Virus record (IMG/VR): IMGVR_UViG_3300028738_000008
Source of the DNA: a virus
Taxonomy: Duplodnaviria > Caudoviricetes
DNA length: 64,000 nucleotides
Strand: one strand, 5' to 3'
Shown: piece after piece, positions 1 through 64,000 of the stretch
Numbering within the stretch: position 1 is the stretch's first letter
How the letters are laid out: each line of letters opens with the position of its first letter
Notes under the pieces: generated by a model
The model's database searches: none
Seen by the model: the letters and a program-made list of their open reading frames with translations, nothing else
Told to the model about the DNA's origin: nothing
Program-made: the position numbers and the translations under genes

Positions 1-448
1 CAACCAATCCTACGATTAAATCGTCTTGCAACAATGGTTGATATTGAAAATCTGGAGAAGTATACCCCGTGCCTGTATAATTTGCTGTTGTTGCACTTAA
101 AGACAAATTATCATTAAACTCAATATCATCAATCCAATAGTTTATATTGGTACTATCGCCAGACACAACACCTGTTCCACCAGTAATTGGACGCATAATA
201 TATTTTTCATTTAATGTTGTAGCAGATTCTGGTGAGTACCTTGATAATTCCACTAGTCTGGATTGAACAGTAACACCTGAAATATATCTTGTAGAGCCAG
301 ATATAAAAGCAGGCTCACAATCGGTTAATCCAGATGTTAAACATATTTTTAAATATGTGTCAACCAGATTATACTCCAATGTTGAAACGCCTTGGTCATC
401 AGTTACAATTTTAGTGGTTCTTAATATTTGTTTCTTAAGTATTTGCAT
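1..448 (-). CDS. hypothetical virion/baseplate-associated protein (partial, runs off window start)
   Basis: Not in ORF track. ATG at 446-448 overlaps the TAA of the wedge gene (TAATG); frame open to position 1 (MQILKKQILRTTKIVTDDQG..., Thr/Gly/Ser-rich). Confidence 0.75.
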   Translation of the reverse strand, partial: MQILKKQILRTTKIVTDDQGVSTLEYNLVDTYLKICLTSGLTDCEPAFISGSTRYISGVTVQSRLVELSRYSPESATTLNEKYIMRPITGGTGVVSGDSTNINYWIDDIEFNDNLSLSATTANYTGTGYTSPDFQYQPLLQDDLIVGLV

Positions 449-2283
449 TACATGTCAGTTCTTTTTCTCAAATAAACCCTAATATCTTGTTCTGGAAATT
501 TGATTTCAAACATTGAATCGGGGTCTGAATACACCGTATTATTAACAATAACAATCTCGCCAGTGGAAGTGTCTGAAATTGCTTGTGAAACAGCATTAAC
601 GGAATAGTTTCCACCAACCTTGTTATATATTTTCAAACCTATAACATTATTAACACCGCTAATTGCAGCTACAATATTGTTTAATTTACCTATGAATATA
701 TCTTCATTCATATCATGATTATTCACATTGAAGTAGGAGCTAATTGCATTTATAATATTGTTTGCTATTTGATTATCTGAAACCGTATTAACATATACGT
801 CAATATCAATAGCAATGTTATAAATTCTACCATCTCTAATCTCAATAAAGTCGTTAACCATTCGATAGCCACTTAAATATTCGGCAATGTTCTCTTTTAG
901 CATCGCATTGCTAGTATTTGACAATTTACTATCAGAACCGACACCTATCATACTAACAATCACCTTATTATTCATTTCGTAAGTGTTAGCTCTAAATGGA
1001 GAACCGAATTTACCCTGCATTTTATATAACTGTACTAAATAGTCTTTCAAAGCAACACATCTATTTTGACTTGAAAAGTTATAGCGAATAAGTTCTCTAA
1101 TCTGATCAATTGATAATCCGTCGTTACCGCCAATAGCTGCTATAGGATTCGTTACTTTTAAGCTACGAGTAACAGCATTATTAAAGTCTTGTCGTGATCC
1201 ATTTGCTTTCAAAGTATATGAACCCAATTGAGTCAGAACATTTGCGCCAATGTTTGAGCTAACGCCTCCACCAGTTCTATATTTTACATATAATGTATAA
1301 TTTTCCTTTAATTTATCACCAAGAGCAGTATTGCTTAGAAAATTATCAAGAAAGCTTTTATTTGTAATGCCGTTTTTGATAAAACCGTTTTTAAAGGTAT
1401 CAACGTCACTATCGCCAGAACCAAAAATAATTTTACAATATCCTGTTGATGTGAACTCCTTAATAAATTTTTTAGAAATATCTATCCATTTACCGCTTTT
1501 TATATCGCCAACTGATACACTGGTATTCTCAACAAATATTTTAGGCTGTGCAAGATAGTCAACCTCATAATATCTAAACATACCCACAGCATCAGCACTG
1601 TTAAATTCATCGTTTGTTGGGTTGGCGGCGTTATTAGTACCCTCCTTAAGTATAATACTTTCAATTTCAAGAATATCCTGATCTGGAAGTGTTATGCTAA
1701 AAAATGGTATAACATCTGAGCTATTTATAACACGTTTAAAAATATTTGAAGAGCCATTTAAAACAACCTCTCTCTTTGTGATACTATAATTTAGAATATT
1801 TCCATTGGCATTATAGTTAGGAATGATTGATCTATTTGGGTCGCCATTATTACTAACTGGTATGCTCCAGTCTATTACATCCTGTGTCTCGAATATCTTT
1901 CCGCCGCCCATAATCTGAGCACCTATCGCCAATGTTGGGTAATATGATGGATCGGGTGCGTCACCCAAGACAGGCACACTAACAGTTAAATCAACAATGG
2001 TTACTGATGGTCTCTTATTTGGAACATTGAAACCAAGATTTTTTGCAATGTCGATCATGGACTTTCTAAGTTGAGCATTTTCAAGAGTTGTTTCCTGATA
2101 AGCCCTATCAATATTCATTGATAAATTGTTATTCACGCCTGCATTAATATCTATTAACATAGAGCCAACGCTTGAATCTGTAAAATCGCTAAGGACTTCT
2201 GGATACTGCTGTTTAATGTATGCGATCAAGTCTGTTTTAATGTCGCCGAACGTTCTGCTAGAATATCTTACAATATTTGTCAT
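448..2283 (-). CDS. baseplate wedge protein (T4 gp6 / baseplate J-like)
   Basis: 611 aa; N-term SRTFGDIKTDLIAYIK..SVGSMLIDI..QETTLENAQLRKS..AKNLG, YRTGGG..NIGAN, GG.D..SIDQIRE and RCV..DY motifs typical of gp6/J; adjacent to gp25-like gene. Confidence 0.85.
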   Translation of the reverse strand: MTNIVRYSSRTFGDIKTDLIAYIKQQYPEVLSDFTDSSVGSMLIDINAGVNNNLSMNIDRAYQETTLENAQLRKSMIDIAKNLGFNVPNKRPSVTIVDLTVSVPVLGDAPDPSYYPTLAIGAQIMGGGKIFETQDVIDWSIPVSNNGDPNRSIIPNYNANGNILNYSITKREVVLNGSSNIFKRVINSSDVIPFFSITLPDQDILEIESIILKEGTNNAANPTNDEFNSADAVGMFRYYEVDYLAQPKIFVENTSVSVGDIKSGKWIDISKKFIKEFTSTGYCKIIFGSGDSDVDTFKNGFIKNGITNKSFLDNFLSNTALGDKLKENYTLYVKYRTGGGVSSNIGANVLTQLGSYTLKANGSRQDFNNAVTRSLKVTNPIAAIGGNDGLSIDQIRELIRYNFSSQNRCVALKDYLVQLYKMQGKFGSPFRANTYEMNNKVIVSMIGVGSDSKLSNTSNAMLKENIAEYLSGYRMVNDFIEIRDGRIYNIAIDIDVYVNTVSDNQIANNIINAISSYFNVNNHDMNEDIFIGKLNNIVAAISGVNNVIGLKIYNKVGGNYSVNAVSQAISDTSTGEIVIVNNTVYSDPDSMFEIKFPEQDIRVYLRKRTDM

Positions 2284-2294
2284 CGTATATTTTA

Positions 2295-2687
2295 TTAAAA
2301 TTTTAATTCAAGTGTGTCCTTCTGAGAAAATGAGTCTTCTGTATAAACAAAATCAATGTTAACTGTTAACTGATTCTCGTCCATAGTTGGATCAGTATCG
2401 CTTCTCGTAAAAGTTACATTTTTTATTGATATGTTTGGAAGATACAATGCCACTGTATTTTTTATATCATTAATCACATCCGAAGAGGTTATTCCATCAT
2501 TTGGTTCAAATATAAATTTCTCTAAATCTGTGCCATAATCAGGCTCATAATATCTCTCGCCCTTTTGGGTTAATAATAGCAACATTAAGTCAGATGTATA
2601 TGCATCCTTTGTCACTTTTGTAAGTTCAAAAAATGTATTTGTAATATTATCATCAACAATAGGAAATTTTATATTATATGTGCCCAT
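2295..2687 (-). CDS. baseplate wedge gp25-like protein
   Basis: 130 aa; LLLTQKGERYYEPDYGTDLEKFIFEPND..IKNTVALYLPNI matches the GPW/gp25 pattern. Confidence 0.88.
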   Translation of the reverse strand: MGTYNIKFPIVDDNITNTFFELTKVTKDAYTSDLMLLLLTQKGERYYEPDYGTDLEKFIFEPNDGITSSDVINDIKNTVALYLPNISIKNVTFTRSDTDPTMDENQLTVNIDFVYTEDSFSQKDTLELKF

Positions 2688-2700
2688 TCACTAGTTTTTT

Positions 2701-2710
2701 ATATAAATAC
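2701..2710 (-). promoter_or_regulatory. putative phage late promoter GTATTTATAT
   Basis: Exact 10-mer upstream of gp25/gp6 genes; recurs upstream of at least 11 genes. Confidence 0.65.
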
Positions 2711-2717
2711 AAACAAA

Positions 2718-2754
2718 AAAAAATCCTTATCTATAAAATAGATAAGGATTTTTT
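2718..2754 (-). terminator. intrinsic terminator
   Basis: Inverted repeat AAAAAATCCTTATCTAT / ATAGATAAGGATTTTTT just past the stop of 2774..3238. Confidence 0.7.
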
Positions 2755-2773
2755 AATGATATGCGTGTGTGTT

Positions 2774-3238
2774 TTACGCTTTCGGCTTACGACCACGTTT
2801 AATGCCCTTTTCAGCTTTCAACTGTGCTTCTTCATCCCTGATTTTATCAAAGACGCTTTTAACAGATTCCTTAAAGGCAATTACCTGATTGTCACCAAAT
2901 TTCTTTAATACTCCAGTGAATGTTGTGAAGTCTGGTTTGTTTAAAGAAACCACATCTGTATCTGATACAGAAATACCTGCCAAGCATTCATGCAATGCTA
3001 ATTTTTGAAATTCGGGAGTTAGCATATCGAATGCCTTCTCATTAACAACAATGGCGAAATCAACGCCCTCTGATAATAGAACGACCAATTCATTGTTGCG
3101 AACAATTTTAGCCAATTCTTTCTGATTAACATTACAGAGTAATTTAAATACGAGAAATTTTGCTAGAGTGGTTTCATCACGCACTATATCAAATAATTCT
3201 TCTAATTCATCACTAGCTTTTTCAAAATGTGTTGCCAT
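2774..3238 (-). CDS. putative phage metallopeptidase-like protein
   Basis: 154 aa; DFAIVVNEKAFDML..LALHECLAGI resembles the phage metallopeptidase family, with a degenerate HExxH; basic C-terminal tail. Confidence 0.5.
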   Translation of the reverse strand: MATHFEKASDELEELFDIVRDETTLAKFLVFKLLCNVNQKELAKIVRNNELVVLLSEGVDFAIVVNEKAFDMLTPEFQKLALHECLAGISVSDTDVVSLNKPDFTTFTGVLKKFGDNQVIAFKESVKSVFDKIRDEEAQLKAEKGIKRGRKPKA

Positions 3239-3270
3239 ACTAATATATTTTTAATTAAAATTTAACAGTA

Positions 3271-3278
3271 CAAAAGTA
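3271..3278 (-). promoter_or_regulatory. Bacteroidota sigma70-type -7 element (TACTTTTG)
   Basis: Matches TAnnTTTG, intergenic, co-oriented with 2774..3238. Confidence 0.6.
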
Positions 3279-3296
3279 GGTAATATTTTGAATAAA

Positions 3297-3746
3297 TCAA
3301 AGCAAATTTTCGTATTTCTTTTTTATTTCCGCAATTGATTCCTTATATTCAGCTCCAACGCCTTCCAAATCAGATGTTAACGTTTCGATAAACACTAATA
3401 AATCTTTTGTTAGTGTTTTAACACTGATCTTGGCAGCATCAATGGCTTCGATTTCATTTGTTAAATCTTCATCCAATTGAAATGCCTGTGCTAACTTAGC
3501 CAACACAGCATCAGCTGCTTCAAGCTTCTTAATTTCATCAGCATATGCTGCATTCTGAGCATCAGCAACCACTTTTTCAACTGGTGCTATTTTGCTATTA
3601 ATTACTTCAAGTCTTTCACGAATAGCGTCAAGTCTACCCATTTTGCTTTCAGCCAATTCGGAGATTTTGTTGATATTCGCAGCACCTTCTGAATTGAAGT
3701 CGCCATTATCTAAAGACTCCTTCAAATTGTTTAAAAAATCGCTCAT
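3297..3746 (-). CDS. hypothetical coiled-coil protein
   Basis: 149 aa ORF, Ala/Glu/Lys-rich, tightly packed with neighbours. Confidence 0.75.
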   Translation of the reverse strand: MSDFLNNLKESLDNGDFNSEGAANINKISELAESKMGRLDAIRERLEVINSKIAPVEKVVADAQNAAYADEIKKLEAADAVLAKLAQAFQLDEDLTNEIEAIDAAKISVKTLTKDLLVFIETLTSDLEGVGAEYKESIAEIKKKYENLL

Positions 3747-3751
3747 AATGT

Positions 3752-4192
3752 TTACTGTATGAAATTACTTAAAATCGCAACGGCGTCATAATTCAGTTCA
3801 ACATTAGGACATAACGACATATTAATGTTGTTAACCTTAATGTCACTCTCCATTTCAAGAAACTTTATATACTCTGCATAAAGAACTGCGTGCTTCTCTT
3901 TATCGGCTTCTGTCAATTCCTTATATCCGATCATAAAGACATTGTTAAGATTCGTTTTCTCTTCTTCGGTCATGTCAACCAATTTTTCATTTGCTATTTC
4001 AAATGCTTTTTTCTCGATCTCTTTCAAATCGGCAGACACGCTGTCGTCAATCAGCTTAATTTCGCTGGTTAGAATTTTCTCGATCTTATTCAATTCCATG
4101 TTAAAATAGGTATTAACTATTTTACTTTCTCTTACGATTCCTTTTAGAACCTCAAAATCCCTGCCCAATCGCTGTACTTCTGAATACTTCAT
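3752..4192 (-). CDS. hypothetical protein
   Basis: 146 aa ORF in operon-like packing. Confidence 0.75.
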   Translation of the reverse strand: MKYSEVQRLGRDFEVLKGIVRESKIVNTYFNMELNKIEKILTSEIKLIDDSVSADLKEIEKKAFEIANEKLVDMTEEEKTNLNNVFMIGYKELTEADKEKHAVLYAEYIKFLEMESDIKVNNINMSLCPNVELNYDAVAILSNFIQ

Positions 4193-4202
4193 AATTGTTT
4201 TT

Positions 4203-5093
4203 TTATTTTACTTCGCCTATTTCTTTAGCCATGAACTTATAAACCTCGAAAGTATCATCGCCATTTTTATCCTTTATTATTATTCTTTTTACAAAATTTT
4301 GAATATTATATCCAATTAATTTGCCATAAGTATCTTTAATGAAAACCTGATCAATACCTATAATTTCCTTTAAAATTTTAGAATCATCTGGCAGACTACT
4401 AGTTTTATACTTAATCGGAATGAAAAACTCAAGTCTAAATAGTTCAGTTCCAACTATTTTTACATGTAATACCTCAGACAATTGTTCTATTTTATTAACT
4501 GAATCATTTTCTCGAAGGCATTTGATTGGAAACTCCAATTGCTTTGACATTGATACTGAGTCGTTTAAAACAAACTTATCCTCAATCTCTGTCATAATAT
4601 TAACAGCCTTGGCGAACCCTATTTCAATGGGTGTATTATTGAAGATGTGAACTATTTCATAGTCATCATCGTCAGTTTTTCGTTCCTTATATTCATTGTT
4701 AATAACTTCACCAACTGTTTTACCAGCATTTTTACTTTTTTCATCGAAGAAACCATAATGCTCATATGAACGACCCCATTTGTCTTTCTTACCATAATTC
4801 ATTCCATGACGGTCTGTGGCTGCTGCCATCTTATGTGCTGTGGCGTTTCGCATAAACTTATCGCCCTCTTTAAGAATCTCGTAATACTCCTGAGTATATT
4901 TTTCATCTTCCTTTCCAGCATAAAACGATTCCAAGGTGTTATTTCTATGTCGATGCCTCTGAATTTTCTTATCCTTTTCAGAACCAGCATGATTAATAGA
5001 CTTGAAGATTAGCTCGTCAGCATAACTTAATGCCATGCCGATTCTAATTGCAATGCTATACGATAAATTCTTAATATATTTTGATACAGACAT
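4203..5093 (-). CDS. hypothetical protein
   Basis: 296 aa ORF. Confidence 0.8.
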   Translation of the reverse strand: MSVSKYIKNLSYSIAIRIGMALSYADELIFKSINHAGSEKDKKIQRHRHRNNTLESFYAGKEDEKYTQEYYEILKEGDKFMRNATAHKMAAATDRHGMNYGKKDKWGRSYEHYGFFDEKSKNAGKTVGEVINNEYKERKTDDDDYEIVHIFNNTPIEIGFAKAVNIMTEIEDKFVLNDSVSMSKQLEFPIKCLRENDSVNKIEQLSEVLHVKIVGTELFRLEFFIPIKYKTSSLPDDSKILKEIIGIDQVFIKDTYGKLIGYNIQNFVKRIIIKDKNGDDTFEVYKFMAKEIGEVK

Positions 5094-5103
5094 TATTTGA
5101 TAG

Positions 5104-5451
5104 CTAGTTATTTTTCATTTTTGTCTTATCTATAAGACTTTTTATTTTTGCATCCTTTTGAGCAATAACTTTATTAAGTTCAACGAAATGTTTCTCAACC
5201 TGATCCTTAATGGCATTGGTCAATTTTAAATTCTCGCTTTCATCATTTTTAAGTTTTGCTGCCCTAACCTCTGCATCGACAGCCTTAGATGCCTTAAGCA
5301 AGCCATTTAACAGATGATTAAACTTTGGAACATTCGTATGTAAACGAGCATCAGCATAAGCCTTTTTCAACTCAACCCTGATTTTGTGTTTCAAAATAAG
5401 ATCAAGAACATATGTCTTGACCTTGTTATACATTTTCTTAAATAGATTCAT
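5104..5451 (-). CDS. hypothetical protein
   Basis: 115 aa basic ORF overlapping the end of the upstream gene. Confidence 0.7.
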   Translation of the reverse strand: MNLFKKMYNKVKTYVLDLILKHKIRVELKKAYADARLHTNVPKFNHLLNGLLKASKAVDAEVRAAKLKNDESENLKLTNAIKDQVEKHFVELNKVIAQKDAKIKSLIDKTKMKNN

Positions 5452-6814
5452 TTTTGTTTAGTAATTTTTTATAGACCTCGACTCTAGCCTTAGTCACTTC
5501 TTCAAGATTATAACTAATTTTAAAATCGTTATGTAATTGTGCGCCCAATCCCTTACGTAATCCTTCATCTAGGATTAGTCTCTTTAAATACTTCGCCCAA
5601 AATTTATTTGAATTTGTTTTTGACGGAATGAGAATGCAATTTTCCATATGTCTGCCATCGACATTATAAGGAGCGACATCACTACATATAATTGGTAGGC
5701 TTCTAGTCCAACATTCAACCTGTTTTAAATTGGATTTCATGTTGTTAAAAGTGTTATCAGCTAACGGCGCAATAACAATGTCAGTCTCATTTAAAACATT
5801 TGCATAAGTATTAACCTTTTGCGTCCAACGTCTAGCATAATTACCCTCATTTGGATATGTGTGAACTCTGTCATATTTGTTGAGGAATGTCAGATAATTC
5901 TTATCTTTAATGATTCTATGGTTATCAGATAATATATTTTCATATAGATAATATGACGATTCTTTGGGTTCGATAGCCCTTTCTGTTTTGATAAAAACGT
6001 TATCCTTATAACGATCACGTAACTCCTGTGGAAGCTGTGTAATACCGCTAATATCGCCTTTACCTTCATTAATTAATTTAATGATCTTGTTGTTATATAG
6101 CTTTTTCTCCTGTAATTCTTTACCAAGTTCTTGATTAAACTTAACCTCGGTTGTATTACCGTTAATATCCCATCCAGCTAAAACCATTTTAAATTTATCC
6201 CTTGTTAGAACGTCATTATTCAAAATGTTTATAACACCCTCCATTTGAGTTAAATCACCTAAATGCGACGAGCCGCCCATGTAAGTAATTCTAACCCTTC
6301 CGTCTGTGCTTGGCGTCCAATTGTTTTGAAACTGATCCATTGAGTTCGGGTCGATTGAATTTGGCATGACGAACACATTATCCAGACCGCTAACTTTTCT
6401 AATTTCGGCGGCGAATAATTCGGTTGTGGTTGTGATGTAGTCGGCATTCTTTATAGCTAGCTCAATATGCTGTTGAAGCCTATTATGAATGTAGAATGCA
6501 TACAAAGGGTGCGACTTTGGTAATTGCCAGTAGTCATCCATGTCTAAAATAAGTATAGTCCCAGCGTCTCGTAATGCTTTACGGAAACTAGGATACTTTC
6601 TAGCATTATATAATTCCTTGTGATAGTGAATTATATCAAATGATGTAAGATAATTTATAATTTCTGGTTCTTCGAAGTTTATATTCGGATTTATCTCTAC
6701 GAAGAATTCGTCGCTATGATTTTTATCAACCTCCATAGCTGGAGTCAATGTTCTATAGTAATTAACGCCTGCGACGTCGGTGTTATAGAATAATATTCTG
6801 ATTTTTTTTTCCAT
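5438..6814 (-). CDS. glycosyltransferase (GT-B fold, GT4-like)
   Basis: 458 aa; GVNYYRTLTP, ILDMDDYWQL, ADYITTTT, IAPLADNTFNNMKSNLKQVE and PIICSDVAPY motifs; contains an insertion of about 100 aa. Confidence 0.8.
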   Translation of the reverse strand: MEKKIRILFYNTDVAGVNYYRTLTPAMEVDKNHSDEFFVEINPNINFEEPEIINYLTSFDIIHYHKELYNARKYPSFRKALRDAGTILILDMDDYWQLPKSHPLYAFYIHNRLQQHIELAIKNADYITTTTELFAAEIRKVSGLDNVFVMPNSIDPNSMDQFQNNWTPSTDGRVRITYMGGSSHLGDLTQMEGVINILNNDVLTRDKFKMVLAGWDINGNTTEVKFNQELGKELQEKKLYNNKIIKLINEGKGDISGITQLPQELRDRYKDNVFIKTERAIEPKESSYYLYENILSDNHRIIKDKNYLTFLNKYDRVHTYPNEGNYARRWTQKVNTYANVLNETDIVIAPLADNTFNNMKSNLKQVECWTRSLPIICSDVAPYNVDGRHMENCILIPSKTNSNKFWAKYLKRLILDEGLRKGLGAQLHNDFKISYNLEEVTKARVEVYKKLLNKNESI

Positions 6815-6820
6815 AATTAA

Positions 6821-6866
6821 AAAATAATACTGTGTCTTTAGAAATGCAAAGTAACAGTATTATTTT
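6821..6866. terminator. 13-bp inverted repeat enclosing a promoter-like TTACTTTG (minus strand 6847-6854)
   Basis: AAAATAATACTGT (6821-6833) / ACAGTATTATTTT (6854-6866). Confidence 0.5.
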
Positions 6867-6904
6867 GTTATATCAAAGTGTTTTTATAAAAAAATAAATA
6901 ATTT

Positions 6905-7237
6905 TTATATTGCCTTACTCTTTTTTGTTATAATAGCTTTTTCGACGGCGACTAACTCAGGAATAACTACTTTTGGCTTACTCTTATTTGCCTTTATTGT
7001 TGAGTCTGAATTCATCTCATTTCTACTGGCTTCTATGACAGATATCAAATTTTTTGCTCTTAGTTTATGAATCGAAACTGGTAATGACACTATATCCATG
7101 AATAATACTTCACCTGCACGCAGCACGATGTTTTTTTTCTCCATGTTATTCACATACTCGATTTCAACAGAGCTATTATAGCTATTTTGTCTTCTCTCAA
7201 TTCTGTTTGTTATGTTTGTTATTTTATATATTCCCAT
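6905..7237 (-). CDS. hypothetical protein
   Basis: 110 aa; starts GIYKITN but lacks the YIG motif. Confidence 0.75.
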   Translation of the reverse strand: MGIYKITNITNRIERRQNSYNSSVEIEYVNNMEKKNIVLRAGEVLFMDIVSLPVSIHKLRAKNLISVIEASRNEMNSDSTIKANKSKPKVVIPELVAVEKAIITKKSKAI

Positions 7238-7248
7238 GATAAATTTTT

Positions 7249-8043
7249 TTAAAATCCCTGAATTAGAGACTCGCCGTATTTGATTCCGTCGAATCCGTAT
7301 TTTTTAGCCTTTTCAGCTATTGCCTTACATTTTAAATTAAATTCGCTAATATTATTTTCTTTAGAAATTGCATTAAAATTCACGTGCGGAAACCATATAT
7401 TTGCCAGAACATCTATAGGATTTTGGCTATTCTTATAAGAAATACCCATTTTATCCGTATCCATGATATTATCAAATTCAATTTCATATTTTTTCATACC
7501 TTCTTTAGGCTGCAACGAAAAGAAATTACCGTTACTGGAATTATTTTTAAAATCATCCCTTCTATATCCAATTAGCTTTACAGCATTTCCAGATTCTTCA
7601 CCATTTTCATTTTCATCTACGCCTGACTCAATACTATCCAAGAAATTATTTGGTATAGTATTGCTCTCAGCCTCTTTTTGCTGCTCATAATCATATATGT
7701 CTTGAACCTTATTTAAGGCTCTGCAAGCGTTTTTATGATCGAGATCAACAATTATAGCTCTTATAGTCTTACGTCCCTCATACAGTGCTTTTACAAGCCT
7801 ATGATGACCATCTAAGACGAATAGTTCACTGTTAATCCATATTGGTTTTTGTTCGTCATCAATATCAGCGTTATCAACCTCATGTGAAAATGTAATTCCC
7901 TGCAAGACTCTCAATATAGCTGGATTAATATCTATAACTCTGCTATTAACGCCATCGGCATTGAGTTTATCAACGACAATCTCAAAAGGTGCATTTACTT
8001 GTGGTAAATAAGCTGGTCTATGCTGCATATCTATTGTACTCAT
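7249..8043 (-). CDS. ParB/Srx-like domain protein with possible C-terminal ADP-ribosyltransferase-like domain
   Basis: PIWINSELFVLDGHHRLVKAL is a ParB/Srx motif; the C-terminal half has GYR..FFS..YEIEFDNIMD..GFDGIKY. Confidence 0.65.
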   Translation of the reverse strand: MSTIDMQHRPAYLPQVNAPFEIVVDKLNADGVNSRVIDINPAILRVLQGITFSHEVDNADIDDEQKPIWINSELFVLDGHHRLVKALYEGRKTIRAIIVDLDHKNACRALNKVQDIYDYEQQKEAESNTIPNNFLDSIESGVDENENGEESGNAVKLIGYRRDDFKNNSSNGNFFSLQPKEGMKKYEIEFDNIMDTDKMGISYKNSQNPIDVLANIWFPHVNFNAISKENNISEFNLKCKAIAEKAKKYGFDGIKYGESLIQGF

Positions 8044-8046
8044 GCT

Positions 8047-8055
8047 TATAAATAG
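8047..8055 (-). promoter_or_regulatory. late-promoter-like variant CTATTTATA
   Basis: 3 nt upstream of the ATG of 7249..8043. Confidence 0.35.
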
Positions 8056-8061
8056 TTTATT

Positions 8062-11000
8062 TTAAATTTTAAATTCAATCTCTTTAACAGAACCTATAAG
8101 AAATAATGGTTTTCTGTAAGTTATCCAATTTTTTAAATTATTAGACATTTTTGCTGTTGCTCCATTTGACTTATTAACACCAATAGTTATATGTCTTTTG
8201 TCATTAATCGAACCAAATCCAGAAACGCCTACAGCCATAGTGTTATCGTCCATAGCATAACTATCGACCTTCAATCTTACGGTGTATCCTAGATATTTCT
8301 TATAAAAATCATCTATTTCACCAAAATTAATTGTCATATGATCGCCCACAAATTCAAATCCCTCTGGAAGCATACTAGCAAAGCTATCGTATAATTTCTT
8401 TTTAGATCTATCATCCAGCACAATAGCTGAATATGCTATAAATTTTTTACTCATAGGTTTAGTTTGTTCGGGTCTGTTTAGTACTTCATCAATTGGTTTA
8501 TCTTGCGGCGTTACGTCCTTGTAAAAATCGAGGTAGTATTTGTATTGAGGACTTTTTGATTTAATTCTTCTAAGATTTGCCATGATTGAGCCATCATTAG
8601 CATTTTCATCATTAAGGATTTCAACCTGTGCATCGCCAAGTCCAAAAGAGCTAGTGTTCCCGACTCTATGTAATAATGAGAATCTGTTTAAATTTTCTTC
8701 CGAATATAGGGCATAATTGTTGTCAAACATCCCAAGTGCCTCTGACATTCCACCATGAACAAACCATGAGTTCTTACCAGCCACATATAAATCGCCATTA
8801 GGATCGCCAATAGCTCTTACGTCCGCATCGAAATTATCCAATGATTTTGGATTTTTATAAATTGGTATACCCTTACGTTCAGTATCAACAACATATGCGA
8901 CAGGTTTTTCCAATTGGGTCTGTTTGTGTGCCTTAAAATCTCTCTCAAATTCTTTCTCTGGGTCTGGAATGCCAAATCTTTTTTCAGCATACTTATCACC
9001 AACGCCTTCATCCGTTACTGGCAACAATTTGTTTTTATCAAATGGCTTATTTAAGTCTATTCCGTCGCCGTCATAATATTGCTCATAGTATTTAAATTGT
9101 GGATTTTTTGTCGATAATTTATCAAACAATTTATCAATATCTGCACGTGCTGCTCTATTAACTCTCATATAGCCTTCGCTTGAATCGCTTAGTCCGAATG
9201 AATTTAGCTCACCCATTCTGTGCAATAAAACATATTTATCATAGTTTCTATATAATTCATAATTGCTATCTGCAAAAAATAATGATTGACCTATATTGCC
9301 GTGTACAAAATTACCATTTTTTTGTGCTACATAAAGATTACCGTCAGCATCAGACACTGCTCTAACATTATACTCAAAATTTGCAAGAGATTTCGGGTTT
9401 TTATAGATCGGTACTTTTTCTATCTTGTCATGACCATCAGCACTATAATCATAAATTGTTGAGTCAACAAACGCAACAGGTGTATTAGTCTGCGCTAACT
9501 GATTAGCATTATATTTTCTGTTGAACTCGCCCTCTGGGTCTGGAATGCCAAATCTTTTTTCGGCATACTTGTCAGCAACGCCCTCGTTTGCAACACTATC
9601 GTCTTTAATTGAGGTATCTTTGTCAATAGAAACATTTGTAAAGAGATTACTATAATATTTAAACTGAGGATTCTTTTTCATCAGATTCTTAAATATTGTT
9701 AAGCCTTCAATACGTCTTTCCTTATATGCATTCATGTAGCTGAAACTAGTATCGCCTAAGCCGAATGAATTAGTATTATCAACCCTATTGAGCAATAAAA
9801 ACTTATCCATGTGATCATAAATGTCATTTCCGCCGATTCTCAACGCTTTTGCCATATTCTCATGAACAAATGATCCATTTTTCTGTGCGACGTATATATT
9901 TCCGTCATAATCGGCAATTGCTCTTGTAGCTGGTTCAAAGTTACTTAAGGACTTTGGATTTTTATATATTCCGACATTCTCACGAGTGTTGTAAACATGA
10001 TTAGTGCTTCTAACATATGCAGCAGGCTGTTCTAATGTTGATTGTTTATGAGCATTGTATTTACTCTCATATTCGTTATCGGAATTTGGAATACCGAATT
10101 TCTTTTCAGCATATTTATCGCCGACGCCTTCCTGTTCAAGAGATTCAGATACCTGATGTAAATTAAAATTTTCACTTGTGGCATCTGGAATCGCTTCGCC
10201 AGAATTAGGATCAGTCGAGTTGCCAGCATTGAGATAATTAATAATATCCTCACGATTGTTTTTCAGCTTGTCAGTATATATTTTTAATAAAATTTCCTTA
10301 AACTTGTTCTTAATTTGTTCGCCTTTAAATCCTAGATTCATAAGGTCATTACCATTAACAGGTAAATCGGCATTTGACTTAGGGTATTTACCAGACAATA
10401 ATTCATCACATGCTATTTTTACAGGCATTGGAATTATATCCGATTTTAAAGACTCTGGATAAACGGCATACATGTTATAAGCAACTGATCTGGCTTTATA
10501 TATGTTGGCTGCGTCGTCCTTTGAGTCGAATGCTAGCTTCAATGCTTTTATTTCCTTATAGGTGTTGATATCGCCACGCAGTTTTGTTTTAAAAAATTCG
10601 TCAGGTGTATCGATTGTTTTGTCTAACAATAAGTAAATAAACTCGCCCATTGTTTTAGCATTTCTAAACAATTCAGCCTCAGAGTTAAAATTAACAACTG
10701 GATTAGTTCCAAATAATTGCTTATAAATGCCTGTTTCTACTAAAAGATTTGCACCGACTAAATGGTCACCCTTTTGAACTATCTTATCGAACTCTGTTAG
10801 AATCCTTTCAGACGGAATCTCTCTTATTTTCACAGCACTTCCCTGAATAGCTTTCATTGTTTCAGGTTCAATTGTGAACCCGAATCTTGATGCCATTTGA
10901 ACTGCTCTAAGCATTCTTAAAGGGTCTTCGGTAAAAGCTGATGGATCAACCATCCTAATTATCTTATTTTTTATATCGTTAACTCCTCCGAAAGGATCGA

Positions 11001-11931
11001 TTATATTTCCTTCGATATCGGTAGCAATTGCGTTAATCGTCAAGTCACGTCTTTTCAAGTCGTCTTCAATTGGCAACGTATGATCGGATTTTGTTTCAAT
11101 ACCTTTATGACCACCAGCACCTGTCGCTGTATCTGTTCTTGGAATTGCCACGTCTATATCCTCGGTGCTTCCTTTTGGTTTAAATTTCAATACTCCAAAA
11201 GACTTTCCTACAAGGTTTACCTGACCGTATTTACCCAAAATTTGTTCAAGCGTATCCATTGGGACGCCTGTAATCATTATGTCAAGGTCTTTAGATTCTT
11301 TGCCTAGATATTTATCACGCACAGCACCGCCGACAGAGTATATTTTACCACCCAGCTTCTCGATTTCGGCTGTAAAGGGAATCTGATCTAAGCTATAGAT
11401 TTCGGCTTCATCCAAATGATTAAAGTCGTCAGCAGTTCTCGTGTCAACAGGAACATTATTATAATGCTTTTTAATAAAATCGTCTATAGATTTTTTTGAA
11501 TAGCCAAATATTTCGCCGATTTCTCTGGCTTCCTCTGGCGACTTATCAGAAGCATATCCGCCATGACTGTTCATTATGTCACGAAGTCTCAAAGCCTTTT
11601 CTTTATTCGTATAAATAATATAAGACTTCTGGTCGCCTCTCTGAATTGGGAGAACATTGATATTATTATCGTTCAATTTCTTAATAATGTCTCTATTCAT
11701 GTCAACGATCAAGCCGACTTCCCTTTTACCATTAATAAGAGTATTCAAACTACCGTTTAGATCATAAGCGTCGCTAGCATCTATTTCTTCATTAACAATA
11801 GATTTTATAGTAAGATTACTGATATCGCCCTGATTACAAGCGGCTGACTTACCATTAAGTTTACCTAATTTACATTTGTCTTTTACTTCAACAGTTGAAG
11901 CACCCTTCATCCACGATAGTATTCTTTTCAT
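8062..11931 (-). CDS. multidomain protein: class II CCA-adding/poly(A)-polymerase-family nucleotidyltransferase + 3 tandem unknown domains + C-terminal 2H phosphoesterase
   Basis: VGGAVRD, KDLDI, RRDLTINA and EDPLRMLR motifs (aa ~195-345); three ~175-190 aa repeats (aa 601-1148); two HxT motifs (HMT, HIT) in aa 1149-1289. Confidence 0.85.
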   Translation of the reverse strand: MKRILSWMKGASTVEVKDKCKLGKLNGKSAACNQGDISNLTIKSIVNEEIDASDAYDLNGSLNTLINGKREVGLIVDMNRDIIKKLNDNNINVLPIQRGDQKSYIIYTNKEKALRLRDIMNSHGGYASDKSPEEAREIGEIFGYSKKSIDDFIKKHYNNVPVDTRTADDFNHLDEAEIYSLDQIPFTAEIEKLGGKIYSVGGAVRDKYLGKESKDLDIMITGVPMDTLEQILGKYGQVNLVGKSFGVLKFKPKGSTEDIDVAIPRTDTATGAGGHKGIETKSDHTLPIEDDLKRRDLTINAIATDIEGNIIDPFGGVNDIKNKIIRMVDPSAFTEDPLRMLRAVQMASRFGFTIEPETMKAIQGSAVKIREIPSERILTEFDKIVQKGDHLVGANLLVETGIYKQLFGTNPVVNFNSEAELFRNAKTMGEFIYLLLDKTIDTPDEFFKTKLRGDINTYKEIKALKLAFDSKDDAANIYKARSVAYNMYAVYPESLKSDIIPMPVKIACDELLSGKYPKSNADLPVNGNDLMNLGFKGEQIKNKFKEILLKIYTDKLKNNREDIINYLNAGNSTDPNSGEAIPDATSENFNLHQVSESLEQEGVGDKYAEKKFGIPNSDNEYESKYNAHKQSTLEQPAAYVRSTNHVYNTRENVGIYKNPKSLSNFEPATRAIADYDGNIYVAQKNGSFVHENMAKALRIGGNDIYDHMDKFLLLNRVDNTNSFGLGDTSFSYMNAYKERRIEGLTIFKNLMKKNPQFKYYSNLFTNVSIDKDTSIKDDSVANEGVADKYAEKRFGIPDPEGEFNRKYNANQLAQTNTPVAFVDSTIYDYSADGHDKIEKVPIYKNPKSLANFEYNVRAVSDADGNLYVAQKNGNFVHGNIGQSLFFADSNYELYRNYDKYVLLHRMGELNSFGLSDSSEGYMRVNRAARADIDKLFDKLSTKNPQFKYYEQYYDGDGIDLNKPFDKNKLLPVTDEGVGDKYAEKRFGIPDPEKEFERDFKAHKQTQLEKPVAYVVDTERKGIPIYKNPKSLDNFDADVRAIGDPNGDLYVAGKNSWFVHGGMSEALGMFDNNYALYSEENLNRFSLLHRVGNTSSFGLGDAQVEILNDENANDGSIMANLRRIKSKSPQYKYYLDFYKDVTPQDKPIDEVLNRPEQTKPMSKKFIAYSAIVLDDRSKKKLYDSFASMLPEGFEFVGDHMTINFGEIDDFYKKYLGYTVRLKVDSYAMDDNTMAVGVSGFGSINDKRHITIGVNKSNGATAKMSNNLKNWITYRKPLFLIGSVKEIEFKI
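8488..10131 (-). repeat. three tandem protein-level repeats (8488-9009, 9010-9585, 9586-10131)
   Basis: Each begins EGV(G/A)DKYAEK(K/R)FGIP and contains IYKNPKSLxNF, RAxxDxxG(N/D)xYVA, FVH, (N/S)SFGL and K(N/S)PQ(F/Y)KYY. Confidence 0.95.
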
Positions 11932-11940
11932 GCGATTAAA

Positions 11941-12594
11941 TTATTTCTTTGCCTTCTGATTGTTCTGAATTTCTCTGATAGCCTCTATTACCATTGTGCG
12001 AATAGTGTCACGATTTTCCTGAATACCTTTCTTAATTCTCTCATTACTATACATTTCAAGCAATGTTGAGTTGATAGTATCTTCCATCAAGACTTCAAGA
12101 TTTTCTGCCAAATATGCCGCAACTAATTTCTCAATGTTTGCACTGGTTGTACCAGCATTAGGACTATTGACGATCTTTTCCTTTATTTCAGGAGAAGCGA
12201 ATTCGGTAATACTTTCAGCTAGAGTTCTATTTGATTTCTTTCCAAAATTTTCAAACAATTTTTCGTCTCTATCTCTATTATCAATGTTGACAGGTGGTCT
12301 TGTTGCTGCCCTTGGTGTAGGTGTCGTATTTGATATAATATCGGGCGATTCGTTTACAATCTTCCTGTAGTCATTTTGCAATTCATTAGGATCTTTTTTC
12401 TCAGCCAAAAGTTCAATTACTTTGGTTGCATGTGATGGACGACCAGAGTCACGTGATTTCAATAAACTATTTAAAAAGAAGTCTTTAGGTGTCCCTGTTG
12501 CTTCCGTTATTCCCAATGACGCATTTCTTGCGGCTTGGCTTTCATCGATTGCTTTACGTAAACCGTTTAAATCGATATTACTGTTCTTTGCCAT
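11941..12594 (-). CDS. hypothetical protein
   Basis: 217 aa ORF in the late operon. Confidence 0.8.
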   Translation of the reverse strand: MAKNSNIDLNGLRKAIDESQAARNASLGITEATGTPKDFFLNSLLKSRDSGRPSHATKVIELLAEKKDPNELQNDYRKIVNESPDIISNTTPTPRAATRPPVNIDNRDRDEKLFENFGKKSNRTLAESITEFASPEIKEKIVNSPNAGTTSANIEKLVAAYLAENLEVLMEDTINSTLLEMYSNERIKKGIQENRDTIRTMVIEAIREIQNNQKAKK

Positions 12595-12620
12595 AAAATA
12601 TTCTATTAATTATTTTGCTG

Positions 12621-13490
12621 CTATTTCTTCAAACTATCGAAATAAGTCACAGCTTTATTATGCATGTTGTCACGAAAGCTTTTATCGTTAATTACCTTCG
12701 GGGCATTTAATTTAGCGTAAAGATCAGCGAGATTTCCTATTATGGATTCTTTAGGAACTCTAGTATCGTTAGCATTTCGCAAAGATACACCATTTTTATC
12801 ATTTACCACTATATAATTTCTTGCAGGCTTATGTTTTACTTTAGTTACTGCATTATAAAAATCCTTTATATCATTTGGATTTGACGTTGGCTTTTGCATA
12901 TCCAATGGCTCTTGTGTTTCAGGTGTAATGGTTGCCGCTGTTGTAGCAGGCTTGACCTTATCTATATTGCTACCATTAGGTGTCTCAGTTTCAGGCGCAT
13001 TTGTTACGCCGCCTATCTTAACAGACGCCATTACGCCACCCATCATTTGCTTATCATTCGGGTTATACACGTCAGGGATATCCTCTGGCGCAACGCTAAA
13101 ATGCTTACCAGTTGGTAATGCCGATGTTATATAATCTAATCTGAATAATCTCCATGCTGGTTTTTCACCAGACTTATTCGTTTTTGTGTCTGTATGATTC
13201 TGAAATTCGTGATTATTTCTACGTCTCTTACCTAATCCGCTAAAAGAATCGCTTGATCCACTTTCTTGCCATGCCCTAACAACTAAATCGCCATTCCTTG
13301 TCTTTCCTATAACAAAAGGCTTAATAATTCTATAGCCTTTCAATGTCGTATCTGGCGATGCATAATAAATGTACAGGTATTTATTATTCTCGATAGCATC
13401 AATAAATATATTGGCACTAACGGACTCATTCAGGATACCACGAAAGGTGTGAATGTTTTCGAAAAATATTTTTAGTTCATTAAGAAACAT
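12621..13490 (-). CDS. WYL-domain-like protein
   Basis: IDAIENNKYLYIYY..GYRIIKPFVIG..VVRAWQ..WRLFRLDYITS matches the WYL pattern; no HTH; low-complexity Pro/Thr linker. Confidence 0.7.
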   Translation of the reverse strand: MFLNELKIFFENIHTFRGILNESVSANIFIDAIENNKYLYIYYASPDTTLKGYRIIKPFVIGKTRNGDLVVRAWQESGSSDSFSGLGKRRRNNHEFQNHTDTKTNKSGEKPAWRLFRLDYITSALPTGKHFSVAPEDIPDVYNPNDKQMMGGVMASVKIGGVTNAPETETPNGSNIDKVKPATTAATITPETQEPLDMQKPTSNPNDIKDFYNAVTKVKHKPARNYIVVNDKNGVSLRNANDTRVPKESIIGNLADLYAKLNAPKVINDKSFRDNMHNKAVTYFDSLKK

Positions 13491-13492
13491 AA

Positions 13493-13735
13493 TTAAGCGT
13501 TCGATTGATTATACTCGTTTGCGCCTGACTTATACTTACTTCTGGCAAGTAATTTTTTTCTGGTTTCAATATCAGTTTTACTTCCAATTGATCCATTCAA
13601 TTCACCCTTACCCTTTTCATCGCCGTCAGATAATGCATTCTTATTTGTTAAATTGTACTCACTATTCTTAGTGTAGGTACTTTTATTTACGTTTTCGTTT
13701 CTAAACGAAGTGCTCATGTCTTCTAGTCTGCTCAT
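13493..13735 (-). CDS. hypothetical protein
   Basis: 80 aa ORF tightly packed between the Nudix and WYL genes. Confidence 0.7.
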   Translation of the reverse strand: MSRLEDMSTSFRNENVNKSTYTKNSEYNLTNKNALSDGDEKGKGELNGSIGSKTDIETRKKLLARSKYKSGANEYNQSNA

Positions 13736-13749
13736 AATGTTTTTGTTAT

Positions 13750-14451
13750 TTAATTATAATTTTTAAAGCATATTGTTATGTATTCAATCAAATTTGGAAC
13801 TGTGTCCAAATGTTTCATGCCCTCAATGGTATACCAACCAAAAGTCGAATGTTCATCATTCAGTTTAATTTTGTCAATATCGCCAGTATATCTGCTTGCA
13901 AATATGTGTTCACAATTAATTGTGTTATCATATATTCTTTCAAGCGTTAATCTTTTTATAAAATTGTCGAGAGCTATACCAGTTTCTTCGAATGTTTCCC
14001 TTTTGCATGCCTGCTCAGGAGTTTCGTCATCTTCAATTTTTCCACCTGCCAATCCATATTTATTAGCTGCCCAACAATTATTCCCACGTTTAAGCAATAG
14101 AAATTCATTGTTTTCGTTAACAATGATTGCCAACGCATTTTCCTGTTTTTGAAAATCATCACTTTCATTTAATGCACCTATTTCAATTTTTCTTGCCGAT
14201 CCCAATGCTGTATCAACGAAATTTTTCATATCTTCGCCGCCAGCTAATAGATACTGAACATCGTTTGCGCCCATGCTTGCTAAATCATGTTTCAGTCTTT
14301 TTAATGCCTGATATGTTAATGATCCATTTTTCAGAATGAACTTAGCTCTACGAATTCCATCACTGTCAGGATATCTTGTAATAGCAGCACTTATAACGTT
14401 TAATACATTCTTTGGCACTGCAAAATTTTTACCGTATAATTCGCTATTCAT
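13750..14451 (-). CDS. Nudix hydrolase with N-terminal extension
   Basis: Nudix box GGKIEDDETPEQACKRETFEETGI (GX5EX7REUXEEXGU); about 95 aa N-terminal domain. Confidence 0.9.
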   Translation of the reverse strand: MNSELYGKNFAVPKNVLNVISAAITRYPDSDGIRRAKFILKNGSLTYQALKRLKHDLASMGANDVQYLLAGGEDMKNFVDTALGSARKIEIGALNESDDFQKQENALAIIVNENNEFLLLKRGNNCWAANKYGLAGGKIEDDETPEQACKRETFEETGIALDNFIKRLTLERIYDNTINCEHIFASRYTGDIDKIKLNDEHSTFGWYTIEGMKHLDTVPNLIEYITICFKNYN

Positions 14452-15050
14452 TATTTACTAACCTCTATTAGATTCTTCAATTTATTTTTTGAGCCATTGT
14501 CTAGCTTGTTAATCAGACCAGCTATCTTTGTAACACTTTTGTCCGTAATATCCCTATCATTAGATTTTGCTGATAGAAAATTATCAATCTTTTTATCGAC
14601 GATGGTATCTTCATCTACAATAGACTCGTCCACACTTGAAGGCTTATCGCCGAATTTTTTTACAATCTCTTTAGCATACACCTCGAAGTACTTAACGACA
14701 TCCTTTGATATGGTTTCCTTTTCGGTATAAATTCTAAAATCGTTTTTCAAGCTATTAGGGTTCTTATAGTAATGTTTCATAAGTTCCTCATAGAATTTAC
14801 GGAGAATTTCAAGCGTATCTGTTAAGTCTTTATTCTTCTCGTCAGAGCCTTCGCCCTCAAAAAATGGTAGCATGACAGAACCAAAATATCCCATCATGCT
14901 ATCACCGAAAGGTTGATGCCCTACAGCCATATTATAGTCAGTAATTTTTTTAGAAACTGTGCTCATATTTGGGCCAGTTTTTGGTACATTATCGCTGCCA
15001 ATAAGACCGCCGTCAGCATCTATAACTTCATTTATAAGAATAACTTTCAT
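14451..15050 (-). CDS. hypothetical protein (candidate head protein)
   Basis: 199 aa, first gene after a GTATTTATAT motif. Confidence 0.75.
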   Translation of the reverse strand: MKVILINEVIDADGGLIGSDNVPKTGPNMSTVSKKITDYNMAVGHQPFGDSMMGYFGSVMLPFFEGEGSDEKNKDLTDTLEILRKFYEELMKHYYKNPNSLKNDFRIYTEKETISKDVVKYFEVYAKEIVKKFGDKPSSVDESIVDEDTIVDKKIDNFLSAKSNDRDITDKSVTKIAGLINKLDNGSKNKLKNLIEVSK

Positions 15051-15068
15051 GATAATTCGAGTAATTTT

Positions 15069-15078
15069 ATATAAATAC
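15069..15078 (-). promoter_or_regulatory. putative late promoter GTATTTATAT
   Basis: Exact motif 18 nt upstream of the ATG at 15050. Confidence 0.65.
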
Positions 15079-15099
15079 TCGAATCAAAATAATAATTCA

Positions 15100-18000
15100 T
15101 CAAATTGAGTCAACATCAATAGCATCTGGATCATCTGGCTGATTGGCTGTTTCAAGACCAGTGATATAGCCGTCTAGCATATCCAAAGATTCTTCGCCAA
15201 ATTTTGCTACAAATGCATCCAAATCCATTTTTGCATCAATATTAAATTCCTTTTTAAACTTTTTAAAATATCGAGTCCTTTTATTCAGTTTATTTTCGAG
15301 AAATACCTCTTTATCAGTCTTTTCCTTCGAAGCCACCTTGAGATTTTCAAGTTTATTTTCGATTGCTTTGCGCTTTTCTTCTATCAGTAATTCAGTCTCG
15401 GTTTTAGGTATATCCTTAACCTCTTTGATAATTTTTATATATGTGCCATTAAAATGACCGACTAAATATTTGAGACTGTTTTTTATCAGAATGATATCGC
15501 CCTTTTCATGTTTCTCATTAATCGATTTGATTAACGGTAAATTTGAGGCGATCATTTTATCATTAAGATATTTTAATGCACTCTCATAGACTTCAAAATA
15601 AACCTGATTCTCAGGGGTCATGATGAATCCATCCCATATTAATCGAGGGTCATAGCCTGTTTTATTCCAGAAGATTGCTTCACGATCTTCAAGCTGTAAA
15701 GCTTCTTGAACACTATCCAAATCATATGAGCCTAAAGTCAATTGCTCGTCAGTGAAAACATTTCTACTCAATTCAGTTACGACAACATTTTCGCCAAAAC
15801 TGTTTTTCATTTTTTTAGTCACTATTTTCGATAAAATTTGACCAACGATCTCAGGATTGAATCCAGCAAACAGTATTTCAGCTCTTTTATTGAAAGCAGC
15901 AAGGTATTTCTGAACATTATAAGAACCTGTCATATCTGGATTTAAAGCCAAATCTTTAGCATTGATCAACTTAGAGTATAGTTTGCCTGTAACTTTATCC
16001 CTTCCAGAACTGCTATCAGCGGCTTTCAAACCTGTATTAATTTGATAAACAACGCTATCAATTTCAGGTTCTGGCGGCATATAATTCGAAACAAGTTTCA
16101 TCTTATCGTCGATAGTAAGACCTTCTTCCGAAGTTTCTCCCAGCAACTCTGCTTTATGTAGCTCGAATAAATCAGAGGCGATCTTTTCACGTTCTTCAAT
16201 CAAGAGTTCCATATGCGCTTGCATACCCTTCTTACCACCGTTCTTATTGCATCCACGATTAATATATTGCTCAAGTTTAACCTTGACCTTATTTTTACTA
16301 GCAATCTTCTTCAATGGTATGCGTTGATAATAAATCATATCAACGTAATCATAATAATAATTAACAAATTCAGGGCCCTTACCATGTAATACCATGTCCA
16401 TGCCTTTGTCAATAAAGTCCTCAATATATTCAGGCATTACCTTTGATTTAATGGTAACTCCAACCATTTTAATCTTTTCCTTTGTCTTACCAGTTTTCTT
16501 ATCCTTGTATTCGGACATGATAGCATAATTGTTTCTCGACAAATTTAAGCATGAAACATATTCGCCGTCATTATCAACGCTGATATGACTCACCTTGTCT
16601 CTGGCTTTAGCTGCAAGTTGTTCTTGATCGTTATATTTATCGATCAAGGCAGTGATACCAGTTTTGCCTTTGAATTTCCACGCTTCCTCAATAGGAATTT
16701 CTACCTCTGAAATATAGTCGGCAACTTCCAAATTATCACCAATAATAATATTGCTTACGTCAGGAATCTGAAAATTGATACCATCAGTGATTGCAAGCAG
16801 CGGTACGCACTTATAATCGCTAAACCATGCCATTGCATGTCTTAAGTGTAATCGTCCAGTACAAGTGATCCTAGCGGCACAAACGTTATCCGACCAATTG
16901 AATGAAACACCTGAACCCAACGCACCGAATAGTGAGTTATTAAGAATCTTGATAGGCAACTGTTTAATCTTAAACATGGCTCTATCATGTTCAGTTAGTG
17001 TACCGTCGATGAACTTTTTATAGGTATCATGGTCAAGTTCACTCAGTAACATAATTTCTTCCTGATTAATTTCGTCGCTATTAGCCAATTTTTTATAAAT
17101 ATTTCTGGTTGTTGTCATATAGAACAACATTTTTTTAATAACGCCAGTAATGTCAAAAATTGGGAATATATCATCTGTCAACTGAATCATCGGGTACAAT
17201 GAAGCGTAGTCAATCTTAACCCATCTTTTTGTAAAGCCTGTTTTAAAACATCTTGATAAACCGCCAGAGAAGCCGTCTTTCTTTTCAGAATACGGAATCG
17301 CCACGCCATTATCATTACTCCATGCAGTTAGCAATAGATTCCAAATAGAAGCTGTTCCCATCGTACAAACACGTTGATATGTGGTTGGCACGATCTTGGC
17401 AAGCATGAACGACGATTGATTATACAATTCATCGACTTGCTCCGTTTCCCATAAGTCATCAAGAAGATACTGCTTAATCAAATTTTTACCATTGATTAGC
17501 TTAAGCATCTTATTAGGAATTGCAGTTGCTCTAAACCACTCAACAAAGGCTTTGTTCTCAACGAACAGTTTTTTCTTTGTTTCATTGTATTGTGTTTCAG
17601 AAAACTGATCCTTATATGCCTGTAATTTATACAGATTCTTTGCAACGTCCTGAAATTCGTCTGGAACTACTTCATATTCGTTTGTTTCGCCAATGATAAA
17701 TATTTTGTTCTGAAAGTAAAAATTCGAGATATTGTTACCCTCGCCTTCAACATAAGTTCTATTCGCTTTGGCGATACCCTCATGTTTTGCGATGTATTTC
17801 AATTTGGTATTCTTTATTTCGGTATTCACAGCGGCAGTTCTTTTTGCTGCATGCATAATATCTATTATGGAGAATCCCCACATTTCCGTAGCTGTAAATC
17901 TGTCAGACGTGTTACCGTATTTAACAGAAACATTTGGTCTTCTTCTGATCGGAACGTTTCTTCTATCAACAGACGTTGGAATCGCCGCTAAATCCATATT

Positions 18001-18798
18001 CAATATCTCTGCTCTACCGATAATAAAGTCAAAGTCAAATTGTTCTGAGTTATATCCGCAAATAATCGCTGGATTCAAATGTACCAACAAGTTAAAGAAA
18101 TCCTGTAAAACCCTTCTCTCGGATTCATCGTCATCTTCCAGTTTCACTTCAAGAATAATCTCAAAGCCTCTGTTGTCCCTGACGCCAATTGCAAAAACCC
18201 TTTTCAACTGATATTTCAAACCAGTTGTCTCAATATCGAATACGACCTTATGAACATTTTTGTATTCCTCAAATCCCTTGAAAAGCCTTGATTTTGTTGA
18301 CATAAAAAATTGCTCAGTCGTCCTAGGCGAATAGAATAGATCACGATATAAGAAAGTAGGCTCACCTCTTTCGTCTTTAACGATCTTGCCATGAGCGTCT
18401 TTAAGTTTTTCGTACGGATTAATGTTGCCTTCTTTCAGAAAGTTAACAATATGATTATACGATTTGGAACTGGAAATCTTATAACAATAACCGTCGATAA
18501 GCCTTTTCTGATTACCAGTTTCAAGCTTTTTCATTGTTATGCCATATTGTGCCATTTTGTTTTCAAGCAAATCTGGTATCTGATCGAACAGATGAATACC
18601 GTTCTGTTTTAAGTCTTTACAGAACATGAAAGGTTCATAATGAATCTTAACTACCTTTGGGGCAGTATCTGGCTCATGTATTACACATTCAGCATAGTTA
18701 AAATTAGGATTGGTCTCGACATTGACCAAATATTTAATGTCTTGATTATAGCCTTCAAGAAAGCCTTTTATCTCATTTAAGACAGCCGCTTTATCCAT
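15100..18798 (-). CDS. polB: family B DNA polymerase with 3'-5' exonuclease
   Basis: Exo motifs VFDIETTG, GYNSEQFDFDFI, YLLDDLWET; polymerase motifs IDYASLYP, KILNNSLFG, and AITDG (variant motif C). Confidence 0.93.
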   Translation of the reverse strand: MDKAAVLNEIKGFLEGYNQDIKYLVNVETNPNFNYAECVIHEPDTAPKVVKIHYEPFMFCKDLKQNGIHLFDQIPDLLENKMAQYGITMKKLETGNQKRLIDGYCYKISSSKSYNHIVNFLKEGNINPYEKLKDAHGKIVKDERGEPTFLYRDLFYSPRTTEQFFMSTKSRLFKGFEEYKNVHKVVFDIETTGLKYQLKRVFAIGVRDNRGFEIILEVKLEDDDESERRVLQDFFNLLVHLNPAIICGYNSEQFDFDFIIGRAEILNMDLAAIPTSVDRRNVPIRRRPNVSVKYGNTSDRFTATEMWGFSIIDIMHAAKRTAAVNTEIKNTKLKYIAKHEGIAKANRTYVEGEGNNISNFYFQNKIFIIGETNEYEVVPDEFQDVAKNLYKLQAYKDQFSETQYNETKKKLFVENKAFVEWFRATAIPNKMLKLINGKNLIKQYLLDDLWETEQVDELYNQSSFMLAKIVPTTYQRVCTMGTASIWNLLLTAWSNDNGVAIPYSEKKDGFSGGLSRCFKTGFTKRWVKIDYASLYPMIQLTDDIFPIFDITGVIKKMLFYMTTTRNIYKKLANSDEINQEEIMLLSELDHDTYKKFIDGTLTEHDRAMFKIKQLPIKILNNSLFGALGSGVSFNWSDNVCAARITCTGRLHLRHAMAWFSDYKCVPLLAITDGINFQIPDVSNIIIGDNLEVADYISEVEIPIEEAWKFKGKTGITALIDKYNDQEQLAAKARDKVSHISVDNDGEYVSCLNLSRNNYAIMSEYKDKKTGKTKEKIKMVGVTIKSKVMPEYIEDFIDKGMDMVLHGKGPEFVNYYYDYVDMIYYQRIPLKKIASKNKVKVKLEQYINRGCNKNGGKKGMQAHMELLIEEREKIASDLFELHKAELLGETSEEGLTIDDKMKLVSNYMPPEPEIDSVVYQINTGLKAADSSSGRDKVTGKLYSKLINAKDLALNPDMTGSYNVQKYLAAFNKRAEILFAGFNPEIVGQILSKIVTKKMKNSFGENVVVTELSRNVFTDEQLTLGSYDLDSVQEALQLEDREAIFWNKTGYDPRLIWDGFIMTPENQVYFEVYESALKYLNDKMIASNLPLIKSINEKHEKGDIILIKNSLKYLVGHFNGTYIKIIKEVKDIPKTETELLIEEKRKAIENKLENLKVASKEKTDKEVFLENKLNKRTRYFKKFKKEFNIDAKMDLDAFVAKFGEESLDMLDGYITGLETANQPDDPDAIDVDSI

Positions 18799-18848
18799 TT
18801 ATATTATTTAATTTATTGGTTACTAATTAATTCGAAGTACATTTGCAA

Positions 18849-19817
18849 TCATAATTCGTCGTCGCCTTCGTCACTCACAATAGATGAATGAGATTTTGTT
18901 ATCATCACGCTAAATGGCTTAACTGACTCAACTGAATTCCATTTACCTATTGATGGTGCTTTAAACTTATCGAATGAAATAATATCGTCACACTTGCTTT
19001 TTTCAGGTTTATTAAATTCCTCAAATGGAATTTCCAACTGTGTACCATCATAAGATTCCCTGTATTTACGATACTCATAAGCATTCTTATTAACGATCTT
19101 ATTACCATCACGGTCAGTCATTGAATAGCCTCTGCTGAACATTGCTTCAAGTTGTTTATCAGCTATTTTATCCTGATAAACTTTTGGTAAGTCCATTCCA
19201 AAATACTCTGTTGTTATGATAGTTTTACATGGTACACATTCGCAACAAGGTGTATATCCCAAAATTCCATCATGTTCACAGTCATCCAGCCTAGGATTTT
19301 CGCAAGATACAACTAAATCACGATATTTGGAAGGTAATTTATCAGCCATTTGATATTTTTTCATCTTTATAATCGGAAACTTCAATGGTACAAGCGATTC
19401 GCATATTGCTCCATATGACTTATAAATGTTTTTAATATCCTTAAGGTATGAAATCGCATCGTCGTTTGACACATATCCCACCTGAATTTCCTCGACTCCA
19501 CGAATACCTTGGCTAAATATCATTGCCATAATCCAAATAGGAACTTGCTTAAAATATAGGCTTCCCTCATTGGCGTCAACATGTGCCGTTAAAACATACT
19601 CAATGTGATTTAACTTGGAAGGGTAATCCTTGTTAAATTCGTTCGAGAATAATTTATACAGCAACTCAATACGGTTCTTTTCCAGCTGTGCCTTATGCCT
19701 GTTATTCTCAATTGTCACATAAATCGGCGTAACGGTATTACCGTCCATAAGATTTTTCCATACAAGATAAGTAGAATCAAGTCCACCTGAAAACAAAATA
19801 GCAACATTCTTACTCAT
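18849..19817 (-). CDS. queC: QueC-like PP-loop ATPase (7-cyano-7-deazaguanine synthase family)
   Basis: VAILFSGGLDST PP-loop; Zn-site-like SCENP...PCCECVPC. Confidence 0.72.
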   Translation of the reverse strand: MSKNVAILFSGGLDSTYLVWKNLMDGNTVTPIYVTIENNRHKAQLEKNRIELLYKLFSNEFNKDYPSKLNHIEYVLTAHVDANEGSLYFKQVPIWIMAMIFSQGIRGVEEIQVGYVSNDDAISYLKDIKNIYKSYGAICESLVPLKFPIIKMKKYQMADKLPSKYRDLVVSCENPRLDDCEHDGILGYTPCCECVPCKTIITTEYFGMDLPKVYQDKIADKQLEAMFSRGYSMTDRDGNKIVNKNAYEYRKYRESYDGTQLEIPFEEFNKPEKSKCDDIISFDKFKAPSIGKWNSVESVKPFSVMITKSHSSIVSDEGDDEL

Positions 19818-19823
19818 TGGTTA

Positions 19824-21614
19824 TTATTTATATTTGTTTTTAATCCTATTGATAACATCTGATATAACTGCTTCCGACGTTGTTGATACGTAATCCTCAT
19901 TATCCATTACCTTTGTAATCTCTCTACGCTTACCTTCAATCGCATCGTAAACATATTCGTCAATACTGTCCTTAACAATCGTCGGGTAGATGTTTACAGC
20001 ATCTTTCTGTCCGATTCGGTGGCATCTGTCAGCAACCTGATCATATTCTCCAACAGAATATGGTAATGTCATAATAATCATTTTGCTTGCCGCAGTTAAC
20101 GTAAGTCCGTAGTTTGCAGTTTGTATTGAAGCCAAAAATATCTTAATCTCGCTATTAGGGTCTTGAAAAGTCTTTACCAACTCTGCCCTTTCCTCTACTG
20201 ACTGATCGCCTGTATGAAGGGCTGCAATATTACCAAAAATTTTCTTAAATTCATACAAACTTTCTTTAAAATTGTCAACAATAATTACCTTTTCACCTGT
20301 TTCAAGTATATTCTCGATGATCTCAACAACAGATTCAATCTTAAATTTGGCGGTTAATTGCCTAAGCCTAAGCATTGTTGTTAATGCATTTTGTGCCAGT
20401 CCAGAAAACAAATCGTTAGCAACATTTTTCTCAACATCGTCATATATCTTCTGATCAGCATCACTCAATTCGAATATAATTTTCTGATATGTCTTATCAG
20501 GAAGATCAGTTAAAACCTCAGCCTTTCTTTTTCTGTGCGTGTATGGCGATATTTTGAAGTAAAGTTCTTCAAGCCTTTTCTCGCCATCTTCGTCAACCTT
20601 CCAACCGAATCCGTCTATCTCGTAAACCATGCCACAATAATACTCGTAAAAGTATTTTTTGGTTGCAAAGTCTAAAGGAGATATCTGATTAAGCACTGAA
20701 TATAATTCGAATGCTCTATTAGGTGCTGGCGTTCCTGATAAATATATTTTACTAGGCTTACCGTCGATAAAAATATCTTCGTTAAATAGCTTTTTATAAT
20801 TCTTATAAGTATTTGAGTCAGTATTCTTTAACTTTTGACATTCGTCACATATAACAGCGTTTATGTTTCCAACCTTAAGTTTTTCCCATTTTTTCGCCAT
20901 TTTTGCCTTGTCGCTGGGATTGAAATAATCGTAATTAACGATAATGTATTTAGCCTCGGCAATTGTACATGTATTCTTTTTCCAATTGATAATATATGCC
21001 TTACTGTTGGTGAACGTCGAAACCTCATTATAATAATTGAATTTTAATGAGTTTGGCGTCACCACGATAACTTTTTTGAAGTTATTCATTTCAACATAAA
21101 GAATTGAACTCAACGTTTTTCCTAAACCCATTTCATGCGAAATTAATGCACTTCTGGTTTCATTCATAAACATTGCTGCGATTATCTGGTGAGGATATAG
21201 TTTGATAGGAATCTTTATCAACGCATGAAGGCGTTGAGAGTAATCGATATACGTTGTTTCGAGTTCGAGTTTATATTTGTCCCATTTTAGCTTTTTCTCA
21301 TTAAGTTCTTTGAGTAAATTTACCTTATCGGTTTCAGCTTTCTCATGTTTTTTAAAAAGATCGACAAAAAGCTTTCGACTATCAATAGTGCCAAAGTCAA
21401 AGTGTATGTACTCAGAGCCTTTAAAACTTTTGATAAGTTCTATTAAGCCTGATACACTCACTTCCCAACATATTTTTGAGGCATTCCATTTTCTATTGGT
21501 CTGATCTAATGATTTGATCTTATCCTTTAGCTCCTCATTATATATGAATTTTGTGTAGTACCACGCTCTACGTGGAATTCTCTCACAGAATACTATTAGT
21601 TTAAAATCACTCAT
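19824..21614 (-). CDS. SNF2-family helicase/translocase
   Basis: LYPHQ, HEMGLGKT, CDECQ, LSGTP, GLTLTAA and QVADRCHRIGQ motifs. Confidence 0.92.
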   Translation of the reverse strand: MSDFKLIVFCERIPRRAWYYTKFIYNEELKDKIKSLDQTNRKWNASKICWEVSVSGLIELIKSFKGSEYIHFDFGTIDSRKLFVDLFKKHEKAETDKVNLLKELNEKKLKWDKYKLELETTYIDYSQRLHALIKIPIKLYPHQIIAAMFMNETRSALISHEMGLGKTLSSILYVEMNNFKKVIVVTPNSLKFNYYNEVSTFTNSKAYIINWKKNTCTIAEAKYIIVNYDYFNPSDKAKMAKKWEKLKVGNINAVICDECQKLKNTDSNTYKNYKKLFNEDIFIDGKPSKIYLSGTPAPNRAFELYSVLNQISPLDFATKKYFYEYYCGMVYEIDGFGWKVDEDGEKRLEELYFKISPYTHRKRKAEVLTDLPDKTYQKIIFELSDADQKIYDDVEKNVANDLFSGLAQNALTTMLRLRQLTAKFKIESVVEIIENILETGEKVIIVDNFKESLYEFKKIFGNIAALHTGDQSVEERAELVKTFQDPNSEIKIFLASIQTANYGLTLTAASKMIIMTLPYSVGEYDQVADRCHRIGQKDAVNIYPTIVKDSIDEYVYDAIEGKRREITKVMDNEDYVSTTSEAVISDVINRIKNKYK

Positions 21615-21648
21615 TATTGTATAGAAATGTAAAGTACAAAGAAACGAA

Positions 21649-21683
21649 AAAAAAACGTAAGCTGCAAGAGTTTACGTTTTTTT
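21649..21683. terminator. intrinsic terminator-like hairpin
   Basis: AAAAAAACGTAA / TTACGTTTTTTT downstream of 21706..22095. Confidence 0.6.
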
Positions 21684-21705
21684 AGTTCGATTTAATTCGA
21701 TATAC

Positions 21706-22095
21706 TTAATAAAGTGATGTTTTTGTTAAAGAATCAAAAACAGTCATATCAATGTATCCGCTATTGGGAATGCTAATCTTCATCGGAAAATTTACATTAA
21801 GAAAATCCAGCTTGAATTCGCCATAATAGTTGCCGACAACAGCTGTATCGCCCAATTTAAATTCATACTCGATTGAGTACTTTGGAACAGCTAAATAATC
21901 ATTGTCATTTCGATATTTGATCTGACCACTCACATTAGCAATGTGATATTCTTCCGTATCCACATTATACATGGAAAATGTTACAGCTGCATCATTCATA
22001 TCTTCGTCAGCCAAGCCGTATTTGTCCAAGAACTCTTGATCCAATGAATACTTTAGTGTTGGCAAAGTACTGTCCTTCTTTATATAAAAATTCAT
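21706..22095 (-). CDS. BppU-like (baseplate upper protein N-terminal-like) small protein
   Basis: 129 aa; FYIKKDSTLPTLKY..VTFSMY..YEFKLGDTAVVGNYYGEFKL resembles the BppU/DUF2479-type fold; preceded by the late motif. Confidence 0.5.
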   Translation of the reverse strand: MNFYIKKDSTLPTLKYSLDQEFLDKYGLADEDMNDAAVTFSMYNVDTEEYHIANVSGQIKYRNDNDYLAVPKYSIEYEFKLGDTAVVGNYYGEFKLDFLNVNFPMKISIPNSGYIDMTVFDSLTKTSLY

Positions 22096-22110
22096 ATTAA
22101 ATTATCTTTT

Positions 22111-22120
22111 ATATAAATAC
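22111..22120 (-). promoter_or_regulatory. putative late promoter GTATTTATAT
   Basis: Exact motif 15 nt upstream of the ATG. Confidence 0.65.
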
Positions 22121-22124
22121 GTCG

Positions 22125-23900
22125 CTATACGTTTGTAGGATCAATATTTTTTACGATATTTTGCCTTTCTCTATCAGCCATTAACAAACTGATCATGTCC
22201 TTATTATTGCTATTAGTATCTGGGTCACCAAGACTGTCAAAATCAATTGTTTGACAAATATTTGCATGAATTTCATTTACTATAGACCTATCGATAGGCT
22301 CATTATCAGTCGATTCAGGATTAACATAAACTATATCTGGCGTAACTTTATCAAGTTCAGCAAATTCGTCTGGAATAACAGGTTCTAAGACAGGTGCTAT
22401 GTCTTCAACAACTTTCTCCAAAGCATCGACAAACTCATTATGTTCAAAGTCATTCCCTCTCTGGTTTTCGCCGTCGAATGTCGTGCCTTCCAATTTTTTA
22501 TTGAATCTCTCAATACTACTATCTGTTACTTTGAGAGATTTACTGTATTTGTACATGTAGTCCTCGTCATTAATAACAATTTGCATTTTATCATTATCAA
22601 AAATACAGTCTTTAAAAGTCTGACCATCTTTAGCAAACCTTGCCTTAATAATACGAATATTTGCCAAGTTAGCGTCTTTAGATGCTGGCGGTTTAGCTAC
22701 AGACATGAAGAAGTGAGCTTTCTGCAATCTCTTAATACTACCACCAGCCTGACTAGCTTCAACAAATTCGCTATCTAATCCAGCACGTGAACTCTGAATC
22801 GCCGACCATGCAGGTATATCTAAATCCGCAGATATAGCAAGAAAAGATTTAACAATCTGTAATTCAGCCTCTGTCCTATCTGGCGACTTTTTATTCGGTT
22901 CAAGACAGTCTAAATAGTCTAGTACGAGCAATTCGAATTTGATACCATTTTTCTTTTCATATCGTGATATGAAATTCTTCACATCATTCATTGTGGTATT
23001 TTCCTGACTCATTCGTTTTATAACGATTTTACCGTCATGTTTATCTTTTACAAAATCATAACACTTTCGCTTAACCTCGTCACTCCTATCGTCCATTTCA
23101 CTTAAAGGGATGCCAGACCAAATAGCATAATGCTTTCGCTTTATTTGCGCCTCAGTATCTTCGAAAATTATTTGTAATACCTTTTTACCCTCAGCATATC
23201 CAGTACTAGCAATTTTTGTGAGCAATGTACTTTTACCAACGCCTGACGGTGTTAATATAAGACCTATTTCGCCCTTTCCAAGTCCGCCGCCAGTCAAAGC
23301 ATCCAATACAACTACGCCTGTTGGAATTACCTCTCTAAACTCTTTGCTAAGAACACTGTCAATGTCATCCATTGCCTCAGTCCCATAATCTTCAACATCA
23401 CCGATCTCAGATATGTCTCTGATTTTGTCTTCAATATTTACTAATGCTTGCTTTTGGCGTATTTCGCCGTTCTTCGTCATGTTAATGATGAATTCACCAA
23501 GCTTTCTATACTCCTGTTGTTTTATAAAAAACGTTGTTTCTAACTGAATAGCTTCGCCATTGTGATCAATATTTCTATTAATAACCCGATCATTCCAATT
23601 AAGAATTCTTTTTACTATGGCAAAAAGTAATTCTTCTTCGATTAAATTGTTTGGTGTTTTGAATTTGTTAATAGCTAATATTATGCTATCATTTTGAAGA
23701 TTTGGTGGCTTGGCAAATTCATTGAAGTAATTAGTCATTATGATGAACAACCTTTTCATTGTAGGGTCATCAAAATACATTGCGCTTAGTCTTGGGAGAG
23801 TTCTTACGGCAAACTCAGGTTCTACGAGTAATTGCCACATTAAATGCTGCTGAAATTCAGACCCCAAGTATTTGCTCAGGGTATTTTCTACTTGTTCCAT
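22125..23900 (-). CDS. dnaB: replicative DNA helicase (DnaB / T4 gp41-like)
   Basis: IPTGVVVLDALTGGGL, Walker A TPSGVGKST, LVLDYLD, WSAIQSSR, KARF; acidic C-terminal extension. Confidence 0.88.
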   Translation of the reverse strand: MEQVENTLSKYLGSEFQQHLMWQLLVEPEFAVRTLPRLSAMYFDDPTMKRLFIIMTNYFNEFAKPPNLQNDSIILAINKFKTPNNLIEEELLFAIVKRILNWNDRVINRNIDHNGEAIQLETTFFIKQQEYRKLGEFIINMTKNGEIRQKQALVNIEDKIRDISEIGDVEDYGTEAMDDIDSVLSKEFREVIPTGVVVLDALTGGGLGKGEIGLILTPSGVGKSTLLTKIASTGYAEGKKVLQIIFEDTEAQIKRKHYAIWSGIPLSEMDDRSDEVKRKCYDFVKDKHDGKIVIKRMSQENTTMNDVKNFISRYEKKNGIKFELLVLDYLDCLEPNKKSPDRTEAELQIVKSFLAISADLDIPAWSAIQSSRAGLDSEFVEASQAGGSIKRLQKAHFFMSVAKPPASKDANLANIRIIKARFAKDGQTFKDCIFDNDKMQIVINDEDYMYKYSKSLKVTDSSIERFNKKLEGTTFDGENQRGNDFEHNEFVDALEKVVEDIAPVLEPVIPDEFAELDKVTPDIVYVNPESTDNEPIDRSIVNEIHANICQTIDFDSLGDPDTNSNNKDMISLLMADRERQNIVKNIDPTNV

Positions 23901-23936
23901 TATAAATTTTTGTGAAAGTTAGAAATAAAAGGTAAC

Positions 23937-23976
23937 AATTCTAGCAACTGTTATTTTATAAACAATTGCTAGAATT
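23937..23976. terminator. 11-bp inverted repeat (terminator-like)
   Basis: AATTCTAGCAA / TTGCTAGAATT between 23996..24547 and the helicase. Confidence 0.55.
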
Positions 23977-23995
23977 ATCATAATATAACTTTCGA

Positions 23996-24547
23996 TTAAT
24001 TAACAGCAGCGTATGACTGCGACTCAAAACTTTTCGAAATGAACTCCAAATCGCATCGTTTAATGTGATTATAAATTTCATTTGTCACTGATTTTACAGC
24101 GTCAACAACATCTACAGAATATCTGCAAGTCGGGTTGAAACCATTCACGTAGAATGTTCTTTCAACAATGGTTTTTCCATTGACATAAAAACCTATTGAA
24201 CATGGAACGCCTTTTATAACTTTGTCCTCAATCTGATAAGACACAATTGAAGGGTCATAAATAAGGTCATTACGAATGTCGTCCTCATACGAGTCGATTA
24301 TGTCATTAGCATAATTAAACAGTTCATAATGTTTTTCCTCACCCACATATGCAAATGTTTCATAATACCTTTTGGATAAGGTCTTTTGAAACATACCAAT
24401 CGCCTTGGGTAGAATATGACGAATGTTAATAGGATACCTAACTTCTGGGCTAAAATCCGATGAATCTATCATCTTTTCACAAAGCAGAACATCGCCCTGA
24501 TGAAGCGAGAATTTGAAGATTTTACCAAACTCGTTATCGTTACTCAT
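23996..24547 (-). CDS. hypothetical protein
   Basis: 183 aa ORF with its own TAnnTTTG element. Confidence 0.8.
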   Translation of the reverse strand: MSNDNEFGKIFKFSLHQGDVLLCEKMIDSSDFSPEVRYPINIRHILPKAIGMFQKTLSKRYYETFAYVGEEKHYELFNYANDIIDSYEDDIRNDLIYDPSIVSYQIEDKVIKGVPCSIGFYVNGKTIVERTFYVNGFNPTCRYSVDVVDAVKSVTNEIYNHIKRCDLEFISKSFESQSYAAVN

Positions 24548-24576
24548 TTTTTCTTATGTTTAAAATTATTACACTG

Positions 24577-24584
24577 CAAAACTA
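24577..24584 (-). promoter_or_regulatory. Bacteroidota-type -7 element (TAGTTTTG)
   Basis: Matches TAnnTTTG, intergenic, co-oriented. Confidence 0.6.
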
Positions 24585-24619
24585 CATATTTTTTTCTGAT
24601 AATGAAAGCCTTTTTAGAT

Positions 24620-25666
24620 TTATTTTCTAACTTTATTATAATTGTCTAAAAGCTGCTTCTCAAACATAACCACTGTATAGAAAGGTTCGAGATAATTGAC
24701 GAAATTACCGCCATTGAATATAGTTAGAAATCCGTCTTCGATCATTAGCTTATATAGGTTCTTACTACCCCTATTTTCAGGTGATAAAGGCATTTCCAAC
24801 TGAGCTAATTCCTCCACAGCCTGTGCATTAAGAAAGGGTCTTGAAAGGTCTGTCAACTCATAATTAAGCTTTAATCTGGGGATGTTTGCCAATAAACTCT
24901 CGAATATTTTTAAAGGTTTTTTCTTCTCAAGTATTCTATTTTTATTGATTTCATCAGCACGTCCACATATCTCTCTAACAGTTAGCTTTCTAAATTTAAT
25001 ATCAGGAAAATGTTTTATTAGAACGTCTTCTTTTATACCTGCAATACCCTTAATGTTATCCGAAACATCACCGCCAATTATTTTTACAATTAAGCCATTA
25101 GAATAATGATACTTGAAGTCATAGAAAAATGTGGCTTTAGTCACAGGATGATCAATATTGCCAAATAATATTGTTATGTCAAGTTCGAGCAATTGAATGA
25201 AGTCCCTATCGTTAGTAAACAAAAAGATTATTTCCTTCTTTGAATTCGATTTGCAATACGACGCAATCAGGTCATCTGCTTCAATTTCATCAACTTCTAT
25301 CTGGCGAATAAACAATTCTTCGATGTATTGCTGAATACGTTTCTTATTTTTTAAAATGGACTCGTCTTTAGCTTGTTCACGTCTTATTTCGGCATCAGTC
25401 ATTTCAATTTTACTGTGCCACGACTTATCCTTTCGATTTGCTTTATACTCAGGATCGAGTTTATGCCTATCAATTCCGCCGTTCTCACCATCCCAACACA
25501 CCACAACCTTATTGATCTGATGTTCTTTAATTAGCTTTCTAATGGTCGTTAGAAAGCCATATAGACCACCGATCGATCCGAAAGACGCTGTATAAGCATC
25601 TTTCGCACCGAAGAATGATCTTTTTAGAAGATAGTTTCCGTCAACTAATAGGGTTCTGATTTCCAT
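24620..25666 (-). CDS. 5'-3' exonuclease / flap endonuclease (T4 RNase H / Pol I N-terminal-like)
   Basis: LLVDGNYL, VVCWDG, EADDLIASY, NDRDFIQL, GDVSDNIKGIAGI. Confidence 0.9.
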   Translation of the reverse strand: MEIRTLLVDGNYLLKRSFFGAKDAYTASFGSIGGLYGFLTTIRKLIKEHQINKVVVCWDGENGGIDRHKLDPEYKANRKDKSWHSKIEMTDAEIRREQAKDESILKNKKRIQQYIEELFIRQIEVDEIEADDLIASYCKSNSKKEIIFLFTNDRDFIQLLELDITILFGNIDHPVTKATFFYDFKYHYSNGLIVKIIGGDVSDNIKGIAGIKEDVLIKHFPDIKFRKLTVREICGRADEINKNRILEKKKPLKIFESLLANIPRLKLNYELTDLSRPFLNAQAVEELAQLEMPLSPENRGSKNLYKLMIEDGFLTIFNGGNFVNYLEPFYTVVMFEKQLLDNYNKVRK

Positions 25667-26748
25667 TAGCTTTCTTCGCTAAATTCTACGTCATGAGCCT
25701 CAAATGTTAAATCATCGGAAGTCATTGTATCGTCATTGAAGATATTCCTAAAGAATAGAATATATTTCTTCTTATAGATTTCAAGATCGTCAGGATAAAC
25801 AAAACCATGAGGCGTTGAGATAATTTTCCCCTCCATTGAGATACCTCCAAGTGGGCCGTCAATATGGTTCTTAGCTACATTGATTCGAGCCTCAATTCCG
25901 TAGTTCACATCACGTTTCTTGCTGGTTGCCATAATCTTTTTAGTTCCATGAGCAATAATACCACCGAAATGATAAATAAGCCTTGAACCGAAATAGAATG
26001 TTTCACCACCTTTATGTTTTACTCCTCCGCCGTTCATATTGTCAATCCATATTTTCTGAACAGCGATAACAGTATTAATATATGGCTTATCAATCTTTCT
26101 ACTGTTTGGAATGGTATTGTTTAGCATTGATAGAAAACATGTTTCGTAAGCTTTTGCATTCCACATGTTATTCGCAGTTGTTTCTTTAACCTGTGCATTA
26201 ATTGTGGCAATACAGTTTAGTGTACCAATCGAGTCAATAGCAAACGTAATATTACGATCAAGATTACCATCATTCTGTTCATCCATAAAATAGTACATAC
26301 ATTTAGCTAAATCTTCAATAGACGCTTCGTTTCGATCCTTATCCTGTTTTTTACCAAAATTTGTTAACAAGTATTCGTTATCAATCAGAATATATTCGCC
26401 GTTTATGTCAAAACCCATTTTTACAAGCCTTTCCATACCCATATTGTTTTCAGTATCAATAATGATTACTAAGTCGCCATCTTTCTGTGCTGCAACAATG
26501 CCTTCACATACAGCTGTCGATTTTCCTGTGTTAGAGAAACCTCTACATAGATTTACATAACCTTTAGCAAAACCTGGAAGTCCTGTTGCCTTTTCCATTG
26601 CCGCTGAGGTTCTTAGCCATGTTAAAGGCTTATCAGGAACGTCTTCACAGCCAGCTTTTTTCTTAAAATCTGCTAAAGAAAATGTTTTTTTTGCCGTAGC
26701 TTTTCTTACCACCACGTTTGGCGGTACTATATTTGTATTATCTTTCAT
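25666..26748 (-). CDS. recA: RecA/UvsX-like recombinase
   Basis: Walker A GFSNTGKST, IIDTE, Walker B AIDSIG, GGETFYF; start placed at MKDNT (26748) rather than the ORF-track start. Confidence 0.82.
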   Translation of the reverse strand: MKDNTNIVPPNVVVRKATAKKTFSLADFKKKAGCEDVPDKPLTWLRTSAAMEKATGLPGFAKGYVNLCRGFSNTGKSTAVCEGIVAAQKDGDLVIIIDTENNMGMERLVKMGFDINGEYILIDNEYLLTNFGKKQDKDRNEASIEDLAKCMYYFMDEQNDGNLDRNITFAIDSIGTLNCIATINAQVKETTANNMWNAKAYETCFLSMLNNTIPNSRKIDKPYINTVIAVQKIWIDNMNGGGVKHKGGETFYFGSRLIYHFGGIIAHGTKKIMATSKKRDVNYGIEARINVAKNHIDGPLGGISMEGKIISTPHGFVYPDDLEIYKKKYILFFRNIFNDDTMTSDDLTFEAHDVEFSEES

Positions 26749-26809
26749 ATTTAATTTGTTATTGAAAATAATATGGGATACCTTACAGCATCCCATATTT
26801 TATTTTGAA

Positions 26810-28063
26810 TTAGAACGGTAAGTCCTTGTATTCTTCTTCATCTGAATCTGGTTCGGCATCTGGTTCGTTAGAATCAGCTTCCTGTGTAGTTTCAGTAACT
26901 ACTGGCTCATTTGAGGGAATAACAGAGGTATTAACTTCGGTAGGTTTCTCAGCATCATGCTGTTGAATCAAAGCTGCTGCAACGTCAAGAGAGTTGTCGG
27001 TATATGTTCCGACGTCACTTTTAGTAACATTAGTAATATTTACGTTACTATTGTCTTCAAGGTCAGAAGCATATTCAAAGTTTTCATCCTCTGTATCTGC
27101 ATTAACCTTTCTTGTGTTAGCCAATGCTTCAAGATCAGGATGATTAGGAAATACCCAATGTTTGCTACTTGGGTCAGAATCTTCCCAATATGGACTGTTA
27201 CCTTCAACAATCAATTCTAGGAATTGTAATGCTGTGATAGCTGGCGCATTTTTTGGTTTGAATACTTGTCTCCAAGTGATTGTGTCATCAAGCCATTGCT
27301 GTGCAACGATTGGGTCTTGGTGTAAAGCCGATTTACCCTTTGTTGTGATAGCTGATACAGCTTTGTAGGTTTTGCCTTTGAATTCGCTATCGCCCATAGT
27401 GATAGAGATATCTGTCCCAACGATAGGATCAGCAAAATTGACTTTGTTCTGGTCGTAAAAGTCTTCAAGTGGTGGCATTAATTTGTCGAACACACCCTGA
27501 CGTTTGTAATTGAATTTAAATCTCCAAAACTTAACGCCATCTTTTTCCTGACCTTTGTCTATACCACGAACGATATAGAATTTCTTAGCTTCCCATGAAG
27601 TAGCTTCTTTGTAGATCAAGTCATTGCTTTCTTTAACCTTAAGCTGAGCAGGTGTCATGTTATCCTTTTTTACATACTTGATAGAAGGGTCTTGCTTATC
27701 AGCATATTTCTTAGCTTGCACACATAAAGGACATGGTGCTGGAATCATAACTTGTTTACCATTAAGGTCTTTTACAAGATCGCCATTTTTGTCTACCTTT
27801 GGTACGGGTGGATCATTGTGGGCTGGACAGTAAACAATTGTATTAAATTTTTTGGTGTTGCCAACGGCATTTGTGGTAACCACGTGGAAATACGCTTCGT
27901 CATAGAAGTTCTTACCTTTATAAGGTAGAATACGAAATATTTCTTTAGGTTTTCTGGGAACGAAATACTTGGCTAGTATTTCTTCGGCTGTTTTCTTTTT
28001 GTTTAGATTCTGACTTTTTTGGTAGTCAGCGAACATTGCCTTTAAATCATTTGAGTTTTCCAT
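26810..28063 (-). CDS. single-stranded DNA-binding protein (T4 gp32-like)
   Basis: IFRILP, Zn ligands CPAHND...CPLC, KKFYIVRGID, VKFWRFK, GTDISI; acidic tail ending DLPF. Confidence 0.8.
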   Translation of the reverse strand: MENSNDLKAMFADYQKSQNLNKKKTAEEILAKYFVPRKPKEIFRILPYKGKNFYDEAYFHVVTTNAVGNTKKFNTIVYCPAHNDPPVPKVDKNGDLVKDLNGKQVMIPAPCPLCVQAKKYADKQDPSIKYVKKDNMTPAQLKVKESNDLIYKEATSWEAKKFYIVRGIDKGQEKDGVKFWRFKFNYKRQGVFDKLMPPLEDFYDQNKVNFADPIVGTDISITMGDSEFKGKTYKAVSAITTKGKSALHQDPIVAQQWLDDTITWRQVFKPKNAPAITALQFLELIVEGNSPYWEDSDPSSKHWVFPNHPDLEALANTRKVNADTEDENFEYASDLEDNSNVNITNVTKSDVGTYTDNSLDVAAALIQQHDAEKPTEVNTSVIPSNEPVVTETTQEADSNEPDAEPDSDEEEYKDLPF

Positions 28064-28167
28064 TTTCTGTGTTATTACAATTTATTTATTTATTTCAATT
28101 AATGTTTCAATTCTTGTTCCAGTAATTTGTTTACTTTAACCAAAAAATAAACTTATTTGAATTGATA

Positions 28168-28175
28168 CAAAGGTA
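28168..28175 (-). promoter_or_regulatory. Bacteroidota-type -7 element (TACCTTTG)
   Basis: Upstream of the SSB-RecA-exonuclease run; TTG-containing -33-like sequence further upstream; flanked by a 9-bp inverted repeat (28159-28167 / 28185-28193). Confidence 0.65.
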
Positions 28176-28209
28176 ATGCTTTTTTATCAATTCGCAAGCA
28201 ATTTATTTT

Positions 28210-29565
28210 TTATTTTGCTATAATCCTGAATTTAATAACATCTTTTATAACGCTATTATTTCCAGATATTTGTCTAATTTTCAAATAATAGTCTTGAGGT
28301 ATTAACCATATTGTATTCAAGTCAATAGAGTATTCACTACCGATTTTGTTTACCTTTGTGAATGGCAATATTTCAAGTTGAGCATCTACCCCGATCTGCG
28401 TAAACACGCCGTATTCGTAAATCAGATTACTATTCTTTGCCTTGTAAAGCTCTCTCGATCTTACAGCAATTTTTTTAATGTCTCCCTGAGTAATGACCTC
28501 ATTTTCAAATAAGCCATCAACAGTTACATGGTAGTTATCAAGATTTATATAACTCGTATATAAATACTCAGAAAAAGATTTTAAATAGAATTTATTCAAA
28601 ATTTTATTGCTATTTCCGTTAATATTTACGTCCCATTCATCATGAAAAATAACTGCATCTGGATACGTTGAAGAGCTAATAATAATTGGGATACTAAACA
28701 GTCCCTTTGTTATGGTTGTGACAGTTGCGCCAGAAATGTACTCTATAACATTATTCTCATAGTCATATATTTTTACGCTATTAATAGTTATATCGCTAGG
28801 CACATTTCTAAGGTCTAAAAATAGCTTATTATTCTTATCCAAATAAAAATTGCTTCTATCATCATCGACATCATAAACAAATTGCGTTTCGATATATGGT
28901 TCATAATATGTATTAGTATCCTTAGCATGAAATGCCACTGACTGCATATTTGTGGTCGTACCTGTTTCAATGATTTCGGAATATTTTATGCCTATACCAT
29001 AAAAGTCCTCGATACCATCGATTATTAAATTAATGTATTCTGTGATATCTAAATTAATATCCTCAGTGCCATTATTAAAATCCTGATAGCCTAGAACATC
29101 GCCACTATTGCCGCTAAATGATCCACTGTAATTCCAAGACTCTCCATTTTTTGCATTATTCCAATTACTAACTTCGTCATCTGGTTTCAAGTATTTTAAA
29201 ATGTCGAGATTGAAATTGTATTTAGAACCGTTCGACCAATCCTGTTTTATCTTGAAAAATTCCAATCTAAAGCCAGATGCTCGTTCCATGTTCTCTATAT
29301 ATGTTCCTTTCCCAGCATATTGTGTAGCATTCCTAATTGTATTTGTCATATGTAAAACATGACTAGTAATGTTACTTCTTATGTATGTGCCGCCACTCAT
29401 TGCAGATTGTAAATTTGTAAGGTCAACACTAAATATATATCTGGTAACAATATTATCAAATCCCCCATGAATTAATTCAGTGACAGGGTTTAATGAATTA
29501 TTGGAACTGTTCATGCTTATTAACGTGTTATTCTTATTAAAATATGATCTGAAATTTATAGACAT
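28210..29565 (-). CDS. putative virion structural protein (beta-rich)
   Basis: 451 aa Asn/Ile/Tyr-rich; SYFNKNNTLI..NPVTEL..TRYIFSVD..QDFNNGTEDINLDIT..YYEPYIET. Confidence 0.55.
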   Translation of the reverse strand: MSINFRSYFNKNNTLISMNSSNNSLNPVTELIHGGFDNIVTRYIFSVDLTNLQSAMSGGTYIRSNITSHVLHMTNTIRNATQYAGKGTYIENMERASGFRLEFFKIKQDWSNGSKYNFNLDILKYLKPDDEVSNWNNAKNGESWNYSGSFSGNSGDVLGYQDFNNGTEDINLDITEYINLIIDGIEDFYGIGIKYSEIIETGTTTNMQSVAFHAKDTNTYYEPYIETQFVYDVDDDRSNFYLDKNNKLFLDLRNVPSDITINSVKIYDYENNVIEYISGATVTTITKGLFSIPIIISSSTYPDAVIFHDEWDVNINGNSNKILNKFYLKSFSEYLYTSYINLDNYHVTVDGLFENEVITQGDIKKIAVRSRELYKAKNSNLIYEYGVFTQIGVDAQLEILPFTKVNKIGSEYSIDLNTIWLIPQDYYLKIRQISGNNSVIKDVIKFRIIAK

Positions 29566-29588
29566 TCCTTTTATATTTAATTAAATGC

Positions 29589-30020
29589 TTATTTTAGCGG
29601 AAAGTCACTTCCGAGTTTGTTTGACTTAAATCCTAACAGTACGTCTGTTAATTGATCGTCTTCGGATTTAGGTTCTTCCTCAACCTTATTGGCATCAACC
29701 ATTGCTTGGCATTGTGCCATTTTTTCAGGATTAGCATTTGTGCCATAATATTCAGGGTCTTCGGTTAAATGATCGAAAACAATATCTAATGCTACCATCG
29801 GGTCATCGCTATGTTCCCTTTCAACTTCTAAACCCTTTTTTATCTGTTCCTTACTAAATTTTGATATATTAGCATTATCACCAAGTCCGCCTTGAAGTTC
29901 GTCGCCAACTTCTTCTTTATCGGCAACAACTGAATCAACGTCGTCATTAAATGAAACGTTATTTACCTTACCCATCATTTCGAGCAATAGTTCTTTAGTT
30001 CCTTTATTAATTTTACTCAT
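29589..30020 (-). CDS. DUF5661-like protein
   Basis: LQGGLGD..QIKKGLEVEREH..ALDIVFDHLTEDPEYY; start placed at MSKINK (30020). Confidence 0.65.
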   Translation of the reverse strand: MSKINKGTKELLLEMMGKVNNVSFNDDVDSVVADKEEVGDELQGGLGDNANISKFSKEQIKKGLEVEREHSDDPMVALDIVFDHLTEDPEYYGTNANPEKMAQCQAMVDANKVEEEPKSEDDQLTDVLLGFKSNKLGSDFPLK

Positions 30021-30432
30021 AGATATTGTCATTTATTTTGCCAAAATTCCTTAATAATATGCCTGCCTTGGCATTTGCCTCATTTTCTTCGTCGCTGCCT
30101 GTCTCACCAGACTGTGCGTTTATTTTGCCTTCAAGATTCTGTTTATGATGAACTAATTCATGACCTAGAGTCCTCAATATATCTGCAAGATTTCTGTTTG
30201 CGCCAATGATATCAATTATCATATCGTTTGGGACATAACCGCCGAACGATTTTGATTTCTTAGCCTCGTCATCATTATATGAAATATTAATCTTAGGTAT
30301 ATTTCCGCCTAGATTAAGTTCAGTGTCGGCAAAGGTAATAAATTGTTTTATTATTTCGTCTCTTTTATCCTGATCATTATCCAAACTAATATGATTAACC
30401 TTTTCGAATATTTCAAACAGTTTATTCTTCAT
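30013..30432 (-). CDS. zincin-like metallopeptidase
   Basis: SFGGY..NRNLADILRTLGHELVHHKQ..EENEANAKAG (HExxH plus downstream Glu). Confidence 0.7.
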   Translation of the reverse strand: MKNKLFEIFEKVNHISLDNDQDKRDEIIKQFITFADTELNLGGNIPKINISYNDDEAKKSKSFGGYVPNDMIIDIIGANRNLADILRTLGHELVHHKQNLEGKINAQSGETGSDEENEANAKAGILLRNFGKINDNIYE

Positions 30433-30433
30433 G

Positions 30434-31123
30434 TTATGTTAGTCTATTAAAACTATCCTTTATATCATCGTTCTCAGGTAAATCATCGAAATTTGCAACA
30501 TATGTGCCATCTTCCAATTGTTTAATACCCTTGTCCTGATTATTTTTATCAAACCATGAATCCGACCAGAAATCGTTAAGATTGAAGTAATATGGATATG
30601 AAACTTTTGACTTGCTCATTAATTTCTCCGAATTCGTAGGCTCTCTGACTTCGGCAACGTCGGTATCAAGCACATTCAGCTTTCCAGTAATCTTACTAAC
30701 CTCATTATTTAAGCTTTCCATTTGATCATGAATAGCCTTCATTGCAATGATGTTGCTTTTGATAACCTCATTCTGCAAACTATTAATATCAGGTTCAGGC
30801 TCAGCCATTGGAGCATCAACTGGTGGCATTCCACCCATGTCAGGTTCTATCTGGTCTTCTGGTGCGACTTGTTCTGGTTCAGGCTCTACCTGATCCTCTG
30901 GAGCAACCTGTTCTGGTTCTTCAATCGGCGGAACATTTGCATTTGGTTTTAAACCTTTTTGTGCTTCGTCGCCTTCCTCATTCGATTCCTCATATAATTC
31001 ATCTGGAAAATTGTCAAAGTCGTCGTCTTCACCCATTACTGCCGTATATTTGGGTGATTCGTTTACAACATAAGTCATCTTGTGGATAATTTTATCCAAA
31101 TTAATAATATTTTCTTTTTTCAT
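30434..31123 (-). CDS. acidic Pro/Glu-rich hypothetical protein (possible head/scaffold component)
   Basis: 229 aa; short tandem repeat PEQVAPEDQ x2, followed by a coiled coil. Confidence 0.75.
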   Translation of the reverse strand: MKKENIINLDKIIHKMTYVVNESPKYTAVMGEDDDFDNFPDELYEESNEEGDEAQKGLKPNANVPPIEEPEQVAPEDQVEPEPEQVAPEDQIEPDMGGMPPVDAPMAEPEPDINSLQNEVIKSNIIAMKAIHDQMESLNNEVSKITGKLNVLDTDVAEVREPTNSEKLMSKSKVSYPYYFNLNDFWSDSWFDKNNQDKGIKQLEDGTYVANFDDLPENDDIKDSFNRLT

Positions 31124-31133
31124 ATCTCGAATA

Positions 31134-31328
31134 TTAATATTGTTCTCTCTCTTGTTCTCTCAATAATTGACGTCCGTCTTCTGTAACGAAAACCTTATCA
31201 ACTCTTTCGATAAGCGAATGGTTTTGAAGTACTACTTCTTTCCTTTTCTTTCCGTTCTTTTCAGAGCTAGTCAACATGCTGTCGCCTCCCATGAAGTCGT
31301 CTAAAGCATTTTCTAAATTGTTGTCCAT
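31134..31328 (-). CDS. small hypothetical late protein
   Basis: 64 aa directly after GTATTTATAT. Confidence 0.7.
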   Translation of the reverse strand: MDNNLENALDDFMGGDSMLTSSEKNGKKRKEVVLQNHSLIERVDKVFVTEDGRQLLREQEREQY

Positions 31329-31342
31329 AGCATTATATTTTT

Positions 31343-31352
31343 ATATAAATAC
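31343..31352 (-). promoter_or_regulatory. putative late promoter GTATTTATAT
   Basis: Exact motif 14 nt upstream of the ATG. Confidence 0.65.
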
Positions 31353-31362
31353 TATCAGATAT

Positions 31363-31992
31363 TTATTTAGCAATCATGGTAACAACAAATCTTTTAAGTG
31401 ATTCGAATCTATCATAGATTTTATAATACTTCATGTATTCGTCGCCATTAAGATCGTCGATATAATTGGGGCATCTGGATGATAATTCTTTAAAGAAAAT
31501 TTCCTGATCAAAGTTTAGAAACTTGATCAATCTTAAATTAATACCTATTATCTCATTATCATGTAATAGGTAAATACACTCATTTTTATACTTGTAAATC
31601 CTATCAATACTTTTTGGGAGAACATCGAGAAAATCAATCGATGTTCTTATATTTAGGAACGTCGGGTCAATATTAACATAATTATATCTTGATCGAAAAT
31701 ATAGATCGGGTGCTTTCGCAACAAAGCTATAAACGCCAATAATATTTAAAGACTTATACTCATTAAAGGAAAATTCCCAATACAATTTATTGGGAATAAT
31801 ACACTTAGTCAGAATATCTGCATCCATGATCTTTTCATTATTATTACATGATTTCATAAAACGCCACCCCACATATAATGTGGGAAGCGTATTATCAATT
31901 TCATTGTAGTTTACAGATTTATTAATATAATTAATATAATCCGATTCGATGTGGTTTACCAATTCTTCGTATACCACGTTTGCGATTTTCAT
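31363..31992 (-). CDS. hypothetical protein
   Basis: 209 aa ORF. Confidence 0.75.
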   Translation of the reverse strand: MKIANVVYEELVNHIESDYINYINKSVNYNEIDNTLPTLYVGWRFMKSCNNNEKIMDADILTKCIIPNKLYWEFSFNEYKSLNIIGVYSFVAKAPDLYFRSRYNYVNIDPTFLNIRTSIDFLDVLPKSIDRIYKYKNECIYLLHDNEIIGINLRLIKFLNFDQEIFFKELSSRCPNYIDDLNGDEYMKYYKIYDRFESLKRFVVTMIAK

Positions 31993-32002
31993 CTATGTTT
32001 TT

Positions 32003-33499
32003 TTATTGATTAATAAATGTATCCAGTATCAGCTTATTTTTTTCGTAAAATGGCATCAATTGATTGAAATAGTCTTTATTAAGATTCTTAAGCTTGTTTT
32101 CGCTCTTATTTCTCGTGATAGATTCCAAATGATAAGCAACCGCATCGTTTACGGTAACATTTTTCTTATCATTTAATAGACAGGTAAAATTCAACTCAAC
32201 GTCTTCAAAACATTCAATATAATTCTCATTAAACTGCCCCAGAACTGTAAACAGATTTTTGTTTATCATCAAAAATGCGCCTGTATTACCAATGGAATTG
32301 TAGTTGACGTGTATCGAATAATCGTTGGTCTTTTTCAAGTCAACATGCGATAAATGTAATTTGTTGTCTGTAATATGCGCCTCAATTCCACAGTGCTGTA
32401 CCGAAGAATTTTCGTAATGTAGTCTTATACCAATTGTGCCTATATTAAGCCTATCGCTTCTGTATATCTCAACACATCGGCTTAAAGCATCATTCATCAA
32501 CTCAATATCGTCATTACAAAAAAGAACTATTTCAGTATCAGCATTAACGTGGTTATTAACCACATCATTGTTGATTTTTGCAAAGTTATAATAATCGTAT
32601 TTAACAACGCTAACTTTATCTGATAATAGTTGATCATATTTAGCTAAAACATCTGAATCGCTACCTGTATCGGCAATGATAATATTATAGTTTTTATATT
32701 TAACATATTCATTCCAAGATGTTATATTATCTAACAATATATCGAAATTGTTTTTTGTTGGTATGATTACCGTTACCTTTGGGTCGTTTCCTTTTGGAAC
32801 GATCTTAATTTCGTCGCAAATAGGCGGAATCGACATTGGCAAGTATTCCTTATATTTCTCGACGAATAACTGTCTATTACGTTCCCAATCGGGACTTGTC
32901 TGTCCGACTGATTTATGCAGTATTCTGATCGTCGTGATAACACCAATATTAACGCCGTCCAAATAATTGTCCAAACTAAATGAAATATCATAAAAATGAA
33001 AGCCATCAAATTCTTCATTGAAGTTCGACACTAAATCAGGGTCTGCCGCCATAAATACGCCATCAACAATTACAACTTCCTTAATGTCTTTAATTGGTGC
33101 TGAAAAATTACTAACCCATGTATTAATATCGTCAGTGTGTTCGACGATACCAAACATCGTATTTTTCGCTTCCCACCATATTGCGGACTCTGAAATACTG
33201 GTTGTGCCAGCTAATCCAATTATACCATAATTATGACTGTTGAATTTGGCAAGCAATATTCTACCCCAATTCATTGTTTTGAAAATGATATCATTATGTA
33301 TAAAACAAAATATGGCATTAGTAGAATTGGTCTCAGCTAATGCCCTATTATATAGTGACGTTAATGAATATTCATTGTTATTCTCATAACAAATTATTTC
33401 ACATTTTGCACCTATAGTACTTCGTATATGTAGGTCAAATGCCTTATTATCAATGTCACTATTTTGTGACGAATACACTACTATAATTCTATTTTTCAT
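32003..33499 (-). CDS. two-domain GT-A (GT2-like) glycosyltransferase
   Basis: N-domain SLYNRAL..FCFIHNDI..VVIVDGVFMA..FHFYDISFSL; C-domain VTVIIPTKN..IIADTGS..NFAKINN..LFCNDDI..GNTGAFLMI..FEDVELN. Confidence 0.85.
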   Translation of the reverse strand: MKNRIIVVYSSQNSDIDNKAFDLHIRSTIGAKCEIICYENNNEYSLTSLYNRALAETNSTNAIFCFIHNDIIFKTMNWGRILLAKFNSHNYGIIGLAGTTSISESAIWWEAKNTMFGIVEHTDDINTWVSNFSAPIKDIKEVVIVDGVFMAADPDLVSNFNEEFDGFHFYDISFSLDNYLDGVNIGVITTIRILHKSVGQTSPDWERNRQLFVEKYKEYLPMSIPPICDEIKIVPKGNDPKVTVIIPTKNNFDILLDNITSWNEYVKYKNYNIIIADTGSDSDVLAKYDQLLSDKVSVVKYDYYNFAKINNDVVNNHVNADTEIVLFCNDDIELMNDALSRCVEIYRSDRLNIGTIGIRLHYENSSVQHCGIEAHITDNKLHLSHVDLKKTNDYSIHVNYNSIGNTGAFLMINKNLFTVLGQFNENYIECFEDVELNFTCLLNDKKNVTVNDAVAYHLESITRNKSENKLKNLNKDYFNQLMPFYEKNKLILDTFINQ

Positions 33500-33518
33500 A
33501 TTACAACTATTGGAAATA

Positions 33519-33526
33519 CAAAATTA
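33519..33526 (-). promoter_or_regulatory. Bacteroidota-type -7 element (TAATTTTG)
   Basis: Intergenic, upstream of the GT2 gene. Confidence 0.5.
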
Positions 33527-33555
33527 GAATAATTTATTGTAACGAACAAGTAAAT

Positions 33556-33864
33556 TTAGGCATTATTAATAATAAACTGTTCGTAATCGCTTTTAGCCTT
33601 TGCAAATGGAAATGGAATTCTGATCAATTCGCCATCTGGTATATCATATTCGCTTGCAAATAAAGGATTTGCATATAGTATGAGGAAATCGTAAAAAGGA
33701 TTGCCGTAATATTTCTGAGCAAGTTTATCGTATCTATTAATCATGGGATTCCAATATTCATACTTGTCAGTCGAATTCTTTGGCATTGTGACGAAAGGCA
33801 ACATTTCAGTCACCTCATTCACAACATTTAATAAAGCATATCTATCGTAATCTTGTCTACTCAT
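33556..33864 (-). CDS. LysM-like baseplate protein (gp53 / tail X-like)
   Basis: RYDKLAQKYYGNPFYDFLILYANP..IPDGELIRIP. Confidence 0.7.
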   Translation of the reverse strand: MSRQDYDRYALLNVVNEVTEMLPFVTMPKNSTDKYEYWNPMINRYDKLAQKYYGNPFYDFLILYANPLFASEYDIPDGELIRIPFPFAKAKSDYEQFIINNA

Positions 33865-36800
33865 TATTTCAATTTATTATCAAGAGGTGTGTTTATTTTT
33901 GATGACGCAACTAATTGACCATTCTTGCTCGCCATAGGTTTTATACTATATTGATCATGTTCAACTTGTGACGGCTTTATGTAAATATCTTTATCGGTGA
34001 ACGTTGAATTTGCATAGTAATTCATAGATAAAGCATTTTGTAGTACATCGATAGGCCCTTTTAATGATTGACCACCAATGATTTTAATTTGTAGTGTGAC
34101 CTTACACATTAAATATTGCATACCCATTCCTTCTGGATTCATATCCCAAGGCATATCATTATAGTCAATTGTTAAATTCTCTGGAATTATTTTACTGTTA
34201 ATAAAATCACCAAGTCTTAAAATAAGAATAGGCTGTCTTCCGAATATAGAATTTCTGATATCATTACCAGATTGTGTGTGCTGCGGTTCTCCCTGTCTCA
34301 TACATTGCTGTAAGAATGTTAATCGTCTATGAAAATCTTCTGGTGTCTGAGAATGAAAGCAAGGGCTATAATAATTATCGCTAATAGTTTTTGATCCAGT
34401 TGATATTTTACCATCTGTTCTATTTTCGACAGGCTTTCTTTCAGTATACACTTTTGAATATTTGTCATCGGCAGTGCTTTTTTTATTTTGAAGAAGAACA
34501 TATCGATCTAAATCGGCTTGCAATATTGCTAAACGTCTTTTTTCGTCTGAATTTAATGTTCGTGTCTTACGTGGCTCAGTAATAGCATTCTTTATTAAAG
34601 TTACCACAACCTGTCTTTCCAATTTAGCACCAAGCTCATTAATTGTGGCTGGTGTGTTATATAGATCATCTACAATACCTTTAGCATTTAGTTTATAAGT
34701 TACTTTAGCATCTGTTCCGAATAAAGCCAACATTCTAGCATCTATAAATGCTTTGGCTGCATCGACCCTTCTCTGGCTTAATGCTTTATTATATATTAAG
34801 CCTTCTTTAGCTAAATATAAAGCCGTTGTTGTGCCTACCAAATTAATGCTATAGTATTTACGATTTTCAACATTTGAAAAATTGTTAATCAGAAACGTGT
34901 TTAAAGCACATGAGCCTGTAAAACTATACATATTATCGTATAGTTTTGTATTCATAAAGCCACCACTTTCATAATTAGGGACAATACCACTAACATCATA
35001 TATACCTGTATTAAGTCCATCACTACCATTTTCATCAGCAGTATTCATTCCTTGAAATACCTCGTAACCCTTTGTGTACATGTCTTGAAATACAGACTGA
35101 ACATTACCTGTATTTGGGTAATTATTCATAAAGGACATTGATATAGTATCCGTAGATGAAATCTCTGGTGGATACTGTATAGGAAGTTTAAAGGAATCTA
35201 TTTCGAGTTGTAACTCATTAATTTTTGCCTGATAGTCTTTTTGTATAACGGAATCTGGATTTGTGTCATTCATTCCAAATGCAAAAAATTCGGCAATTGC
35301 TTTATGCTTATCAGCACCTCTAAATTTTTTATCGTTTAGTTGCTGTGGATAATCGACCAATAATGTAAATGTGAGAGTTCCACTTCTTTCAGAACCTGTG
35401 TATGAATATATTGGTTCATTTCTACCAAGCATTTGCGTTGACACGAATTTTGAAGCAGTCGTTTCATTAAACTGAATATCATAAGGCGGAAACCACATAA
35501 GTCTGCCATAGTATGGATACGAACCTATTTCAGATTTTGGAATCCAGCTACCGTCTTCGCATAATCCGCTTTCGGGTATTACCTTATATGCCAAATTCTC
35601 CAATGAAAACATTAAATTCTTATTATTTACAGATCCGTCATCGTCATTTATTGGATGAATCTTTGGCATAACCGTTTTATAGATGGTTGAATTAGGATTT
35701 CCGTTATATTTAACATTACCATTATAACGGATAGCTTTTGCATATCGATCATATTGGTCAAGCATCGTATGCTGTCTTAAACCAGATGAAACACCTATAA
35801 TTGAATCGGATGATGATTCATATACTCCTGATCCATTAAACATAGATTTACCCTTATTATCTACAAATATTTTACGATTAATATTAATTATATCTCCATT
35901 GGCAACATTCATTAAATTTTTAGTGTAATCCAATAAGCCTGTTTGAACACCAAAGTCACCGAGATAGCCTTTAGAGGTGTTATCATCACCCCATACAATT
36001 GAAGTATTCTTATTGAAGCCATCATCAGTGTTAATCCAAGGGTTTATACCCTCATTATCAGGTATAGTCTTAATAGTGTCTCCAAAATATTCTATTTTTT
36101 CACCATATTCATGACTAACATTTTTATCCCTCTCATTATTAACTGCTTCAAGACCAGTATTAATACTTGCCTCAATAGCAGAATTTGTTTGAAAACTTGG
36201 ATACCTGTTGAAATACTTATCCGAAAAATTATATTGATTATGCTTTGCTAGCTGTGTTTTAGTATTTTCGTCTTTAGCGTTTTGAAATAATTTATCATTT
36301 ATATAAATGTTCTTATTCAAATTTTTATAAAGCAAATTAATTTGCCCTGAGCCTGTATTGGCTATATAATCGTCTAATGTTGAAGATTTACTGAACGGAC
36401 TTTCTTTAACAGAATAAGAACCTGTTAAATCATTAACAAAATTTATAAAACTAGAAGGACTTTCTTTCTTTGTAATACTATAATTGAATTTCTTGGTGAC
36501 GAATTTAGTGTCCTTATTTCCGTCAAATAAATTCATTACACTGATCTTTGGAATTTCCTTTAATACCATTAAAGAAGCATTTGCTTGAAAGTTATATGCA
36601 AGCTGTTTGCCGAGCATAGCTAGTCCTATTTCGACGATTGGAGTCTTAGTTGATATAAGTCTTCCAATTACAGTATTGGATAGGTCAAATGAGCTGTAAG
36701 GCATTAATGTGCTTACTACACTGTCTATTGAATTAACTATTTTGGTTATGCTTGAAGCATTATCTAATGGATATTGATTGTTAGGGGAATACAGACTTCT

Positions 36801-36869
36801 TGTTTGAAGTGTAGTTCTTAATTCCTCTGTTGAAGTCAATAACCTTGATTTATTTAAATCATTTTCCAT
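33864..36869 (-). CDS. large baseplate hub / tube-initiator-like protein with OmpA-like insert
   Basis: 1001 aa; PPYDIQFNET..LGRNEPIYSYTGSERSGTLTF and GRQPILILRLGDF..LTIDY..WDMN halves (gp48/gp54-like); NKALSQRRVDAAKAFI is OmpA-like. Confidence 0.6.
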   Translation of the reverse strand: MENDLNKSRLLTSTEELRTTLQTRSLYSPNNQYPLDNASSITKIVNSIDSVVSTLMPYSSFDLSNTVIGRLISTKTPIVEIGLAMLGKQLAYNFQANASLMVLKEIPKISVMNLFDGNKDTKFVTKKFNYSITKKESPSSFINFVNDLTGSYSVKESPFSKSSTLDDYIANTGSGQINLLYKNLNKNIYINDKLFQNAKDENTKTQLAKHNQYNFSDKYFNRYPSFQTNSAIEASINTGLEAVNNERDKNVSHEYGEKIEYFGDTIKTIPDNEGINPWINTDDGFNKNTSIVWGDDNTSKGYLGDFGVQTGLLDYTKNLMNVANGDIININRKIFVDNKGKSMFNGSGVYESSSDSIIGVSSGLRQHTMLDQYDRYAKAIRYNGNVKYNGNPNSTIYKTVMPKIHPINDDDGSVNNKNLMFSLENLAYKVIPESGLCEDGSWIPKSEIGSYPYYGRLMWFPPYDIQFNETTASKFVSTQMLGRNEPIYSYTGSERSGTLTFTLLVDYPQQLNDKKFRGADKHKAIAEFFAFGMNDTNPDSVIQKDYQAKINELQLEIDSFKLPIQYPPEISSTDTISMSFMNNYPNTGNVQSVFQDMYTKGYEVFQGMNTADENGSDGLNTGIYDVSGIVPNYESGGFMNTKLYDNMYSFTGSCALNTFLINNFSNVENRKYYSINLVGTTTALYLAKEGLIYNKALSQRRVDAAKAFIDARMLALFGTDAKVTYKLNAKGIVDDLYNTPATINELGAKLERQVVVTLIKNAITEPRKTRTLNSDEKRRLAILQADLDRYVLLQNKKSTADDKYSKVYTERKPVENRTDGKISTGSKTISDNYYSPCFHSQTPEDFHRRLTFLQQCMRQGEPQHTQSGNDIRNSIFGRQPILILRLGDFINSKIIPENLTIDYNDMPWDMNPEGMGMQYLMCKVTLQIKIIGGQSLKGPIDVLQNALSMNYYANSTFTDKDIYIKPSQVEHDQYSIKPMASKNGQLVASSKINTPLDNKLK

Positions 36870-36883
36870 TAATCATTTATTTT

Positions 36884-36893
36884 ATATAAATAC
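36884..36893 (-). promoter_or_regulatory. putative late promoter GTATTTATAT
   Basis: Exact motif 14 nt upstream of the ATG. Confidence 0.65.
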
Positions 36894-37101
36894 TAATTGA
36901 AAATTATTTCAACCCAATTGAAATCATTGTTTCGGAGAAACAGATGATGACATAACTAACCCAACATTTAAATGTTTCTTTTTAATTTGAAAAGTTAAAA
37001 AAACAAATATTTGGAAGTTTGTTTTCACGGTTGAAAATCTGAAAAAGAGGATTTTGTTTTTTCGTTTGTCTTATCGATGAGGATAAAAATGAAAGACTCG
37101 G

Positions 37102-37109
37102 CAAAGTTA
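37102..37109 (-). promoter_or_regulatory. Bacteroidota-type -7 element (TAACTTTG) with no downstream ORF
   Basis: Exact TAnnTTTG followed by about 200 nt without a sizeable ORF. Confidence 0.5.
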
Positions 37110-37183
37110 CAAAGAATTTTTGACATTATCATCATAAATTTTTCAAATATTATATAATTATTTTCAAGCATCAATAAATAAAC

Positions 37184-37241
37184 TTTTAAATTCACTTGCG
37201 AAGGTACTAATAATAATCTATATTAGCAAGTGAATTTAAAA
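37184..37241. repeat. 16-bp inverted repeat enclosing promoter-like TACCTTCG (minus strand)
   Basis: TTTTAAATTCACTTGC / GCAAGTGAATTTAAAA with a 26-nt spacer. Confidence 0.8.
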
Positions 37242-37278
37242 ATAAAATGCTTATAAATCTAATTATAAGCATTTTATT
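37241..37278 (-). terminator. terminator-like hairpin after 37282..38490
   Basis: AATAAAATGCTTATAA / TTATAAGCATTTTATT. Confidence 0.6.
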
Positions 37279-37281
37279 TAT

Positions 37282-38490
37282 TTATGGACATCCATAAAAT
37301 CCTGTCGAAGTTATTCCGTCTAAAACGGTTATAGGATCAACATATGTAGTTGTTGTAACTGTATAAAATACTCCAGTAGCACCCTCAACACGATATCCCG
37401 CACCAAATACCTGAATTCCAGTATAAGGGCCTGCGTAATATGTTGAGCCATCACTACAACGATCCAATTCATACCAATAATTTATTAAATTTGTAGTTGT
37501 TAAAGGTTCACCGCAGGCTAATGTTGTGAACTTATAGCATGTGGGTGTTCCAGAAGGATTACCTAAGACATATCCAGTACTACAAGTGTATCCCTGACCA
37601 TGATCACCAATTAAAACTGGTTGACCAACCTCGTCTTTACTGCTAAATATAAGATTTGTACCCATGTCGGCATAGCTTGTACAATTCATTAAATCATGTT
37701 CAGTCATATCATAAATGTCTAATCCCACAGCAGCAGCACTAACAGTATTATGTCCAATTAGTTCAATTATATGATTACCTGCCGACATTAATACTGGATA
37801 TATATACCATAGTCTAAAACTACTTTCGCCTGCATTTGGTATAGTCCATCCATTAGCTGTAAACATCGCATAAAGAGCTGCGGTATCTTGCATTAATATA
37901 GATACGCCATCTAATTTAATTTCAGCAATATTATCGCATCCTACCCCAACATAATATGTTTTCTCAACAACTGTTGTGAAATATATTGGAAATCCAATAT
38001 ATTGATTGTCTAATGTTAATGAAGACCATACAGCGTTTGTATTCATTATACCATGAATTGTATCGCCGTTTCCGCCGCTTATAATAGGATTTATCCAAAA
38101 TGATCCGCTTGTATAATGATTGAAAGCTGTACCTGTACCATTATAATTCCATCCGCCACTAAAAACGACTGTTCCAGTTGTGCCATATCTTATGTTAGTA
38201 CTTTTAACCAAATTTCTAGGGTCTGTGGGATTAGTTGGCGCAATAGTTTCCGTCTTTTCACATCCGCCAACAACAGAAGTATAACCATCTGGACAACTTA
38301 CACATTTAGTAACATCTATGGATTTAACACATCCTTCATTATCTGTTATCAACAATGTATTTGCCATTGTTATACCTGTAAAGGCATATTGACCGTATGA
38401 GGCATGCACCTGATCAGGTGCTCCACTCCCAATTAAACTAACTGTCATTGGTAAATATCCGTCTACTAATTCGTATCTAATTATTCCCAT
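37282..38490 (-). CDS. Cys-rich tail-fibre-associated / carbohydrate-binding-like protein
   Basis: 402 aa, Gly/Thr-rich, Cys pairs (CVSCPDG..GGC; CSTG..PTC), YYVGVGCDN..LDG beta-sandwich-like core; last gene of the fibre operon. Confidence 0.5.
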   Translation of the reverse strand: MGIIRYELVDGYLPMTVSLIGSGAPDQVHASYGQYAFTGITMANTLLITDNEGCVKSIDVTKCVSCPDGYTSVVGGCEKTETIAPTNPTDPRNLVKSTNIRYGTTGTVVFSGGWNYNGTGTAFNHYTSGSFWINPIISGGNGDTIHGIMNTNAVWSSLTLDNQYIGFPIYFTTVVEKTYYVGVGCDNIAEIKLDGVSILMQDTAALYAMFTANGWTIPNAGESSFRLWYIYPVLMSAGNHIIELIGHNTVSAAAVGLDIYDMTEHDLMNCTSYADMGTNLIFSSKDEVGQPVLIGDHGQGYTCSTGYVLGNPSGTPTCYKFTTLACGEPLTTTNLINYWYELDRCSDGSTYYAGPYTGIQVFGAGYRVEGATGVFYTVTTTTYVDPITVLDGITSTGFYGCP

Positions 38491-38492
38491 TT

Positions 38493-38753
38493 TTAATATG
38501 TTATTTCAAGCACATTTACAATTACATTACAAATAATTGATCCGCCGCCACTAGAAATGATCGAATTTTTTACAACCCATTGATTTAAAGCATAAGTTGC
38601 TAAAAACGAAGCATCTATATTTAAATAATCAATACAATTCTGTTTCGTCATAAATTGATTTGAAGTAGGTAATGCTATTAATTGCGTAATACCACTACCC
38701 TGTGCATTTGTAAATGATACAAATTGATTATCAGCTAAGCTTCCCCAAGTCAT
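38493..38753 (-). CDS. small tail-fibre-operon protein
   Basis: 86 aa ORF between the fibre genes. Confidence 0.65.
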   Translation of the reverse strand: MTWGSLADNQFVSFTNAQGSGITQLIALPTSNQFMTKQNCIDYLNIDASFLATYALNQWVVKNSIISSGGGSIICNVIVNVLEITY

Positions 38754-38755
38754 AA

Positions 38756-40771
38756 TTATTTATTTATAATTGCTTCTAATGCTATAATTCTTAATTTTAA
38801 TGCATTAATTTCAATTTTTTCTTCCTGATGCGCTTTAAAACTCATACCCATCATAGTATATTGATTAATAGCATCATTATTTTCGCCCATTAAGAAATAT
38901 TCTCTAACACTCTCAGGCACTTCATCAATAATAAATCCTAATGTTCTATCAGTTGTAGGTCTTGATTTATAATAAAAATCCCTTAATTTAAATTGACTTA
39001 TAGCATCGCTAGCAGACCCATTCCAGTCATCATTTAAATTTTTCATTAATCTTAATGAGTTAAAGCCACCACCTGCAAATGTTCCTGAACCTGCTGTCCA
39101 TAAATCACCGTTATGTGCCAATGTCATTCTTTCAATAATTGAGCCAGCACTTCTTAAAGAAAATGAATATTTAGATGATTCAGCACCTAATGTCACATCT
39201 GAGAGCATATTAGCAATGTTACCAGAATTAATACCTAATCCAGATGTGCCTAAATAAGGCATTCTCCATTCTATAGAAAGTCCATATCCAGCGGTTACAC
39301 CTAATATGTGAGCATGATCAGAATCTATTATAATGGTTCTTTTTACACCTGTTGTGTTTAGATTTAAATTAATACCTATAAGTGGTATATTATCAGACAT
39401 ACCAGCAACACCATAACTATCTACGCCCATAGAATATGCTGAAACAGCAACTCCGCCACCTGACGTAATATTTAATGATGTCATATTACCAGTTGTAATA
39501 GATACAGGCCCTGATACGTTACCGCCAGTTAATAATAAATATAACCCAGCATGATTTCCCCATCCATAAGCTGTTTGACCATTTGCTATATTTGCATGAT
39601 TATATGTTGATGTGTGCGACGACATAATACCAGCGGCTGTTCCAGCGACTTCACCACCTAAGCCTACTAATGTATAATTTGGAACATTTAAAGCACCTGA
39701 TGACGTATTATACGTAGAAGCACCAGAGTTACCAGTTGTTGTTAAACTAATTGCCGATCTAGCAGAAGTATCCGTATATTGAGTTATAGTACAATTAATT
39801 ACACCTGTTGATGATACATAATTAATTCCAGTACCAGATGAGAAAACACCTCTTGCTAAACTAGTTGAAAAATATTTATTAACGCCTTCTGGTATATTAT
39901 CAGTTGTTAGTGAAACTGCACCCATAAAACCATTAACAGAAGCAACTGCATCAGTATTATCAACTTTTCTCCAAGATGCTCCGTCAAAAATTACCCAGTC
40001 GCTTATTTTCCAATCGAATATACCATCTAAATTTGTTACGCCTGATGCTGAAACAATATAATAATATCCTTTAGTACCAACACCGCTAGCTAAAGTAGGT
40101 GAATTCGTATTAGCATTCCAAGTACCTTGAAACGAAACTCCTCCAAGTAAAGCCGTTAATTGATTCTGAACTTTACCGAATGCCGATAAAATTGAATCTG
40201 ATGATGATATTGATCCGCCGCCAACAGTGTTTAATCCTGTTAAGTATTTACCTATTACTGCTGAATTATCTAATGTAACTGATATTGAGGTTGCGCCAGT
40301 TCCAGTCGCTTCACCAGATAATGATATTGATTGATTACCAGTTAAATAAGTTGCTGTATCAATTGTCCATGTGTCAGTTGCCGTCTTTTTTAAAAAACCT
40401 GCTGTTCCTGTTGATGATGCTACTAATATAGATGTTAATCCTGTTGTAATATCTTGTTTTAGACTTAAACCATATCTTAACAGATTAACTGTCGGATATT
40501 TTATTGTGGATGTGTCGATTGTGGCATTTTCCTTGTTAGAGACATTTTCAGGAACATATCCTAAACCTCCTATTTCAATCCATGCTGATCTTGCAGCATT
40601 TAATGTATATATTCTTGATTCTGTTTCGGTACACGCCACTATTTGACCAGCATATCTTAACGGATTTGTTAAATATGTAGTTAATGCACTTGCAGTGTCA
40701 AATACAGAATCTGGATCAAGAGAATCTGAGTACTGTCTTTTAAATTGTAATGGAAATATTAATTCTGCCAT
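38756..40771 (-). CDS. tail fibre protein with C-terminal intramolecular chaperone (peptidase S74-like)
   Basis: Gly/Ser/Thr-rich; FQGTWNANTNSPTL..WRKVDNTDAVASVNG; C-term NSLRLMKNL..LGFIIDEV..coiled coil. Confidence 0.78.
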   Translation of the reverse strand: MAELIFPLQFKRQYSDSLDPDSVFDTASALTTYLTNPLRYAGQIVACTETESRIYTLNAARSAWIEIGGLGYVPENVSNKENATIDTSTIKYPTVNLLRYGLSLKQDITTGLTSILVASSTGTAGFLKKTATDTWTIDTATYLTGNQSISLSGEATGTGATSISVTLDNSAVIGKYLTGLNTVGGGSISSSDSILSAFGKVQNQLTALLGGVSFQGTWNANTNSPTLASGVGTKGYYYIVSASGVTNLDGIFDWKISDWVIFDGASWRKVDNTDAVASVNGFMGAVSLTTDNIPEGVNKYFSTSLARGVFSSGTGINYVSSTGVINCTITQYTDTSARSAISLTTTGNSGASTYNTSSGALNVPNYTLVGLGGEVAGTAAGIMSSHTSTYNHANIANGQTAYGWGNHAGLYLLLTGGNVSGPVSITTGNMTSLNITSGGGVAVSAYSMGVDSYGVAGMSDNIPLIGINLNLNTTGVKRTIIIDSDHAHILGVTAGYGLSIEWRMPYLGTSGLGINSGNIANMLSDVTLGAESSKYSFSLRSAGSIIERMTLAHNGDLWTAGSGTFAGGGFNSLRLMKNLNDDWNGSASDAISQFKLRDFYYKSRPTTDRTLGFIIDEVPESVREYFLMGENNDAINQYTMMGMSFKAHQEEKIEINALKLRIIALEAIINK

Positions 40772-40775
40772 AATT

Positions 40776-41864
40776 TTATATTGTTACGTTATATGTTGCC
40801 GTAGCTGAAAATGGAACTGCTGGCGTATACATGTATAATTTATAATTTGTTGTTGCATAGCCTTCAGCACCTTCAACAGCTATATCCGCTAATTTTGTAA
40901 AAATTCCCTTTACCTCTGCATTAAGACCTTCAACATATTTAACACTTGTAACATCAGTTAATGTATTTTTATATGCAAAGACAACATTTGTTGCGCCAAT
41001 AGGAATATTTATAGTAAATGTTGTCGTACTGAAACTGCTTGTTAATGATCTGATTGCAGCACTTGTGTTAGCTGGACTCGATACGCCGTAGAATGTTTTT
41101 CTTCTCCCAACTATTGTCGTTGATTTTGAATCTGTTCCAGCTGGGTATGGTACATCTGGAATATTATCATGATTTGGGTCAGAAGGCTGTCCATATGAAT
41201 CTAAAGGTTGTGCGCCAATATCATATGTAACAGAAGCATTAAAATTGTTCGATCCGTCATCTATAAGTCTAGCTGTTCTAGTTAAAGTATTTGCTGTTCC
41301 GTTTGCTGTTCCGTCAATAGTATATAGTATTGCAGCACCGCCTCTAGGATTTTGTGATAATGATGGATTCCAAATGCCTCCAGATAAGTTTCCGTTGATA
41401 GTGCCTCTATTATATGTATATATTAATACGGTATCCAAATGTGTGCCAGACTCAACATTATTACCATTATAATTAGACGTAAATGAAAATGTTGGGTCTG
41501 AGTATGTTGGGTAAAATGTTGTTACAAGTAATTTCTTAACAAATTGTGTTAAACTTGTTCCGCCACTAATTAATCTTTGTGCCCATATTCCACCGACCTC
41601 AATATTTGCCGTAACATCTTCGGTTAACAGGGGTAATTCATCTGGAGTTAAAGCTACTATTTTTATAGCCCCATCCTGATATTTTAAAGTATCACCGTTA
41701 GTCCCACCTGTTAATATTATTGGAATATCCACACCGTCGCCATGTGTTATAGATACACCGCCGACTTTATCAAAATGAGTTGATCCTGATAGTCTTAAGT
41801 CATCATTGGTATCTTGTCTAAATTGTATATCTGATAATATTGGTCTCGAATTAAAATTTGTCAT
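40776..41864 (-). CDS. tail fibre / baseplate-proximal structural protein
   Basis: 362 aa Thr/Gly-rich; first gene of a late operon. Confidence 0.55.
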   Translation of the reverse strand: MTNFNSRPILSDIQFRQDTNDDLRLSGSTHFDKVGGVSITHGDGVDIPIILTGGTNGDTLKYQDGAIKIVALTPDELPLLTEDVTANIEVGGIWAQRLISGGTSLTQFVKKLLVTTFYPTYSDPTFSFTSNYNGNNVESGTHLDTVLIYTYNRGTINGNLSGGIWNPSLSQNPRGGAAILYTIDGTANGTANTLTRTARLIDDGSNNFNASVTYDIGAQPLDSYGQPSDPNHDNIPDVPYPAGTDSKSTTIVGRRKTFYGVSSPANTSAAIRSLTSSFSTTTFTINIPIGATNVVFAYKNTLTDVTSVKYVEGLNAEVKGIFTKLADIAVEGAEGYATTNYKLYMYTPAVPFSATATYNVTI

Positions 41865-41876
41865 GTTACGTTTATT

Positions 41877-41886
41877 ATATAAATAC
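41877..41886 (-). promoter_or_regulatory. putative late promoter GTATTTATAT
   Basis: Exact motif 12 nt upstream of the ATG. Confidence 0.65.
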
Positions 41887-41897
41887 TTTTATTAATA

Positions 41898-44471
41898 TTA
41901 TTGTCCGATCATTCCGCCACTATAACTCTTCATTCTATTAACTAATATAGGTATATTGATAGCTTTAGCTGTGAATCTTTCTCCGTCAATATCCAACGTT
42001 ATGTTTGCTTTCATAGAAACTTCTTTATCGGCAAATTCCACTTTTAGAGGGGTTTTTAATAATGTTACCAATTCAGCGAATGCTGATCCACTCTTAGTAT
42101 TCATTTTAGAGATTGCATCAACAGTTGTTGCAATTGCTGTGTAATCGTCTGCACTACCTCTCATAGCTGTGTTTATTTCTCTAAATGCTGCCCCAACTCT
42201 TTCAAGTGCAGGCGCAGAATCTGATAATAATTTTACTTTATCTAGGCTTATATTTCCACCTGAACCAGCGTTCATCACATCGGCAATTCCTTTAGCTAAA
42301 TAGCCAATTCCAGCAGAGGCTGCGCCAATTCCACCTCCAATCATAGCAAATGTAGCACCTAAAGCTAGAAGGCCTGGCATTGTGGCAGCACTAGCAGCAC
42401 CGATAGCAGCTATACTTATAGAAAATGCTGTGCCCATTGCAGTTATAGCTGGAGACATCATTAAAGCAGCACCGCCTATAGCTAATACCGTTGCAGGTAA
42501 TGCCCATATTTTTGTGGAATCTAGTTTAGCCATTGAATCAGCTAACTTAGAAATTCCAAATGCAGCTAATCCAATTCCAGCACCTACGCCCACAGCGGCT
42601 GCACCAAATCCAGCACCAGCCATCATCTTACCTTTACCAGCCATTTGAGAAGCTTTTCCAGCATTTAAAACGCTAGCACCTCTACCTTTCGGAAGAGACG
42701 GTTTATTTGAATTACCAATTGTACCTGCAAATCCAGCACCAGCTCCTCCAAATAATTGCTTGCCAGATGCATAGTAAACCACTTTAGATAATGCAGTTGC
42801 ACCACCATTAATTAAAACAGCAGCAGCAGTTAAAACACCAGCTATTTTTAAAGCAGCCATACCAATTGGATTATTAAGAATGCTTTTTATAACGTGTGAT
42901 ATGTCTTGAAAAACAGGTATAACTATTTTCATTACCTCATTAACACCTCTTAACATTGGTAATAGTAATGTTTTAAAGGAAGCCAATGTAGCTTGTAATG
43001 CTTCTTCGAATGTTAAAGCATCTTTGGCTCTTTGCTCCAAAGCTGCTTTCTGTTGTATGAACGCATTTGCTTCACTTTCGGTTAAATTTGCTATATTTTT
43101 AGCAGTTGTCCCAACCATAACCTGAAATTGTCCAGTTTTTGAATTAAATATGGCAGCACCTTCAATAGCTGATTTATCATCTTTAGATAATCCTGAACCA
43201 ATCATGTTCTTACGCATTTTCATGATATCAGCCATTCTAAGAGCCTGCTGTGTTAATTCGCCATTTTGTAAGCCTAATGATTTCTCAACAGATGCCATAC
43301 GATCTCTATCAGCAGGCGATATAAATTTTGTAAATGTTCCATCAGCTTGTTTTTGAAATGTTACAACGCCTTTAGTCATATCATTAATCTTTTCTGTGAA
43401 TTTTGCAGGATCATTACGAGAAAGGAATAACATTTCAAAAGGATCAGATTTAGCAAATTCGCCACCCATAATCTGTAGATTCGATGCTAGTTCAATAGCA
43501 CCTTCCAAAGTTTTTGCTGTGTCAATTGCATTAAAAGCCTGACTAAAATCGATATTCATTTTTGTAGCATAGGCTGACATTTCCATCATACCTTTTACAC
43601 CACCTTTAAAATTATATAGGTTTAATTTCTTAAAATTATCTGATACGTTTTTTAATGCTTTTGTTGTGTTGATACCATATTTCTCACTTGAATGAACGAA
43701 TTCATCAGTCATTTCATATGTTTTTTGTGCATCAATACCCATTAGCTCAAACTGTGAAGCCATTTTTGTGGCATTGTCAACACCTAAACCAGTTCCTTTA
43801 CCTATTGCAACGATATTAACGAGCATCTTTTCAGACATTACTCTGGAACGTCCTGTTTCATCAGCAAATCCTTGCATTACGGACTGTAAGTCCTCCAATC
43901 CGCCACCCATTTCGGCAACAGACATTGCAGAGTTTTCGAAAGAAGTTCTAATCATATCAGCCTTTAAACCAGACATGCCGAGGTTTAATGTGGTTTGTCT
44001 AATGATCTTATCTGACTGCATCAAGCCTTGTATCCAAGCTGCTTCAAGTTTAGTGTTATCTATGAGAAGCTTTTTACGGGCTTCGTATAATTCATTACTT
44101 TTCTTCTGCTTTTCTATTAAAGCATCTTGTTCCTTATTTTCTTCTTTTAAACTTTGTACTTTTTTTAATTGATTGGTATATGCAACACTGCTTTTATTAG
44201 TAATAGCATCAAGTTTTTTTAACTCAAGATCTAAAGCAGCATTTCTAGCATCTTGTGCTTTTTGAGCAATTTCAGCTTGTTTTGCGTTTCGATCCCTACT
44301 ATTAAATATACCATTAAGCAGACTTAATTCATTTTGCAGCAATGCTAAGTCTTGATTTTGTAGATCAAGAGCTTGTTTAGCATCTTTTACAGCCTGTTTT
44401 TGCTGGGTTGCTAACTGTGCTCTAGCTGCTGCCGCTGCTTGTGCTTGTGCCGACTGTGTTGGTGCTGCCAT
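41898..44471 (-). CDS. tail tape measure protein
   Basis: 857 aa; N-terminal coiled coil, Ala/Gly-rich hydrophobic C-half; directly downstream of the chaperone/hub gene pair. Confidence 0.8.
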   Translation of the reverse strand: MAAPTQSAQAQAAAAARAQLATQQKQAVKDAKQALDLQNQDLALLQNELSLLNGIFNSRDRNAKQAEIAQKAQDARNAALDLELKKLDAITNKSSVAYTNQLKKVQSLKEENKEQDALIEKQKKSNELYEARKKLLIDNTKLEAAWIQGLMQSDKIIRQTTLNLGMSGLKADMIRTSFENSAMSVAEMGGGLEDLQSVMQGFADETGRSRVMSEKMLVNIVAIGKGTGLGVDNATKMASQFELMGIDAQKTYEMTDEFVHSSEKYGINTTKALKNVSDNFKKLNLYNFKGGVKGMMEMSAYATKMNIDFSQAFNAIDTAKTLEGAIELASNLQIMGGEFAKSDPFEMLFLSRNDPAKFTEKINDMTKGVVTFQKQADGTFTKFISPADRDRMASVEKSLGLQNGELTQQALRMADIMKMRKNMIGSGLSKDDKSAIEGAAIFNSKTGQFQVMVGTTAKNIANLTESEANAFIQQKAALEQRAKDALTFEEALQATLASFKTLLLPMLRGVNEVMKIVIPVFQDISHVIKSILNNPIGMAALKIAGVLTAAAVLINGGATALSKVVYYASGKQLFGGAGAGFAGTIGNSNKPSLPKGRGASVLNAGKASQMAGKGKMMAGAGFGAAAVGVGAGIGLAAFGISKLADSMAKLDSTKIWALPATVLAIGGAALMMSPAITAMGTAFSISIAAIGAASAATMPGLLALGATFAMIGGGIGAASAGIGYLAKGIADVMNAGSGGNISLDKVKLLSDSAPALERVGAAFREINTAMRGSADDYTAIATTVDAISKMNTKSGSAFAELVTLLKTPLKVEFADKEVSMKANITLDIDGERFTAKAINIPILVNRMKSYSGGMIGQ

Positions 44472-44487
44472 AATTCATTACTATTTC

Positions 44488-44497
44488 ATATAAATAC
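44488..44497 (-). promoter_or_regulatory. putative late promoter GTATTTATAT
   Basis: Exact motif 16 nt upstream of the tape measure ATG. Confidence 0.65.
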
Positions 44498-44534
44498 AAA
44501 AGGAACTAAATTATAATAACTTAGTTCCCTTTTT
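44498..44534 (-). terminator. terminator-like hairpin
   Basis: AAAAGGAACTAA / TTAGTTCCCTTT right after the stop of 44535..44693. Confidence 0.55.
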
Positions 44535-44693
44535 TTATCTATGTCTAGCAGCTTCTTGCTGCTTTTCCATTTCCTCGTTTTCTTTTTGCATTAAATGTAA
44601 GAAATATCTCCTTTTGTAAACTGGTATACCTTCCACATAATCAGCTTGAAACCTGCCATGTTTAGTTAGAATGTAGATTTCGTCATTTACCAT
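44535..44693 (-). CDS. gp51-like / tail assembly chaperone GT-part (52 aa; probably also produced as a -1 frameshift extension of 44711..45580)
   Basis: Not in ORF track: MVNDEIYILTKHGRFQADYVEGIPVYKRRYFLHLMQKENEEMEKQQEAARHR; the frame is open back to the T9 run. Confidence 0.75.
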   Translation of the reverse strand: MVNDEIYILTKHGRFQADYVEGIPVYKRRYFLHLMQKENEEMEKQQEAARHR

Positions 44694-44710
44694 TTTTTTA
44701 TAATCACCTG

Positions 44711-45580
44711 CTAGGTGTTTGGGAAAAAAAAATCTATACCGAGCGTTAAATTGGACTTAAATTCAAATCCATCGTCAGTGGTAAATGTATAGCTAAGGTC
44801 AACATCTGGAGATACTTCAACAATTTTTTTACGAATTGTGAAAGCATCTAAGGCAGGCATCGCATCAACAAATTTATCAATGTATCCACGATCGGTATTC
44901 CCTTCAATTGAGATAATACTTGCTTTAAGCCTAATGGTGCTGTATGAGCTATATGTTTTGCTATACGCCAATTTAATAGCCTCAGCTTTTTTAGAAATGT
45001 TATCGTCTTCACCATATGTTAATATTCTGAAAACAACATTCTTTTTTCTCATAGGAATAAACACTGTAAAATGACCATTAGCGTCTGGTATTTCTTTTAC
45101 TTCCTTATATGTCAGGTTAAGTAAATTAACAACTGTTTTAAATGCTTGACCATTTCTAGGGTCTGTGGCGACAACTGAATAATCTGCGCCATATGATGTA
45201 GTTCTTAAAAATAATATTAAAGCATTTCTATCACCTTGCAATAGATCGAACGTGTTTACATTTGGCGTTTTGACTTTCTTTTTTAACAATAAGTCTAAAA
45301 CAGTACCATTTTCAATTAACGATGGCGTTGTTAAAAGGTCTTCGTCTTTAGAAGTCATGTATTCAATACTAATTTCCGATAAATGATTTTCATAGAATAA
45401 ACCTTTTGATGGTAACTGAACTATCTCACATACCGTAATTAGGTCAGGGTCAGTTTCTTTGCTCATGACGTCATTATAGCCTGTTGTCATGGATGATACG
45501 CCAGTGCTCTGTGCCCCAGCATTTTTATTGTATCCTTGTATTGCATTCTTGATTGCTTGTGCTCCTGTTTCCTTTGCCAT
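44711..45580 (-). CDS. T4 gp26-like baseplate hub assembly / tail assembly chaperone
   Basis: LPSKGLFY, YMTSKDEDLL, LLQGDRNALILFLR, FTTDDG..LTLGIDFFFP. Confidence 0.78.
   Translation of the reverse strand: MAKETGAQAIKNAIQGYNKNAGAQSTGVSSMTTGYNDVMSKETDPDLITVCEIVQLPSKGLFYENHLSEISIEYMTSKDEDLLTTPSLIENGTVLDLLLKKKVKTPNVNTFDLLQGDRNALILFLRTTSYGADYSVVATDPRNGQAFKTVVNLLNLTYKEVKEIPDANGHFTVFIPMRKKNVVFRILTYGEDDNISKKAEAIKLAYSKTYSSYSTIRLKASIISIEGNTDRGYIDKFVDAMPALDAFTIRKKIVEVSPDVDLSYTFTTDDGFEFKSNLTLGIDFFFPNT
44724..44732 (-). other. candidate -1 ribosomal frameshift slippery site (GAT TTT TTT TTC)
   Basis: T9 run 4 codons before the TAG stop; a -1 shift enters the open frame of 44535..44693. Confidence 0.7.
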
Positions 45581-45616
45581 TTTCTATAAATATTTATAAT
45601 ATTTTATTATTTTGAT

Positions 45617-45625
45617 TATAAATAG
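45617..45625 (-). promoter_or_regulatory. late-promoter-like variant CTATTTATA
   Basis: Upstream of the gp26-like gene; a palindromic TATAAATATTTATA also lies at 45585-45598. Confidence 0.4.
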
Positions 45626-45693
45626 TGTTTTTTTTAAAAAGAATTCAAGATTTTTGCTTTTCAGTTGTATAATGTAATAAAATAATATCTCAG

Positions 45694-46470
45694 ATGGGAA
45701 AAACTAATAAAAAGCTTGAAGCTGTTAAGCTCGAAGAAAAAGAATTTATTAATATTGTTAACGGTGCTGAAAAGAACTTAGCAACTATGAAAAATGAGAT
45801 CGGAAAGATTATAACTACCGATATAAAGGTTTCTGCTAAGAATGATAGCCAGAAGAAAATTTTTGAGTCTATCAAAAATAATGAGATTACCATTTGTTCT
45901 GGGTTTGCAGGGTCTGGTAAAACATATGTGGCACTAGCTGCCGCACTCAACCTGTTAAAAAAAGGAGGCAATTCATATAAAAAGATTTATTTAATTAAAT
46001 CCGTGACGCCGCTTAAGGAAGAATCAATCGGGTATCTTAAAGGTACTATGGAAGAAAAAATGGAACCTTTCATGTGGAGTTTTAACTTTAACATTGCTAA
46101 ATTAGTTAGCGAAAATACATTTAAGATTCTATCTGAAAAAGGATACATAAAAATATTACCTCTAGCTTATTTGAGAGGAACAACATTAGACGACTGTATC
46201 ATCATATTGGATGAATGCCAAAACGTAACAGTTGATAATGCACACACCGCCATGACAAGGGTCGGTAATAATTGTAAATTGATTATCTTGGGAGACGTTG
46301 ATCAGGTTGACCTAAAATTTAAAAAGGATAGCTCTTTACACGTATTAATTAATTTATTTGAAGACGTTGAAGAAATTGGAACAATAAAAATGAATGAGAC
46401 GGATGTAAATGTTAGAAATCCTATTATCGCAAAAATTGAGGCAAAATTTAAAGAACATTATAAGAAATGA
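45694..46470 (+). CDS. phoH: PhoH-family ATPase
   Basis: GFAGSGKTY, IGYLKG, PLAYLRGTTL, ILDECQN, TRVG, GDVDQVD. Confidence 0.93.
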   Translation: MGKTNKKLEAVKLEEKEFINIVNGAEKNLATMKNEIGKIITTDIKVSAKNDSQKKIFESIKNNEITICSGFAGSGKTYVALAAALNLLKKGGNSYKKIYLIKSVTPLKEESIGYLKGTMEEKMEPFMWSFNFNIAKLVSENTFKILSEKGYIKILPLAYLRGTTLDDCIIILDECQNVTVDNAHTAMTRVGNNCKLIILGDVDQVDLKFKKDSSLHVLINLFEDVEEIGTIKMNETDVNVRNPIIAKIEAKFKEHYKK

Positions 46471-47204
46471 CAGAAAAAATAAAAATCGGAATCGATATTA
46501 ACGAAATCTTGCGAGCCAAATGGCTTCAGTTTGATCGTTATTATTTCAATGAGTTTGGCGCAGATGGTGTGCCAACAAATATACCCTATGTATATGACTA
46601 TTTTAACACATATAAATGGGAAGCAGTTAGCGAACAAATAAAAGTACTTAAGGACAAATTTGTTGACGATATTAGCCCTCTAAGCTACGTTACAGACGAG
46701 AATGGTGATGCGCCAGTCGATGCATACATTTCAAATGTTGAAACAGTTAATCAAACTGGACTTGAAGTGTATAATAAATTCATGCATCTTGATTATGTCT
46801 TTGAAATATCTGGCTCTGCGCCGTTTATGTATAAAGGACTTGACTTAGACCTTAAGAATTTCTTATACAAATATGGTAAGAATATTGAGGTGACAATTTT
46901 CTCCGTAGAGAATGTTCACACTATTCCGCCAACATTATTCTTCCTGAGTAGGGTAATGTCACGCTTTAGTAATTATAAATTTGTTGAGAAGTCAACAGAT
47001 ATTATTAAAGACGTTGATATTATAATTACAACAGACCCAGAGTTGCTTGATACAAAGCTTCAAGAAGGTAAAACAATTATTAAAATTGATAGACCATATA
47101 ATGTTGAAAATGGTAAACAATATACATCAGTCCTACAATTAGTGGAATTGGTCGATAACGACGAGTTCGAAAAAATGATAGGATACACAAAAACAATCGA
47201 ATAA
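46467..47204 (+). CDS. HAD-superfamily 5'(3')-nucleotidase-like protein
   Basis: KIGIDINEILR (motif I-like), TLFFLS, DIIITTDP, KIDRPYN. Confidence 0.6.
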   Translation: MTEKIKIGIDINEILRAKWLQFDRYYFNEFGADGVPTNIPYVYDYFNTYKWEAVSEQIKVLKDKFVDDISPLSYVTDENGDAPVDAYISNVETVNQTGLEVYNKFMHLDYVFEISGSAPFMYKGLDLDLKNFLYKYGKNIEVTIFSVENVHTIPPTLFFLSRVMSRFSNYKFVEKSTDIIKDVDIIITTDPELLDTKLQEGKTIIKIDRPYNVENGKQYTSVLQLVELVDNDEFEKMIGYTKTIE

Positions 47205-47212
47205 TTACAAAA

Positions 47213-48307
47213 ATGCTAGAAAATAACGATTTAAACAAAGAAAAGATCACTGTTTTAACAAAAGCAGTCGCAAGATTGGAAGCAAAGGAATCTAAGTTCA
47301 TATTCTGTGTTCCAGACTCTGCAGGCCCTTCCGCATCAGTATATGAGCTATATACACATGCAAATGTTTTAAAGAATATGGGATATAACGTCACAATGAT
47401 GACCGAAAGTTCTGATCTGAAAGCTCCTGAGTGGATTGAACCATCATTGACAGACATTAAACATGTATTAATTACTGATTCAAAAATAAATGTATCGCCA
47501 GATGACTTTATGATCATTCCAGAGGTGTTTACGAATATTATGGAACAAACAAAGAACTTACCATGTAAGAAAATATGTTTGTTACAGTCTTTTGATTACA
47601 TGTTAAATGGCTTAATTCCAGGCACTGACTTCGAATTGTTCGGTATTAATGATGTTATTACAACATCTGAAACACTTAGAACAATGCTTAACACATTTTA
47701 TGGTGAAAAGTATAAAGTGGAAACATATGATATTGGTATTCCAGACTACTTCAAGCCATCTGAAATGCCTCAGAAACCAGTTATCTCTATCGTAGGCAGA
47801 AATAGTAATGACATTTCAAAGGTTATTAAACTATTTTTCAGTAAGTATCCTCATTTGAAATGGGTGACATTTGATCCATTGCTAACGAACACTAAACCGC
47901 CGACACAATTGGATAGAATTGACTTCGCCGAAAGACTTAGAAATAACTTTGCGGCTGTGTGGATTGATAGAATAGCATCTTTCGGAACATTCCCAATTGA
48001 GTGTATGAAAAGTGGTGTAATTCCGATCTTTATTGTCCCAGACATTGAGCCAGAATATTTGCAAGACGCCAGCAAGAAATATGTTGAGGCAGGCATGTAT
48101 ACCAGCAATATTTATGATATTCCTGTTATGATCGGCGATTTATTAACTAAATTCATCGATGACAGTATTCCAGATCAAATCTATGAAACAATGTCAGCAA
48201 TTGCCGACAGATATACAATGGATAAATCTGAAAAACAGCTTACAGAGATTTACTCTAAATATGTTGAAGAAAGAATAAGCTTTTTGAAAAATGCATTAAA
48301 CAATTAA
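47213..48307 (+). CDS. glycosyltransferase (GT-B-like)
   Basis: SVYELYTHANVLKNMGY, DFMIIPE, WIDRIASFGTFPIECMKSG. Confidence 0.7.
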   Translation: MLENNDLNKEKITVLTKAVARLEAKESKFIFCVPDSAGPSASVYELYTHANVLKNMGYNVTMMTESSDLKAPEWIEPSLTDIKHVLITDSKINVSPDDFMIIPEVFTNIMEQTKNLPCKKICLLQSFDYMLNGLIPGTDFELFGINDVITTSETLRTMLNTFYGEKYKVETYDIGIPDYFKPSEMPQKPVISIVGRNSNDISKVIKLFFSKYPHLKWVTFDPLLTNTKPPTQLDRIDFAERLRNNFAAVWIDRIASFGTFPIECMKSGVIPIFIVPDIEPEYLQDASKKYVEAGMYTSNIYDIPVMIGDLLTKFIDDSIPDQIYETMSAIADRYTMDKSEKQLTEIYSKYVEERISFLKNALNN

Positions 48308-48313
48308 TAGAAA

Positions 48314-49114
48314 ATGACACAATTAAGTATAATAATTCCAGTATCAGAATTCAATGACACTGTTAAAGAATATCTAGCTAAGGCGATTAAATCTGTTGCA
48401 GATCAGGACAATGCTCCTGATAAGCCACAGTTAGTAGTGGTATTTCCACCAAAAGCCGCACAGGTAATATTCTTTGTGAAAGAGCTAAATCTTGAAAACG
48501 TTGTAAAATTTATAACGACTACAGATGCAGCTGCCGACTATCAGTCACAAATCAATTGGGCTGTAAATGAAATTGATACTGAATATTTTTCAGTTTTAGA
48601 ATTTGATGATGAACTAGGCAAAACATACGTGAAAAACGCTACACAGTACGCAGCAGCTTATCCGCTTGTAGATATTTTCATTCTAATGATGCTTGAAGTT
48701 GATACTGAAAACAAACCAGTAAAAATTTCGAACGAAATTGCTTGGTCGCAGCATTTCGCAGGCGACATTGAAAACCTTGGGTATCTTAGCGTTGAAACCG
48801 TTAAATCTTATTCAGACTTCAAGCTTTCGGGTGCTGTGATTAAAAAATCAGACTTTGTAAAGAATGGTGGATATAAAGTTAATATAAAGTTAACATTTAT
48901 GTTTGAATACTTGCTAAGGTCATTGAATAATAACAGCAAGGCTTTCATCATTCCAAAGATCATCTACAAGCATTTGGTAGATCGCCCAGACAGCATGTTC
49001 GAAGTATATTCTAAAACAATGCCAAAACTGGAACGTAAGTTTTGGTTCGACATTGCAATGAAGGAGTACTTCTTCAATAAAGATAGAGAGTTAAATCTAT
49101 CTAGCATTAGTTAA
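48314..49114 (+). CDS. glycosyltransferase family 2-like (GT-A)
   Basis: LSIIIPV, SQINWAV, YFSVLEFDDEL (DxD-like). Confidence 0.7.
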   Translation: MTQLSIIIPVSEFNDTVKEYLAKAIKSVADQDNAPDKPQLVVVFPPKAAQVIFFVKELNLENVVKFITTTDAAADYQSQINWAVNEIDTEYFSVLEFDDELGKTYVKNATQYAAAYPLVDIFILMMLEVDTENKPVKISNEIAWSQHFAGDIENLGYLSVETVKSYSDFKLSGAVIKKSDFVKNGGYKVNIKLTFMFEYLLRSLNNNSKAFIIPKIIYKHLVDRPDSMFEVYSKTMPKLERKFWFDIAMKEYFFNKDRELNLSSIS

Positions 49115-49128
49115 AAACGAATATTTAA

Positions 49129-49875
49129 ATGAAAAAAAAGAAATATGAGTTATACTTTGCCGAAAAAGAGGAACAAGCCATAATCGACTATATTGCGACA
49201 GATTCCGCCGAAGTTAAAAACAAAATTTATAATGAAATATTGATTGTACCATTTCGTAAAATGATACAATCAATATTACGAAAATATCCGATTTATATCG
49301 GATGCTACGACATTGCAGAGGTTGAATCCAATGCTTTGAGTCATCTTATTGAGCAAATGGTTAAGTATAAACCAGATACAATTACAAAATCTGGTAACAA
49401 GACCAAAGCTTTCAGTTATTGTCAAACAATTGTTCGTAACTATTATAAGGATCATGGTAGAAAAAGCTACACCGAAAAGAAGACTAACTTATCTTATGAG
49501 GATTATACCGATGATTTCGATAATAATTCTTCGTATGCATATGAACTTGATGGCGAAAACAGCGTTGACATACTTGATAAATTAATTCAATCTATTATAG
49601 ATGAGATTAATGATAAAATATCTCAGCCAACTATTAAGAAAAATGAACTTGTCGTTGGCGATGCCATTATAAACATTCTTAAAAATTGGGAATTACTGTT
49701 CAAAGAAGATAGCCCCGATGGTAAGTATAATAAAAAGGTTAGCAATATTTTTGCAAAGAATAAGATTTTGCTATATCTAAAGGAAATAACAAATCTGTCA
49801 ACAAAGGAAATTCGTGTGGCTATTAAGCCTTTCAAGGATTTATACTACATGAAGAAACAGAGCTTTTTCCAATAA
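49129..49875 (+). CDS. phage RNA polymerase sigma factor (T4 gp55-like late sigma candidate)
   Basis: AIIDY..FRKMIQSILRKY..ESNALSHLIEQMVKYKPD..KAFSYCQTIVRNYY resembles sigma region 2; no region 4 HTH recognised. Confidence 0.65.
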   Translation: MKKKKYELYFAEKEEQAIIDYIATDSAEVKNKIYNEILIVPFRKMIQSILRKYPIYIGCYDIAEVESNALSHLIEQMVKYKPDTITKSGNKTKAFSYCQTIVRNYYKDHGRKSYTEKKTNLSYEDYTDDFDNNSSYAYELDGENSVDILDKLIQSIIDEINDKISQPTIKKNELVVGDAIINILKNWELLFKEDSPDGKYNKKVSNIFAKNKILLYLKEITNLSTKEIRVAIKPFKDLYYMKKQSFFQ

Positions 49876-49888
49876 ATCATATTTTTTA

Positions 49889-49898
49889 GTATTTATAT
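49889..49898 (+). promoter_or_regulatory. putative late promoter GTATTTATAT
   Basis: Exact motif 14 nt upstream of the ATG at 49913. Confidence 0.65.
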
Positions 49899-49912
49899 GT
49901 AAAAACTATAAT

Positions 49913-50287
49913 ATGCCAAGACCAGCAAGAAAAAGATTGAGATTCGATGAAGAAAGTATGAACGATCTTCTACAGGAAATTTATGACGATTCGCTCAATA
50001 TCAAGCAAAAAGCTATACGTCTGTTTAATAAATGGGAAGTAAAGATTAAAGAAACTGGCGAAGTTGCCGCTATCGGCGATCAGCTTATCAAGCTTATTGC
50101 AGCAGAAGCCAAAAATGCTGACCAGAAATTGTTAATGTTAAAATATCTTAAAGAAGTTGTATATGACTCTAAGACAAAGACTAACGGCGATGACGAAAAG
50201 GCTGATGACATTAGCAGCGATAGCAGACAGGCTTTAATTGACATGGTTCATGACGAAATGGATAAAGAAAAAGAAAAGACGCAGTAA
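49913..50287 (+). CDS. hypothetical late protein
   Basis: 124 aa ORF. Confidence 0.75.
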   Translation: MPRPARKRLRFDEESMNDLLQEIYDDSLNIKQKAIRLFNKWEVKIKETGEVAAIGDQLIKLIAAEAKNADQKLLMLKYLKEVVYDSKTKTNGDDEKADDISSDSRQALIDMVHDEMDKEKEKTQ

Positions 50288-50289
50288 AT

Positions 50290-51603
50290 ATGAGTATTAG
50301 CGAGAGAAAACAAAGTATATTTGCTACAATTGGGTCATTGTCTTCTTTACATGATGAAAAGGAAATTACTAAATTGAAAAGTACTTATAAATCCGTAAAG
50401 ACTAAATCCAATGACGAGATAGCATTTTTGCTCGATGTGTTAAAACAGGTCGTTGGCGGTGCTTTGTTAAAGGAAATGATCGGCGGACTTTTAACAGACT
50501 TTTTTACAAAGGTAGAATCTGAAATGAAAGAACCTTTGAAAAAACAGTTTACACAGGGTAACAGCGGCGATCAGATACCTGCGTCTTTTAAGAATGGAAT
50601 CCAAGTGCCTATTAAAAGCATTGATTCGCAGTCTAAGTTTAAGATCAAATCTGGGACTATTTCGGAAGACCTTAAATTTAATAATGTTATTCCAGATTTT
50701 GATACAAAGGTACGGTCAGCTTATTTAAATCAAGTGCCACAAGAATACTGTGGTTTGTCAATGAGTTTTGATCAGGTGACGCAATCATTAACCTTTAAAC
50801 CGACTACGGCTACTGAAAATTTTAGTATAGGTAAATGGTTTTCAGATTATATTGATGCAGCCGCTATCATAAATAAAAAAGAGGTTGTTACGAACATTTT
50901 GGATGCCATTTTTGGCACTATGGCTAAGACAGAGGATAAGAGCATAGATCAGATTATAAACGAGCTTAAATTACAGGAAACCATAAACAATATGCTCGAC
51001 GATGATAACAATCCGTTAAATCTGAATGATATCATTGATGCAGCAAATGCTTTAAAAAATGGTACTGTTGAGTATAATTTAGGATGCGGATATATCTATA
51101 ACAGTTTAACGCCAGAATTTTTCTCTGGCGCAACTACAACAATATCATCATCCAATGATCCTACTCTTGTTGGCAATGCCGTTGAATCCTGTATTACCAA
51201 TGGTGAGAATCCAGATACAATAGCTATTATTGACGAGAATTCTGCCGCCGCAAGAGATGGATATTTCGCTAGGATTATTAATATGATTAAAGAGAAAATC
51301 ATAAACGCTTTAGTTATGTCGCCTCAAATAGTTACGCTTAGGGCAATTATGGGAACATTAACATCTGGAAATCAGCCAAGCCCAAGCACAACAATTCTTG
51401 AGGAGGTCGGCGATGCAAAACAATTCATTAAATGCTTAGCACCTGTATTTGTTAATATGATGGTTGATTATATTTTGGCTATAGTGGTTTCAGAGTTATC
51501 TAAGTTATTATCGCCAATAATACAAAAGCTCGTTAAGGAAAAGACAAATCAGGTTAAAAGAATTATTCAGAGTCTTATACCAACAAAATTAGTAAAAATA
51601 TGA
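50290..51603 (+). CDS. hypothetical late (probably virion) protein
   Basis: 437 aa ORF in the operon with the spike gene. Confidence 0.75.
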   Translation: MSISERKQSIFATIGSLSSLHDEKEITKLKSTYKSVKTKSNDEIAFLLDVLKQVVGGALLKEMIGGLLTDFFTKVESEMKEPLKKQFTQGNSGDQIPASFKNGIQVPIKSIDSQSKFKIKSGTISEDLKFNNVIPDFDTKVRSAYLNQVPQEYCGLSMSFDQVTQSLTFKPTTATENFSIGKWFSDYIDAAAIINKKEVVTNILDAIFGTMAKTEDKSIDQIINELKLQETINNMLDDDNNPLNLNDIIDAANALKNGTVEYNLGCGYIYNSLTPEFFSGATTTISSSNDPTLVGNAVESCITNGENPDTIAIIDENSAAARDGYFARIINMIKEKIINALVMSPQIVTLRAIMGTLTSGNQPSPSTTILEEVGDAKQFIKCLAPVFVNMMVDYILAIVVSELSKLLSPIIQKLVKEKTNQVKRIIQSLIPTKLVKI

Positions 51604-51989
51604 GCATAGAATCTTTAATGGACTACATATCCAAACTGTTAAACATAAATGTGAGTTCAGCTCCAACTATTCCAACGCCACTAATACTTACAGGCGTTGC
51701 TAATAGATCGGGTTTATCGCCAATAAAAATAGCATCGAGAATTATTGCTAGGAAAAGTGAGGCAGGTCTGTCTGTTGGAGTATTATCAACAGGCGAAGTC
51801 GCACCTGATGAAATCATGGAAAGAATTCGTGTTGAAGAGATAATTAGAGCATTGCAAGAGGAGGCTATCATACTGGTAGCCATACCCCCAGGAATTTTGG
51901 TGCAAGCAGCTGGAACGTCACCATCAGGCCCTGTAACAGTACTTGGGTCAACAACAAATTTATCAGGTGGTAAAGGAATAATATTATAA
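51600..51989 (+). CDS. hypothetical late protein
   Basis: 129 aa; ATGA overlap with the upstream gene. Confidence 0.7.
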   Translation: MSIESLMDYISKLLNINVSSAPTIPTPLILTGVANRSGLSPIKIASRIIARKSEAGLSVGVLSTGEVAPDEIMERIRVEEIIRALQEEAIILVAIPPGILVQAAGTSPSGPVTVLGSTTNLSGGKGIIL

Positions 51990-51991
51990 GC

Positions 51992-52210
51992 ATGACAGAT
52001 ATAAAAGAATTTACGCCAACTGAATTATTGCATGAGATTAACATTGTAAAAGTGTCCCATGATAATCTGAAAGACAATGTCATTGATTTAACACACATAA
52101 TTGACGATACAACGGCACTTATTAATGAGAAGCTGGATTACATAAGAGAACTTGAAAAGAAGTATATCGAATTGATTGAAGAACTTGATAACCGAAAATT
52201 AATAGAATAA
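51992..52210 (+). CDS. small coiled-coil hypothetical protein
   Basis: 72 aa ORF. Confidence 0.65.
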   Translation: MTDIKEFTPTELLHEINIVKVSHDNLKDNVIDLTHIIDDTTALINEKLDYIRELEKKYIELIEELDNRKLIE

Positions 52211-52211
52211 A

Positions 52212-53099
52212 ATGTACGATAGAAAAACATTACAAACGCACAGGATATTTGAAAGCGAAAGCACTGGTGGTAACACCACTCGAACCATATATTATGGCGA
52301 GGTTATATCTATAACCGATTCTACCGATGGCGGAAGAATAAGGGTAAAGATATTGGAACTTGATAATAAGAAGGACGAGAATGATTTGCCTTATTGTAGC
52401 CCAATGCTTCCAAAATATTATCACATTTACCCTAAAGTGGGCGAAGTAGTGCGTGTATTTATAATGGATACTAAATACCCTAACAGAAATAGATTTTGGA
52501 TGGGTAGCGTGATTTCACAACCCCAGAAGATTGAGTTCGATTCAGTTTATACAGCATTATCAACAACTGAGATGGGTGCAGTTCAGCCTTTAAAATCGGT
52601 GAAAACAAATCCGAACACTACTGGTGTATTTCCAGAGATTGATGATGTCGGCATTATTGGTAGAGTGAATACCGATATAATTTTAAAAAAGAATCAGGTT
52701 ATTATTCGTGCTGGCAAGCATATGAATGGCGATATTAATACGCTTAATACAAAAAATCCATCGTCATTAACAATGACATTTGAACCCATTATTAATAGCT
52801 CAGATTATTATAGTAACTCAATCCTTGTTTCAGATAAAATAGCACTACTATCGCATAATGGTAATCCTAATTTTAAATCGACAATACTTACGCCACAGGA
52901 CAGGATAAATATCTTTGAAAATGGTCACCCAATAGGTCGTGGGGACATTATTGTTTACGTTTTAAATATGTTTAGAAAAGCATTGTTGTCGCATAAACAT
53001 GGATACTCTAACACGCCGCCTTTACTCGAAACAATTTTAACTGATATCGAAAAATTCGACTTCGATAGTATTTTACAAAAGAATATTGTTACAAATTAA
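52212..53099 (+). CDS. baseplate central spike (gp5/VgrG OB-fold-like)
   Basis: YGEVISITDSTDGGRIRVKI..PKVGEVVRV OB-fold pattern; C-terminal HKH metal-binding apex-like motif. Confidence 0.7.
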   Translation: MYDRKTLQTHRIFESESTGGNTTRTIYYGEVISITDSTDGGRIRVKILELDNKKDENDLPYCSPMLPKYYHIYPKVGEVVRVFIMDTKYPNRNRFWMGSVISQPQKIEFDSVYTALSTTEMGAVQPLKSVKTNPNTTGVFPEIDDVGIIGRVNTDIILKKNQVIIRAGKHMNGDINTLNTKNPSSLTMTFEPIINSSDYYSNSILVSDKIALLSHNGNPNFKSTILTPQDRINIFENGHPIGRGDIIVYVLNMFRKALLSHKHGYSNTPPLLETILTDIEKFDFDSILQKNIVTN

Positions 53100-53127
53100 A
53101 AAACCGTATATCTCTATACGGTTTTTT
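53098..53127. terminator. bidirectional intrinsic terminator
   Basis: AAAAAACCGTATA / TATACGGTTTTTT between the convergent spike and tube genes. Confidence 0.8.
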
Positions 53128-53144
53128 AATTTTGTGTAATGCTG

Positions 53145-53633
53145 TTAAACATTCAAAATACATCTCCAAGGTTGGATTTTTACATTTACGGTAGCAAGTC
53201 CATCATCGTCATAGCTGTTTTCGCCAAAATCGATAGATGTTATCATACATTGCTCCAAGAACCATTTCTCAACCTCAACACCGACTGGATCGAGTGCCTT
53301 AAGATAAATGTTCTTTTTGTAACCAGCAGCATAACCCATACGTCCTGTTAGTGATTCGACATGCAATCTTACCCATTCCATAAGTTGCTGTGATGTTGAA
53401 GGCCCGATCACGTCAAGAAAGGTAAGGTCGAGTTCTTGCCAAGCATATGCACCTGCGACATAATTAGTCTCATTCATATACTTAATATCAACCTTATTTA
53501 TATTCAGTGATGGTCTCTTGAATTTTTGTATAGCCCATACTTCAATGCCAAGTTCGTCTGGAAATTCGGCGAAGAAACGATTAATACGTTTTGGTTCATA
53601 TGCGAATGGAATACCCCTAATTAAATCTGCCAT
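53145..53633 (-). CDS. tail tube protein (T4 gp19-like)
   Basis: YEPKRINRF, KFKRPSL, YVAGAYAWQEL, LMEWVRLH, GRMGYAAGYKK, EKWFLE. Confidence 0.88.
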   Translation of the reverse strand: MADLIRGIPFAYEPKRINRFFAEFPDELGIEVWAIQKFKRPSLNINKVDIKYMNETNYVAGAYAWQELDLTFLDVIGPSTSQQLMEWVRLHVESLTGRMGYAAGYKKNIYLKALDPVGVEVEKWFLEQCMITSIDFGENSYDDDGLATVNVKIQPWRCILNV

Positions 53634-53646
53634 GTTGTCTTTTTTA

Positions 53647-53656
53647 TTATAAATAC
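53647..53656 (-). promoter_or_regulatory. putative late promoter GTATTTATAA
   Basis: One-base variant 13 nt upstream of the tube ATG. Confidence 0.6.
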
Positions 53657-53667
53657 TAATTTTTTTA

Positions 53668-53702
53668 AAAATTGAGCTTACATAATTTATAAGCTCAATT
53701 TA
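53668..53702 (-). terminator. terminator-like hairpin after sheath gene
   Basis: AAAATTGAGCTTA / TAAGCTCAATTTT. Confidence 0.65.
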
Positions 53703-53707
53703 TATAT

Positions 53708-56476
53708 TTAAATTTCTGAAAATGATGCTCCAGATGGTGCAATGGTAAAACCGATACCAATCTTTTCTAGTGAACGAGTCGGTTTAAGATAAATTTCACC
53801 GTATAATTCGTTTCTGTCTAAGGTTTCTGGCGTGTTGATCGTATCATCCATAACAACCTTGAATTCAAGCAAGCCTCTGTCTCTCTTAATACCGTCAAGG
53901 ATAGGATTAGTTTTTTGTTTGAACTGGTCAATTGTTGCTTGATCATTTTGTTCGAAAATCAATCTCATTGCGATATTAGAAATCAATACCTTGATTTGAA
54001 GTAACAATCTTCTTACGTTAATTCTATCAAGTGCGCTTTCTCTAACTTGTAAGGTTTTCTGACCAAATATAGCTGTTCCAGTGTTTGAAAAGTCAACCAT
54101 TGGGTTAATTCTACCTTTGTATAAAACGTCACGTGCTTCCTGACTCAATTTATATTTTGATCTTCTTGCATCGGTTACACCACGTTCAAGACCAGCAGGT
54201 GCATACCAAGGGAATTTCTTCGTATCAGTATAAGCAATTGCTTTAGCAACCTCGCCTGTGGGCGGTATATAAACATTCACATTGTTCTGAGTGTCTTTAA
54301 CCTGAATGAAAGGAAAATAAGTACAAGCGTAGCTACTGTCAATATCTGTGCTGTTTAACAAGTCAACAATATCGTTTGAAGCAACCACATCAGTATTATT
54401 ATTATCACCTATTGACATTGCTATGTCGATATTTGGTGCATCAATAATATATAAGCTATCAGTTCTTTGTTCTTCGATCATTTCAATTGTCTTTGTTACC
54501 AAAGTAGTATTGTCTGACCAGTTAATTGCTGGCGTCGCAAATAAATTGATGGTAATCTTTTCAGGATTTGAGAAAGTGTTTATAGCAGTTTCCCATGCCT
54601 GATAGTCATTAGCTGGCGTTACACCTGCGCCAACTCCGTCATAGATACCACCTTCACGATAAAGGTCGGTGTGAGTTCTGTTTGTTCTATTGATATCCCA
54701 TCCGTCGAATCCGCCAGAAAATGCTATAGTGAATTTTCTAGTTTTAATAGAATTATAAGCATTTGATGGTAATAAAACGTCCTGAATAGATTTAAAGCTA
54801 CTGATACCAACTTCAAATTCAAGTGGGTCAAGATTATCTGCAAGTACGATTGATGCGTCCACGTCCATATGAAAGCCCTTTGTTTTTGTAAATCCAGTAG
54901 GATTGCTTTCGCTATTCTTCCAGCCATTATAGTTGAAGAAATTTTGATTAACACCTATACCAACTGAATTAGCTGTATTATATGCAGTATTTGAAATACC
55001 TAAAGAGGTTTTCGCAATTTTATCTGTATAAGCGTAGCTTGTTTTGTAGAAAATCTTTGGCGTTACAGCTGTTTTAAATGTGTTAAACCAATATCCTTCA
55101 AAACCTGCTGGAAATGATTCTGGTTTAATATCTGCAGCTAGCTCAACCATAACATATTTACTTAACAGTTCATAGTTATCGTCGGTAGTACCAATTCGTT
55201 GTCCGATAAAATTTGTTTTTGACTGAATTAGAGAGCATCTTGTGAATGATTCCAAAATGTTCATATTAGCGTCAGTATCATAAAATGATCTGATAATTAC
55301 GTCAAATTCAAGCGTTTCAGGATTAATATTAACGATACTCACCTTGATTTCTTGGTTGGCATCATCACCGTCAGAAATTGATACAAATTTAAATAACCTG
55401 TCAACAATATTACCTTTTAGCTGAGATACAACCCAAGGTGTTTCAGGTGTTTTGAATTTTTCCTTACGATTAACAAAAATACCGTCGGTATTTTTAATAA
55501 TGTTATTGGAAATACCGAAAGCATATGAAGCAATACCTGATAGCATTGTTTCTGGCGTAAATGCGTCGCCATCAACGTCGAGTTTACTAATTAGATCAGG
55601 ATAAACCGCTTCAACCCAAATATGCGACTGTTTGGCTGTTGGAGTAGTGCCTAATACATTAGCTATAAAATTACTAGCATTTGGATTCATTGATACATTG
55701 TATGTAGCAGTTCCGCCATCTGATAACGAAACATATAAGGTAAATTCTCTGAAAAGATCACCAGTGCCATCATTTGTTAAATTTGAATCAAAATCAATAG
55801 CATTAACAGTGAATGTCGTTACGGAAGGAGCATCAACATTGTCAGTTACAGTTGCTTTGCTTCTCAATACAGCTAATACCATATCCTGATATTGAACATA
55901 AGGCGTACCTGTTAACGGAGTCTCTACGTAGTCAACATTTCCAGTACCACCAGAAATTGATGTTACTGTAAATGTGTAATAACTTCCAATAAAACTAACG
56001 CCATCTTCATTTTTAATAAAACCACTAAAAGCAGCACCTTCTTGACCAACAGTATAAACAGGTGTACCAAAGAAAGTATTATCAGTGAATTCACGACTAC
56101 CATCACTGGTTGTGCCACTTACAATTGTAGATGGATCAACGCCAGCATTAAGACTAATAGTCCAAGCCGAACCTGCATCATATCCTGATAAACCCAATAC
56201 TCTGGTGACCCACAGTTGATCAGACTCCTGTAAATATGCGTTAGCAACATAAGGCAATTGATATCTTAGGTTTCCATTGCTATATTTGCTTGTGTCTTGT
56301 GCTCCAAATTTATCCAAAAATTGTGGTCTGTCTTTAATATAAAATGGCTCAAATGCTGGGCCTTTAAGTGTTTCCCCAGCAAGTCCTAACGTTGTGATTC
56401 CAACATTACGTGTAACATAAGTTAAGTCACGTTCTTTAAATTTAACACCTGGCGAGGTGAATACAAATTCAGTCAT
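53708..56476 (-). CDS. tail sheath protein (T4 gp18-like)
   Basis: SPGVKFKERDL, GETLKGPAFEP, FSGGFDG, INLFATP, WYAPAG..RG, LYKGRINP, GQKTLQ..ALDRINVRRLL, IYLKP. Confidence 0.95.
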   Translation of the reverse strand: MTEFVFTSPGVKFKERDLTYVTRNVGITTLGLAGETLKGPAFEPFYIKDRPQFLDKFGAQDTSKYSNGNLRYQLPYVANAYLQESDQLWVTRVLGLSGYDAGSAWTISLNAGVDPSTIVSGTTSDGSREFTDNTFFGTPVYTVGQEGAAFSGFIKNEDGVSFIGSYYTFTVTSISGGTGNVDYVETPLTGTPYVQYQDMVLAVLRSKATVTDNVDAPSVTTFTVNAIDFDSNLTNDGTGDLFREFTLYVSLSDGGTATYNVSMNPNASNFIANVLGTTPTAKQSHIWVEAVYPDLISKLDVDGDAFTPETMLSGIASYAFGISNNIIKNTDGIFVNRKEKFKTPETPWVVSQLKGNIVDRLFKFVSISDGDDANQEIKVSIVNINPETLEFDVIIRSFYDTDANMNILESFTRCSLIQSKTNFIGQRIGTTDDNYELLSKYVMVELAADIKPESFPAGFEGYWFNTFKTAVTPKIFYKTSYAYTDKIAKTSLGISNTAYNTANSVGIGVNQNFFNYNGWKNSESNPTGFTKTKGFHMDVDASIVLADNLDPLEFEVGISSFKSIQDVLLPSNAYNSIKTRKFTIAFSGGFDGWDINRTNRTHTDLYREGGIYDGVGAGVTPANDYQAWETAINTFSNPEKITINLFATPAINWSDNTTLVTKTIEMIEEQRTDSLYIIDAPNIDIAMSIGDNNNTDVVASNDIVDLLNSTDIDSSYACTYFPFIQVKDTQNNVNVYIPPTGEVAKAIAYTDTKKFPWYAPAGLERGVTDARRSKYKLSQEARDVLYKGRINPMVDFSNTGTAIFGQKTLQVRESALDRINVRRLLLQIKVLISNIAMRLIFEQNDQATIDQFKQKTNPILDGIKRDRGLLEFKVVMDDTINTPETLDRNELYGEIYLKPTRSLEKIGIGFTIAPSGASFSEI

Positions 56477-56509
56477 ATCTTGTTGTTTTATTTTTTATAA
56501 TTATTTTAT

Positions 56510-56519
56510 ATATAAATAC
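56510..56519 (-). promoter_or_regulatory. putative late promoter GTATTTATAT
   Basis: Exact motif upstream of the sheath gene. Confidence 0.65.
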
Positions 56520-56611
56520 TATTTTTTATCCCAAAAGATTCGATTAAGCAAAAATTGTTAACGATTTGAGCCAAAATATTATAAACCCGATTTATAAAAA
56601 AACAAAAACAA

Positions 56612-56620
56612 GTATTTATT
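56612..56620 (+). promoter_or_regulatory. late-promoter-like GTATTTATT
   Basis: 17 nt upstream of the ATG at 56638; divergent from the sheath promoter. Confidence 0.5.
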
Positions 56621-56637
56621 CTTGTATATCACATAAT

Positions 56638-58767
56638 ATGAATAAAACGTTAGTAATTACTACAGGTACAACCAGTGAGGATAAGTATATTAAGCTTAAA
56701 TTAGAACAAGATATTGAAACATTAAACATTTTAAGCTTAAACATATCGACCAGTGACGTATATCAGGACTTCAATTCTGACTACGGTATTCTGATCGGTA
56801 GAGTTAATGGAAACGATAGTGTTGGAATACCTAATGCAAAGATTTCTATATTTATACCTCTAAGTGACGCTGATTCTCTTGATAGTGAAATCAGTGGAAT
56901 CTACCCATATACCACGCCAAGAATAAAAAATGCTGATGGTAAAAGATATAATTTATTGCCACGTATAGGTAAGAGCGATCCAATTACTGGAATTATTGCG
57001 CCAACACAGCCGTTTGGTTCATTTCCGATAAAGGAGGAAATAGTCACAAATATAGCTTTAATGAATGTTTATAAAAAATATTACAAATATACAGCTGTTA
57101 CCAATGATTCTGGCGATTATATGATATTTGGCGTGCCAATCGGTACGCAAACAGTACATATGAGCGTAGATATTACCGACATTGGAAAGTACTCAATGAC
57201 GCCTGCCGCAATGGTTGTCAATCTAGGATATTCGCCAAATTTATTTAACGCAAATAAAACAAGAATAAAAAAAAGTAATGATTTGGCGGACTTACCAAAT
57301 ATTGAAACACAAGATATTAGTGTAAATATAATATCGTTTTGGGGTGATACTGCAAATTATGAAATAGGTATAACGAGACAAGATTTTAGAATACGATCAG
57401 TGCTGGCAAATACTGTTACAATATTCGGCTCAGTATTTACTGACGGCGAATTGTCTATGTGGGGTCGTAATAGCGATAATGACAGAGCTATACGTGAATT
57501 ATATTCGCTAAAAGCATATCAAAATAATTTTGGACTGGATGCAAGTAGAATTAATGTTGGGATATCTTCAAAAAGAAGCGTAAATGTTACTGAAAAAATA
57601 TATTATTATCCCTCAAGTGTGACAGATGAATATATACTCGCTAATAATGCTATTGATATATCCGATGAAATGATATTATTAGATAAGAATGAATATTCCG
57701 TTTACAATAATAATGGCTCATTTGCCTTTATTATTAACTGTAATAGAAATAAAATTATAACAGATAAATCTGGAAATTCTATTTCTGTGCCAGATGATTA
57801 TAATGGCGGAATATATACAGAATTTAGAGGATTTGCCACATTCGAAATAAATGATGTCGATGCACCACTAAATATCGATGATTTTATTGGTGATAATACT
57901 TGGATAAAGGCATTTAGATATAAGTTAAAAGTTCCACAATTTGCTGTTGGCAATAATTCGTTTACAATGCCCGTTGGTGGCACGGAATCGCCTCAAACAA
58001 TCGCATGGAGAAAACAGGATCAAATATTTAAAGGCGGATCATATTACAGTGTTGCAAAATTTCATGGACTTGTTTATAATAACGAAGGCGATGACAATAA
58101 TCAGACCGATGAACCTAGTACAGGATATATTGCTCATGATGACGTTAATATTGGAATTCGTCAATATACAAATAATGTTGGGATCATTCAAACTGATGAT
58201 TCATTCTTTAATGACGTAACAGGACTAACAACTATTGAGAATAGTAAATATTTTCTACCTTCGAATATTGGAGCTGACACTAGTAGATATTTTGGTGGAA
58301 ACTGGCTAAATTTTTCGCTACATATGCCTCAAGTAGGATATTGTCACATTGGCTCTGGATATATTAAACATATGAAATCTACGACGAATTTTTCCAGAAA
58401 CTATCGAGACCCTTATTTTTATGAGAATAATGACCAACAAATAGCCGCTACAGATACCAATACAAAAGGGTTTGCGAGATCAGATTTACATTATACATCA
58501 TTTATTGAGGTTAATAAAGAGGATTTAAAAAAAATAGTAAGCCTAAACAACGGCTTTAAAATGTCTGATTTAACTGCTACAGGGATAACACTAACAACAA
58601 CCGATTTTAAAAATGGCTTAGCACAATGTCCATTAGATCGAAATGGTGTAAGCGGTGGTAGGATTAATTCAGATCCTTCTCAATCAATAGATACTGATAC
58701 ATATTTTTTTAAAGGATTGGGGTCATCTGATTGTTTTAAACTTCTAAGAGATATTGGCATAATTTAA
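56638..58767 (+). CDS. putative virion structural protein
   Basis: About 709 aa from the ATG at 56638; DYGILIGRV..GIPNAKISIFIP..YTAVTNDSGDYMIFGVPIG (carboxypeptidase-regulatory/Ig-like repeat pattern). Confidence 0.6.
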   Translation: MNKTLVITTGTTSEDKYIKLKLEQDIETLNILSLNISTSDVYQDFNSDYGILIGRVNGNDSVGIPNAKISIFIPLSDADSLDSEISGIYPYTTPRIKNADGKRYNLLPRIGKSDPITGIIAPTQPFGSFPIKEEIVTNIALMNVYKKYYKYTAVTNDSGDYMIFGVPIGTQTVHMSVDITDIGKYSMTPAAMVVNLGYSPNLFNANKTRIKKSNDLADLPNIETQDISVNIISFWGDTANYEIGITRQDFRIRSVLANTVTIFGSVFTDGELSMWGRNSDNDRAIRELYSLKAYQNNFGLDASRINVGISSKRSVNVTEKIYYYPSSVTDEYILANNAIDISDEMILLDKNEYSVYNNNGSFAFIINCNRNKIITDKSGNSISVPDDYNGGIYTEFRGFATFEINDVDAPLNIDDFIGDNTWIKAFRYKLKVPQFAVGNNSFTMPVGGTESPQTIAWRKQDQIFKGGSYYSVAKFHGLVYNNEGDDNNQTDEPSTGYIAHDDVNIGIRQYTNNVGIIQTDDSFFNDVTGLTTIENSKYFLPSNIGADTSRYFGGNWLNFSLHMPQVGYCHIGSGYIKHMKSTTNFSRNYRDPYFYENNDQQIAATDTNTKGFARSDLHYTSFIEVNKEDLKKIVSLNNGFKMSDLTATGITLTTTDFKNGLAQCPLDRNGVSGGRINSDPSQSIDTDTYFFKGLGSSDCFKLLRDIGII

Positions 58768-58771
58768 CGAC

Positions 58772-60001
58772 ATGGATAACAAATATAAAATATTACTAAA
58801 TAGCACTAAGAATATAGATTCTGTTAATTCAGACGTTAATATAAAAATTGAATTGGTTCGAAAAGACAATGGACTAAACGAATCAGAGCAAGACGAATTT
58901 GTTAGCTCTACCGACGTTTTTAACTCTGAGAGAGAGTCTCATAATAATTATAGAATTTATGGTTCGATAGAATACATGTCGATGCTAAATGGAATTAAAA
59001 ACGATTTAAGTGACGCTAGCAGGGATGATTATTTTATAACGGTTACTGGCGATACAAAAAGTTTATTAAATTCGTTTGAATTTTATTTATTAAGACCAAA
59101 GAATAATGACAGCTACACTGGCGTTACAACTAATAGCTATATTCGAACATTTGATATTATTGCTTATCCGTCAGATTTCGATATTTATAATGCTGGCTTT
59201 TCTAGGAATATATACGGTGACCAGAAATACTCATTTGTAATTAATAAAGACATTGATAATAATGGCTATTATGAGAGAAATAATATGCCAATTACTGATC
59301 TGTATATGTATGCTAATTATAAGCCAAACGTTGGCGAAACCATTTCTGGCATAACATGGAATTTCACTGGTGAAACAGTAACGGGTGCTACAAATATGTC
59401 GGATTATTGTACAATGGACATGACGACATATACGCAGATTGTGACGGCTTCTCAGGTTAATTATATTGATACACCATATGTTACAACAGGGGGTACTAAA
59501 TACTTCTCATGGAAGTACTTGCCAATGATACCAATAAAGATTAATTTACTAAGCGACGAGTTATTCAAGATTGGCTCTAGTCTGCAAATGTCCACAGGAG
59601 TTATTACAGGTATTACAGGACTTACAAGCTATGAATTCAATCCATTACAGCCAATTGAGTTGGGGGTTATATCTGGAAGCACTTCAGACGTTTATTCTGG
59701 CAGCACTTCTTACGATTTAGTGAACTCAATTCCAGAGTATGCTTATGATCTTGGCGATGGAAGATATATATGGCGAAACATATTACCTCAAGACTATATT
59801 AATCCGATAACAAGCGTTACTCTTAGCAATCCGTTTATGAATGGTAGCAGGTATGTTTTCACAAGCATTATTCTTGATGTGAGTGCCAATAAAGAAGTTC
59901 TTAATACTGCAAATGAATTTAGAAATATCGACTTTAGCTTCACAGTTATAAATAATAAGCCAGTTTCAGACCTTAATGATATAGGAAAGCCATGCAAATA
60001 A
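58772..60001 (+). CDS. putative virion structural protein
   Basis: 409 aa Thr/Gly/Asn-rich with SGST/TGxT repeats. Confidence 0.6.
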   Translation: MDNKYKILLNSTKNIDSVNSDVNIKIELVRKDNGLNESEQDEFVSSTDVFNSERESHNNYRIYGSIEYMSMLNGIKNDLSDASRDDYFITVTGDTKSLLNSFEFYLLRPKNNDSYTGVTTNSYIRTFDIIAYPSDFDIYNAGFSRNIYGDQKYSFVINKDIDNNGYYERNNMPITDLYMYANYKPNVGETISGITWNFTGETVTGATNMSDYCTMDMTTYTQIVTASQVNYIDTPYVTTGGTKYFSWKYLPMIPIKINLLSDELFKIGSSLQMSTGVITGITGLTSYEFNPLQPIELGVISGSTSDVYSGSTSYDLVNSIPEYAYDLGDGRYIWRNILPQDYINPITSVTLSNPFMNGSRYVFTSIILDVSANKEVLNTANEFRNIDFSFTVINNKPVSDLNDIGKPCK

Positions 60002-60008
60002 TGCATAA

Positions 60009-60054
60009 TTGCGGCATGCATGTGTATAGTATATAATACACATGCATGCCGCAA
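60009..60054. repeat. perfect 19-bp GC-rich inverted repeat
   Basis: TTGCGGCATGCATGTGTAT / ATACACATGCATGCCGCAA with an 8-nt spacer. Confidence 0.95.
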
Positions 60055-60068
60055 ATATCACCTAACGT

Positions 60069-60078
60069 GTATTTATAT
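60069..60078 (+). promoter_or_regulatory. putative late promoter GTATTTATAT
   Basis: Exact motif 19 nt upstream of the ATG at 60098. Confidence 0.65.
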
Positions 60079-60097
60079 GATATTAATAATGTAAACA

Positions 60098-60877
60098 ATG
60101 CAAATAAAAAAAACGATAATACTTAACGGCAACGATACGATGTTTCAAATCCCTTTGTCATCCAATTGTGATACCATTGGTTCTGATAACGATGTTAAGA
60201 AAATATCGTCAAGTATTTCGAATGATTTGATTAATCCCATTGTGGATAATGAAGTTAAGCGAATAACTTATGCGACTGGCGTCACTAACACAATTGTCTT
60301 CAATTACTATAACTATACTGGTACAACCTACAGTACATCACTTATTTATAGTAACAATTTTACGCAAGCAGAGTATGATTCGTATGACCCTAAATTGCTA
60401 AATAGCTTTTATATTTTCGATGTTTTTGATAGTCCCAATGTATTGAATCAGAATAGGATTTATCGAACATATTTATCAAAAATACATGCAGATAATGCCT
60501 TTGTTATATCCAATAGAACTAATCAGTTTAACTCGATTTTTATACCTTCTTATCTTTTAAACGCTTCTGGCAGCACGACATACTATGGCAGGTTTATGTT
60601 TTATAATGCTAAGTTGAATAAGGTTCTAACATTTAATAATCAGTTATATGTAGCCGATACTATTACCACTAGAAAAATGACTTTCGAGATCATCGTGAAC
60701 AATTTAACAAAAACATGGTATTTCGCAGATGGTAGTGCTATAAATGCTATAGAAATTGTTCAAACAAATAATAACTTTACCACAAAGGTAAACAACAGTG
60801 TAACTGGCTTCGAGGTGAAGAAACCTGAATACACTGCTGGAACTGCTTTTGATTATAAGAATATAAATTATTATTGA
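60098..60877 (+). CDS. putative virion structural protein
   Basis: 259 aa Asn/Thr/Tyr-rich, under the late motif. Confidence 0.6.
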   Translation: MQIKKTIILNGNDTMFQIPLSSNCDTIGSDNDVKKISSSISNDLINPIVDNEVKRITYATGVTNTIVFNYYNYTGTTYSTSLIYSNNFTQAEYDSYDPKLLNSFYIFDVFDSPNVLNQNRIYRTYLSKIHADNAFVISNRTNQFNSIFIPSYLLNASGSTTYYGRFMFYNAKLNKVLTFNNQLYVADTITTRKMTFEIIVNNLTKTWYFADGSAINAIEIVQTNNNFTTKVNNSVTGFEVKKPEYTAGTAFDYKNINYY

Positions 60878-61632
60878 AAACTGACGCCAATTCTCGTAGT
60901 TCTTTTAGACTTAGTTATCTCAAAATCCTTTTCATCCTGAATAAAGCCCATTAGCTTTACAGTATATTTTGTGACAAATAATCTGTCGCCATCAATATTC
61001 TCAATGGGATTGTTTTCGGCAACGTCTTCAAATACCAGTGGCATCGGGTAATTCTTCACGAATACGAATGCCTGACTAGATGCAAATGCTTTCAATGTTT
61101 GTTCATCGAATAAATTTATGTCAACACGATATTTGGTAAATAACGAAATCTCAAATTTTAAATCGACGTTAATAGGCTCAGGTGTTTTAAATATCAGATG
61201 CACTAATTCGCCAGCGTCCATTATAGGTACTTCATAATATCTAAATTTCTTCAATTGGGGTATTAAGTATTTTACTGCGCCAAGTCTTGTTCCCTTACTC
61301 TTTTCTGTACGTCTTACGGTAATATATGGCGTTGCGACATTTTTATCAGCATCACTAAACTTCCATGTTTTTGAAAACTCGCCCCATCTATCATTATCAA
61401 GATAAAACGTAGGCACAATTACGCCATCAATAACAAGTTTCATTTTCTCACTATTGACAAAGTCTAAAATGGCTTGATCCAAGTCCTCAATCTGAATTGT
61501 TCGTGGTAAATATTTCGTATTTAACTTTGTATCATTCATTAATTTTTCGATTCTTTCCATGCCATAATGCATATAATCGTTTCCAACTATTGGCGGATTT
61601 GTATCGATAATTATTTTTTTTGGTAATGACAT
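60871..61632 (-). CDS. tail terminator / sheath stabilizer-like protein (gp15-like)
   Basis: YLPRTIQIEDLDQA..PYITVRR..PEPINVDLKFEISLFTKYRVDIN..DRLFVTKYTVKLMG. Confidence 0.55.
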   Translation of the reverse strand: MSLPKKIIIDTNPPIVGNDYMHYGMERIEKLMNDTKLNTKYLPRTIQIEDLDQAILDFVNSEKMKLVIDGVIVPTFYLDNDRWGEFSKTWKFSDADKNVATPYITVRRTEKSKGTRLGAVKYLIPQLKKFRYYEVPIMDAGELVHLIFKTPEPINVDLKFEISLFTKYRVDINLFDEQTLKAFASSQAFVFVKNYPMPLVFEDVAENNPIENIDGDRLFVTKYTVKLMGFIQDEKDFEITKSKRTTRIGVSFQ

Positions 61633-61641
61633 ACTTTTTTA

Positions 61642-61651
61642 ATATAAATAC
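61642..61651 (-). promoter_or_regulatory. putative late promoter GTATTTATAT
   Basis: Exact motif 9 nt upstream of the ATG; back-to-back with a host-type promoter. Confidence 0.65.
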
Positions 61652-61682
61652 TTGCATTTTATTATAGATATTAATACCTTTG
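61651..61682 (+). promoter_or_regulatory. Bacteroidota sigma70-type promoter (TTG -33, TACCTTTG -7)
   Basis: CTTGCATTTTATTATAGATATTAATACCTTTG; the -7 element is at 61675-61682. Confidence 0.7.
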
Positions 61683-61694
61683 CAAGAAAAATAT

Positions 61695-62045
61695 ATGCTA
61701 ATTACTAGAAAGGAAAAATTAAACGATGACGGTTCAATAGGATATATTGAATCCGTCTTCAATTCGGGAAATGTAATGAAGACAACATACTTTCCAGCTA
61801 TGGATAAGCTCTATATAGCGTTCAATCGTGGCGAAACATACAGTTATGCCAATGTGACGACGGAACTCTATAATACATTCGAAAAGGCTGACTCGCAAGG
61901 CGTATTCTTCTTCAAGACGTTTAATAAAAATTCAAAATACCCTGCTAGGAAGGAATTCACCCTTTACCCAACAGAAGTAAAGGAGATTAAGGACAGCATA
62001 AAAGACGGCATGAAACTTATTGAGAATGAAGATGGAGGAGAATAA
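61695..62045 (+). CDS. KTSC-domain protein
   Basis: SGNVMKTTY..LYIAFNRGETYSYANV..YNTFEKADSQGVFF; ATG at 61695. Confidence 0.78.
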   Translation: MLITRKEKLNDDGSIGYIESVFNSGNVMKTTYFPAMDKLYIAFNRGETYSYANVTTELYNTFEKADSQGVFFFKTFNKNSKYPARKEFTLYPTEVKEIKDSIKDGMKLIENEDGGE

Positions 62046-62364
62046 ATTGGACTGGAAAGCGTTGGGTTTATTGAACGGGGTTGCTCCTGAAATGGAGAAA
62101 TATACCATTAATGTCTTTGAATTTGCCTTAGATTATATGAACATCCGTTTTGGCTATGCATCAAATGGATTGATATTTTCAGTGATTCTACAAATTATTA
62201 AGAATTATGCGCCGATTAAGAGTGAGATTATCGATATTATTGAAGAAGTGTCAGCGGAAGGCTGTTATGATCGTTCAAAATATACATGCTATAACGAAAT
62301 TGATTGTGAAGCACAATTCGTTAGCGAATACTGCGAAAATAAACTTAAACAATTAAACAATTAA
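62026..62364 (+). CDS. hypothetical protein with W-x-x-L-G-L-L-x-G motif
   Basis: ORF from the ATG at 62026 (or 62032). Confidence 0.7.
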   Translation: MKMEENKLDWKALGLLNGVAPEMEKYTINVFEFALDYMNIRFGYASNGLIFSVILQIIKNYAPIKSEIIDIIEEVSAEGCYDRSKYTCYNEIDCEAQFVSEYCENKLKQLNN

Positions 62365-62374
62365 AAAACATAAA

Positions 62375-62704
62375 ATGATAAACTATTTAAAACAAATCGA
62401 TTACGAGGATATAACCGAAAACAATATTGTTGACAAGCAATATGTTTTTAGAAAGAGTAATTCCGAGAAATGTAAACGAGTTCTTTTCGGCGAATTACCT
62501 GCCGAACTTTTAGACATTATTAATCATAATGATACACACATCGTAACATTGCCGTTTTGTCAATATAATGGTATTGGCTACACTGTTGACGACATTTCAT
62601 TAAATGACATGAAATTAGCTTTATATGAAAATAAGCGTATATTTCTTTACGACTGTTACGACACCCAATTTAAAAATTTTAGAGGACTAATTTTCAGTAA
62701 ATAA
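62375..62704 (+). CDS. hypothetical protein
   Basis: 109 aa ORF. Confidence 0.7.
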   Translation: MINYLKQIDYEDITENNIVDKQYVFRKSNSEKCKRVLFGELPAELLDIINHNDTHIVTLPFCQYNGIGYTVDDISLNDMKLALYENKRIFLYDCYDTQFKNFRGLIFSK

Positions 62705-62707
62705 CAT

Positions 62708-63187
62708 ATGAAAGCAAAAATTTATATCAAGTACCACAATCCAAATTGTAAACTGGAATCTCATGGCAATTGGATTGATTTAAAATCAGCTGAAACAGTC
62801 GTCATGCCAAAGGCATCACACCGACTAATTGATTTAGGCTTCTCGTGTCAGTTGCCAAAGTATTATCAGGCGAATATAGTTCCAAGGTCTTCAACATATA
62901 ATAAATTTGGCTTAATACAAGCTAATCATTATGGAGTGGTTGATGGCCCTGATGCAAACGGCGACGGATATTCTGGAAATGACGATCATTGGAAATTCAG
63001 TGCAATATCGTTGGGAACTGCAAAGGTCGATGAAGGTGATAGAATCTGCCAATTTGAAATCAAGCCAACAATGTTTGCGCCTTGGTATGTAAAGCTTAAG
63101 TGGCTATTTACCAACGATATTGAATTCATTGAAGTTAATGATTTAAAATCTGAAAATAGAGGCGGTCATGGATCAACAGGTAAATAG
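62708..63187 (+). CDS. dut: trimeric dUTPase
   Basis: WIDL, PRSS, GVVD..YSG, GDRICQF and RGGHGSTG motifs. Confidence 0.92.
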   Translation: MKAKIYIKYHNPNCKLESHGNWIDLKSAETVVMPKASHRLIDLGFSCQLPKYYQANIVPRSSTYNKFGLIQANHYGVVDGPDANGDGYSGNDDHWKFSAISLGTAKVDEGDRICQFEIKPTMFAPWYVKLKWLFTNDIEFIEVNDLKSENRGGHGSTGK

Positions 63188-63338
63188 TACCCAGTTAATT
63201 GAAACTAAGGAAGAAGCCATAAAAAGATGGGAAGCTTCGGGTCTTTTGGAAGGTCTTACTGGACTTATTACCGATGGATCGATGGATATGTATAAATGCT
63301 GTCCAGAATCATATATAATTGACGAAAATAATGAATAA
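63168..63338 (+). CDS. 56-aa hypothetical protein resembling a major-capsid-protein N-terminus
   Basis: Not in ORF track: MDQQVNSTQLIETKEEAIKRWEASGLLEGLTGLITDGSMDMYKCCPESYIIDENNE. Confidence 0.6.
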   Translation: MDQQVNSTQLIETKEEAIKRWEASGLLEGLTGLITDGSMDMYKCCPESYIIDENNE

Positions 63339-63342
63339 AATT

Positions 63343-63738
63343 ATGTATACATGGGATTATAGAAGACCTGATAATTTTAGTGCCGACATGCAAAATGATT
63401 GGAATCAAACAATAATGGTTGCATTCAATCATTTTGCTGTTAAACATGCTAAACATCTTAAGACGAATGTTAAGATGTATGTGCCTTAGAAATATAGAGA
63501 TATTATCGAATCGCTGTATTTTTACAGTCCTAAAGAGTCTGAGCTAATGAGTTCGTTTCTTAAAGGAGTATACCTTGTCGAATTTTATGATGGTAGTGTT
63601 GACCCGAAATGTCATCAAAAGGACGCTATTTTATTTGAAACAACACGTGACTGCTCAAAACGTTGTACAAGTGCTTGTAAGTGTAACGAGATCAAGACAT
63701 TTCCAGTCGAATTATTAATTTTTAATCATAACAAGTAA
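63343..63738 (+). pseudogene. about 131-codon gene interrupted by one in-frame TAG (63487-63489)
   Basis: ATG at 63343 is in frame with the 63547..63738 ORF; the only stop in between is TAG at codon 49. Confidence 0.6.
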
Positions 63739-63745
63739 TAAATAT

Positions 63746-64000
63746 ATGAGAATTGAATTAGGTAAAATAACAGAATACCAAGATAAACAATGTGAGTTGT
63801 TTTCTAATTATAGCGTTTCATCTTCTTTGGATGAATATGAAAAAAGAAATCAATTTAATAAAGATAAAATAATAAACGATATTTATAACGGCAAAAAGGC
63901 GGAGTTTTTAGTTTACAACTTATTAATATCAAGAAAAAAAGAACTAAATTCCCCTGATTTAAATATATACGAAAAATACAATAAATCTTATGATGCTGAT
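63746..64000 (+). CDS. hypothetical protein, possible PD-(D/E)xK-type nuclease (partial)
   Basis: Open to the window end: MRIELGK..GKKAEFLVY..SPDLNIY..KSYDAD. Confidence 0.5.
   Translation, partial: MRIELGKITEYQDKQCELFSNYSVSSSLDEYEKRNQFNKDKIINDIYNGKKAEFLVYNLLISRKKELNSPDLNIYEKYNKSYDAD

Follow-up and report, generated by a model that had tools for sequence, protein, structure and literature searches.

A giant-phage protein joining a CCA-adding enzyme, a new repeat domain, and a 2H phosphoesterase: candidate processed RNA-repair cargo

The 64,000-nucleotide stretch of viral DNA analysed here (the window) encodes on its minus strand, at positions 8062..11931, a 1289-residue protein of 145 kDa, designated P0001, that consists in order of (i) a two-Cys module, (ii) an NleE/DUF2023-like domain, (iii) a class II CCA-adding enzyme, (iv) three copies of a repeat domain termed REP, and (v) a 2H phosphoesterase. 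On its sequence, P0001 is a variant of Aravind's “polyvalent proteins”, a placement based on relatives that shuffle its modules with ART-PolyVal, GNAT, NUDIX, and Acb1-like 2H domains, and it may serve as cargo for RNA repair or counter-defence that is processed and possibly injected. The junction motifs, leader, proteases, and promoter-like motif described below make cleavage, packaging, and tRNA-end repair plausible.

The source is an uncultured giant phage whose genome spans roughly 330 kb and includes T4-like tail genes. The window's own genome record is a 112.8-kb fragment (34% complete), and a product identical to P0001, counted from M8, is found on 24 contigs, the longest of 237.6 kb.

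The best explanation, held with slightly less than even confidence, is a late-made polyprotein that is cut by a gp21-type protease, carried in the head, and active in RNA repair. P0001 would be made from a late-type promoter. A T4 gp21-type prohead protease would release separate enzymes from it by cleaving behind each junction Glu, and these enzymes would travel in the head and be delivered with the DNA like T4 Alt and the internal proteins. The 2H piece would open 2′,3′-cyclic phosphate RNA ends, while the CCA piece would rebuild tRNA 3′ ends. The count of about seven pieces and the healing of ends broken by defence ribonucleases, both put forward in the original prediction, remain inferences.

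Domains of P0001

The class II CCA-adding nucleotidyltransferase (10207..11406, minus strand; residues 176-575) is predicted to comprise head, neck, and body without an HD domain, in agreement with the original prediction. Pfam matches above cut-off cover residues 197-326 (PolyA_pol, PF01743; E 3.9e-25) and 351-407 (PolyA_pol_RNAbd, PF12627; E 8e-14). All the motifs quoted in the original prediction are present, namely the class II motifs A (GGAVRD201…DLD215), B (RRDLTINA294), and D (EDPLR335) as well as HMT1198 and HIT1247 of the C-terminal domain. The best NCBIfam model is NF009814 (CCA tRNA nucleotidyltransferase), aligned over positions 13-392 of 396 with an E of 1.3e-49; its 169 bits fall short of the equivalog cut-off (290), and PcnB models reach still lower scores over partial alignments. 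No HD domain was found, the NCBIfam model for ‘multifunctional CCA addition/repair’ aligning over its first half only and its HD half being unmatched. CCA enzymes are common in jumbo phages, where they are interpreted as RNA-repair enzymes (PMC7824862). A related complete genome, G001, has 33 tRNA genes, none of which encodes CCA, so that CCA addition is a housekeeping need, and phage tRNA maturation is, from the gene content, a plausible alternative role for this domain.

The putative 2H phosphoesterase domain (8065..8484, minus strand; residues 1150-1289) carries HMT1198 and HIT1247. The predicted pair of HxT motifs is invariant in 21 of 21 homologous domains, which favors the 2H assignment from sequence. 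The P0001 domain itself has no sequence match in Pfam, NCBIfam, or the PDB. Homologous domains pass the Pfam tRNA_lig_CPD cut-off of 23 bits (P0010, 26.1; P0016, 25.2; P0013, 23.3), and among 2H types, that of P0001 is closer to tRNA-ligase CPDases than to Acb1. Action of 2H enzymes yields a 2′- or 3′-phosphate. Because this phosphate is left and no phosphatase was identified, the proposed RNA repair chain would be incomplete unless REP supplies the step.

The three REP copies, of ~180 residues each, lie on the minus strand at 9583..10128 (residues 602-783), 9007..9582 (residues 784-975), and 8485..9006 (residues 976-1149, with the end at 1149/1153) and share 44-46% pairwise identity, in agreement with the predicted triple repeat of a novel domain that has no match in the libraries searched. 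The third copy was modelled with a pLDDT of 92.7 and a pTM of 0.87, and its helix 2-11 directly follows the junction Glu; structure searches with this model returned no convincing fold match. REP gave no match in Pfam, PHROG, PDB, BFVD, or GenBank phages and was not found in cultured phages. The family nevertheless numbers 760 cluster representatives, with 1-5 copies per relative. In all three P0001 copies, a His is invariant, and two Arg, an Asn, an Asp, and a Tyr are nearly so. REP probably binds or processes a phosphate-bearing ligand, e.g., an RNA end or a nucleotide. As a large, confidently folding family with conserved His and Arg that is absent from Pfam, PHROGs, and the PDB, REP is a result that stands on its own.

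Weak leads linked REP to the polymorphic-toxin domains Ntox44 and ‘bacterial toxin 43’ (an Atlas feature score of 0.87 with 179 shared features; AFDB rows with E of 0.2-1.5), but family models did not support them. With E allowed up to 5, no Pfam family matched any of 83 REP units, and with E allowed up to 1, PF15607 gave no match in the five genomes examined that encode REP.

Residues 1-175 are more than a leader and include a domain that the original prediction missed. They contain a basic two-Cys module (11791..11931, minus strand; residues 1-47; S.M.GS..V.VK.KC[KR]LG...CNQGD..NL..K.I.E), which occurs in about 45 relatives, once per protein and mostly internally, and whose model confidence in P0001 is only 62-71. 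It is followed by the NleE/DUF2023-like domain (11452..11790, minus strand; residues 48-160), recognized by predicted structure (pLDDT above 90) and profile. In VIA-align, this domain matches NleE (4r29_A; Z 10.8, rmsd 2.1 Å over 107 residues, 27% identity) and DUF2023 (2guk; Z 10.5), the next match being unrelated and at only Z 4.9. Foldseek gives an E of 2.4e-4, and the profile of the domain family matches 4r29 with an E of 1.1e-3. PF20798 matches 8 of 37 relatives (best E 2.5e-7), with P0001 itself below the NleE cut-offs (16.9 bits against 27 for PF20798; 22.1 against 75 for NF033830). The modelled domain is thus NleE/OspZ-like in its core fold, and methyltransferase activity cannot be assumed. 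The link between an NleE-like domain and phage CCA enzymes is likewise a result in its own right.

Junction motifs, leader peptide, and head protease

Six Glu-ended motifs mark the domain boundaries on the minus strand. IVNE45-48 (11788..11799) is leader-like (IKSIVNEEI), agrees with the leader consensus of relatives, and ends in E48, which is nearly invariant in alignment A3. LDE173-175 (11407..11415) precedes the CCA domain, where relatives have [MI]NE-AEIMSLQDLPF. LEQE598-601 (10129..10140), VANE780-783 (9583..9594), and VTDE972-975 (9007..9018) precede REP copies 1, 2, and 3, each sharing in the conservation of the REP-start Glu, and PIDE1146-1149 (8485..8496) precedes the 2H domain, as the motif in relatives precedes the conserved YSAVVLD start. 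Across P0001, [ILV]-x(0-1)-[NDQ]-E is found 7 times against about 6 expected from composition and is not over-represented; 6 of these 7 occurrences fall at boundaries named in the original prediction. Three of the six are one and the same repeat-start motif and so do not count as independent.

Conservation of the junction Glu in homologues, chosen beforehand as a test, was found at each type of junction. Of 88 REP units, 83 have Glu at position -1 and 55 are hydrophobic at -3. The motif lies upstream of the CCA domain in 29 of 34 windows (background, 11.7%), and hydrophobic-[NDKQE]-E occurs 5-20 residues before YSAVVLD in 19 of 25 relatives (background, 12%), the relatives in all these counts being non-independent samples. 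Hydrophobic-x-Glu is conserved before four unrelated domain types; at P3, V, M, or T often replaces I or L. By sequence and by analogy with T4, these boundaries of I/L-x-E type look like head-protease cut sites. If they are real cut sites, they provide a sequence-readable rule for giant-phage head loading.

Of 194 family proteins, 74 begin with a leader that fits M-x(1-8)-[ILV]-I-x-E-E-hydrophobic (IIxEEI-type), whether the first domain after it is REP, ART-like, or another. On contig L045, this leader opens three consecutive complete genes; a partial gene preceding these, truncated at its 5′ end, has the motif close to the cut. Single modules also occur as standalone proteins with a leader ending in the same Glu. 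P0001 and its closest relative, P0003, begin with the Cys module and without a leader; in P0001, the only look-alike is internal, at residues 42-50 after the Cys module. Neither the two-Cys module nor the leader was encountered in the libraries and papers covered by the searches, and the conserved module and common leader together constitute a further independent result.

Of 5 related records, 3 (G001, G002, and G003) encode Peptidase_S77 (the T4 gp21 family), among them both that are at least 90% complete; the window's own 112.8-kb record, 34% complete, has no match. In T4, the internal proteins have only the CTS in common, which is removed by gp21, and Alt is cut at ITE-6 and LTE-619, while proteases of related giant phages always cleave after Glu (PMC3012670, PMC5694885, bioRxiv 10.1101/2021.01.19.427310).

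An alternative that is serious but that we consider unlikely is a cytoplasmic, uncleaved multidomain enzyme that matures or maintains phage tRNAs and other RNAs, its junctions marking where domains begin structurally (an N-cap, then an acidic first turn) in a proteome that is AT-rich and abounds in Asn, Glu, and Ile. At CCA and REP starts, a helix N-cap plus hydrophobic staple could account for the motif: both MNE-AEIM and E-GVGDKYAEK are compatible with the beginning of a helix, the modelled REP helix begins after the Glu, and the motif count in P0001 is that expected from composition. The CCA-less tRNA genes of G001, the prevalence of jumbo-phage CCA enzymes read as RNA repair, and the neighboring replication genes are also in its favor. 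However, the motif precedes four unrelated folds, including the 2H domain, where the linker is non-helical and variable, so that a helix cap cannot explain it there. In addition, different proteins carry the common leader, and the free shuffling of domains suggests parts that do not need each other in cis.

Gene run, relatives, and other fates of the protein

The P0001 gene closes a tightly packed run, 15050 -> 8062 on the minus strand, headed by the promoter-like motif TATTTATATAA (15067..15077, minus strand). Seven exact copies of this motif occur in the 112.8-kb record against 1.1 expected, all on the minus strand and 9-16 nt upstream of an ORF start. One copy precedes the baseplate wedge gene at 2295-2687, and the motif is also found before genes adjoining tail genes. 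P0001 itself lies with replication genes on one side and baseplate genes on the other, a position that was counted against the processed-cargo explanation. The same run contains a NUDIX gene (13750..14451, minus strand; profile match), and NUDIX is fused at the N-terminus of the P0001-family proteins P0028, P0072, and P0086 (E 1e-13 to 1e-15). Directly downstream of P0001 is a ParB-like (DGHHR) gene (7249..8043, minus strand; a weak PHROG match), which resembles the DGHHR insert between REP units of P0028 with a pairwise E of 1e-4.

The family comprises about 95 or more metagenomic relatives, and comparison of their domain order, as the original prediction had proposed, gave a variable order with shuffled modules. 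ART-PolyVal, which some of them carry, is the hallmark of a group of proteins for which injection has been proposed (PMC5512222).

These associations also bear on an improbable alternative, in which the cargo is directed against signalling: the 2H domain would degrade cyclic or 2′-5′ nucleotide signals as Acb1 does, REP copies would be ligand sponges whose capacity grows with their number, and the CCA-family and NleE-like domains would act on other targets. Acb1/LigT-type 2H, NUDIX, and ART domains adjoin REP in relatives, Iyer et al. argue that no 2H domain of a polyvalent protein is linked to an RNA ligase and that nucleotide signals may be the target (PMC5512222), and REP varies in copy number while keeping its His, Arg, Arg, Asn, Asp, and Tyr. 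Against this, the P0001 2H domain is nearest to tRNA-ligase CPDases rather than Acb1, and the CCA domain looks like a complete enzyme of the tRNA type, neck and body included. Packaging and delivery of P0001 whole, its junctions there for folding or flexibility, is very unlikely: TraC1- and Sog-type conjugative polyvalent proteins are transferred full length (Iyer et al., PMC5512222) and the late-type promoter motif and ART-PolyVal association are also compatible with it, but the conserved Glu and hydrophobic P3 match the specificity of the protease family in relatives, and standalone single modules have a leader ending in the same Glu.

A cleaved, head-carried P0001 also admits a broader and doubtful generalization. 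In uncultured megaphages of about 300-350 kb, the leader and Glu junctions would make a programmable head cargo whose modules are cut by the T4-type protease and injected as a cocktail; P0001 would be its RNA-end-repair version, and REP, as a new fold that binds a phosphate ligand or is catalytic, would supply the missing end-healing step or sequester a host signal. If the junctions of P0001 are real cut sites, it would be the first tRNA CCA-adding enzyme delivered as injected cargo, and the phage would repair or pre-empt damage to tRNA ahead of all phage gene expression.

Comparison with known systems

Like E. coli Cca, which has an HD domain, P0001 combines a class II CCA nucleotidyltransferase and an end-healing phosphoesterase on one chain; it differs in having 2H in place of HD and three REP domains between the 2H domain and the CCA body. 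With the CPDase of fungal and plant tRNA ligases and with LigT-type 2H proteins it shares the two HxT motifs, and its homologues pass tRNA_lig_CPD, but unlike fungal and plant tRNA ligases, P0001 has no kinase or ligase partner. With NleE/OspZ and DUF2023 (4r29, 2guk) the core fold is common and the GKR motif of P0001 (R70) aligns to NleE R107, whereas only NleE residues 85-220 are covered, the N-terminal 84 residues being absent.

Polyvalent proteins, which have been proposed to be delivered with DNA and to release their domains by proteolysis, are likewise very large, with many conflict-type domains in variable order, and the P0001 relatives share ART-PolyVal, GNAT, and 2H domains with them (PMC5512222). 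The terms ‘CCA-adding’ and ‘NleE’ were not found in that paper or its 2021 follow-up. In contrast to polyvalent proteins, P0001 contains no peptidase domain, so release would need a head protease in trans; its family has hydrophobic-x-Glu before every module, and relatives have the N-terminal leader.

T4 carries counter-defence proteins, Alt being an ADP-ribosyltransferase, that have a common N-terminal targeting peptide, are cut after Glu in I/L-x-E, and are injected. Unlike T4, which has one enzyme per gene, P0001 has many per chain; the leader of its relatives is IIxEEI-type rather than the T4 CTS MKTYQEFIAE, P0001 has no terminal leader, and its processing is a prediction. Like the T4 internal proteins and Alt, however, the relatives of P0001 have a common leader, Glu-ended junctions with a hydrophobic P3, and an S77 protease in related genomes.

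Composition of the polyprotein

The polyprotein (P0001) is the 1289-residue, 145-kDa product of a single minus-strand ORF at 8062-11931, which is where the original prediction had placed it. This ORF is no assembly accident because 24 contigs, with lengths of up to 237.6 kb, encode an identical protein (counted from Met8). The window was taken from a viral fragment of 112.8 kb, for which CheckV estimates 34% completeness, and the genome should therefore be roughly 330 kb; relatives of P0001 are found on contigs of 300-355 kb. The initial observation of a multidomain polyprotein is confirmed and extended.

About 95 long relatives draw on a common vocabulary of (i) a Cys module, (ii) an NleE-like domain, (iii) a CCA-adding enzyme, (iv) one to five copies of a ~180-residue domain, designated REP, and (v) a 2H phosphoesterase-like domain, arranged in many orders. 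They also mix in ART-PolyVal, GNAT, NUDIX, and Acb1/LigT-type 2H domains as well as unassigned regions. The closest relative, P0003 (59% identity), has an ART-PolyVal domain in the place of the first REP copy.

The first 175 residues had been taken for a leader, a view that does not hold since two modules are present. Residues 1-47 form a basic two-Cys module, a single copy of which is present in each of about 45 relatives, in most cases deep within the polypeptide; Pfam searches of the long N-terminal regions of Cys-type relatives yielded GNAT only. Residues 48-160 are modeled with a pLDDT above 90 and match NleE (4r29) with a Z of 10.8 and an rmsd of 2.1 Å over 107 residues, and a DUF2023 structure (2guk) with a Z of 10.5, the next match being far lower (Z 4.9). 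Among 37 relatives, 8 are hit by Pfam NleE; a profile of the domain finds 4r29 (E 1e-3) with the GKR motif aligned on R107 of NleE. Because the P0001 domain scores under the library cut-offs and has no counterpart of NleE residues 1-84, it is designated "NleE-like" only and no methyltransferase activity is claimed.

Residues ~196-570 are assigned to a tRNA nucleotidyltransferase by both Pfam and PHROGs. It carries the complete class II motif set and matches the NCBIfam Bacillus-type CCA model end to end (E 1.3e-49). The NCBIfam model of the HD-bearing repair enzyme is matched in the first half only, and the predicted absence of an HD domain is therefore correct. An alignment of the C-terminal 140 residues with 20 homologous domains shows both HxT motifs to be invariant, and three of these homologues exceed the Pfam tRNA-ligase CPDase cut-off. 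The P0001 copy itself, a putative 2H domain, has no library match; a profile search of the domain against the PDB returned chance hits only.

The pairing of CCA and 2H modules would be compatible with tRNA 3′-end repair, with the caveat that the product of a 2H enzyme retains a 2′- or 3′-phosphate and no phosphatase was identified. Plain tRNA maturation would be enough to account for the CCA part, since related phages possess large tRNA sets without an encoded CCA, the latter being absent in 33/33 tRNA genes of the related genome G001 (L027-L044, 134-283 kb). One of these genes is called as tRNA-Pyl with the amber-reading anticodon CTA; the GC content of this genome is 26%.

The REP domain and the shared leader

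The three REP copies (residues 602-783, 784-975, and 976-1149; pairwise identity 44-46%) belong to an undescribed domain family. The family is large: a search of 1.8 billion library proteins gives 760 cluster representatives at E ≤ 1e-3, and many of these are stand-alone proteins of 170-210 residues. A structure model built from an alignment of 83 units is confident (pLDDT 92.7, pTM 0.87). No match was obtained in Pfam (83 units), in PHROGs, in BFVD, or by tblastn against 50,697 GenBank phage records. Foldseek found nothing in the PDB at E ≤ 0.001, shape comparison with the ESM Atlas stayed below a TM of 0.4, and an Atlas feature search gave no usable match. The best hit of a wide VIA-align search (Z 3.3, NFACT-R/DUF814-type chains ranking first) is too weak to use, and that among AFDB clusters, an uncharacterised 150-residue protein (E 4.7e-4, TM about 0.5), is not convincing. 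Two weak leads toward a polymorphic-toxin domain were rejected, as the Ntox44 model is silent in five genomes. The invariant positions are one His, one Pro, and one Phe; two Arg as well as Asn, Asp, and Tyr residues are near-invariant and kept by all three P0001 copies. This conservation pattern suggests that REP is not a mere spacer but holds a site for a ligand or for catalysis.

The N-terminus of stand-alone REP proteins reads M-N-I-x-x-I-I-x-E-E-I-x(4-6)-E and runs straight into G-V-x-D-K-Y. This leader is present at the N-terminus of 74 of 194 family proteins, and in many of these the first domain is ART-like or unassigned, not REP. On a 3.4-kb JGI contig (L045, 3-3327), three complete consecutive genes start with the leader (M-[ND]-I-x-K-I-I-x-E-E) and encode a 357-residue protein with a weak GNAT hit, a 457-residue T4 Y05D-like protein, and a 194-residue REP protein; a partial gene preceding them has the leader motif near its cut 5′ end. 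The 457-residue protein matches Pfam Phage_T4_Y05D and has a REP-like C-terminus. In P0001, the leader string is internal (IKSIVNEEI, residues 42-50), after the Cys module. Neighbours of the large IMG/VR relatives seldom carry the leader (3/412 ORFs), and G001 has just a few instances of it.

Proposed processing and expression

The original prediction, a packaged tRNA-end-repair polyprotein cut at junction Glu motifs, finds partial support. The motifs at the junctions, the leader, the occurrence of the protease in relatives, and a promoter-like motif agree with it and all point the same way; the rest we infer. The combined reading, in which P0001 would be packaged, cleaved, and active in tRNA-end repair, is tentative, its chance being a little short of even. 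That P0001 acts as an uncleaved cytoplasmic enzyme is rather unlikely.

A Glu motif had been noted at every junction. Six of the seven occurrences of the pattern in P0001 coincide with boundaries, although there is no overall enrichment (7 seen, about 6 expected). Conservation in homologues, by which the prediction was to be judged, is found before the REP, CCA, 2H, and NleE-like domains. In counts over relatives, which are not independent samples, the residue preceding the REP start, where all units begin G-V-[GA]-D-K-Y-A-E-K, is Glu in 83/88 units, with a hydrophobic residue at -3 in 55/88, and the CCA module follows [MI]-N-E / A-E-I-M-S-L-Q-D-L-P-F in 29/34 cases (the slash following the Glu). 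The NleE-like domain starts as [LI]-N-E / E-I-D-A-S-E-A-Y, and that Glu is nearly invariant. A helix N-cap could explain the motif at the CCA and REP starts but is harder to invoke ahead of the 2H domain, where the linker is variable and non-helical and hydrophobic-[NDKQE]-E lies 5-20 residues upstream of the first strand in 19/25 cases, against 11.7% of random 15-residue windows from the same proteins.

The Peptidase_S77 (T4 prohead protease, gp21) model has no match on the window's own 34%-complete record. Among five related records, three contain Peptidase_S77, and the two that reach 90% completeness or more are among these. The gp21-like match falls in two pieces within a ~650-residue ORF (G001:212760-217430; G002:294247-298914), which implies that the protease contains a large insertion or additional domains.

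The P0001 gene belongs to a minus-strand run of closely spaced genes (2-26 nt apart) whose first ORF is 14451-15050. The NUDIX gene (13750-14451, minus strand) has a ~95-residue N-terminal extension ending in ALNE right before the NUDIX fold, and its NUDIX part is fused at the N-terminus of the polyproteins P0028, P0072, and P0086; no other neighbouring ORF matched the polyprotein set. Directly downstream of P0001, a minus-strand gene (7249-8043) encodes a ParB/Srx-like DGHHR protein that weakly resembles the DGHHR segment that separates two REP units in P0028 (pairwise E 1e-4). With the NUDIX fusion elsewhere and this weak resemblance, the run looks like one functional set. The ORF at 14451-15050 has a leader-like start, MKVILINEVIDADGG, and contains YYKNPNSLKNDF, reminiscent of the REP core motif; as a REP relative (string YYKNPNSL) it was rejected, the profile match being not significant (E 0.24).

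The 11-mer TATTTATATAA has 7 exact copies in the 112.8-kb record versus 1.1 expected, all on the minus strand and 9-16 nt upstream of an ORF start. Six lie in the window (2699-2709, 15067-15077, 22109-22119, 31341-31351, 36882-36892, and 41875-41885) and the seventh ahead of it. One precedes ORF 14451-15050, the head of the P0001 run, one the baseplate wedge gene (2295-2687), and two the large ORFs adjoining tail genes. The 11-mer probably represents a phage promoter or 5′-leader element, and late expression of the P0001 run is plausible. The T4 late promoter sequence TATAAATA is seen 30 times versus 14.8 expected; it was dismissed as a late promoter because its intergenic copies are plus-strand, a reverse-complement overlap of minus-strand TATTTATATAA. 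Upstream of 5438-6814, 19824-21614, 23996-24547, and 32003-33499, TAnnTTTG-like boxes occur instead of TATTTATATAA. These resemble the -7 promoter elements of Bacteroidota and hint at a Bacteroidota host and a second promoter class.

Comparison with known systems

The P0001 family is a new variant within the polyvalent-protein class, whose members show the same pattern of modules in shuffled order (Iyer et al. 2017, PMC5512222). A term search did not turn up "CCA-adding" in that paper, nor "NleE" in its 2021 jumbo-phage sequel (PMC7824862), where phage CCA enzymes appear only as stand-alone repair enzymes. The family leader parallels T4, in which diverse internal proteins have only the capsid targeting sequence MKTYQEFIAE in common, which gp21 removes. 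About 30 Cys-module polyproteins (P0007, P0018, P0023, P0043, and others) begin M-T-Y-[DE]-E-F..., then ...IGSGSGR; these first residues, which have no Pfam match, resemble the T4 sequence, possibly by chance. The junction Glu motifs are paralleled by the T4 ADP-ribosyltransferase Alt, which is cut at ITE-6 and LTE-619, and by giant-phage proteases, which also cut after Glu.
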